A stretch of 39,820 nt of DNA from Cyanophora paradoxa CCMP329 (lineage: Eukaryota; Plantae; Glaucophyta): positions 1 through 39,820 of the forward strand of contig QPMI01000383.1 in the NCBI GenBank assembly GCA_004431415.1, read 5' to 3'. Both the position numbers and the translations under genes were made by a program. Shown here in pieces: positions 1-39,820 of the stretch. Position 1 is the stretch's first letter; each line of letters begins with the position of its first letter. The notes beneath the pieces were generated by a model. The model did no database searches and was not told where the DNA came from. It worked only from the letters and a program-made list of their open reading frames with translations.

Positions 1-86
1 GCACAGCTGAGTACGGCACACCTTAGCTACTCTCTATCGATAGCGTACCCGTCGGTGCGAAAAAGAAGGAGCGCGCCGCGCCTCGA

Positions 87-3000
87 ATGGAGGCCTTCAC
101 GGCGGAGCTCCTGCCGCTGGGAAGATGGAGGCCGCGCGGAGGGGTTCGCGCATCGCCAGTCGCGCTGCACCGTCGTTCGCTAACTCTGCGCCCTCGCAGC
201 CTGAAATTGTTCAAAGACGTCGTCGATGGTCGAGGTCGGTCGCCTCCTACGCCCCGACCATCGCGCATCGCCGTGCTAAGCGCTGCGCCGACAGAGACCG
301 CGGACGCGAAGAAGCGGGCCATCTACGAGCTCGTCCTACAGGCGATGCGTAACGCGATCCCACACGCGAAGGCCGCCGCCTTCCTGGCCGAGCTGAAGGC
401 CGGAATGGATGAGGTGCCCTCGCTCGCCGCACGGTCGAACGCCCACCTACATGACGCCCCGGTTCGACAGGCGCAAGGCAAGGCCTTCGCCTCCGTCCTC
501 GTCGACGTGATCTGGCTTGCATGTGCGCCCCGCAGGCGGCCGTCAGCATAGCTAGGCTGACTCGTGCTTCCGCAGCGGTCGAGGCGGAGCTCATTGAGGA
601 GTACAGGCAGCGGCTGGCTCCGCTCGTGCGGGACCTGATGGTGCGCCTTGCTCGCCGCGGGCGCGGGCGGTCGCCGCGCGTGTGGGTGAGCCCGCCCCGC
701 AGCAGGCGGGCACGGTGAGCGCCCAGATGCTGGTGGAGCGCATTGAGGACGAGAACTTCCTGCATCTCTGCAACGCGATCACCGACGTCAAGCGTCACAA
801 GGAGAAGGCGAGCGCGCCGCGCCCGCGCGCGGCGCGTGCACGACGTGCGACCGTGCGGCGCAGGTGATCAAGACGCGCACGAAGATGCTCTACACGCAGC
901 AGAAGTACAATCTGATGCGCGAGGAGACGGAGGGCTACTCGAAGCTCGTGACGGAGGTGAACCAGGCGGGCCTCACGGCCGCCAACGCCCCGTCGTCCTG
1001 AAGCGCGCCCCCGCCCCGCACCGCCCCGCCCCTCACCCGGCGCTCGCTGCGCGCAGAACGTGCAAAGTCTGATCGGCTACTTCGATCTGGACCGAACCGC
1101 GTGGCCGACATCGTGCTGGATGCGTACGAGGCGAACCTCGCGTGCGCCCCTCCGCCCGCGCTTCGTCCGGCTCCCTCTCGTGGCCGGGCCTCACGCGGCA
1201 CAGCTCGACCGCGTACCCGGTCCTGCTGAAGGCGCTCTGCAAGCGGCGTACTGCCCCACCTCCTCGGCTTCAAGTTCCAGTCGCCGCCGACACCCGCGCC
1301 TCGGGAGGGAGTTGCGTGCCAGCGCCATCGCGCAGTTCTACCAGCGGCAGGCCGCGGCGCGTCGCTGGCCACGGCCACGGGTCCCTTCGTCGGGTCCGAG
1401 GCGCCGGCGGAGGGCGCGGCGGCGGCGGCCCCGCGGCGGCGCCGGCGGGGGCGGCGGGGGCGCCGGCGGCGACGCCGCAGCGGCTGTATCGGCTGGCGGG
1501 GCTCCTGATCCGGCAGACTGGTGACGGTGGACGAGCTGTACCGCACCTGGCGCCGGACGACGCGACGGCGCGGCGCGAGTACGACGAGCTGCACAAGCGC
1601 TCCTCGAGGCGGCCAAGAAGATCGGCTCCGTCAACCTCGCCGCACGCCAACGCCCGGACGGGCCCGACGCCGACAAGGACAAGAAGCCCGACGGAAGAAG
1701 CCGGCGGCGCCGGCCGCGCGGGGGGAGAAGGGCGGCGCGGCGGCGGCGGCGGCGGCGAAGGCGGAGCAACTGGCGAACATGTCGCTGGAGGAGCTGCAGC
1801 GGCGGCGGCGCAGAAGGCCGGGGAGAACCAGAAGCTGGGCTCATCGTGGGCCTCCTGGAGGTCCGCCACTGGTCGGCCGCCGAGGCGCTCTGCGGCGCTG
1901 GCGCACCTGGACCCGCGGCGCACCCGCCCATCCACGCGCCCTCTGCACCATCGTCGCCCACTGCGTGGACCCCATCTACCGCCTCACTCCCCGACCCGCC
2001 TCATCGCCGCCGCCGCCGCGCCCCTCCCGCCCGCCCCTCCCGATGCCCGCCCCGCCGCCCCGGCCCCGGCCGCCCCGGCCCGGCGGCGGCGGCGCGGCGG
2101 AGGCGCTGCCGGAGCTGCCGTGGAGGAGGACGTGAAGCCGGTGTGGCGCTGCAGAACCTGCCCCGCCTCTTCCCCGTGCTCGCGCACCTCGGGCTCTACC
2201 TCCACGCCGACCCCGTCCTCCACGCCAAGATCCCCGCCTCCTCAAGGCCTACGTCGTCAAGTGCGGGAGCGACCCCAAGGCCCAGGAGGAGGTCGAGGGT
2301 GCGCCGCCCCTCTGGCCGCCGCGCGGGCGGCGGGGGCGGGGCCGAGGCCGAGGCGGGGCGGGCAGGGATGGCGGCCGGAGCCTCTTCCCGGCGCTGGCGA
2401 TGGTGAGCGAGGTGCCGTTCGTGGCGTACGAGACGTGGAGGTCGTGCGCTACCTGCCCCACGTCGTCCGCTTCCGCATGTACGGCACCGTCAAGCGCGAG
2501 ATGTACGAGCGCTCGGCGCGGCTCGCCGTCGTGCGCGCCAGGCGATCGTGGAGATGAAGAAGCACCTGCGGCGCATCTCGAAGGAGAAGGAGATCCTCAG
2601 CAGATGGCCCGCAAGGTCGTGAAGGCGACGCTCGCGAACCCGCTGCCGACCCTCGAGGTGGCCCTGGACCAGCTGCAGGCCTACGACAACCTCATCCAGA
2701 TGTTCGTCGACGTCTTCAAGCAGTTCACCCCGCTCCAGTTCGACTGCCTCGGCTGTCCGCGCCCCCCGCCCCCCCGCCCCCCCGCCCGGGCCGGCCTTTC
2801 TCACCGGCGGCGGGGCGCAGACCTGATCGTGGAGCACCTGTGCAAGGACCGGGAGCGGATCAAGCGGGACGGGACGAACACGGCGCTCTGGCTGGCGGGC
2901 TGGCGACCTTCGCGGGCTGCTGTGCCGCAAGTACCCGGCTCGGTGGAGGTGCAGGCGCTGGTGCAGTACGTGATCAACCAGCTCAAGGAGGACAACCACG

Positions 3001-6000
3001 TGGAGCTGGTGCTGCTCCGCGAGCTCGTCGGCAAGATGTCGGGGGTGGAGCCGAGCGAGGACCTGCGGGACGACCAGGCGGACGCGCAGGCCGGCGGGGA
3101 GACGCTGCGGGCCGAGACGGCCATGAACCTCGTCAAGGCCAACTACAAGAAGTCGTGCACGAAGCTGCGGGACGTGCTCCTCGGCTCCGGGGCGGCCTTC
3201 CCGCTGCTGGCGCTCATCGGCCAGCAGCGCCGCGCCGTCGTCGAGCTCATGGGCGGCGACTCCGAGTTCCCCCTCAAGGCCCGCCCGCCCCCGTTCCCCT
3301 CCCTCCCCGCCCGGCCCCTCCGCCGAGCGCCGCGCAGATGGTGGGCGACTCGTTCGACAAGATCCACGAGACGCTCATCCAGTACGTCGAGTTCCTCCAG
3401 GTGCCCCCCAACCCCCGCTCCCAGAGAGCCCGGCGCGCCCTCGCGTGACCGCGCCGGCGGGCGGGGCGGGGCAGACGAACGTGCCGGCGGAGCAGTACGC
3501 GAAGCTGCTGCCGTCGATGCAGGAGCTCTGCGTCAAGTACCAGCTGGAGCCGGAGGTCGTCTGGCACATCGCCCGCCCCGCCCTCCCCTACCTCCCCGGC
3601 GAGGAGGGCGCCCCGGCCCCGGCCCCGGCCCCGGGCGCCCAGGAGCTCGTCCCCGCGCACGTCGTCCGCGCCATCCGCCACATGGCCCCCGTCCACGACG
3701 TGCGCCCCCGGCCCCCCGCCCCTCCCCGGCCCCGCTGGCCCCCGCCGATGCCGGGGGGGCAGGCGGTGGGCCGGAAGGTCTTCGCGGCGGAGCTGTACGC
3801 CGCCTTCTGGTCCCTCTCCCTCTACGACATATACGTGCCCAAGGCGCGCTACGAGGCGGAGATCGCCAAGTGCCGCGAGCAGCTGCGCGTCCTGGACGAC
3901 CCGCGCGAGCGCGAGAAGGACCGCACCGAGCTCGAGCGCTCCGACCGCAAGAAGAAGCGCGAGCGGGCCCAGGCGCGCCAGCACCCCACGCCGCGCCCTG
4001 TCCTGTTCCGCGCTGATCCTCCACCCTGGCAGGGCGTGCTGGAGAAGCTGGAGGCGGAGCTGGCGGCGCACGAGAAGCACCACGCCGCCGTCAAGGACAA
4101 GTTCGAGCGCGCCAAGGACACCTTCCTCCGTGCGGCCCCGGCCTTCGCGCCCGAGGGTAGCTTTAGCCCACTGACGGCCCGAGCAGCGCGCTACCACAAG
4201 GATTTCATCATGTCCTTCCTCCAGCTCTGCATCTTCCCCCGCTCCGCCTACTCCCTCCTCGACGCCTCCTACTGCATGAAGGCGCCCCCGGCCCCGCCCC
4301 GTCCCCTCCCCTGCCCTCTGAGCCGCGCCGCGCCGGGCCGCAGTTCGTGCTGCTGCTGCACTTCTCCTCGGCCAAGTGCTTCTCCACCCTCGCCTTCTTC
4401 CAGAAGGCGCGCCGCCCGCCCCAGCTCCCCCGCCGGCCCCGCCCCGGCCGCCTGACGCCGGGGGGCGGGCAGAGCATCTCGGTGATGCGGGACCACATCT
4501 TCTCCTGCACCGAGAAGGAGGCCTCCCGCGTCGGTGCCCCGCCCCTTGCCTCGCCTTCTGCGCTCCGTCGCCCCGCGCCGACACACGCGCCGCCTCAGGC
4601 AAGTTCATGGCGGAGCTCATCGGGGTGTGGCAGCAGTGGACGGCGAACCAGGCGGCCTTCGACAAGTCCTGCGCCGCCTACCCGGGCTTCTCCACCAACT
4701 TCGGGGACCTCTCCGCCAAGCGCGCCTCGTACAACCAGTTCCAGGGCGTCGTCGACAAGTGGTACGGCAAGCTCGTCGACGCCTTCAAGAGCCTCCTCGA
4801 GAGCAAGGAGTTCATGGAGCGCCGCAACGCCCTCCTCATCCTCTCCCGGGCCGCCCCGCCCTGCCGCCCCCGCCGCCCCGCCCGCGGGCGCCGGCTCGCG
4901 CTGAGCCGCCCCTCGGCGCGCAGCTGGCGCAGGCGAAGATCTTCCCGCCGGTGCGGCGGCCCGGCATGGAGAAGGCCGCCCGCGAGATCGAGGCCCTCGT
5001 CTCCAAGTGCCCCGCCCCCGCCCCCGCCCCGCCCCGCCGGCCGCCGACCCCGCGCCGCAGGATGAAGGAGGAGGAGACGCGCGAGGACATCAAGGCCCTC
5101 GCCGCCCGGTGCGCCTTGCCGTGCGCGGGGAGGGGCCGCGCTGAGGCCGCCCCGCCCCCGCAGCTACCACGGCATGCTCGTCGCCATGCTCCCCAAGAAG
5201 CCGGCCGCCCCGGGGGCGCCGCCGCCGCCGCCGCCGGCCCCGCCGCCGCGCCTCGCCCCGCCCCGCCGCCGGTCCCGCGCCGGCCCCCGCTGCGGTCCGC
5301 TTTCCCCTGGCGCCGCAAGGAGCGAGCTGACAGCGCGACAGGCGAAGCCGCGCGCTGAGGCACCCGTGGGGCCTCGGGAGCTGGCGGGGCGGGAGCCGGC
5401 GCGCCGCCTCCGGCACGCGGGCCCGGCGGCGCCGTCGCCGCTGCGGCGGCCGCCGCGGCCGCGGACGCGCGGGGGCGACCAAGCCGGGGCAGGCCCAGCC
5501 GCCGCCGCCGGCGCGCGACGGGCCGCGGCAGCGGGAGGGCCAGAGCCTGAACCCCAACGCGCCCGACTTCGTGCCCAGCGGGGCCCCGCGGTGCGCGCTG
5601 CTGCCGGTTCGGGCGCCGCTGCGTCGCTCACGGACCGCGTAGGAGGGGAAGGGCGCCCCGCCGGAGCCGAGGCGCGCCCGCGCCGGCCGACCGCAACAGG
5701 GACGGAGACCGCGATCCGCCCGCCCCGCAGGCCGCCCCGGCCGCCGCCGAGCGCGGCGGACGGCGGAGGGCGGCGCCGCCGCGGGCGCCGCTGCCTCCGG
5801 CCCTCGGGCGCGCTGCCGCCGCGGGGGGGCAGCGGGAGGCGGCGGCGGCGAAGGAGGGGGCGGGGACGGGGCGGCCACGGCGGCGCCCGCTCGGGAGGCG
5901 CGCGAGGCGCGGGACGGGAAGCGCGGCGGCGCCGACGCCGAGCCGGTCGACGACAATGGTCCCGGTACCCCCCCCCCCCCCCGCCCCGCCTCCCGCCCGC

Positions 6001-7170
6001 CTCCAGAGGGCGCGCGCTGACGGTCGGGCCGGCAGCCTCGAAGCGGCGGCGGGCGGCCGGCTCGGCGCCGAGCTCGCAGCCGGTGTCGGGACGGCGACGC
6101 CCTCGGACGACCGCGGCGCCCGCCCCGGCCCGCTCCATCTCGCCCCCGCCCGGCCGCCCCCCGGCGCCCTCCCCCGGCTGCGGCCCGCAACGAGCGCGAG
6201 CGGGAGCGCGAGCGGGAGCGGGAGCGCGAGCGCGAGCGCGAGCGGGAACGGGACGCGAAGGACAAGGGCGGCGAGCGGAAGCGGGAGCGCGAGGAGCCGC
6301 CGCCGCCGCCCGAGGCGGCGCCCAAGCGCCGCCGGGACGAGGAGGAGGGTGCGCGCGCCCCGCCCCGCCCGCCCGGGCCCCGCGCGCTCGCTCGGCGGGG
6401 CGGCTGAGGGGCGGCCCGGGCAGAGGCGGCGGCGCGGAGGGCGCGGGCGTCGAGCCGCGAGGTCTCCCGCGAGGCCCGCGACCGCGACCGCGACCGCGAG
6501 CGCGACAAGGAGCGGGAGCGGGAGCGCGAGAAGGAGGAGCGGGAGAAGCGGGAGCGGGAGAAGGAGGAGGAGCGGGAGCGGGAGGCCAAGGGGCGCGACA
6601 AGGAGCGCCCCGGGCGGGAGGAGAAGAAGGAGGAGAAGAAGGAGGAGGGGCGGGAGGAGAAGGCGGCCGCCCCGCCCCGCCGCGTCGTCAAGATCGCCAA
6701 GGGCTCCTCCCACAAGGACGCCCCCGCCGCCTCGGGGCCCGCCCCGCCCCCGGAGGCCGCCCCCTCCACCTCCGTCCCCACCCCGCCCTCGGCCTCGGGG
6801 CGCGCCCCGTCCCCGCGCGAGGGCCGCGACAAGGAGAAGGAGAAGGAGCGGGACGGCCGCGAGAAGGACCGCAAGGAGGAGAAGGGTGCGCCCCCGCCCC
6901 ACGCCCGCTTCGGTGCGCGCCTCACGGCCCGCGCGCAGCGGAGCGCAAGCGGGACAAGGAGGAGAAGAAGGAGAAGGAGAAGGACAAGGACGACGAGGAG
7001 AAGAAGGAGAAGCGGCGCGACAAGGAGAAGGAGAAGGACAAGGAGAAGGAGTGCGTCGCCGCCGCGCCCCCGGGCGCCCCGCCGCCGCCCGCCGCCGCCC
7101 GCCGCCCCTCACCCCGTCCCCGCCCGCGCGCCGCAGGCCGTCATCCGAGAAGCGGCGGCGCGGCAAGTGA
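87..7170 (+). CDS. THOC2: THO complex subunit 2 (Tho2/THOC2), multi-exon, with several apparent 1-nt deletions
   Basis: Spliced peptides match conserved THOC2 segments: KMLYTQQKYNLMREETEGYSKLVTEVN (864-965), QSLIGYFDLD(P)NRVADIVLDAYE (1057-1130), LANPLPTLEVALDQLQAYDNLIQMFVDVFKQFTPLQFD, FWSLSLYDIYVPKARYEAEI, FLQLCIFPRSAYSLLDASYC, LLESKEFMERRNALLILS, REDIKALA. It ends in a long K/E/R/D-rich tail with TGA at 7168-7170. Start codon and some exon borders are approximate. Confidence 0.93.
6190..7050 (+). repeat. Coding low-complexity charged repeats (RE/RD/KE) in the THOC2 C-terminal tail
   Basis: Runs of GAGCGG/GAGCGC, GACCGC and GAGAAG/GACAAG hexamers. Confidence 0.8.
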
Positions 7171-7293
7171 GCGGGCGGCGCGGAGCTCGAGCCCCGCGCA
7201 CTCGCGCACCCCTCGCCGCTCGCACCGCGCCAGCGGAGCCGAGTGTCGAATTGTCCAAAAAGACTAGAGTACACGCGCGCTGGGGCCGGGGGG

Positions 7294-10200
7294 CTAGACG
7301 AAGATGTCGGACCAGGAGCGGGCGACGGGGCGGTCCTCGCGCAGCTCGAAGCGCCACTCGCCGTCCGCACCGCGCGCCCGCGCGAAGAGGTCCCCCGACG
7401 AGGCCGTCCCCAGCGCCGGCGAGCGGGCCCAGCCCGCCCCGGCCGCTGCGTCGCCCGCTGCGTCGGCGAGCCGGCGCCGGGGCCGGGCCCCCGGCTCGGG
7501 CTGGACGGCTGGCCGGGCGCGTGCCCCTGGGAGAGGTCCGCGGAGGAGAGGGGCTGCCAGGCGCGGGGCCGGGCGATGGGAGGCGGGCGACGCGGGGGCG
7601 GGCGGGGCGAGGGGCGGCGGGGCACGTCGGCCCCGGAGCTCTCCAGGCCGGACTCGCTGCTGCTGCCCTCCTCGCCGTCCTCGTCGTCCGAGCGCAGCCG
7701 GTGCTTCTCGGGGAGAGGGCCGGAAGGCCTCCGCCAGGGCCGACACCCGCGCCCGGCCCTCCTCCTCCCGGTCCCCCGCTCCCCCGCCGCCCGGGCCCCC
7801 CCGCCACGCTCCCCCGCCGCAGCGCGGACGCGCTCCCCGGCCTCGAAGCGGCGGCGCTCCCGGGCCGCGAGGCGGACGCGCTCCCTGGGCGGGATGCGGC
7901 AGCGCTGTGGGGCCGGAGCGGCGAGGCGCTCTGGGGCCGGGACGGGGAGGAGGCGGCGGCGCTCGGGGGCCGGGCGGCGGCATCGGCTCCCCGACGCGCG
8001 CCCGCACGCCGCCCGCAGCGTCGCCAGGCACCGCGGCTGCCGGGGGCGGGGCGTCAGGGGCGGCGCGGGCGGGCCGGGGCGCGGGGCGCGGGCCTGGTTG
8101 CTGTTGAAGAACTCGGCGGTGCGGGCCTCCACCCCGGGGTCCCCCTTGGCGTCGAACTGCGCGGGGCCCCCGCCTCACGCGCCGGAAAGACGGCTCGAGC
8201 GGGCTCTGTCGGGCGGGGGCGGGCCTGGTAGACGAGGAAGATGTCGACGGTCTGCGCGCGCGTCGCGATGCCGTAGCCCATGCGCAGCACCTGCCGCCGG
8301 GGGGCGGTGGGAGGGGGGCCGGGGGCGGGCGGCCGGGGCGGGGCGGGCCTCGGAGCGGATGGAGCCGTCCTGCGGGCGCGGGCACTTCTCGTGCTGGACG
8401 CTCTGGCAGGCGACGATCCAGCCGGCGCGGGTGCGCTGGCGGGACCAGAGGAGGCAGAGGTCGCGCGGGGCGGGGTCCAGCTCCGGGGAGACGACCCGCA
8501 GGTGCTCCACCTGCCGCGGGGCCCCCGAGGGTCGCGGGGCGCGCGGGCCGGCCCCGGGCCCCGTGCGCCGGGCTCCCGGACCTTGACGTCGGGGCTGATC
8601 GTTTCGTCGATGACCGCCCCGCCCAGCAGCATCCGGTCCCACCTGCCCGGCGTCGGGGCGGGGCGGGCGGGGCGCGGGGGGCGCTGGGCGGGGGGCCCGC
8701 ACGAGAGGCGGGAGGGGAGGTGCCAGACGAGGGCCGCCACGAGGTCGGGGTCCGCCCCCCGCACCGCCACGTGCGCCCGCACGATCTCCGGCTCTGCCCC
8801 CCGCCCCCCCGCCCCGCCTCGCCAACCACGCCCGCCCCGGCGGGGAAGAGCGGAGGAAGGAGAGGGCGGGCACCGCCGGGGAGCTCGGGGCGGCGCCAGA
8901 AGGTGCGGACGTGGCCGCGCCAGGAGGAGAAGCGCCAGCCGTGCTCGAGCAGCAGCAGCCGCTGCACCTCCGTCCGGATCGAGCGCGCCGCGCCAAGGTA
9001 GTACGACTGCGCCCCCGGGGGCCCCCCGCCCCGCCGTCAGGCCGGCCCGCCCCCCGCTGGCCCGGGCGGCGGGGCGGGCCACGGGTGCGTAGAAGAAGCC
9101 GCCGTGGGCGGTGGTGCGCCGCTGCGCCTCCTCCGCCTCCCGCTGCATCTCCTGCAGCTCCTGCGAGGGGAGGGTTCAGAGGCGCCAAGGGGGCGGGGCG
9201 CTCGCGCGCGCGCTCGCTCGCCTGGGTGGTGACGCGGCGCTTGCGGCAGAACCAGGCGAGGGCCCTGCGCCCCCGGGTCGCCGCGGGCGGGCGGGCGGGC
9301 GAGTGACGGGCGCCGGCGGGGCGCACGAGTCGCCCTGCGGCACGTCGATCTTGACCATCGTCCCAGAGAGCGTCCACTGCGGCGGGGCTCGCGCGGGGCG
9401 GGGCGGCGGCGGGGGGGGGGGCGGCGGACGGCGTGGAGGGCGGGCCCCGGGGAGAGGGGGAACTTGAGGCCGACGAGGAAGAGGCCCTCCTCCGTCAGCC
9501 CCTCGAACGTCAGCTGCCCCGGCGTCACGGGCCGGGCCGGGCCGGGGCGGGCCGGGGGGGGGCAGGGGGGGGCGCCTGGGAGCCGAAGGCGGTGCGGAAG
9601 CGGAGCTCGACGAGGGTCCGCACGTGCGCGTAGTCCCGCTTCAGGAAGCCCAGCGGGGCGCCCACCACCTGGCCCCTCGCCCTCGCCCCTCAGCGCCCGC
9701 CCCCCCGCCGCCCCCGCCCCGCCCCGGCGCGGCCGCGCGCCTTCAGCACGTCGTCTTGGCTCCAGATGCGCTCCGACGGGAGCTCTGCCGCCCCTTAAGC
9801 GTGAGCCGCCGCCCTCGCGGCGTGGCGGGGCGGGGCGGGGCGGGGCGCGCCGACGAAGCGGACGGGGGCGGGCTTGGTGGGGGACCCCGGGGCGGCCCGC
9901 CTCCCCGCCTGCGCAGCGCGGCTCGCGATCGGCAATGGGGCGGGGGAGGGACGGGGCGGGGCGGACCTGGACGGCGCCGAAGATGGCGACGCAGAGCTTA
10001 AACTCCTCGACGGGGGCCCGCCCCGTGCGGCTCTCGAAGGCGCTCGGGTCGGAGCGCTGCGCGGCGGTGGGCCAGCGGCGGCGGCGGCGGAGAGCTGAGC
10101 GCGGCTCAGCTCGGAAGGGGCACCTTGGAGTGGATGGCGACCTTGGAGCGGACGTGGTCGTACTGAACGCGCGTCTGCTGGAGCGGCAGGTCCGCGAGCA

Positions 10201-10674
10201 GCGGGCACCGCTTGCTCCACTCCGCCATCAGCTCCTCGTTCGTCTCCGGCGGCGGCTCCGGCAGCCCGATCGAAAGCTTGCTGATGTCGGGAACCACCGG
10301 ACGTTGCCACAGAGGGAGAGGGAGGTATCCTACCGGCGGGACGTCTGCGGGGCTCACACAGAGCGGCGCCGCGCGCAGGCGCACCCGCGCGCTGGGGAAG
10401 AGACGCCTCGCCGCCGAAGGGCCCCGCGCGCTGCAGCTGCGCGTGAGAAGCGCAGCGAGGACCTAGCCGGGATTGAGCAGCAGAGCGCCCGCACTGTCTC
10501 GACGCGGCCCTTGCTGAGCAGTTGCTTCAGGATGCGCTTCTCATCGCTCTTTGTGACCGGCGACAGCTCGCCCCGCGAGGCCTGGCCTCGCCGCTGCGCG
10601 AGGCACGTTAGAGTTGCGGGGGCGCGGTCGCTCCTGCGAGAGTGGGGACGCACGGGCGAGGGGGAGCTCGCCAT
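7294..10674 (-). CDS. START (lipid-binding, SRPBCC fold) domain protein with unrecognised N-terminal half and low-complexity tail
   Basis: Spliced ~8960-8100 reads GWRFSSWRGHVRTF..PEIVRAHVAVRGADPDLVAALVWHLPSRLSWDRML..PRDLCLLWSRQRTRAGWIVACQSVQHEKCPRPQDGSIRSEVLRMGYGI. This follows the START pattern (R..WD, PRDF-like, SV.H..P...G.VR). ATG at 10674; stop taken from the ORF ending ...WSDIFV. Confidence 0.72.
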
Positions 10675-11048
10675 AGACGCAGGCACTGCGCCCTAGAACA
10701 TAGCTACGGGCCCGGCGCCGCCAGCGGCGCTTGCGGGTGCGGAAGGCTGTCAGCGGCGCATTGCTCTAGTCTGGCAGTCAAAGCTTTAGCTGAGCGCGTG
10801 GATCTCCTACGCCGCGACGCTGACAGTTCGCTGCGCTCAACGTTGCCCAGCGCGCCGAAGATGTAAGTTCAAGCGTACCCCCGGCAGCCGCGACGGCTTG
10901 ATGGCTTGGCTAGCCGTTCAAGCCGCCGCGCAGTGCATCTAATCTTCCGTGCTTGACGCCAAGCGCAAAGAGACTGCATACGCCGAAGCAAACCGCTGCA
11001 AAATTACAAGGAAGGAAACACTGAGGGACAGAATTCGAAAAAGGGGGC

Positions 11049-14000
11049 TCAGCGCTGGCCCGCCCCAGCGGCGGGCGAGAGGAGCTCCTGGACGCCCGCC
11101 TCCCCGCCCTCGTCCTCCTCCCCGCCGGCCTTCTGCGCCTTGGCCCGCGCCTGCGCCGGCGGCCGCGGGGCGGCGGGCCCCTCGTCCCCGCTGCTCAGGT
11201 CCGGCTCCTCGCTCGAGTCGCCCCCCTCGGGCCCCGCCGGCGCCGCCCCCCGCGCCTGCTCCTTCTCCGCCCTCCGGCGCGCGCGGCGGGCCTCGCGCTC
11301 GGCGCGCCGCTCGGCCCTGCGCGCCCGCTTGGCCTCCTTCTCCCTGCGCCGCGCCTCGGCCCGCTCCTCCTCCAGCCGCCGCTTCCGCTCCTCCCGCGGC
11401 GTCCTGAACACGTCCACCTCCTCCTCCGCCTTCGCCCGCGCCGCCGGCGCCGGAGCCGCCGCCGCAGCCGCCGCCGCCGGTGCCGGAGCCGCCGCCGGCT
11501 TGGGGCGGGCGGGCGGGCATGGGGGCGGGGGCGGCGGCTCCTTCGGGGGCGGCATGGCGTTCTGGATGACGGTGGCGGGGCGGACGGCGGCGCGGGAGCC
11601 GGCGCTGTTGCCGGGCTCGACGCTCTTGATCTGCGCTGCCTGCTCGCGGAGGACCTCCGAGGGCAGCGTGCGCGCCACCAGCGCCTCGCTCCACGGGCCC
11701 TTCCCCTTCTCGTTCTCCGCGCACACCGCCACCCTGCCGCCCGGATCGCCGCGGCCGCGGCGGCAGCGCGAGGGCGAGGCGGGGGGGCACCGGTAGGGGG
11801 CGTCGGGGAGGAGGTAGGGGATCTCGACGCTGCCGGCGAGCCCGAGCGGCATCTCCACCGGCGCCTGCGCGCCGTCCATCCGCCCACCTGCGGCCCCGCC
11901 CCCGCTCGCCGCCCCTCGCCACCGGCCGGGGCGGGGCCGCCCGGACGGGCGCGGGCGCGCCTGCACGTGGAAGCCGATGACGTCGGCGCCACCGTTGAAG
12001 GCCGGCGGGTCGAAGCGGACGGCGAGGGAGTCGCTCGAGGCGCGCTCCAGCCGCACCTCCCGCGGCGCCCCGGCCGCGCTGCGCCCCCTCAGCCCCGCCC
12101 GCCCCGCCGGCGCAAGGCGCGGGCGGAGGGCACACCGGCCTCGGTGCGGAGGGCGGCGGTGGCGGCGGCGCCCTCCCCGCTGCTGTTGAAGGCCGCCACG
12201 CGGAAGCTGTACTCCGTCCCTGCGCCCCGCCCCGTCGCCGGCCGGCCCCGCGCGCCGCGCTGGCGGCGGGGCGCACCGGGCCGCAGCTGGGCGACCTCGT
12301 AGAGGAGGGCGGCGCCCTGTAGACCTGCGCGCCCGTCAGAGGGCCCCGGGGCGCGGGGCGGGGCGGGGGCAGGCGGGCCTCGCGCTCGGCCTCGAGGGGG
12401 GAGCCCTGGGCCCGCGGGCGTAGAGGACGAAGCCGTCGGTGACGCCGCCGGCGCGCGCCCCGGGCGCCCACGTCACCGCGATGGACGTCGCGGAGCGCGA
12501 CGCCGCCCCGAGGCCCGCCGGCTTCGCCGGCAGCGCTGCGTGCCCCGGGTCAGCTCAGCCGGGCGGGGCGCGCGGGGGGGCTGGCAGATGGAGGGCGCGC
12601 GCCTCCCTTGGTGGAGTGCTTGACGGAGGGGGAGGGCCCCGACTCGCCGGCGGCGTTCGTCGCCGTCACGTGGAACTCGTACGCGGCGAAGGGGTCCAGC
12701 GTCCCCTTCCACGCCGGCTTCCGCACCGAGGCAATCGCCCCGCCGTTCGCGTACACCTGCCCCGCCCCCTCGCTCCGGGAGCCGGGAGAGGGGAGGGGGC
12801 GGCCGGGGCGGACCGTGTAGGAGGTTATCTTGGAGCCGACGGTGACGGCGGGGGGCGCCCAGGAGAGGGAGACCCCCGAGTGGGAGAGGGGCACCACCGA
12901 GGGCGGCCCGGGCGGCGGCGGCGCTGCGCACGCGTCAGCGGGCGCCGCGCGCAGACCGCGCCCGGCGGCGGCGCACGGCAGTCGGTGACGATGCGCGCGG
13001 ACGCGACCTGCGCGGGGGCGGCTCGTGGGGCAGGGGGCGGGGCGAGCGGGGAGGGGGGGCGCACGGGGCTGGCGCCGGCCTGGTTATAAGCGACGAGGCG
13101 GAACTCGTAGGCGGTGCCGGGCTCGAGGCCGGCGACGGCGAAGCTCGTCTCGGGCCCGCGGTAGAGCTCCTCGTCCCCGCGCGAGAGGGCGAAGCCGTCC
13201 ACGCGCCCCGCCCCGCGCCCGCTCGCCGTCCACGAGAGCGTCACCGACGCCGTCCCCACGCTCAGCGCCGCCGGCCCGTTCGGCTTCGCCGGCGGGGCCC
13301 CCGAGGTGACGACCTTGAGCGGGGCGCTCCGTGGCCCCTCGCCGGCCCCGTTCGAGGCGGCCACGGCGAACTCGTACGCGGTGAAGGGCTCGAGCGTCCC
13401 CCGCCACTTGGGCTTGGGGCACGACGCCACCGCCTGCCCGTTCTGGTACAGCTGCGGGGCCGGCTCAGCGCGGGCGGGGTGGGGCGGGCCGGGGCGCGCG
13501 GGGGCGGGGCGGGGGCGGCGCGCCGTGTAGGCTGCGATCTTGGAGGCGCCGGAGGGCATCGCGAGGGGTGCCCACGTCAGCGCGACGGTCGCCCCCTGCA
13601 TCGTGCCCAACGCCGGCGCCGCCGGCGCCGGAGGCACTGCGCCCGAGGGGCGTCGGCGGGGCCGGCGGGGCGGAGCGCGGCGCGCGCACGCGAGTCGGTG
13701 AAGGCGACGCAGTCGGGGCTACGGGTGCCGGCGGCGTCAGAGGGCGCTCAGCAGACGGGAGAGGAGGAGCGGGCCTGTAGTTGGACATGCCGGCGGCGTT
13801 GACGGCCGCAAGTCGGAAGGCGTAGCGCGTCCCCGGGTGCAACTCCTTGACCTGCGCCCCGCCCCGTGGGCGGCCGGCGGCGCAGGCGGAGGGAGGGCGG
13901 CGGCGCTGCGGCGCGCCTCGCAGGTGGTGGTCGCCCCGCCGACGGCGATGACCTTGCCGGACTGGTCGTGGAGGAAGTACTGCTGGATGGGGAAGCCCCC

Positions 14001-14705
14001 GTCTGCGCCCGCGCCCCGCCGCGTCAAGGGCGCCGCCGCCTCGCGCCGCCTCGCGTCGCGGCGCGCACCGTAGGGGGCCGCCCACGACACGGTGACCGAG
14101 TCGAGCGAGGTGTGCACGACGCTGGGCTTCGGCGGCGCCGCCGGCGCTCCCACGCGCCCGCCGGCCGGCACAGGGAAGTTGCCGGCGTGTCCCGGCACCG
14201 GGACACCGAAGCCGTACGGATGGGTCATGAAGGGCGAGTTGACGAAGGGGCCCGGCGCCGGCTGCTGGTGTGAAGCGCCGAAAGGCGCGCGGGGGCCGGG
14301 CGGCGGGGCCGGGCGGTGCTGCGGCTGAGGCTGAGGAGGCGCTTGCGGCTGCGCGTTCTCGTCTATGGGCACGATCGATGAGCGGGACTCGGCCTCCTCC
14401 TGCGCAGCGATCAGACTGTGCGCAAGCGCAAGCGCAGGCCTAGGCCTAGGCTGCCTGGCGGCGCACCAGGAAGGGCTTGACCGCGTCCTCTAGAGTGGGG
14501 TCCATACGCAGGGCCATTTTCAGCAGCTGCGACACGCATCGTCAGCGCCGTACGCATGGCCAGCGCAGCACGCCTGCATCCAGCGCCCGAAGGCATCGCG
14601 CGACCTGCTCCTGCGCACCTTTGCGGCTTTGGGGAAGAGATCCCTCTTAAGGCACTCTCTCGCGAGCTCGAAGGCCTTCGCAGCCTCTTCCTTGTTCGCT
14701 TCCAT
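11049..14705 (-). CDS. Fibronectin type III repeat protein (6 FN3 domains) with N-terminal helical segment, Pro/Gln linker and charged C-terminus
   Basis: Six repeats with FN3 hallmarks, e.g. VTVSWAAP..LHPGTRYAFRLAAVNAAG, VTLSW..LEPGTAYEFRLVAYNQAG, LAVRFDPP..LLPDAPYRVAVCAENEKGKGPWS. N-terminus reads MEANKEEAAKAFELARECLKRDLFPKAAKLLKMALRMDP. One or two probable 1-nt deletions lie near 12085-12320. Confidence 0.88.
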
Positions 14706-15056
14706 GGCGGAATCGCGCCCAATTCGAATTGTTCTAGCGCCGTACCCCCGAAAGTCCCCTTGCATGCGCCGTACCCCAGCCTCTTCCTTCCCCCCACCCC
14801 CGACCCACAAGCTTGCAATGAAGTAGCGGCCCAACTTGCAAAATCCCGTAGTTGCAAAACTTGCAATTTCGGACAAGTTAACGACGTGTACGACTGAATT
14901 CGCCTCGCCGTCAACGTTTCTAGATATCGGCATGCTCCCCGGCTAGTCCCGCACGTGCACGCGCGGCAGGGACGTCGACCGGCGACCTTTAGCTAAGGCG
15001 ACCTAAGGCGCGCCCGCAGTGAGAGTGCATCGCACCGCGTCCGTTCAACGGTTGCC
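14706..15056. promoter_or_regulatory. Divergent promoter region (FN3 gene / histidine kinase)
   Basis: About 350 bp of lower-GC sequence between head-to-head ATGs, with CACGTG (14952-14957) and GACGTCGAC (14971-14979). Confidence 0.5.
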
Positions 15057-18000
15057 ATGCACATGACGACAAACAGCGGCTGCATTTGCCCTTGCCGGTG
15101 CCAGGCCCGGAGGCACCCTGCATCCGTAGAACCAAACGCACCCGCGGCCGCGGCCGCCGCAAGCGCTAGCCGCCCGCGGCCAGCTGCAGCTGCAGCCGCC
15201 GCCGAGAAATCGAAGCCAGCGGCCGCGGCCAACGCCGTTTCCCGAGGATCGATGGGCGGGGCAGCCGGGGAGGGCTCGCTGCAGCTCGGGAGGTGCGGCA
15301 TGTCCTGGTTCACCCTCGCCTTTCACGACGCCGAGGAGGAGGAGGCGTACCTGCAGGCGCGTCCTGCTGCGCATGCGCCGCTGTGATCCCCGAGCTTGAA
15401 CGACAGCAGCGCACGCGAGACATTGATCACGCCTAACGCGGGCTCGCGCAGGAATGGTGCGCCGGTCCCGCGGACGAAAATCTCCGGGGCTCGATCGCTC
15501 GTCGGCTGCAGCGCCGCGCTCACGCGCCTGCGCGCAGGGCGCGCGACCACCTCCCGACCCTGCTGCGAGTCGCGCAGTACAGCCTCGTCATGCACGCCGC
15601 CATGCTCCTGGTGCCACGCCCCCGCGCCCCGCGGCGCCGCCGCCGTCATCGTCCGCCGGACCGAGCCGCCCCGCCCGCCCGCAGCTCATGAAGCTGTGGG
15701 ACGCCTCCCTCGGCCTCGTCGTGGCGCAGGCGACCTAGTGGGCCCCTCCCCCCTCCAAATCTTCGGATTCGAATCGAATCCCATTCCCTGACGCGGCGGC
15801 GCCGCAGCGTGCTCGTTCTGGCGGCCCTCATCCACGCGTGTGTGCGGTGGGTGGAGCGGCCGCGCAGGTGGCACCTCTTCCTGGCCGTCATCCAGCTCGT
15901 CTGCTACGTCGCCGACGTGATGCCCCTCGTCCTCGACCCGGCGCCCGTCGGCGGGGGCCCCTTCGGCCCCCTCCGCTTCTACGCCGTCATCCCCGTCCTC
16001 GCGGCGCGCCCCGCCCCGGGCCGCCCTCTCCGTCTGCGCTGCTCCCTGACGAGGCGCATGCGCAGGTGGTGCTGGCGGGGGGCTCGGCGTGCGCGGCGGC
16101 CGTCGTGTACGCCGCCTTCTCGCTCGCGTTCGTCGGGGCGTACGCGCGGGGCGCCTTCCCCTGGGCCGCCCTCTCCAGCCACGACTACGTCGTCATGAGC
16201 CTCTACGTCTTCTGGGGCGTCGCCGTGCGTCCCCCGGGCCCCGGGCCCCGCGTCCGGCGCTCGCCCCGATCGGCATCGCGATCGCGTGCCGAGCTCGCGG
16301 CGGCAGATCGGCTACTTCCACGAGGCGCGCATCCGGCAGGCGTGGGTGCTGGCGCGGCGGCTGCGGCGGGCGGCGGAGGCGGCCGACGCCGGCCTCCGCG
16401 CCAAGTCCCTCTTCCTCTCCAACTGCAACCACGGTGCCCGCCCCGCCCGCCGGCGCCCCCGGCCCCGGCCCGCCGCGGGCGCTGACGCGGGGGGCAGAGC
16501 TGCGGACGCCGCTGCACGGGATCATCGGGATGACGGAGCTGCTGGAGGAGACGGAGCTCTCCGGCGAGCAGCGCGACTTCCTCGACACCGTTCGCCCCGG
16601 CCCCCCCTGCTGCTTCGCCCCGCGGGGCCCCCGGCGAGCCCCCCCGCAGGTGCGGCGCTGCACGGAGACGCTCCTCGCGATGGTCTGCGGTGCGCCGCCC
16701 CCGCGCCCGCGCCCGCGCCGCCCGCTCTGGGCCGAGCAGGTCGGGTCGCGCGGGGCAGACATCCTGGACCTGGAGAAGGCCTCGTCGGGGCAGCTGGAGA
16801 CTGAGCGGCGGCCCTTCGCGCTGCGGGGCCCCCTGGAGGCCGCCACCGACGTCCTCTACCTGCAGGCCGCCGCCAAGGACGTCGACCTCGCCTGCTCCCG
16901 TCCGCCCCGCCCGCCCCGAGCCCCAGCGCCCCGCGCCTCCGACGCGCCGGCAGTGGAGGCGGGGCTGGCGGACGCGCGGGTCGTGGGCGACGAGATGCGC
17001 GTGCGGCAGATCGTTATCAACCTCGCGAGCAACGTCTGCAATGCTTCCGCGTTTCCGCGCTCCTCTCCTCCCGTCCGACGCCGTCCGCAGGCGATGAAGT
17101 TCTCGGCGCCTCAGGAGGCTGACGAGGAGAAGCCGGAGGCGGGCGGGTCCAGGCGGGGGCCTGGGAAGCGGCGGCGGGGCCAGGTCCTGGTCCGCGCGGA
17201 GCGTGCCGAGGGGCCGGACGGCTCCCACGCGGTGCGCATCGCCGTCCGCGACAACGGCATCGGTGCGCGGCCGGCGCGCCTCCCCTCCCCGCGGCCGCGG
17301 GAGACGCGGCGGGGCGTGCGCAGGGATCCCTGCGGACAGGATGGGGGCCCTCTTTCGCCCCTTCTCGCAGCTGGAGGCGGGCCACACGCGCGTGTACGGC
17401 GGCACGGGCCTCGGTCTCTCCCTAGTGAAGGTCCGGGCTTCCCGGCGTCCGCGCGGCCCGCCCGCCCCCGCCCGCCGCCCCGCCTCACGCCGCGGGCAGA
17501 GCTTCGCGGAGCAGATGGGCGGCTCCGTTTCCGTCGCGTCCACCCCCGGGGAGGTCCGGCGGGCCCCCCCGTGGCCCAGGCCAGAGCCGATCGTGAGGGG
17601 GGCGGCAGGGCTCCACGTTCGCCGTGCTGCTCCCGCTGCCGCTCGCGGAGGCGGCAGCGGAGGCGAAGAGGGGCGAGGCGGAGGAGGGGGGGAAGGGGGC
17701 GGGGGCGGCGCCCGGGGCGGCGGAGGTGCGGCTGCGGGAGTGGCGGGGGAGCACGCGGGAGGCGCTGGAGGCGGCGCTGGGCGCGGAGGGCTGGGCGCTG
17801 CGCGAGGGGGCGCCCCTGCTCCTCACCGACTGCCCCGCCGAGGCCGCCGCCGCCCGCCTCGCCGCGCCCCGCCGCCGCGTCGTCGAGCTCCGCGCGCCCT
17901 CCGCCCTCCGAGCGCGCGTTCCTCCCCTCATTCCTCGCCCGCGCAGTGCCGCCGGGAGCGAAGGCGGGCCCCGAGGCGCCGGGACGGCAGCGGCTGCTGC

Positions 18001-18874
18001 TGCCCGTGAAGCTCGGCGCGCTGCGGGCCGCGCTGCGGGCCCGCCCCGCCGCCGCCCGCCGCACCTTCTCCACGGGCTCCCTCGGCTCGTCCCCTTCTTC
18101 GCCGGCGCCGCTGCCGGCGCCGCAGCGCGCGACCCGCGTCCTCATCGCCGAGGCGAGCCGGCCCCGCCCCCGCCACGCCGGCGAGTGCCCGGGACGCCTC
18201 GGGCTCGGGTTCGAGCCTCCCCGCCGCAGGACAACGAGGTGAACGCGCGGCTGCTGTCGCGGATGCTGGGCCGCCTCGGCTTCCCCCACGACTCCGTCCC
18301 CGACGGCGAGGCCGCCGTCGACGCCTGCCGCTCGTCCGCCCCCCCGCCCCGCCCCGCCCCTCTCGCCCCGCCCCCGCTGAGGCGCCCCGGCCGGCAGCGG
18401 GCGGTACGGCCTCCTCATCACGGACATCCAGATGCCGCGCAAGTCGGGCTGGGAGGCCTGCGAGGAGGTGCGGGCGCTTCAGGCCGCCGGGGCCATCGCG
18501 TCCCCCCTCCTCGTCGTCGGCTGCTCCGCCAACGCCACCGTCCGCCGCCCGCCGCCCCGCCCCCGGCCCCGGGCCCGCTCGGGCTCAGCGGGGGGCAGGC
18601 GGAGGACCGCGAGCGGAGCCGGCGGGCGGGCATGGCCGAGCACCTCTCCAAGCCCTGCCGGTGTGCACGTGCTCGCTGCCCTGCGCATGCGCGGTCGAGA
18701 GCCTCGAAGCCCTGAGGCGCGCGGGGGCGCAGGCTGGAGCAGCTGCGGGCTCTGCTGGACAAGCTGGGGCTTCTGGAGGAGGGGGCGGGAGGGGATCCGG
18801 ACGGAGCGGCCGTGGAGGGGAGGGGCAGCAGTCCCCCGCCACTCGACCTTGCACCCAGCGCCAGCGCGCCGTAA
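15057..18874 (+). CDS. Membrane-bound hybrid histidine kinase (about 6 TM - HisKA - HATPase_c - receiver)
   Basis: H box [22 protein letters not shown]; N box [21 protein letters not shown]; G1 VRDNGIGI; F box LFRPFSQ; G2 [12 protein letters not shown]. Receiver [29 protein letters not shown]. Hydrophobic exons at 15538-16225. TAA at 18872-18874. Start is uncertain (15057, 15063 or 15252). Confidence 0.93.
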
Positions 18875-19820
18875 TTTCATAACTGAGCCTGTAGCGTAGT
18901 CTTTAGCTGAATCTTTAACTCAGGGGCAAGATTACGAGTTGTATTTCAAGCTTGCAATTACGTTTCTTTGACATATAGCTAGCAGTGCGGAAAGGTGCAA
19001 GTGGCCATCGATATCATGGCCATGGCATCCACTGCACAGCGCGCGGCATATGGATGATCCATGGCCACGGGCCGCCGGGCCGCGGGCAAGCATGGAGCTC
19101 GCGATCCGATAATCGCCGAGCCTCGGAGTCGAGTCGAGGGATACTGTTCCAATTGTGAACCTCCGAGGCTCCAATCATTGAATCATTGAATTGCGAAGGC
19201 ACACTGTGACAGGCCCTGAGGTTGAAGTCTGGCACAGCCAAGCGGCTGTGAACGTCGGACATGATTCAATGATTTTCAAGTGTCGCACACTGGCCCACTG
19301 GCACACTATGACTCAGTGACATGTACAGCTGTGGCATGCTCCTCTCCGGGAATTCAATGATTCGCCCTGCCAGCCCGGGCCTGGGCGCGCTGCTGCCAGC
19401 CTGCTGGGCTGCAGCTCATGCCCGTACGGTCATGATCAGAGGCTGATGATTGCAAAAAAAACAGGCCGAAGGCTGAAGCACAATGAAGGTAACTACGCAG
19501 ACGACACTGAATCATTCGTTCTTAATTTAACTGGAGCCTTCAGGGGCGAGAAGGAAACATTGAAAGGGGAGGGGGAGGCGAGGCGGCATTCGTCACTCAA
19601 ATGGCCGGCCCCACGATCCGACCTCTAACACTCCATGAACGTGCGACTAAAAGTGACTCTGTAAGGCATTCTCAGCGATGCTGCTGGTAAAGCGGCTACA
19701 TGGGCGGACAGCCCAGTCACGCGAAAGAAACAAGGGGAAAAGGGGCCGAAACACACAAGTTACATGTCGGGGGAGACGACTAAACCTCGAGCGGGTTGTG
19801 GGAAAAAGCGGCGCGGGGCC

Positions 19821-22743
19821 CTACGCGATGAAAACCTTGCCCCCTACCCCGATCGGCAGGATGGACTGGGGCGAGTCGCGGGGGCCGGGGAGAGCGGAGG
19901 GGATGGGCCCGTCGAGGGCGGTCGGGGGCCGCGGGGGGAGGATGGAGGGGGCGGGGCCGACGGGGGCGAGCGCCATGGCCATGGGGGGCTGGAGCGGGGC
20001 GGAGTGGTAGAGGGGGTGCCCGAGGGGCGGGCCGTACGCCGGGACGGCGGCGAAGGCGAACTCGAAGGGGGGCGCCCCCGGCGGCAGCAGCGGCGCCTCG
20101 TGCATGCCGCGCAGCGCCAGCATCCCGTGCGGCGCCGGCGAGTGCCCCGCCGGCAGGTGCACCCCCATCCCCTGCTGCTGCTGCTGCGCCGGCGGCGGGG
20201 GCGGGAGGTGCTGCGGGGGCGCCGGCGGGAGCGGGGGCGGGGCGGCCGGGGGCGGGCTGGGGCCGCGCCCGCGAAGGGGAGCTCGGGCGGGGGCGGGCTG
20301 GGCCGCGGCCGGCGTCGCGGGCGGCATCGCGGAGGCTGACGGCGCGGCCGATGCCGGGGCCCGGGGTGACGGGCCGCTGCGCCCCGGGCCCGCCTCCACG
20401 GCGTCCTCCCCGACCCCTGTCGGGCCCTCGTCCGTCGCCCGCCCGTCCGCGAACCGCACCGCCGCCCGGCTACCCGGCCGCGGCCGCTCCTCCTCCGCCT
20501 CCGGCACCGGCGCCGGCGGCGGCGAGGCGCGCGGCAGGTTGCAGGAGCGGCGGCGGGAGAGGCCGCCGGGGCCGGCGGGGGCGGTGAGGGAGGCGCGGGC
20601 GAGGGAGGCGGCGAGGGGCGAGGCGGGGCGGGGGGGCGCAGGGGACGCGGAAGAGCTCGGCGGCCTCCTCGGGGGCGGGTGCGCGGGCGGCTTCGGCGGG
20701 GCGGAGCCAGGGGGCGGCGACGGGGGCGAGGAGGCGGGCGGAGGCGAAGGCGAGGGGCAGGCCGACGAGGTCCTCGAGGAAGTAGGCGCCGTCGAGGGCG
20801 CGCAGGGAGGCGGCGAGCTGCGGGCGCGCCGCGTCGTCGAAGTGGAGCGGGAGGAGGGCGCGGAGGGCCCCGACGTGGACCGTCACCTCCTGCTGCGTCG
20901 GCGACACCAGCCGCACCGCCTCGTACACGAACTGCCCCGCCCCGAGGGTGAGGCCCGGGCCGCGCGGCGCCCCGCGGCGCGGCGAGCGGGGCGCACGTGG
21001 GGCACGGCGAGGTTGAAGTTCAGGCGGCAGCGCTCGATCGCCTCGCGCAGCGCGCCCTTGAGGCTCGTCCCGTGCCTGCGCGCGCCGGCCGGCGTCGGCC
21101 GCCGCCCGGCGCGGGGCGGGGCGGGGCGGGGCTGCGCACGAGAAGAAGAGGCGTCTGCGCTCCTCGGGCTCGCCGGCGGGGTGTGCAGGAAGGGCTCCCG
21201 GGCCCCGGGGGCGCGCCCGGCCTCCTCGCGGCGGGCGGCGGCGGCGGGGACGACGCCGGCGCGCACGAGCAGGTCGAAGCGCGCCTCGACGAGCCCCTCG
21301 AAGTCCGCGCTACGGAAGACGCTCTGGCCGGCCGCCTCCCAGTTGAAGGCGAGGCGGGCGTCCCCGGCCTCGCAGAAGGTCGCCCGCTCGGGGAGGACGC
21401 GCCCCGGCAGCAGCCGCGCGAAGGGCTCCGCGTCGCGCCCCACCAGCACCGACGCCTCGTCCGCCACGAAGGGCCCCGGGGCGCCCTCCTCCTGGAGGGG
21501 GCCCTGGCCGCCCGGCGCCGCCGCCCCGGGCGCACGCTCCCGCAGCACCACGTAGATCTGCCGGCCAGGGGCGTCAGGGCCGGCCCGTGCCCGGGGCGCG
21601 GGAGGGCGGCGGGCGCGCCTCCTTGTAGTAGTCGTCGACGAGGCCCGAGTTGAAGAGGGCGAACGCGAGCCGCATCTCCGCGTCGTAGCTGCGGCGGCCG
21701 GCAGGTCGGCGTGCGCGCCCCGGCGCCGGGGCGCGCGGAGGGCGCGCGCACCCGTAGGCGACGCGGCCCTGCTCGACGACGCGGATGAAGATTCCGGCGA
21801 GGTAGCACTGCAGCAGGAACGGGTCCCACGTCTCCTCCGCCGTCCTCGCCCGCAGCGCCAGCTCGTGCCTGCCGCAGGCAGGGCTCGCCCGGCCCCGCTA
21901 CCGCCCCCGCGGCCGCGGCGCCGCGCGCACCAGAAACCCGGCGCTATCTCCGCGTAGCGCGTCAGAGGGTTCGCCGCCGGGTCCCTCGGCACCACAACAC
22001 ACGAGCTCGCTCCCTGCGCCACAAAATTCAGCGTCCGCGTCCAAAGCGGGCCGCCGGCCGGCGCGGACCTCGGAGCCCGAGATGCCCTCAAGGAAGGATA
22101 TGGGCAGGGTCTCTGGGCGGACAGGCCCGGCCGGAGCAAGCGGGGTGGTGATCCCGGACAGTGAACAAGATGAGGACGCCGGTGACTGGCTCCCGTGGGC
22201 GCTGCAGGCTGAGCTGTTCGAGCTGCTGACGACGGAGTGCTGAGGGGGCGTAGCGACCCCGCGCTCGTGCTCCCAGCTGCCCCGCCGACCGAATCCGGGT
22301 GCACTGGAATGAGAGCGCCCCGAGTATGGCGGCGGGGTGCCCAAGTCCACGCGCCCGAAGTGGTGCTTGTCGAGTGGCGGGGAAGGCATGCGGCGCACCG
22401 CGGCCGACGGCGACGACGGGGTGGCCGGCGACGATGCATCGGGACTGTAAGACGAATCGTACGCATCGCGAATGCCCAATGTCCCAGAGCTCGGGGTCCG
22501 CGCGTAATCAATCCTTGAGGTTGGCGTGGCGGGCGTGCTCGGAACGCTGCCGCTGCCCGCTAAGAATCTCGTCGGGCTTACATACGAAGTCGGTGACGGA
22601 GCCGGTGTTTTTATCTCCAGGCCGCCTGGTGCTGGACCGTGCTCTGTTGGCGCCGGCGCGGGAGGATTTGAACTGGCGGACGACTGCTCCCGTTCTATCC
22701 TGAACTTCCGCGCGTTGTTGGATGTTGGAGTGGACTCCGCCAT
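19821..22743 (-). CDS. DUF3825-like domain protein with S/P-rich N-terminus and Pro-rich C-terminus
   Basis: Spliced core (~21960-20700): EETWDPFLLQCYLAGIFIRVVEQGRV..ALFNSGLVDDYYKEIY..LPERATF..AIERCRLNFNLAVPH..ALLPL..AFASARLLAPVAAPWL. This follows my recollection of the DUF3825 motif order (E.W, L..YL..F.R..EQ, FNTGL..E.IY, LP.RA.Y/F, NY..AVP, LLLPL, AY..ARL....WL). Confidence 0.7.
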
Positions 22744-22968
22744 CCGACAGGCGCCGTTGAGGGCTAACGCTCTTTCGCAACTGATTTCCTATCTACGCGG
22801 GCTGGGCGCGCGTCTGCGACGCAAAATCGAGTGCTGGGGCTCGCTCGCTGACCCGCTGCGTGCAACGCTCGCCGGGCAGGCGTTTTGGCTCCGGTGATGA
22901 GTGGACGCGGTTTTGCGAACGAAGCAAGCTCTACCCCGGCGCGAGAAAACAAACCAGGGCCAACCGCC

Positions 22969-24210
22969 ATGGACGCCGCACCGCCCGCCTTCGCCAGCGC
23001 GATATTGACGGTCGATCTACGCTCTCGCGGGTGCGTCGGCCGCGCCCACCGCGCATGGCTGGCGCGGGTCGGTCATCGGCCTTTGCCAGCCGGACATGGA
23101 CACAGAAGTCCTTCTCTTCCTTTCCGATACTGATCTTGCGGCGCTGCGCCCGCAGTTTTGGGCATGACGCCGCCCTGACCCGCGACTCCACGCGCCCCCA
23201 CCGGCGGCTTCACGCCCCGTGAGTATTCCTGAGCTACATGTCCTCTGCGGCGTCCTGTCCCTCATAGTCACTGGCAGTGGGAGGTCGATCGTCGTCGCAG
23301 AATCTCCTGCGGCGGTCACGGCGGGGCCGTCATCGATCCAGGCCGCTCGCCCTCATTTCGAATTCGATCTCCCGATTGCCCTTGCTTCCGGGGCCGTCTT
23401 TCTCGATGCCGGTTAGTGGCCTGAGCTCCCCTTCTGCTGATTGCCTATCTCACTGTTGCTCGGCAGTTCTAGCGCTCAACTCTCAGGCTCCGTTGTTGTT
23501 CATGGCGGCCGGTCTCGTGACGGGCCTAAGCGCGTACCGCTGGATGCAAGGTTCGCGTTGGCCCCGTCACGACCTCAGGCGGAGGCGCTGAGCCCGGCGC
23601 AGTGAGCTGCCTGAGGCGAGCGTCCCGCAACCTGGTGGCGCGCGGCGAGGAGGTCACGCAGGCGTTCGAGGAGGTGCAGGAGGAGGTCGACCGTATCAAG
23701 AGCCGCGGGCAGGAGCACTGGAGGCACCTGCAGGACCTGGACGAGGAGACGCGGGCGCTCAAGCTGGAGGAGGAGCAGGGGCGCTCGCCCGCCGAGATCC
23801 TGTTCGAGCAGAGCCGGATACAGGCGATGAGGGACGAGGTCTCGTGCGACCTGATCACGCTCGGCGCCTGCGTCCAGCATGTCCGCCCCCCGCAGCCGCC
23901 CGCCCCTCCTCTGCGCGCCCCCCGACGCGCGCCCCGCAGGTCGACAACAAGGCGGACTACGCCTGCTCCCTGCGAACTGCTCTCGAGGGGGAGACTCGCG
24001 AGTTCAACCAGATGGCGCGCCCGCCCCGCCCCGCCCCGCCCCGCCCCGCGCCGGGCCGACCGGGCCGCGCTTACCGGCCCCGCGCAGGTGACGAGCGTGG
24101 ACCACTTCAGCCTGCTGCCCACCTGGAACTTCCTCGGCCTGAGCGAGGACGGGCAGCAGCAGCAGGGCAACGGCGGGCACCACCCCGGCGGCGGCCTCTC
24201 TGCCGCGTGA
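22969..24210 (+). CDS. Hypothetical protein with one hydrophobic segment and a coiled coil
   Basis: 3' exons splice cleanly with GT/GC-AG sites: APLLFMAAGLVTGLSAYRWMQ-VSCLRRASRNLVARGEEVTQAFEEVQEEVDRIK..VDNKADYACSLRTALEGETREFNQM-VTSVDHFSLLPTWNFLG..*. The 5' exons and start are uncertain. Confidence 0.6.
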
Positions 24211-25340
24211 GCCCCCGGCCGTACTTGGCCTCCATTACAACTATGCAGCGACGCAACTTCGTTTCAAATTTAGCTAGCTTTACTTAGTTGGGAGGGGGGA
24301 TTCTTTGATATCCATTGTTGCATATTGGGTCACGGGATAGTTATTTTGAGTTTGCTGTGTTTTTAGTTGCTCGTCAGCGTTGAATTTTCTGGAGCTTAGG
24401 TAGCGGATCGTTTTGCTATGGTACCTCTTCCGCACTTCGCGGAGTGCGATTGCGGATTTCGCCCCCGTTTCGAATTCCCCTGCGTGCCAGTCCTCTGTTG
24501 TTGGGGAAGGACCCCCTTCCCCTTCCCCCACTTAGGGGTGTTCGGGTGCCCACCCTAGGCCAAAATGAAATGTCCCGACCTCCCAAAAGCCGGGTTTTCT
24601 CGCCGGATCCTAGCAAGGCATGCCTCTAGGAGTCCGGAAACGTGTGCCGGGAGATTTGTGTCCCGTCGGGTCTACCAGGAATGGGCAATAACACGTTTTC
24701 AGAAAAAGTGTTGCAGCGCCTCGCCAAGATGCGATATATGTGCCGGAACAAGTGCGCCTGAATGCTCGTAACAAGCCCAATGAGTCATGTCATACATGCC
24801 GAGACCGGAGGGGCACATGGTGGCCCGCTAGGCCGCCTCAAGTACCTTTGTACTTGCCAGTCCGAGACTCGATCTGGCGTCAAGCTCCTGCGAGTTTGAG
24901 TTTTTGCAGGGTACAAGAAACATCAGCCTCGTTCTTAGCTGCATCGATATCAAGCTTCCACCGGCCGGGCGACATCGATATCGCTCAGCGGCTAGCGCGG
25001 TGCAACAGAGCTGCCCCGGCCGCGGCCGCCGGCCGCGGCTGCACCGGCGCCGATGGTTCTGATCCGGTCGCGGCCGGTGCCATGGCCATCTGCTCTTCCA
25101 CGTGCACCTCGAGCTCACCGGCAGGCGCGGCAGGCGCTCAGTACTGCGGCAGGCGCGCGGCAGGCGCGCGGCATGTGTTCTAGATGCAGCGATAGCGACG
25201 GCGCTATCAGCCGGCAACAAACTCATCGGCCGCTGCCACATGTACATGTACAGCGCTAGCCGGCGCCGGCGCGCGGCGCGGCGCGACCGGCCGGGAGCGG
25301 GCCGGGAGTGCGCGCGCGCGCGCGGCGGGCGGCAGCGCGG

Positions 25341-26200
25341 CTCGCGCGCCGGGCGGGGCGGAGATGCGGCGGGCGGTGGCGCGGCTCGACGGGCGGGGCG
25401 GAGGCGCGGCGGGCGGCGACGCGGCTTGACGGGCGGGGCGGAGGCGCAGCGGGCGGCAGCGCGGCTCGACGGGCGGGGCGGAGGCGCGGCGGGCGGCGAC
25501 GCGGCTCGACGGGCGGGGCGGAGGCGCAGCGGGCGGCAGCGCGGCTCGACGGGCGGGGCGGAGGCGCGGCGGGCGGCGACGCGGCTCGACGGGCGGGCGG
25601 AGGCGCAGCGGGCGGCAGCGCGGCTCGACGGGCGGGGCGGAGGCGCGGCGGGGGGCGGCGCGGAGGCGCAGCGGCGGCAGCGCGGCTCGACGGGCGGGGC
25701 GGAGGCGCGGCGGGCGGCGACGCGGCTCGACGGGCGGGGCGGAGGCGCAGCGGGCGGCAGCGCGGCTCGACGGGCGGGCGGAGGCGCGGCGGGGGCGACG
25801 CGGCTCGACGGGCGGGGCGGAGGCGCAGCGGGCGGCAGCGCGGCTCGACGGGCGGGGCGGAGGCGCGGCGGGGGCGGCGCGGAGGCGCAGCGGGCGGCAG
25901 CGCGGCTCGACGGGCGGGGCGGAGGCGCGGCGGGCGGCGACGCGGCTCGACGGGCGGGGCGGAGGCGCAGCGGGCGGCAGCGCGGCTCGACGGGCGGGGC
26001 GGAGGCGCGGCGGGGGGCGGCGCGGCTCGACGGGCGGGGCGGAGGCGCGGCGGGGGCGGCGCGGCTCGACGGGCGGGCGGAGGCGCGGCGGGGGGCGGCG
26101 CGGCTCGACGGGCGGGGCGGAGGCGCGGCGGGGGCGGCGCGGCTCGACGGGCGGGGCGGAGGCGCGGCGGGCGGCGACGCGGCTCGACGGGCGGGGCGGA
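25341..26200. repeat. GC-rich minisatellite, 40-bp unit, ~21 copies, partly arranged as an 80-bp A/B dimer
   Basis: Unit GCGGCTCGACGGGCGGGGCGGAGGCGC(G/A)GCGGGCGGC(GA/AG)C is read directly from 25381 onward. Copies are degenerate at both edges. Confidence 0.95.
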
Positions 26201-26298
26201 TCGGAGGCGCGGTGGGCCCGGGGCGGTGGCGGGGCTTGCAGGGCTTTTTGTTTAATTTCGATTTCGCTGCGAGCTGCTAGCGCTGCGGCCCAGGCCTA

Positions 26299-26318
26299 CG
26301 TTAACGTTAACGTTAACG
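26299..26318. repeat. Perfect 20-bp palindrome C(GTTAAC)3G
   Basis: CGTTAACGTTAACGTTAACG is its own reverse complement. Confidence 0.9.
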
Positions 26319-27691
26319 AGTATTTTAGAACCGTTGAACCCGCCTTGCACATCTTTGAGACGAGCTCTCGAGCAGGGGGCGGTGCACGTGGCGAGTCGAA
26401 TTGCAATTGATCATCATTGGCCTGCCAGGCTGTAAGTCGACGTCCCGGAGTCCTCTTTCGGCCAACGGTCACTAAGTCACCGGGTCCCATATGGCATATG
26501 GCCATTAGAGGTCCTTCCCCTCCAACAGGGGCAGTGCAACTGCAGTGACCCTGTTCCGTTCATACTCTTCCTCGTCGACGTCGACGCTGCAGCCTGGCCG
26601 ATACGTGCTCTCGAGTTTGAGCCCAGCCCCGCAATTAGCAACTCGGCAGACGCCCGCCGCGGGTGTGCATGCGCATCCTAGTACTCGTTAAGGTTGGGTC
26701 GGAGCGCTAGCGAAGCGCGCGGGATATCGATCAAGCTTGAAATCTGCCGCCCTTCTAGATGTCGATCGCGAGCTAATGATCAAGAGCCGTACGCGCGGCC
26801 GTGCGGCGGCGGCAGCTGAGCATGTACTAACCGTGCGGCGGCCGGCGCCTGATATCGATCGAGCAGTGACCAGTGAGCACTAACGCTATACTAGAAGCTA
26901 GCTGCCGTGGCCAGGCAGCGCCGCAACCGCTGCAGCTGTCGCCGGCGCCGCCGTACGCGTGCATGCGCCGCCGGCGGGCGGGCGGCGGGCGGCGGGCGCG
27001 CTCCGCGCGGCACTCTCGCCGCGCAAGTGATGAGCCGCGCGCTTGCGATTGGAGATCGACGCTCACTTGCAAATGGGGGAACGACTTTGGGGGGAGCGCG
27101 TTTGGGGGGAGCGAGTCGGTGTCTCACGTGCGACTCAAGAGAAATAGTCCCGTGCATCTGAGTATGCGTACCCCTTTCGCCGACATGGACTTGAAGCTCC
27201 CGTGCCGGTTGTCGAAGTCTAGATACCGCACCCCAGCGCGACGAGCGGCGACGAGCAGCGTCGAGCAGCGTCGGAGAGACGACGAGTACTGCACAGCACG
27301 CGCTCTGCCGCTCAGCGCGCTAGCTAGCTAGCGCTCCGGCGCGCGGACGTCGACGGCAATGCAAGTTTGCTTCGATACACGCTGAGCTCGCCACTCGCGC
27401 CGCGGAACATTGGAGCATTATTCTTGTGTAGACGACGTATATTCGTATTCAGTAGTGTGCACGCTGTGTGCCGTCGTCTTTGTGCACGGCGAAAGGATCG
27501 TCCGTCCGCCGTCGACGGCCGTTCCGTCGTTCTTGAGAACCGGCAAGCGCTTCTACGGTCAATCTTGTGAGCGTGCGCACCCCATGGAACGCTCGCACAG
27601 CAGCGGAAGGGCTGCGCGCCGGAATCAAAAACATTTTCGCCGCTGACCTTCTCGCGCAGATTGAGCTCCTGTTTAGTCGGTCTAGAGCGAA

Positions 27692-29942
27692 ATGGACGAA
27701 ACAGCTAAAATGAATGACCTGCTCCTGGCGGTACGCAGCGTCGTCTTGATCCGCTCGCTTCTTGCTATCTTCCACATCAAATCTGCGTCGCAGGGCAACC
27801 TGCTACTAAATGTAAATGGAAAACACGCGGCGAGCAGCGGAAGCTCAACCAGCAGCAGCAGCAGCAAAAGCTCGCACAGCTCCAGCTCCGCACATGCGGA
27901 AAAAAGCCGGCAGCTGAGCGAGGACGCTGTGCCGAGCTTCCTAAAACACGTTTCCATAGCCGGCAGCGACAGGTGCTTGCCGACTGCCTTTCTTTCTATT
28001 TCACGCTCGCCCCGCTTGAGCGACGCCCGCAGCGCGCGAGCGGACTCCGTGCAGTCGCCGTCGAAGATCCAGGACACTGGGGCGACTCCAATGCAGGTCG
28101 ACCCGCGTCAGCCGTCCTTCCAGGCGATCAACAGGATTGAGAACGGTCCCGGTGCGCCCCGAGGAACAGAAAAGAAAACAAAACAGAACAAAAGGAGAAC
28201 AAAGGGGCCAACAAGCGGGCGTCTTGCGGGAATCGCCTCTCTGCCCTAATTCATTTCGGCGCAGCGTCGTCGGGCTCCTCGGGCCCCGGCTCCTCCACGA
28301 GCTCCAGCGAGAGCCGCGAGCTCAGGTTCCCCCGCCCCGCCGCGCCCCGCGCAGGGAGGGGCCGGGCCGGCCGACCGACCGCTCGCTCGCGCAGCACGAG
28401 CCACGGCGGCGGGAGCAGCGGCTCCGGCTCCGACTCGCGGGAGCCGTCCCCCGCGGACCGTGCGCCCCCTGCCCGCGGCGAGGCCGCCTCCCCCTCTCAC
28501 GCGCCGCCCCTGCAGAGCCGTCGCCGAGCCCGTCGACCTCGACGGAGGCGAAGGCGGGGAGCACGGGCGGCGGGCAGCAGACATCGAAGAAGGGCGCCGC
28601 CTCGAGCAAGAAGCGGACGGGGTGCGCGCTGGCGGGGCGCGCCGGCGGGGCGGGGCGGGGCGGGGCGGGGCGGGGGCCGAGGCGGGGGGCGCAGGAGCAG
28701 CACACAGAGCGAGCAGGAGAAGGAGATGCTGGCCAAGTTCCGCAAGGAGTCCCACTCGGCCCTGGAGCAGCGGCGGCGGGACAAGATCAACGACGGGATC
28801 AACCAGCTCAAGGAACTCGTCGAGCCGTACTCCTCCAACGGCAAGTACGACAAGGCCTCCGTCCTCCGCAAGTCCATCGAGTACATCCAGCAGGTACCCC
28901 CTCCCTCCCTGCCTCCCCCCCCCCCCCCCCCCCCCCCCCCTCCTGGGCTGAGGGCGGGGCGCAGAGCCAGGCGCTGCAGCGGCGGCTCGTGGAGGAGAAC
29001 TTTGCCCTGCGCGAGGACAACGCGCAGCTCCAGGTGCCCCCCGCCGGCCCCCCGTCCTCCCGCCCCGCCGAGGCGCCCGCCCCGCAGGGCTGCCTCGAGG
29101 TCATCCGCACCGAGAACCGCCTCCTCCGCGTCGAGATCACGAAGCTCAAGCGCGCCCCGCCGCCCCGCCCCCGCCCCGGCCCCGCCCTGCTGACTGTGCG
29201 GGGGCAGCCCGAACCTGAAGCACCTGGAGGACGCGCCGCTGGAGGGCGTGCGCCACAACGGCGCGCACGGGCGCCACGTCCCCCACCCCCACCCCCCGGC
29301 CCCACCCCACCCCACGGCCACCCCACGCCACGCCCACCCGAGGGCCCGGCGCGCCCCGCCCGCCTTCCTCCCGCACCCGCACCACTCCCACGCGCACCAC
29401 GCCCACGCCCACGCCAAGGCCATCGGCGCCGTCCCGCCGCTGCCGGGCGCGGCGGGGCCGGAGCCGGGCGGCCCGTCTCCACCTCGAGCCACGTGCTCTC
29501 CCCGGCCGAGGCCCTCGCCCTCGCCGGCCTCTCCGTCGCCTCCGGCCTGCCCCCGCCCGCTCCCAGTGCGCAGCCCTCCCGGCCCCCTTCCCCGCCTTTC
29601 CGCTGTGCTCACGCCCCGCCCCGCCCGCAGCCGTCGCCGCCATCCCGGTCGTCCCCCAGATCGCCCCGGCGCCCCGTCCCGCCTTCGACGGCCCGCCCCC
29701 GGCCCCCCTCGCCCCGCCCCCGGGGGCCGCCCCCCTCGCCACCCAGGGCGGCCAGTCCCCCCGGTGATCCCTCGCCTCGGGAGGCCCTGCCCTCCTTCGC
29801 CGCTGCCGCGATGAACGTCCCTCGCTCATCCTTGCCTGCTTTTCTTTCTCTTGCCTTCCCCGTTCGCCTCGCCTCGGGTTCTGTCTTGGTAGAGCAGCCT
29901 GCATTTGATCGTGACATGCGATGTTCGCTAGCTGTCAACTAG
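27692..29942 (+). CDS. bHLH-leucine zipper transcription factor (USF/MITF/Cbf1-like, E-box binding class)
   Basis: RKESHSALEQRRRDKINDGINQLKELV..KYDKASVLRKSIEYIQQ (28741-28893) has the H-E-R basic residues, followed by heptad exons LQRRLVEENFALREDNAQLQGCLEVIRTENRLLRVEITKLK and a His/Pro-rich tail. 5' exons join from ATG 27692. The 3' end is uncertain (about 29770-29942). Confidence 0.88.
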
Positions 29943-30591
29943 CAGCACATCTGCGGTCTAGCAGCCTGTAATCTTGCCCCCCCTCTTTCTCCGCGCCTCA
30001 GTTGCACACAACGACCGCGCAAAAGACCATCAGATTTCATTTTTGCTTTACAGTTCGTTTAGGCAGTCCTCCCCGTGTGCTGGGAACCACATGCCTCCCT
30101 TTTCACGATCTCAGCGATGTACATTCTCGTTCCCGATGTTGACTCGATCCTAGAAGCTGCTCCCGACTCGAAGAGACGGAGCCTACATATTTCTATCGAC
30201 GTCAAACCCTTGTCCGCGCTGCGCGTGCAGCGGCGCGCGGCCGGGCCCCATGTGTACATCTTACTTCAATTTCAATTGCGAAAACCTTACCCTGCGCATG
30301 CTTGTCTATGATGGCGTCGCCACCGGCGCCGGCTCCAGAATCCACGCAGGGTCATGCTAGGCCTAGGTAGTTTATTTAATCTGGTGTTAACGTGTATATT
30401 CCTAAATTTGAAATAGAGAATTCAATGATTCGAAGTGCGCAATTCACGTTGAATGCAAGTCCCTGCTGCCTCGATCCCGCTCTGCCGCCATAGCCCGCGG
30501 CACGCATCACTTCCGCGTTTTGTTTTCGTATTCACAGATCGAAGGGGGGCCGGCCGAACGGCCCGGCCCCTCCGTGGCGGGGGGGTACGGC

Positions 30592-31933
30592 TCAGGCGTC
30601 GACGGGGAGCTCGCCGGAGTCGGCGACGGTGACGGTCTTGGAGGGGGTGCCGGACTCGGAGCCGATCTTCTCGACGCGGGCGACGACGTCCATGCCCTCG
30701 ATGACCTTGCCGAAGACCACTGCGCCCGCCCGCCCGCTCCCGTCGGCGCCCGCCGCCCCCGGCGCGAGCGCGGGGGCGCACCGTGGCGCCCGTCCAGCCA
30801 CGAGGTGACGACGGTGGTGATGAAGAACTGCGGCGCGTGAGCGCGGCGAGGCCGGGCCTGAGGCGGCGCGGCCTCCTCGCCGCCCGCACCTGGGAGCCGT
30901 TAGTGTCGGGGCCGGCGTTGGCCATGGACAGGTAGCCGGCGGCCTTGTGCTTGATCTTGAAGTCTGCGGGCGGGTCAGCGGCGCGGCCGCGCGGCAATCC
31001 GGGCACGGCGCGGCCAAACGCACTCTGCGCGGAACGCGGCTCAGCAAGCAGACGGCATGTCCCGAGTCACGGGGGCGGGCTCACCTCATCCTCGAAGCGA
31101 GCGCCGTAGATCGACTCGCCGCCGCGGCCGTCGCCAAGGGTGAAGTCTGCAGCAGGGTTCAGGCCGACATACATGCGCGGCGGCCTTCCGGACACACGCA
31201 CCACCGCCCTGGATCACTACACGACGCACGCGGTGGCCGCATGGTCAGGAAAGCATGCGATGATCGGGGCGACGAAAAGCGCACTGAAGTTGGGGATAAT
31301 ACTGCGCAAGGGACGTTCAGCGATCTAGTCGCAGCTCTGAAATCGACAGGACGTGGCGTACCGGTGGAACTTGGAGCCCTTGTAGTGGAGGGGCTTGCCC
31401 TGTGCTTACGTCAGCAACCCGCTACCGTAGCTCGCGGCTGGCAGCCGCCTGGGACTCTAGGACGGAATGCTTGCAAACTAAGGCGAACCGAGGTGCCAGT
31501 GCCCTTCTCGCCGGTGCAGAGGGCGCGGAAGTTCTCTGCAGGCCCGTGGTCACGCGTCGCCTGTGCCATTCGGGCGCGTGCGACGTACCGACGGTCTTGG
31601 GGACAGTGTTGCCGAAAAGACCCATCACCTAGACGGCATCGAACGCGTTCGGACGGCACAGCTGCGCGACAGAACGGGCCGAACGCACAATGCGGCCCGC
31701 CTTCTGGCCATCGATTTCCACGTCGAAGAAGACCTTGTGGGTGATCTTCTCGAGGTCGCCGCCGCCGCTCTTCTTGGCCTTCTTCGCAATCGGTCCGCGC
31801 TCATAGCGCAGGTGGCGGGTCCCGCAAGCACCTTCTTCGCCTCGGCCTGGAACGAGACGAAGCTGGACAAGAAGAGGACGCCGACGATAATCCCGAGGAG
31901 GCCGAGCCTCTTGCGGCTGCAGTCGAAGGTCAT
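30592..31933 (-). CDS. PPIB: Cyclophilin-type peptidyl-prolyl isomerase with signal peptide (cyclophilin B / plant CYP20-1-like), 12 exons
   Basis: Complete reconstruction: signal peptide [19 protein letters not shown]; [121 protein letters not shown]. Confidence 0.97.
31024..31024 (-). other. Predicted single-nucleotide exon (A) in the cyclophilin gene
   Basis: Minus strand reads GAT GAG|gtgagc..gctgag..cgcgcag|A|gtgcgt..gctgac..cgcag|AC TTC AAG. Flanking introns 31084-31025 and 31023-30964 are each 60 nt. The base restores the frame and the conserved DENF motif. Confidence 0.85.
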
Positions 31934-32027
31934 TCTTGCTGCAACGACGGTGTATCCCGGTCGGACACAGGGTACGCGAACACGAGACGACGTCGACGAG
32001 CTGGCGCTGCGGCGAGCCACGTCTGCG
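31934..32027. promoter_or_regulatory. Very short bidirectional promoter region (cyclophilin / Apd1-like)
   Basis: Only 94 bp separate the two divergent predicted ATGs (31933 and 32028). Contains GACGTCGAC at 31989-31997. Confidence 0.6.
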
Positions 32028-33151
32028 ATGGCAACGGCAGCCGCGAAATGTTCAACTTGCGGGGCAGTCGGACCGAGCGTGTGCGAGAACAAGGTCAGCT
32101 GCCCGGCTCAGCTCGAAGCGCTGTATCGATGCTTAGCTCGATGCGCCGCTTAGATGGTTGGCATCGACAAGTACATGAAGCACGTGTTCGTCGGCGCCGG
32201 GCCTCCTGCGTGCGTGGATCTTGTGCGCGTGCGTGTTTGGCCTCTATGGACGGGGCACGCAGTTCCTGGAAGCCGAAGCTGGAGGAAGATGCTGAGATCG
32301 GCTCCTTTCTTTCGGTAAGCGCTCGCGCTGCAGGCGTGCGCGCGCCAAGAGAAGCGTGGTCACTCCAAGCGCAGAAGCTGAAGAAGTCGCTCAAGAGCCG
32401 CGAGCCTCAGCTCGGCGGGAGCGTGAAGATCACGGGGGTGGAGGAGCCCGGCGCTGCGTCCACCCCAGGGCGCCGCGAGGTGCTCCTGTTCCCGGAAGCC
32501 GTCCGGTACAGCGTCGCAGAGGAGGACATCGAGGCGTTCGCGGCCGAGCTGGCGGGGGGCCCCCCGAGCAAGGAGATCCCGCGGCGGCCGCTCCCCACGA
32601 AGAACTTCGTGTTCGTCTGCTGCCACGGCTCGCGGGACCAGCGCTGCGGCGAGCTCGGGCCCGCCCTTCTGAGCGCGCTGCGGAGCAAGGCGGAGGAGCG
32701 GCGGCTCGGGGAGAGCGCCGCTGGCGGCAGGGGGGTCTGCTTGCGGGCGGTCTCCCACGTCGGGGGCCACAAGGTGCGCCGGGCAGTTCTCTTCCCCGTG
32801 CGAGCTCGAGGCGCTGAGCGCCGGGCCCCGCAGTGGGCGGGCAACGCGCTGGTGTACCCCTCGGGCCACTGGCTGGGGCTGCTCCAGCCGGCGCACGCGG
32901 AGGCCGTGCTGGAGTTCGCGGCCTCCGGCGCCACGGAGCTCCCCGCGCAGCTGCGCGGCCTCTGGCGCGGCCGCATGGGCACCTCCGAGGAGGAGCAGAA
33001 GGCCCTGCTCGCCGCCTGGCAGGCCGAGGAGGCCTGCCCCGCCCCCGCCCCCGCCCCCGCCCCCGCCCCCGCCCCAGCCAGCGGCTCCGCAGGGGCGCCC
33101 AAGGGCCTCCGCTCCAGGCTCCGTTCCTTCTTCGAGTCGCTTAGCGGCTGA
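32028..33151 (+). CDS. Sucrase/ferredoxin-like thioredoxin-fold [2Fe-2S] protein (Apd1/Aim32 family)
   Basis: Motifs KYMKHVFV..SWKPKLE, VLLFPE, FVFVCCHGSRDQRCGELGP, VSHVGGHKWAGNALVYP..W.G, LWRGRMG. The C-x8-C...H-x3-H ligand pattern is present. Spliced start ATG at 32028. Confidence 0.9.
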
Positions 33152-33204
33152 CTTCTGTTCGATTCGAAGGGGCGCCGTACACACAGCTAGCTATATAGCT
33201 GCCC

Positions 33205-34876
33205 TCACTCCTCTGCAGCCGAGGACGCGATGTCGCGCCCGCACGGGGCGGGACCGCGCCCCGCCCCCTCCCCGCCCTCGGCCGCCGGGCCCGCGGCTTC
33301 TGTCTGTACGCACACGGATCTCCAGGAGCGGGGGGGCGTGGCCGTGGGCGTAGCCGCGGCCGCCGGCGCGGCCGCCCGCACGGGCCGCTGCGCCTCCGCC
33401 GCCTCCGCCTGCCTGGCGAGCAGCTGCGCGCGGCGTCCTCGCGATCAGCGGAAACCAAGCACCGGGCAGGACCAGAGCGCGCACGCGGTCGATGCGGCGC
33501 TGCTTCCGAACGAGGAGCTCTTCCAGCAGCGCGCACATCCGCGCCACGCTCGCCTGCGCGGCGCTGAGCCCGAGCGCCAGCAATGCCATCCGCGGCAGGG
33601 GTGCACTGGGCGCCTGCCACTGGAGGGCGAACTCGGCGGCGGCGGAGGGGGCGGCGCCGCTCTCGGGAGGTCGGTGCCAGCCGAGCTCGAGGCGCGAGTC
33701 CGGGTCCCACCTGCAGGCGGAGGCCCATCAGTGTGTGAAGCGGAGGGGGGCGATCTCCAAGGGCGGACCGGAGGAGGAGGTCGACGAGGAGCCCCTCGCC
33801 CGCCCGCATCGCGTCCACCTGCACCGTGCTCGCCTGCGGCACGCACGCGGGGTCGAGGGCGCGAGCGCCGCCGGCGCGTGCCCACGCACGGCGCTGGCGG
33901 TGACTTCGGCGGCGCCGGCCGGGGCGAAGGCGGGCGGGCGGGAGGGTGTGGAGGGGCCGGGCGCGGACGGGGCGGCGCCGCAGGGCCCGAAGAGCAGGTC
34001 GGCCTCCTCGTGGAGCCCCTGCGCGTGCTCCTCCCCGTCCGAGGAGCCCTCCACGTCGCTGCGCGCGCGCGCGCGCGCGAGTGCGAGCGCCGCGAGTCGG
34101 AGGTTGACGCATGCGGCGGGTTGGTCTTAACACACCTGCACCATCCTTGAGTCTTCACGTCGCTCGCCATCGCCCGTTGCGATCGGGCGAGGGCGCGCGG
34201 CTTCGCGGCCGCGGGAGCGGCGGGTCCCTCCCCCGCGGCGCGCCCTTTGCCCTTCTTCGCCTCCCGGCCTGCCTTGCGGTCGCGCGCCTGCTGCGCCTCG
34301 ACGGCGGCGCGGCGTCCCGCCAGGAGGAGGTCGAGCCTGCACTTCGACGCAGCAAGCGCGTCCTCGGCCTCCCTCCTCCGCGACTTCTCTCTCGCCACCT
34401 GCGCCGCCCGCATGTCAGTCGTAAAGATGCACTGTGCAGAAGACGAAGCCGCACCTCGTCCTGGAGGGCACGCAGGGCGCGTCCGACGTCCTGATTTCTC
34501 GCGGCTTCGAGCAGGTCGTAGTAGCTCTCGGAGTCCTCCCGGGACCTCTCCGCCGCGTCGGCAAGCGCACTCGCAACGGAGCGACAGCGCCTCTCCGACG
34601 TCTCCGCCCTTCCCGTTACCTTCTCGACCTGCGCCGCGCATGCACAGTGCATAACATCGCCGCTCGCGCGCGGAGAGCTACTGCACAGCGCGACCGCTCT
34701 GCAGACCTCGCCGTGAAGCGCGTTAATAAGCTGCAGAGCGATGCGCAAGTTGGACGTCAGAGAGGCGGGAACGCGCGCCTGATCGGCTGCGCGGACCTGC
34801 AGGTTCGCATCGAGCAGCGCGCGGTAGCTCTGGATCTCGTCAAGCAGCACTGGGCGGTCGAAGCTAGCCGGGCGCA
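33205..34876 (-). CDS. Hypothetical coiled-coil protein
   Basis: Exons join through canonical-looking short introns: MRPASFDRPVLLDEIQSYRALLDANLQ..DLLEAARNQDVGRALRALQDE-VAREKSRRREAEDALAASKCRLDLLL..ALLEELLVRKQRRIDRVR..DIASSAAEE*. No family recognised. The start could instead be ATG 35008. Confidence 0.55.
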
Positions 34877-35020
34877 TTGCAACCGCAAGCTTAAGCGGGG
34901 AAGCGAGCTGTTTGTAGGGGGGAGCCAAGCTGGGGGGGCTACCGCGCACAAGTCAGGTCGATGGCCGCGCGCAGCTGCAATGGCCGCGAGAAGCGCTTGA
35001 GATAGCATATTCAACGCGGG

Positions 35021-38000
35021 ATGCAGTCTAGCCAAAGCGGAACCTCTCGCACGCACGATGCCGATGTCGATATGTACGCGAGACAGGCGGTCGAAACCGT
35101 CCGGCAGTTCATCCTCGCGCGCGGGGGAAAGTTGGAAATCGTCCGCGCCCCCTTCGTGCGCGCGCATACCTTCCCCTCGGCCGCTCACCCCGCTCGCTCG
35201 GTCGCAGACTAAGCTCGGCGGCGCACTCGCGAACGCGACGCACCAGATGAAGCAGGCGGTGAAGACGAAGTACGGCGGCCTAAAGCAGTTGTGCGCCCGA
35301 GAGCTTCGCCTGGAGCACGGAGTCGTGTACGTCGATGGAGGCCGAGGCGCCTTCGAGGACCGCAGGCAGCCGCCGGCTCCGCCGCGGCTCGAGGAGGCCG
35401 CCGCGGGGCCGTCGAGCGGGGCCGGGGGTCAGCAGGCGGGCGGGGGCGAGGGCGAGGAGGGCGGGGAGACGCTGGGCTGGACGATCGACCGGACGGGGGA
35501 CTTCGATCGCGCGGAGCTGAGCGACGAGCTGGCGCGGCGCCAGAGCGAGGCCCTCATCTACTCGATCTTCGGGGAGGACGAGGAGGGCGAGGAGGAGGGG
35601 GGCACGGCAGCGGTGCCCGCGGCGCCCGCGGCGTCCCCGTCGCCTCTCGGGGCCGGGGACGCGGGGGCCGCGGACGAGTACGAGGACGCGACGGACGGGG
35701 CGAGCAGCGTAGGGGCCGCCTCCGGGTGCGCCCCCCGCCCCCGCCCCCGCCCCCGCGCTGCTCCGAGCGACCTTCGGCGCGGCAGCGCTGTGGAGATCGT
35801 GGAAGCGGACGAGGGGGAGGAGGAGGAGGAGGAGGCGGGGGAGGCCGAGGCCGAGGCGCGCCCCGCGCTGGCCGGCGCGCGGGGCCGGCCGGCTGACGGG
35901 GCGGCAGGGCGGGGAGGAAGAGCGGGCGCGGGCGATGCTCGCGCGCATCGTCCGCGAGGCCCAGGCGCGCGCCTCGGCCGCGCAGGCCGAAGCCGAGCCG
36001 GAGGCGGAGGCGGAGCCCGGGGCGGAGCCGGAGCCGGAGCCGGAGGCGGAGCCGGAGCCGGAGCCGGAGCCGGAGGCGGAGCCGGAGCCAGAGCTGGAGG
36101 CTGAGGCGGAGCCGGAGGCTGAGGCTGAGGTCAGGGGGGAGGCTGCAGGAGAGGAGGAGGAGCGGCCGCCTGGCGTGGAGGCGGAGGCGCGCGCGGGGCG
36201 GGCGCACGCGGGAGCGGCCGCGGAGGAGGAGGAGGAGGAGGAGGCCCCACCCGGGGCAGTGGTGGAGGAGCGGGCCCCGCCGGCTGTGCAGGCAGCGGCC
36301 CCAGAAGCGGCTGTGGCGGCGGCGGCGGCGGCTGGCCAGAAGCGGAAGGCGGCGGAGGCAGAGGAGGAGGAGGAGGAGAGGGGGCGGGAAGATGCACCGC
36401 AGGCGAAGCGGGCGCGCGGCGAGGCGGGGCGGGGCGGGGCCGGGCCGGGGCCGGGGCCGAGCAGCGTGGCGCGGTGGTCGCCGCCGTCGGCGGCGCGCGA
36501 GGCCGAGCACCCGCGCGCCGGCCCCAGCCGCCACGAGCACGGGCACGGCCACGGGCAGGGCAGGGGCAGGGCCCGCCCAGCCTCACCACCCTCCTAGCCC
36601 GCTTCGGGTGCGCCTCATCCCCCGCCCCGCCCGCCCCGCACCGGCCCTCGAGCGAGGGCGGGCAGGGCGATCGTGGCGTCGGACGCGGCGGCGCGGGCGT
36701 GGCGCCCCGCGGGGCCCCGCCGCGGCCGCCGAGGCGTACGTCACCTCCCTCGCCGCCGCCCTCTCCGTCGTCAACCAGGTGCCCCCGCCCGCGCCCCTCG
36801 GCGCCCTCGGCGCCCTCCTGGCCCGACGCGGCGGCGGCGCCCCCGCAGCTCGTCTCCTCGCCGACGACCGCCGAGGACGTCTTCGCTCTCCTCTTCCGCC
36901 GCCTGCCCCCGGAGGCGAGCGAGGCGGCGCCCGGCAAGGCGCGCGCGAGGCAGCGCCCTGACCGGCGCGGCGCGGGGCGCAGGCGGCGGCGATGCTCGGG
37001 GCGACGGCTGCGCCTGGCTCGAGCGCATCATCCTCAGCGCCGACGGGCGAGCCCCCGCCCGACCTCCCCGGCCCCCGCGTCGAGAGGCCGATCGCCGCGC
37101 AGGGCCTTCGAGGAGTGCCGGACGGGGGACGGGCGGCGCGGCTTCGTGCTCCGCCCGGGGCCCGTCGGCGCGCGCCTCGCCGCCCGCGCCCTTACTGCCC
37201 TCGCGCCCTCCACGTGCGCCCCGCCCCGCCCCGCCCCGCCCCGGCCCCCGCCCCGCCAAGCTGAGGCCGAGCGGCGCAGCGGAGTCGCCCTCCGGCCCTT
37301 CCCCGAGCAGGCAAACACGACCCCTCCGTGCCCCCTCGCCTCGCCTCGCCTTGGCGGGGCGCTCAACCCCGGCGTGTGCAGATGGCGGGGCTGGTGGAGC
37401 GGGCGCGGGAGCTGCAGGGGCGCTCGGGGGCCCTCCTCGCCGCCCCCGAGTCCCTCGAGTCCATCAGGGCCCGCCCCACTCCCCGCTCCCCGCTCCCCGC
37501 CCCCCGCGCCGATCGCCGGCGCCGGCCCCGCAGGAGGGGAACATCTTCGCGCGAGAGGCCTTCTCGCTCCTCGAGGACGCCTGCCGGTGCCCCCCGCCCC
37601 GCCCCCGCCTCCTGCGCTCCCTCCGCCGAGCCCTCGGGGGGCAGGGAGGTGTGCTACCACCGGGGCCCGACGGTGCCGCTGCACGACCTCGGTGCCTACC
37701 TCAAGTGGCTCGTCGCCTCCGGCACCATCTCCCCGCCCCTCCAGGCACGCAGCTTTGCTCTTTGCGGCTGTACCCCCGCAGCGGAAGGAAGACCGCACCC
37801 CCGCAGGGCCGCCTCGACCGCCTCTGGAAGCTCCGCAACACCGCCTCCCACGGCGAGGCCGTCCGTTCCCCCATCCCCCTTACCCCTTGCGGATCCCAAC
37901 CCCGTACCCCCCGCAGGTGCTCCTCCGGGCCGAGATCGGATTCGACGCCATCGCCGTCACGTGCGATCTCCTGCGGTACCCTTCCCCCCCCCCCCCCCCC

Positions 38001-38863
38001 CCCCCCCCCGGCCTCCCTCGAGTCGAGCCGGCAGGGAGGCGTACCCCTCCGCCGACCTCCCGGAGGAGCTGCCCGGCGTGGGGCCGCAGCCGCCGCGCCC
38101 CCCGGCCCCCGCCCCTGAGCTCGGCCTGGTACCCCCCTCTTCCCCCCGGCGCCTCGTCCCGGGCCCGGCTGACCCCGCGCGCGCGGTGCAGCCGGGCCCG
38201 GGCCCCCAGGCCCCCTCCTCCTCCTCCTCCTCCTCGGCGCCCGTGCCGCAGCGGCCCTCGGCCGAGTCCTCCGCCCCCACCAAGAAGCAGAAGAGGAAGC
38301 TGCGGCAGCAGGGGGGGATGGCCCTGCCCGGCCCTCCCCACGCCCACGCCGTGCGCCCCCCCCGCACCCCCCCGTCTTCCGCCTCCGACGCGCCCGCGCA
38401 GGACTACACGCCCCGCCATCAGGCGCGGCCCTGGGCGGGGCACCAGAGCCGCGGCCCCCCGGCCCGGACGCCCCCCGCTCCCCACGCCCCCCCGCCGGCC
38501 CGGACGCCCCCGCGGCGCCCCCGCAGCGCGGGGCCCTACGCGCCGCCGGCAGCGCCGCGGGAGGCGCAGGGCCCTCCCCCCGGGTTCCTGGGCCAGGCGG
38601 GGGCGCCCTTCGGGGCCTTCGGGCAGCACGGGGCGCCCCACTTCCCGCCCCTCGGGGACGCCCTCTTCCAGGGCCAGCTGCAGCTGCAGGCCCCGCCCTT
38701 CTTCCCCGGCCCGCCCGTACCCCCCGCCCACCTCCCCGCCCTCCACCCGCCGGCCCCCGCCCCCAGCCCGGGGCCCCCTCCCCCCGGCCTGGCGCCGCCC
38801 TTCCTCCACGCCCCGGTACTGCCTTCCCCGCTCGCCGTCTCTCCGACCAGCGCCCCCCGCTGA
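35021..38863 (+). CDS. Multidomain protein: N-terminal winged-helix (OST-HTH/LOTUS-like), acidic EP/EA linker, HEPN-like domain with RxxxxH, Pro-rich tail
   Basis: N-terminus AVETVRQFILARGGKLEI-TKLGGALAN..KQAVKTKYGGLKQLC. Spliced 37383-37975 reads ..AREAFSLLEDAC-REVC..LHDLGAYLKWLVASGTISPPLQ-GRLDRLWKLRNTASHGE-VLLRAEIGFDAIAVTCDLL. The gene itself is well supported by splice sites; the domain calls are by motif only. Confidence 0.68.
35988..36130 (+). repeat. Coding hexamer repeat GAGCCG/GAGGCG encoding (EP/EA)n
   Basis: Directly visible; translates as AEAEPEAEAEPGAEPEPEPEAEPEPEPEPE. Confidence 0.9.
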
Positions 38864-39244
38864 TCCTCGCACGTGCACCGCGCCAGTAGCCGGCATCCGC
38901 GGCCGCCGCTGCGCCGCAGGGGCCGGGGGCGCGGCGCTTCCGCAAGTGGTGGCCCCCCGCCTGGCCCTGGGTCGACTGCTTCTCCGGCGGCAACTAGCGC
39001 TGGCGCCGCCCATCCCGCGTCGCGCCGCTGCTGTAAAGGATCGAGCTTGACCGCGAGCGGGATCGCAATTAATTCGCAAGCTGACCACTGAGCCGCCGGG
39101 TCTCCGACGCCGAAAAATGCCCAAACGTGCCCGAAATGGACCCTCCGAAGCTCATTTCCAAATTTCCCACGGGCCCGAATTGGCGAGCATGGCGCGGGGC
39201 TTTCCTCATGATCAACTGCAGAGCGACATGCACGAGCGGCTGGG

Positions 39245-39820
39245 CTACGGGCGGGGGCCGGTCGAGGCCGAGCGGGCGGCGAGCTGCGCCACCCCCTCGA
39301 CGATCTGGCGGGGGCGCCGGTCTGAGCCGGCGCCGGCGTGCGGGGCGGGGCGGGGCGGGGCGGGCGGGGCGGGCGCACGCGGGCCTCGGCGTCGCGGAGC
39401 AGCCGCTCCAGCGCCCTCGCCACCTCCGCCCCCTGCCCCGCCGCCCCGTGAGGCGCGCAGGGCGCTTTGGGCGGTCGGGCGCACGCCGGAGACGCTGCCG
39501 CCGGCCTCGGCGGCCTTCGCGTTCCGCCGCGCCGCCATCTCCTCGTACGGCCCCGGCAGCGCCCTGCCCGCCCCGCCCCACCCCGCTCCAGGCCGCCCCG
39601 CAGGGCGCGGGGCGGCGAATGCGGGTGTGCACCGGGCGAGGAGGCCGGCGCGGGTGCGGCGGTGGGCGATGTCGAAGTCCTCGGGTCGGGCCTTCGGGTG
39701 GCGCGAGGGGCGCCGGGGCCCCGGGGCGCCCTCCGAGGCCACCCGCCGCGGCAGCAGCCGCGCGCAGGCGCCCCTGCGCATGGCGGCCCCGCGGGTGAGC
39801 CCCGGGCGGGGCGCGCGGGG
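39245..39820 (-). CDS. 3' end of a hypothetical multi-exon gene, truncated by the window edge
   Basis: Exon-like pieces ..KARPEDFDIAHR / ALPGPYEEMAARRNAKAAE / VARALERLLRDAEAR / IVEGVAQLAARSASTGPRP* separated by ~60-nt GT-AG introns. Confidence 0.55.
   Translation of the reverse strand, partial: PRAPRPGLTRGAAMRRGACARLLPRRVASEGAPGPRRPSRHPKARPEDFDIAHRRTRAGLLARCTPAFAAPRPAGRPGAGWGGAGRALPGPYEEMAARRNAKAAEAGGSVSGVRPTAQSALRASRGGGAGGGGGEGAGAAAPRRRGPRAPAPPAPPRPAPHAGAGSDRRPRQIVEGVAQLAARSASTGPRP

Follow-up and report, generated by a model that had tools for sequence, protein, structure and literature searches.

In the long introns of Drosophila and of vertebrates there are zero-nucleotide recursive splice sites (ratchet points), at which an acceptor AG directly abuts a donor GT and nothing is kept in the mRNA. 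In the stwintrons of fungi, an inner intron interrupts the splice signal of an outer intron, with no exon base between the two. Exons of a single nucleotide are the closest described relatives of the case presented here. That of the APC11 gene of Arabidopsis thaliana (Guo and Liu 2015) was proven by constructs in which the A was changed to T, changed to G or deleted, and the model of its authors combines intron definition with a stepwise, recursive-like removal (PMC4674806). In Fusarium, a one-nucleotide exon is found in 20-24 genes of the CYP621A P450s and is confirmed by SRA reads, the clue to its presence being an intron more than twice the median of 56 nt in F. graminearum (PMC12940212), and the long-read annotation of Coprinopsis cinerea holds 13 exons of this size (PMC12230235). 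The Arabidopsis and Fusarium exons were both missed by gene predictors (PMC4674806, PMC12940212). The original prediction of such an exon at the locus studied here had called these exons very rare and known from plants; this holds for their rarity and for APC11, yet it was incomplete as it missed the fungal cases (PMC12940212, PMC12230235), and since fungi have them too, the present finding is less exceptional than it implied.

The locus is a cyclophilin gene in a 39,820 nt stretch of DNA from the glaucophyte Cyanophora paradoxa CCMP329 (assembly GCA_004431415.1, contig QPMI01000383.1, positions 1 to 39,820), which is called the window throughout this work. The A at position 31024 of its coding strand (hereafter A31024) is, with a probability of about 0.9, a genuine one-nucleotide exon of this expressed gene. 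Just like the exon of APC11, it is one A between an AG and a GT inside a supposed single intron, is indispensable to the reading frame, and appears in cDNA whilst being contiguous with neither exon. The two cases differ in that the introns of APC11 are 333 and about 88 nt long, in a genome of longer introns, whereas here they are 60 and 60 nt long, in a very intron-dense gene. They also differ in gene and lineage, and in the kind of evidence, which is mutational for APC11 and one transcript contig for the cyclophilin exon. With Fusarium CYP621A and Coprinopsis it shares a genome of short introns, an AG-N-GT at the center of an apparent intron over twice as long as the norm, a base that completes the codon of a conserved motif, and confirmation by SRA reads; in those fungi the gene models were wrong at the site. 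In Fusarium CYP621A, however, the retained base is G, forms the second position of a Gly codon and is kept in 20-24 orthologues, whereas here it is an A, the first base of an Asn codon, in one gene.

The likeness to recursive splice sites lies in the closeness of acceptor AG to donor GT and in the predicted regeneration of a functional site after the first reaction. In contrast to them, A31024 is a base that stands between AG and GT and is retained; recursive sites subdivide introns of tens of kilobases, whilst here one coding base is kept between introns of 60 nt. Similarly, stwintrons resemble this locus in that what looks like one intron is in fact two, probably removed one after the other, but unlike them introns 8 and 9 of the cyclophilin gene each have complete signals (GT, branch-like motif and AG, all intact), with one base between them. 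Our literature search found no paper on a one-nucleotide exon in a glaucophyte, nor any that links Cyanophora with microexons.

The published genome of C. paradoxa, of about 100 Mb, has a GC content of 67.6%, 9.2 introns per gene and a mean intron of 86 bp (PMC6704402), and the window agrees with it in its GC content of 63-81% and its dense short introns. G+C reaches 78-81% at window positions 4001-10000, 12001-14000, 20001-22000 and 36001-38000, as against 63% in the cyclophilin region. The coding part of the gene (Table 1) consists of exons of 102, 90, 40, 47, 38, 17, 15, 62, 1, 74, 46 and 128 nt, adding up to 660 nt, and of introns of 53, 60, 53, 89, 60, 68, 55, 60, 60, 62 and 62 nt, all of them GT-AG and with 60 nt as the modal length. 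This 660 nt coding sequence stays in frame only when an additional base is included between exons 8 and 10. The transcript extends at least over 30560..31953 in the RNA contigs of sequencing run X17, where all 11 introns appear as joints.

Two further features of the gene are worth recording. Exons 6 and 7, of 17 and 15 nt, are parted by the 68 nt intron and are both in the X17 RNA contig, the shorter of them being left unplaced by the aligner, just as the A was. Intron 1 (31779-31831, minus strand) has two acceptors in tandem at its 3′ end, GCGAAGAAG/GCC; in the contig it is the downstream AAG acceptor that is used, as 53 nt and not 50 nt are skipped at the RNA joint. Being of the NAGNAG type, this acceptor could allow the protein to gain or lose one Lys.

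Table 1. The cyclophilin gene around its one-nucleotide exon, with the sequence words that tell its splice products apart (positions are those of the window).
Feature	Position	Strand	Remarks
Cyclophilin gene, coding part	30592..31933	-	ATG at 31933, stop TGA at 30592-30594; 12 exons
Exon 6, 17 nt microexon	31285..31301	-	Pieces of RNA contig, with loose ends at 31302 and 31362
Exon 7, 15 nt microexon	31202..31216	-	14 unplaced RNA-contig letters, ACCGCCCTGGATCA, between 31147 and 31285
Exon 8, 62 nt	31085..31146	-	Ends GATGAG; RNA contig record 7 on 31085-31147, 0 mismatches
Intron 8, 60 nt	31025..31084	-	GTGAGC...GCGCAG; missing from RNA contig
Branch-like motif CTGAG, intron 8	31040..31044	-	A at 31041, 16 nt from intron end; sequence motif only
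Exon 9, one nucleotide	31024..31024	-	A on coding strand (T on +); first base of Asn codon AAC in FEDENF
Intron 9, 60 nt	30964..31023	-	GTGCGT...CCCGCAG; missing from RNA contig
Branch-like motif CTGAC, intron 9	30974..30978	-	A at 30975, 11 nt from intron end; sequence motif only
Exon 10, 74 nt	30890..30963	-	AC completes AAC, then 24 residues; RNA contig record 7, 0 mismatches
Junction word, A included			GATGAGAACTTCAAG
Junction word, A skipped			GATGAGACTTCAAG
Intermediate word, intron 8 gone, intron 9 kept			GATGAGAGTGCGT
Intermediate word, intron 9 gone, intron 8 kept			CGCGCAGAACTTC

The protein starts with a hydrophobic, signal-like segment, which is followed by cyclophilin motifs, including WLDGRHVVFGKV. 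In homology searches against Pfam and PDB, done exon by exon, exon 12 matched the Pfam family PF00160 with an E-value of 2.3e-4 (21.8 bits against a cut-off of 21.7; profile positions 123-156) and exon 10 with one of 0.002 (profile positions 83-106), and it is by these exon-by-exon matches that the product belongs to the family; exon 8 alone and exon 2 alone, both too short, returned no Pfam family. Exons 8 and 10 match many cyclophilins in the PDB, with E-values of 1e-4 to 7e-7 (by phmmer in the case of exon 8), and the best of these matches, to B/C-type enzymes and to Cyp5 of C. elegans, fit an ER-type (cyclophilin B/C-like) peptidyl-prolyl isomerase, which is what the product seems to be, judging by its sequence. 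Several other contigs, in both the RNA and the DNA runs, match just the best conserved of the cyclophilin exons (30681-30932 and 31500-31536), with 90-95% likeness and other letters in between. The genome therefore has several paralogous cyclophilin genes, whose intron positions could serve to date introns 8 and 9.

Between the GAT GAG that ends exon 8 at 31085 and the AC TTC AAG that starts exon 10 at 30963 lie 121 nt (31084..30964), reading GTGAGC...GCGCAG/A/GTGCGT...CCCGCAG. The original prediction had all these coordinates right, and a direct join of the two exons does, as it claimed, lose one base from the frame. It was also fair in calling the interval twice the local norm (the other nine introns are 53-89 nt long, two of them exactly 60 nt) and accurate in placing A31024 at its exact midpoint, which divides it into 60 + 1 + 60, and in giving each half its own donor, branch-like motif (CTGAG and CTGAC, respectively) and CAG acceptor, GCAG being present in both. 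The interval contains 10 A's, of which A31024 alone stands between an AG and a GT. The branch-like motifs of introns 4, 5, 7 and 10 sit 10-16 nt from the intron end, and those of introns 8 and 9, at 16 and 11 nt, match this spacing. The A is thus flanked by canonical AG and GT, and on both sides by introns of workable length with complete signals.

How many bases the gene lacks at this point can be read from solved structures. In nine of nine solved cyclophilins in the PDB, exactly one residue, the Asn of FEDENF, separates the stretches matched by the peptides of exons 8 and 10: residues 69-88 and 90-113 in human CypB (1cyn_A), 67-86 and 88-111 in CypA (1ak4_A), 70-89 and 91-114 in 1h0p_A, and likewise in six more chains. 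The gene therefore needs one codon there, and as the last two bases of this codon (AC) come from exon 10, one base is lacking. A31024 is needed both for the reading frame of the 660 nt coding sequence and for the residue conserved in the nine solved cyclophilins.

In principle, such an arrangement could arise by chance, and a second-order Markov null of the window was used to estimate how often. About 0.95 AG-N-GT sites with a fitting donor and acceptor are expected in the whole window, but for one given interval of 121 nt the expectation falls to 1.4e-3 for any base and to 2.8e-4 for an A. A scan of the window for [CT]AG-N(1-3)-GT[AG][CA]G, with donor and acceptor 45-95 nt away, found the site of A31024 alone, compared to about 2.8 expected under a Markov null for inserts of 1-3 nt, and no second candidate in the window. 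The scanned motif not being rare window-wide, it is by itself no evidence; what is rare is the coincidence of AG-A-GT with the very point where one base is lacking.

The transcript supplies this base. Six RNA-type runs contain 21-32% of the sampled words, as expected for a spliced transcript, and three of them (X15, X17 and X18), together with one DNA run (X3), were aligned as contigs to 30560-31960. Record 7 of X17, a contig of 255 nt with a word depth of 362, covers exons 11, 10 and 8 without a mismatch: its letters 24-69 are placed on 30782-30827, 70-143 on 30890-30963, and 145-207 on 31085-31147. Its letter 144 is the only one left unplaced between 30963 and 31085, and it is a T on the plus strand, that is, an A on the coding strand. 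The mature mRNA that had been predicted, GATGAG-A-ACTTCAAG, is therefore seen in a spliced contig, with a base that is contiguous in the genome with neither neighboring exon; this holds for one run and one assembled contig, in a run that was classed as RNA by a guess of its kind. In records 7 and 8 of X17, every other intron of the cyclophilin model is spliced out at GT-AG sites, from which it follows that X17 does hold spliced RNA. Word depth in X17 is zero over 30983-31076 and no contig with a retained intron was found in it, contigs being a form of data that hides minor isoforms and rare variants and cannot show splicing intermediates. From X15 and X18 came just the final exon and fragments of paralogues, and none of their contigs spans the junction of exons 8 and 10. 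Beyond 31953, record 8 of X17 runs on for 28 further letters, a second copy of the exon 6/exon 5 junction of this mRNA; the extension has probably arisen from a loop in the k-mer graph or as a chimera rather than in the alga.

The main alternative foreseen by the original prediction was an assembly deletion, and, more broadly, either an assembly error or a strain difference could mean that the extra A belongs beside one of the flanking exons, with a single intron of about 121 nt and a coincidental AG-A-GT. In its favor, the RNA and DNA runs used come from different studies, and the gene has one intron of 89 nt, which means that lengths above 60 nt are tolerated. Against it, record 14 of the DNA run X3 (2024), a Logan contig of 3827 nt built from raw reads, spans 30560-31960 with 0 differences and 0 gaps, and thus does not differ from the window anywhere in the gene. 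All the sampled words (100%) are also contained in 14 DNA-type runs from 13 studies, which are not fully independent, as the assembly itself may have been built from some of them. With the same reservation, there is no extra base in the genomic sequence beside either flanking exon, and the X3 contigs include no other contig on the cyclophilin exons, hence no retrocopy or close paralogue as a source of the A. These data contradict an assembly deletion, which is very unlikely. Since, in addition, the exons of the RNA match the window with 0 mismatches, and the chance of AG-A-GT with fitting partners in the interval is about 3e-4, a strain difference or assembly error as a whole is left with a very small probability.

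It could also be that the junction in X17 is itself an artefact of k-mer contig building, by an error or a chimera of paralogues, and that in the true mRNA the frame is broken or intron 9 is still present. The junction is shown by one contig only, the same runs contain several paralogous cyclophilin contigs of 90-95% likeness, and retention of intron 9 would stay open in frame (1 + 60 + 2 = 63 nt, without a stop). Retention of this kind would add 20 residues to the FEDENF loop without truncating the protein; it is rejected by the lack of depth and of any contig over the intron in X17. Given a word depth of 362, the absence of mismatches over the 74 and 63 nt that flank the junction, and the fact that the A is the exact base restoring a codon conserved in all the cyclophilins compared, we consider an artefact even less probable than a strain difference or assembly error. 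The least probable of the alternatives is that one intron is cut at shifted or non-canonical sites, or that a base is edited, the removal being of 120 nt or of a 117 nt GC-AG intron. The latter does have a GC dinucleotide to start from, 4 nt into the interval, and would maintain the frame by keeping GTGA and giving E-V-N-F; it would, however, insert four letters where the RNA contig has one. A splice site shifted by one base would add a G, both edge bases of the interval (31084 and 30964) being G, and not the A that is seen, and it would demand TG or CA splice sites. Nor do we know of any G-to-A editing at splice junctions. No single contiguous removal of genomic sequence can yield the observed mRNA, and with these alternatives excluded, the removal of two introns around A31024 remains.

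The reading we favor is that two independent introns, each 60 nt long and of the U2 type with GT-AG ends, are spliced out, and that the A left between them opens the Asn codon of FEDENF. Each 60 nt intron may be recognized as one unit, that is, by intron definition, like those in the rest of this short-intron gene, whose introns of 53-89 nt and exons of down to 15 nt suggest that splice sites are paired across introns and not across exons. The two introns would be removed one after the other and not together, since the -3 to +6 stretch of the intron 9 donor, to which U1 pairs, includes the acceptor AG of intron 8, which argues against simultaneous engagement. Whichever intron leaves first, the A would then be joined to a normal exon and an ordinary splice site would form anew, GAGA/GTGCGT in one case and GCGCAG/AAC in the other. 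The context of the intron 9 donor, AGA/GTGCGT, is the same before and after the removal of intron 8. If a splice site is regenerated after the first reaction, removal has to be stepwise, and the site of A31024 could be said to act as a recursive splice site does, except that one base is kept. The same mechanism was put forward for APC11 by its authors (PMC4674806). That intron 8 is removed first is a guess, made on the grounds that it is transcribed first.

As to the origin of the two introns, a recent tandem duplication was considered and rejected, as their alignment score of 33 is that of shuffled sequences (32.3 +/- 5.5, p 0.46). They may stem from two separate intron gains one base apart, or from a migration of splice sites that shrank an older small exon. 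A search of the whole window against Rfam at gathering thresholds gave no match, and hence no known RNA in introns 8 or 9.

Exon 9 of the cyclophilin gene is the first one-nucleotide exon that we could find for a glaucophyte, and it lies in a highly expressed housekeeping gene. Exons of this size, documented in flowering plants and fungi, are thereby extended to an alga of a third, deep-branching lineage, which supports the view that exon sequence is wholly dispensable to an intron-defining spliceosome. Since this gene is small, abundant and easy to assay, and since the introns flanking the A are only 60 nt each, it offers a compact natural substrate for asking in which order two abutting introns are removed, and in what way the same six bases are shared by U1 and the factors of the 3′ splice site.

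The finding also bears on genome annotation. Gene predictors and most spliced aligners cannot place an exon of one nucleotide (the aligner used in this work left A31024 unplaced), and the models of genes that carry one are left with a frameshift, are cut short or are labelled pseudogenes. As a gene of C. paradoxa has about nine introns (PMC6704402), many models may be affected. One may go further and speculate, tentatively and with the odds somewhat against it, that the spliceosome works here without any lower limit to exon length, that exons of 0-3 nt number dozens or more, also in highly expressed housekeeping genes, and that gene models are systematically wrong at these places. The value of A31024 would rise if a genome-wide survey showed such exons to be common, and if there is indeed no limit to exon length, this would be the richest natural system for studying how splice sites are paired without an exon and in which order abutting introns of 60 nt are removed.

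Follow-up and report, generated by a model that had tools for sequence, protein, structure and literature searches.

Gene organisation

The analysed window is a 39,820-nucleotide stretch of contig QPMI01000383.1 from the very GC-rich glaucophyte alga Cyanophora paradoxa. Near the right end of the window, five short exons, designated Ea to Ee, are located on the forward strand at positions 37382–37975. The features of the gene are as follows:

35072..37250, forward strand: upstream coding-like segments identified by a frame scan, with a winged-helix-like start, acidic and EP repeats, and further short exons
37382..37468, forward strand: exon Ea, 29 codons (MAGLVERARELQGRSGALLAAPESLESIR) with an ATG start; helical, and on the N-terminal side of the matched domain; donor AGG/GCCCGC (GC-AG)
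37469..37533, forward strand: intron Ea/Eb, 65 nt, GC...CAG, 65% C
37534..37586, forward strand: exon Eb, EGNIFAREAFSLLEDAC plus a split Arg codon; helix with LLEDAC as the Ex3R acidic motif, putative HEPN helix 2
37587..37644, forward strand: intron Eb/Ec, 58 nt, GT...CAG
37645..37744, forward strand: exon Ec, (R)EVCYHRGPTVPLHDLGAYLKWLVASGTISPPLQ; putative loop, short insert helix (LGAYLKWLVASGTIS), and start of helix 3
37745..37806, forward strand: intron Ec/Ed, 62 nt, GC...CAG
37807..37857, forward strand: exon Ed, GRLDRLWKLRNTASHGE; putative end of helix 3 with LWKLRNTASHGE; R-N-T-A-S-H at 37834–37851
37858..37916, forward strand: intron Ed/Ee, 59 nt, GC...CAG
37917..37975, forward strand: exon Ee, VLLRAEIGFDAIAVTCDLL plus a split Arg codon; putative last amphipathic helix (helix 4), ...DAIAVTCDLL
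37976..38034, forward strand: intron after Ee, 59 nt, GT...CAG
38035..38863, forward strand: downstream exon(s) encoding a Pro/Gly/Phe-rich tail with a KKQKRK basic patch; stop codon at 38861–38863; at least one further intron at about 38130–38191

The base composition of the five exons shows that they belong to a real, intron-rich algal gene. GC3 is 0.89–1.00 and GC2 is 0.37–0.61 in all five, in the proposed frame only, and the values are like those of the cyclophilin gene from the same window, which was used as a control (GC1/2/3 of 0.60/0.43/0.94). Exon Ea has GC1/2/3 of 0.79/0.55/1.00 in the proposed frame only and is also recovered by the frame scan; GC3 is 0.94 in Eb, 0.97 in Ec, and 0.89 in Ee. 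The GC3 of Ed is 1.00 in the proposed frame and 0.69 and 0.50 in the other two. A blind scan of codon-position composition recovered each exon in its own frame, with a switch of frame at each proposed intron; across intron 37469..37533 the frame goes from coordinate mod 3 = 2 to 1. The five introns are C-rich and 58–65 nt long; three have a GC donor, the other two have GT, and CAG closes every one of them. The introns of the cyclophilin gene are likewise roughly 60 nt long.

The exons, frames, and peptides quoted in an earlier note on this DNA are all present in the sequence, and R-N-T-A-S-H is encoded exactly at 37834–37851, where the note had placed it. Codon-position composition also backs the frame of exon 37807–37857, on which the note had made its proposal depend. 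The start, given there as 37383, has to be moved by one nucleotide, as the ATG occupies positions 37382–37384. This ATG is directly preceded by the acceptor-like sequence tgtgcag, and Ea may therefore be an internal exon.

The segments at 35072..37250 probably belong to the same gene as exons Ea–Ee, with a presumed continuity into Ea. They gave no family matches in Pfam and no matches in the PDB, and a LOTUS/OST-HTH identity considered for the upstream exons was unsupported in Pfam, the PDB, and the ESM Atlas. The idea that Ea and the upstream exons hold another, degenerate copy of HEPN was likewise rejected, its score of 14 bits being at background level. Exon Ea is not colinear with the DUF4145 profiles described below, and its 14 bits to the helix-3 region are at background level. 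The tail encoded at 38035..38863 is probably disordered and has no similarity to the DUF4145 profiles. Within the same segment, ARAGORN calls a tRNA-Cys at 38516–38608, to which Rfam gives no support.

Database searches

Pfam searches gave no match for three stop-free frames or for single exons, and PADLOC and NCBIfam, searched exon by exon, gave none either. No single exon or single frame produced a match to DUF4145 (PF13643) at its gathering cut-off of 23.1 bits. Word-index protein searches with Ec (proteins of 281–894 aa), Ee (535–1703 aa), and Ea together with Ec (88–280 aa) yielded nothing or noise, as did tblastn against plasmids and phages, a search of the ESM Atlas, and a search for contigs that encode a genomic ORF. 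An exhaustive search of cluster representatives with 37382–37744 returned three matches, all of low complexity. Searches of metagenomes, genomes, and viral contigs for related loci provided no homologue; one viral-contig match (L001) was discarded, since it fits the seeded pattern in a frame that is non-coding. The direct searches, run exon by exon, revealed no eukaryotic relative. The partner domains of Ire1/RNase L, Las1, Swt1, and sacsin (kinase; Las1 region; PIN; HATPase repeats and J) were represented by no Pfam family in the stop-free frames and exons of 35058–39047, short exons being a limit on the sharpness of such scans. These blank scans of exon pieces are what bears on the earlier note's proposal of an architecture unlike those four. 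Since the direct searches were blank, the exons were scored one by one against profiles of natural DUF4145 proteins.

Exon-wise similarity to DUF4145

The profiles were built from natural proteins verified as PF13643 by Pfam, each exon was scored separately, and the tests were devised once the sequence had been seen. The alignment contains 33 members. Twenty-nine of them were fetched with a pattern that fixed R, L, G, N, A, A, and H, and the remaining four form the RN-type subfamily: L183 and L231 from IMG/VR, L412 from Salmonella enterica subsp. arizonae (NZ_VXJW01000007.1), and L413 from Chryseobacterium (CACSKA010000007.1). This bacterial and phage subfamily carries the canonical RN..(A/S)H motif.

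Four exons, Eb to Ee, are colinear over the domain with verified DUF4145 members. On the 29-member profile, the best diagonals are -12 for Eb and -18 for each of Ec, Ed, and Ee. When the register was anchored on Ed, Eb, Ec, and Ee together gave p<1e-4 (tolerance 0) to 0.004 against nulls made of shuffles and real phage proteins. On the RN-type profile, Eb, Ec, and Ed share diagonal -17, which is a single gapless register, and Ee lies at -14, three residues off. The anchored sum of the non-motif exons on this profile is 31.5–38 bits (z ~8), and was reached by 0 of 20,000 replicates in each of two null sets. The p-values of the anchored tests overall range from <5e-5 to 0.004.

The homology to DUF4145 can be observed at the level of exons. 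Exon Ec scores 19.8 bits ungapped against the RN-type profile, a value reached by none of 3000 shuffles and one of 3000 real 33-mers. BLASTP aligns Ec to residues 114–131 of L183 (39% identity, E 5e-4), and hhalign puts it in the same register. Exon Ed scores 20.1 bits against the RN-type profile, shares 9 of its 17 residues with L412/L413, and matches L183 in BLASTP (E 0.005) in a register contiguous with the Ec match; in hhalign it aligns to columns 67–79 of DUF4145 alignment A1 (P 7.8e-4). In Eb, EAFSLLEDAC falls on ESWLLIEEAA of the RN-type profile with 10.2 bits, in the register common with Ec and Ed, and SLLEDAC falls on RVLEAIC of the 29-sequence profile. In Ee, DAIAVTCDLL falls on EAIEVTEELL of the 29-sequence profile, also with 10.2 bits, and its best diagonal is exactly contiguous with that of Ed. 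Neither Eb nor Ee is significant alone, and hhalign found no match with either of them on its own. Across Eb–Ec–Ed, the alga and L412 agree in 20 of 67 residues without a gap. As a control, the motif was scored together with its unspliced flanks and reached only 11–12 bits; the similarity to DUF4145 needs the spliced exons.

According to modelling, the RN-type subfamily matches solved HEPN structures, and in the AlphaFold model of L412 the helix of residues 141–158 is immediately followed by the His. The nearest bacterial relatives give sub-threshold matches to HEPN_Swt1, with 21–22 bits against a cut-off of 27.5. The colinear exon match, the null statistics, and the HEPN-structure match of the subfamily model together support assigning the algal domain, very probably, to the DUF4145 type of HEPN, and the DUF4145-like HEPN domain postulated by the earlier note is borne out.

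Motif and putative catalytic residues

HEPN domains have an Rx4-6H motif with Asn, Asp, or His right after the Arg and a second conserved acid upstream, typically within Ex3[KR] (PMC3710099). The algal R-N-T-A-S-H has this spacing, with a polar residue after the Arg, and LLEDAC with the split Arg forms E-x3-R in Eb, in the putative helix 2. DUF4145 members have a conserved LE..C / LLIEE helix, and the acidic helix of Eb falls on it. The window, with 79,636 codons in its six frames, contains the bare motif hxxhR[NDH]xxxH three times, one of them in a THO2-like exon.

The residues invariant in the 33 aligned members are an Arg at -8 from the His, the Asn, the Ala, the His, two Leu of the insert helix, and an N-terminal Arg. 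The -8 Arg was required by the fetch pattern in 29 of the 33, and the four RN-type members kept it unrequired. The algal domain keeps the Asn, Ala, His, and both Leu, has Trp in place of the -8 Arg, and has Asn or Phe, depending on the register, in the column of the N-terminal Arg; it thus deviates from the full invariant set of DUF4145. It carries an Arg at -5, as the RN-type subfamily does. The earlier note inferred a catalytically intact domain, which must be regarded as doubtful. The canonical Rx4H is present, its Arg is followed by Asn, and Ex3R lies upstream, but the Trp at -8 and the loss of the second invariant Arg column speak against it.

Alternative interpretations

An erroneous splice model or an unexpressed locus, which would leave the domain existing only on paper, is scarcely likely at all. 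GC3 periodicity shifts frame exactly at each intron, the introns match those of the neighbouring cyclophilin gene in size and composition, and the DUF4145 similarity disappears with read-through flanks; against this stand the GC donors of three of the five introns, and the searches of the 88–1703 aa range and of the cluster representatives, from which neither a transcript nor an annotated protein or orthologue containing these exons emerged. Very unlikely, too, is that HEPN should give way to a short helical module, armadillo/HEAT-like or of another kind, in which LWKLRNTAS would be the signature of ARM helix 3 and the His accidental. A phmmer search of the PDB with Ed matches only designed armadillo proteins (LWKLRNIASGGN), and chance alone makes the bare motif common. 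Summing over 5–6 repeats produces the whole-sequence E of 1.5e-5; the best single stretch has 8.2 bits. However, only Ed resembles ARM helix 3, there is no ARM match from Eb, Ec, or Ee, and no series of matching tandem repeats, as in an armadillo protein, is seen. At most ~2.5 repeats (about 42 residues, H1-H2-H3) would fit before the Pro-rich tail, and a gapless colinear DUF4145 match over three to four exons is not expected of an ARM repeat.

A real, if somewhat doubtful, possibility is that the domain is a DUF4145-type HEPN but a dead enzyme. It would then bind RNA or mediate dimerisation within a scaffold protein, in the way suggested for Swt1, whose HEPN dyad is inactive. Activity may be lost because both the -8 Arg and the N-terminal Arg, invariant in the 33 members, are replaced, and R146 of the E. 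coli protein RAZR, which corresponds to the -8 Arg, is essential for defence (PMC13017515). Inactive eukaryotic HEPN domains have been described (PMC3710099), and the algal domain lies within a long low-complexity protein. Nevertheless, the His, the Asn, the Arg at -5, and the upstream Glu, which constitute the canonical HEPN catalytic set, are all kept. The nearest subfamily also has an Arg at -5, and decay should have affected the His or the Asn just as easily as the Arg.

Proposed origin and function

Exons 37534–37975 may encode a DUF4145-type HEPN domain that was acquired from a bacterial or phage-satellite gene and works as a HEPN RNase, a reading that we regard as plausible, if just short of probable. 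The nearest relatives appear to be small bacterial and phage-satellite proteins with the canonical RN..(A/S)H, and the RN-type genes follow the D5-type primase in an integrase-AlpA element within prophage DNA. A defence or toxin gene of this kind would most likely be the source of the domain, which would afterwards have been incorporated into a long eukaryotic protein that is largely disordered. The algal protein's own fold, dimerisation, RNase activity, substrate, and biological role are inferred; two HEPN domains would pair to form a composite, metal-independent active site from the His (37849–37851), the Arg-Asn (37834–37839), and the upstream Glu of LLEDAC-R. Single-stranded RNA would be cleaved, leaving a 2',3'-cyclic phosphate.

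A more specific version, which we consider unlikely, is that a glaucophyte captured a bacterial or phage-satellite abortive-infection DUF4145 toxin domain, which gained five introns and was placed in a large condensate-type protein for antiviral or RNA-surveillance cleavage, its catalytic Arg having moved from -8 to -5. A DUF4145 defence RNase would then be in use in a eukaryote. The parts of this condensate-type protein, put forward with the same low expectation, would be a winged-helix or LOTUS-like head, an acidic linker, a Pro/Phe/Gly tail, and a basic patch.

This spliced glaucophyte copy, native in composition, would give DUF4145 a eukaryotic branch, and would be one more instance of a eukaryote adopting a prokaryotic defence nuclease domain. 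The Arg shift, with Trp at the family position -8 and Arg at the canonical -5, would be a natural test of which Arg counts in this HEPN branch. Domains split into exons of 17–33 residues in GC-rich algae evade ordinary family scans, as this case shows, but exon-wise register tests can recover them.

Comparison with known HEPN systems

The table of the 2013 survey lists DUF4145 in bacteria, archaea, and dsDNA viruses only (PMC3710099). The eukaryotic HEPN proteins Ire1/RNase L (KEN), Las1, Swt1, C6orf70, and DZIP3 (PMC3710099) have the superfamily and motif type in common with the algal domain, whereas Pfam searches with exon pieces of the algal gene detected neither kinase, PIN, and Las1 nor any other partner domain. 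Canonical HEPN toxins (HepT/MNT-HEPN, e.g. 5yep and 7ae6) and the sacsin HEPN (3o10) have no detected sequence-level relation to the algal domain. In contrast to HepT/MNT-HEPN, the algal gene is without an MNT partner gene and lies in a eukaryotic context.

RAZR (PD-T7-4) is a characterised DUF4145 member from E. coli, an anti-phage RNase with a zinc finger that cleaves single-stranded RNA (PMC13017515). The His of its GN.AAH is essential, its R146 and H154 form Rx7H, and the protein, which bears a zinc ribbon at its N-terminus, responds to phage ring proteins as activators (PMC13017515). RAZR is of PF13643, a divergent HEPN, to which the algal domain very probably belongs as well. RAZR differs in its zinc ribbon, its Rx7H, and a Gly where the alga has Arg, and searches of the PDB with single exons gave no direct similarity to it.

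The RN-type DUF4145 proteins have about 190 residues, a hydrophobic N-terminus, and no introns, whereas the algal domain is embedded in a long, multi-exon, low-complexity protein. They retain the Arg at -8, where the alga has Trp. Nevertheless, they are gapless and colinear with the alga over Eb–Ec–Ed at ~30% identity, and have in common with it WLV...G.I...L..L..KLRN.(A/S)SH with the same spacing, the Arg at -5, and the upstream acidic LLxEE helix.

Gene model and coding frames

Translation of 37300–38420 in three frames recovered the peptides of the earlier note and its RNTASH motif at 37834–37851, within exon Ed; the ATG that the note put at 37383 is located at 37382.

Exons read from 37300–38420 in three frames, and the continuation from three-frame reading
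37382–37468, + strand, exon Ea
37534–37586, + strand, exon Eb
37645–37744, + strand, exon Ec
37807–37857, + strand, exon Ed
37917–37975, + strand, exon Ee
stop at 38861–38863, + strand, Pro-rich continuation past Ee

The five introns have lengths of 65, 58, 62, 59, and 59 nt and a C content of 39–66%. Their donors are, in order, GCCCGC, GTGCCC, GCACGC, GCCGTC, and GTACCC, and every 3' end is CAG. Introns of equal size occur in a cyclophilin gene 6 kb upstream of the HEPN exons. The G+C content of the window is 59–85%, and each exon combines a GC3 of 0.89–1.00 with a GC2 of 0.37–0.61 in the proposed frame alone; the pooled cyclophilin exons, used as a control, have GC1/2/3 values of 0.60/0.43/0.94. 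For the composition counts, exon bases and intron bases were pooled once, for counting alone. The earlier note had considered that Ed might be read in another frame, but its GC3 is 1.00 in the proposed frame versus 0.69 and 0.50 in the other two. A blind scan for the largest GC3–GC2 contrast finds Ea–Ef in the proposed frames, with a frame change at every proposed intron. Translation and codon-position composition thus confirm the exons, frames, and motif described previously. Since the scan shows further coding-like segments on the + strand, from 35085 to 38711, the gene is probably long and Ea is probably an internal exon, as is also suggested by the acceptor-like tgtgcag directly before its ATG.

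Similarity of the exons to the DUF4145 family

HEPN domains are defined by an Rx4-6H motif that closes helix 3 and has a polar residue after the Arg, by an acidic residue upstream in helix 2, often within Ex3[KR], and by an insert separating the two helices (PMC3710099). The bare motif is weak evidence, as the six frames of the window contain hxxhR[NDH]xxxH at three sites, one of them in a THO2-like exon at 336–368. The latter peptide, LQAMRNAIPHA (+ strand), belongs to a THO complex subunit 2-like gene within about 200–1300 (+ strand), recognised by eye from its peptides; it is a chance hxxhRNxxxH in a presumably non-HEPN protein, which shows that the bare motif is unspecific.

Neither a transcript nor an annotated protein for the gene was found in word-index searches (proteins of 88–1703 aa) or in an exhaustive search of representatives. 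Family scans with Pfam (frames and single exons), PADLOC, and NCBIfam were blank or noise, and Atlas searches with exon pieces, tblastn against plasmids and phages, and scans of sequence collections returned nothing or noise. These results say little, because pieces of 17–33 residues are expected to fail. A search of the PDB using phmmer with Ed matched designed armadillo proteins exclusively (LWKLRNIASGGN), and Ed could instead be an armadillo-like stretch. However, the low E-value is produced by adding up five or six repeats of one 8-bit match, and Ec, Eb, and Ee, each searched alone, have no armadillo match.

The algal protein was compared with the HEPN-type family DUF4145 (PF13643) as single exons, by window coordinates and arithmetic on ordinal positions. 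Family members were obtained by scanning viral contigs for R..LGN.AAH, written as degenerate DNA patterns, and the 29 retained ORFs, each Pfam-confirmed as PF13643 (E 2e-6 to 1e-20), were used to build a profile. Exons were scored one at a time along ungapped diagonals, each defined as the position in the profile less the ordinal number of the residue. Eb scores best on diagonal -12, and Ec, Ed, and Ee on -18, so that the last three lie in a single gapless register preceded by a six-residue loop difference. When shuffled, Ec fell on the diagonal needed in 0.7% of trials and Ee in 1.0%. The Ed-anchored sum of the other three exons was exceeded by none of 10,000 shuffled sets at tolerance 0, by 0.1–0.3% at tolerances 1–6, and by 0.005% to 0.4% of triplets cut with the spacing of the exons from real phage proteins lacking DUF4145 (n = 843). 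With the initial 19 sequences the signal had been weaker, and it became stronger with the larger set. The program hhalign placed Ed on columns 67–79 (P 7.8e-4), and its placement of Ec agrees with that register; Eb alone and Ee alone gave no match.

RN-type relatives

Searching for [L/F]RN.AAH, with the DUF4145 profile as a filter, identified L183 and L231, two IMG/VR sequences that Pfam assigns to DUF4145 at 29–30 bits versus a cut-off of 23.1, with sub-threshold HEPN_Swt1 matches; natural members of the family with the canonical RN motif therefore exist. Their relatives include L412 in Salmonella enterica subsp. arizonae and L413 in Chryseobacterium. BLASTP against L183 aligned Ec 6–23 with residues 114–131 (39% identity, E 5e-4) and, contiguously, Ed 3–15 with residues 144–156 (E 0.005).

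On a profile of these four sequences, Eb, Ec, and Ed fall on a common diagonal, -17, from which Ee deviates by 3 residues, with scores of 10.2, 19.8, 20.1, and 8.0 bits for Eb, Ec, Ed, and Ee. The Ed-anchored sum of the other exons is 31.5–38 bits (null means 8–16, SD 2.6–2.8, z about 8), and was reached by none of 20,000 replicates in either null set. Ec alone scores above 3000 of 3000 shuffles and all but 1 of 3000 real 33-mers. Identities to L412 in the fixed register are 4/17, 7/33, and 9/17 for Eb, Ec, and Ed. Other R[NDH]xxxH sites in the window score 9–23 bits, and for the motif at 37834 the score is 11–12 bits when its flanks are read through without splicing. The similarity is thus confined to the exons as spliced, a result in favour of both the homology and the splice model.

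The register tests were designed with the sequence already seen, and the earlier choice of the site was also made partly from the Ec pattern. We do not think that this alters the verdict, given the wide margin obtained with the RN subfamily. The colinear exon-wise matches support the HEPN reading of the earlier note, and the algal domain is very probably of the DUF4145 type. We regard it as a new member of a known family, eukaryotic and split by introns, in which the Arg is unusually placed.

Positions 37385–37435 (+ strand) of Ea, AGLVERARELQGRSGAL, align with AKLVEKMRKLRNEAAHL, the region of helix 3 in the RN-type profile, at 14 bits. This score is no higher than background, in which about 2 such segments occur per 1000 codons, but the segment could be what is left of a duplicated helix.

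Fold and genomic setting of the relatives

L412 was modeled as a stand-in for the algal protein, using AlphaFold with a 33-sequence alignment. The model has a pLDDT of 62–85 across the domain and contains helices 95–115, 126–135, 141–158, and 167–185, with the motif His right after helix 141–158.

L183-type genes are located directly 3' of a D5-type primase in an integrase–AlpA element inserted in prophage DNA. We infer that the element is a phage satellite and that the position of the gene fits a defence or toxin cargo gene. In the natural sequences L414–L417, an RN-type gene identical to L183 (8001–8576) follows a D5_N/Pox_D5 primase in an integrase–AlpA–HicB element between phage portal/protease and capsid genes, an arrangement that recurs in several assemblies. 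DUF4145 is N-terminal in proteins of roughly 900–1100 residues: in L153, a domain scan places AAA_30/UvrD-like/PIF1-type helicase domains after it and a TBP-TOTE domain at the C-terminus, and L152, L162, L163, and L167 are presumably similar, judged by length and a weak DUF4145 match alone.

Architecture of the algal gene and its neighbours

Scans of exon pieces, which are weak, gave no family matches for the upstream exons (35072 onward) or the Pro/Gly/Phe-rich KKQKRK tail, and did not reveal a kinase, PIN, or Las1 region in the gene. A long acidic, low-complexity coding-like stretch with AEPEPE repeats and poly-Glu (35950–36400, + strand) separates the HEPN exons from a winged-helix-like start at 35072. 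In the tail, TKKQKRKLRQQ (38265–38330, + strand) is a basic patch that resembles a nuclear localisation signal. ARAGORN calls a 93-nt tRNA-Cys within the Pro-rich coding tail (38516–38608, + strand); in this GC-rich sequence the call is probably wrong, because a search of the whole window with Rfam yielded neither a tRNA nor any other RNA family. The gene at 32048–33151 (+ strand), recognised by eye as sucrase/ferredoxin-like (thioredoxin-like 2Fe-2S), has a 60-nt intron in frame, and its genomic ORF therefore runs through the intron. The parts of the literature consulted that name HEPN together with OST-HTH or LOTUS describe no such fusion; for Tiamat, LOTUS joined to other nucleases has been described in aquatic eukaryotes.

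Catalytic residues and comparison with known RNases

All 33 natural members have in common an N-terminal Arg, a Leu in the insert helix, an Arg eight residues before the motif His (-8), and the Asn, Ala, and His of the motif, although for 29 of them R, L, G, N, A, A, and H were already set by the pattern used to fetch them; the four RN-type members keep the -8 Arg even though they were picked without requiring it. Of these, the algal domain retains the Leu, Asn, Ala (followed by Ser, as in L412 and L413), and His; it also has the acidic LLED helix. With regard to the earlier description "CATALYTICALLY intact", the canonical triad R–N...H plus Glu is complete, but the family-invariant arginines are replaced, with Trp in the -8 column and Asn or Phe in the N-terminal one.

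Judged from these residues, RNase activity of the algal domain would have about even chances if the homology is accepted, and overall slightly less than that. Activity is not to be assumed, because the -8 Arg (R146) is essential in RAZR, a DUF4145 RNase of E. coli that also requires H154 (PMC13017515), whereas the algal domain has Trp in this column. Neither is it to be dismissed, because the canonical residues are all present, and in having its Arg at -5 the algal domain is like the RN subfamily and canonical HEPN RNases.
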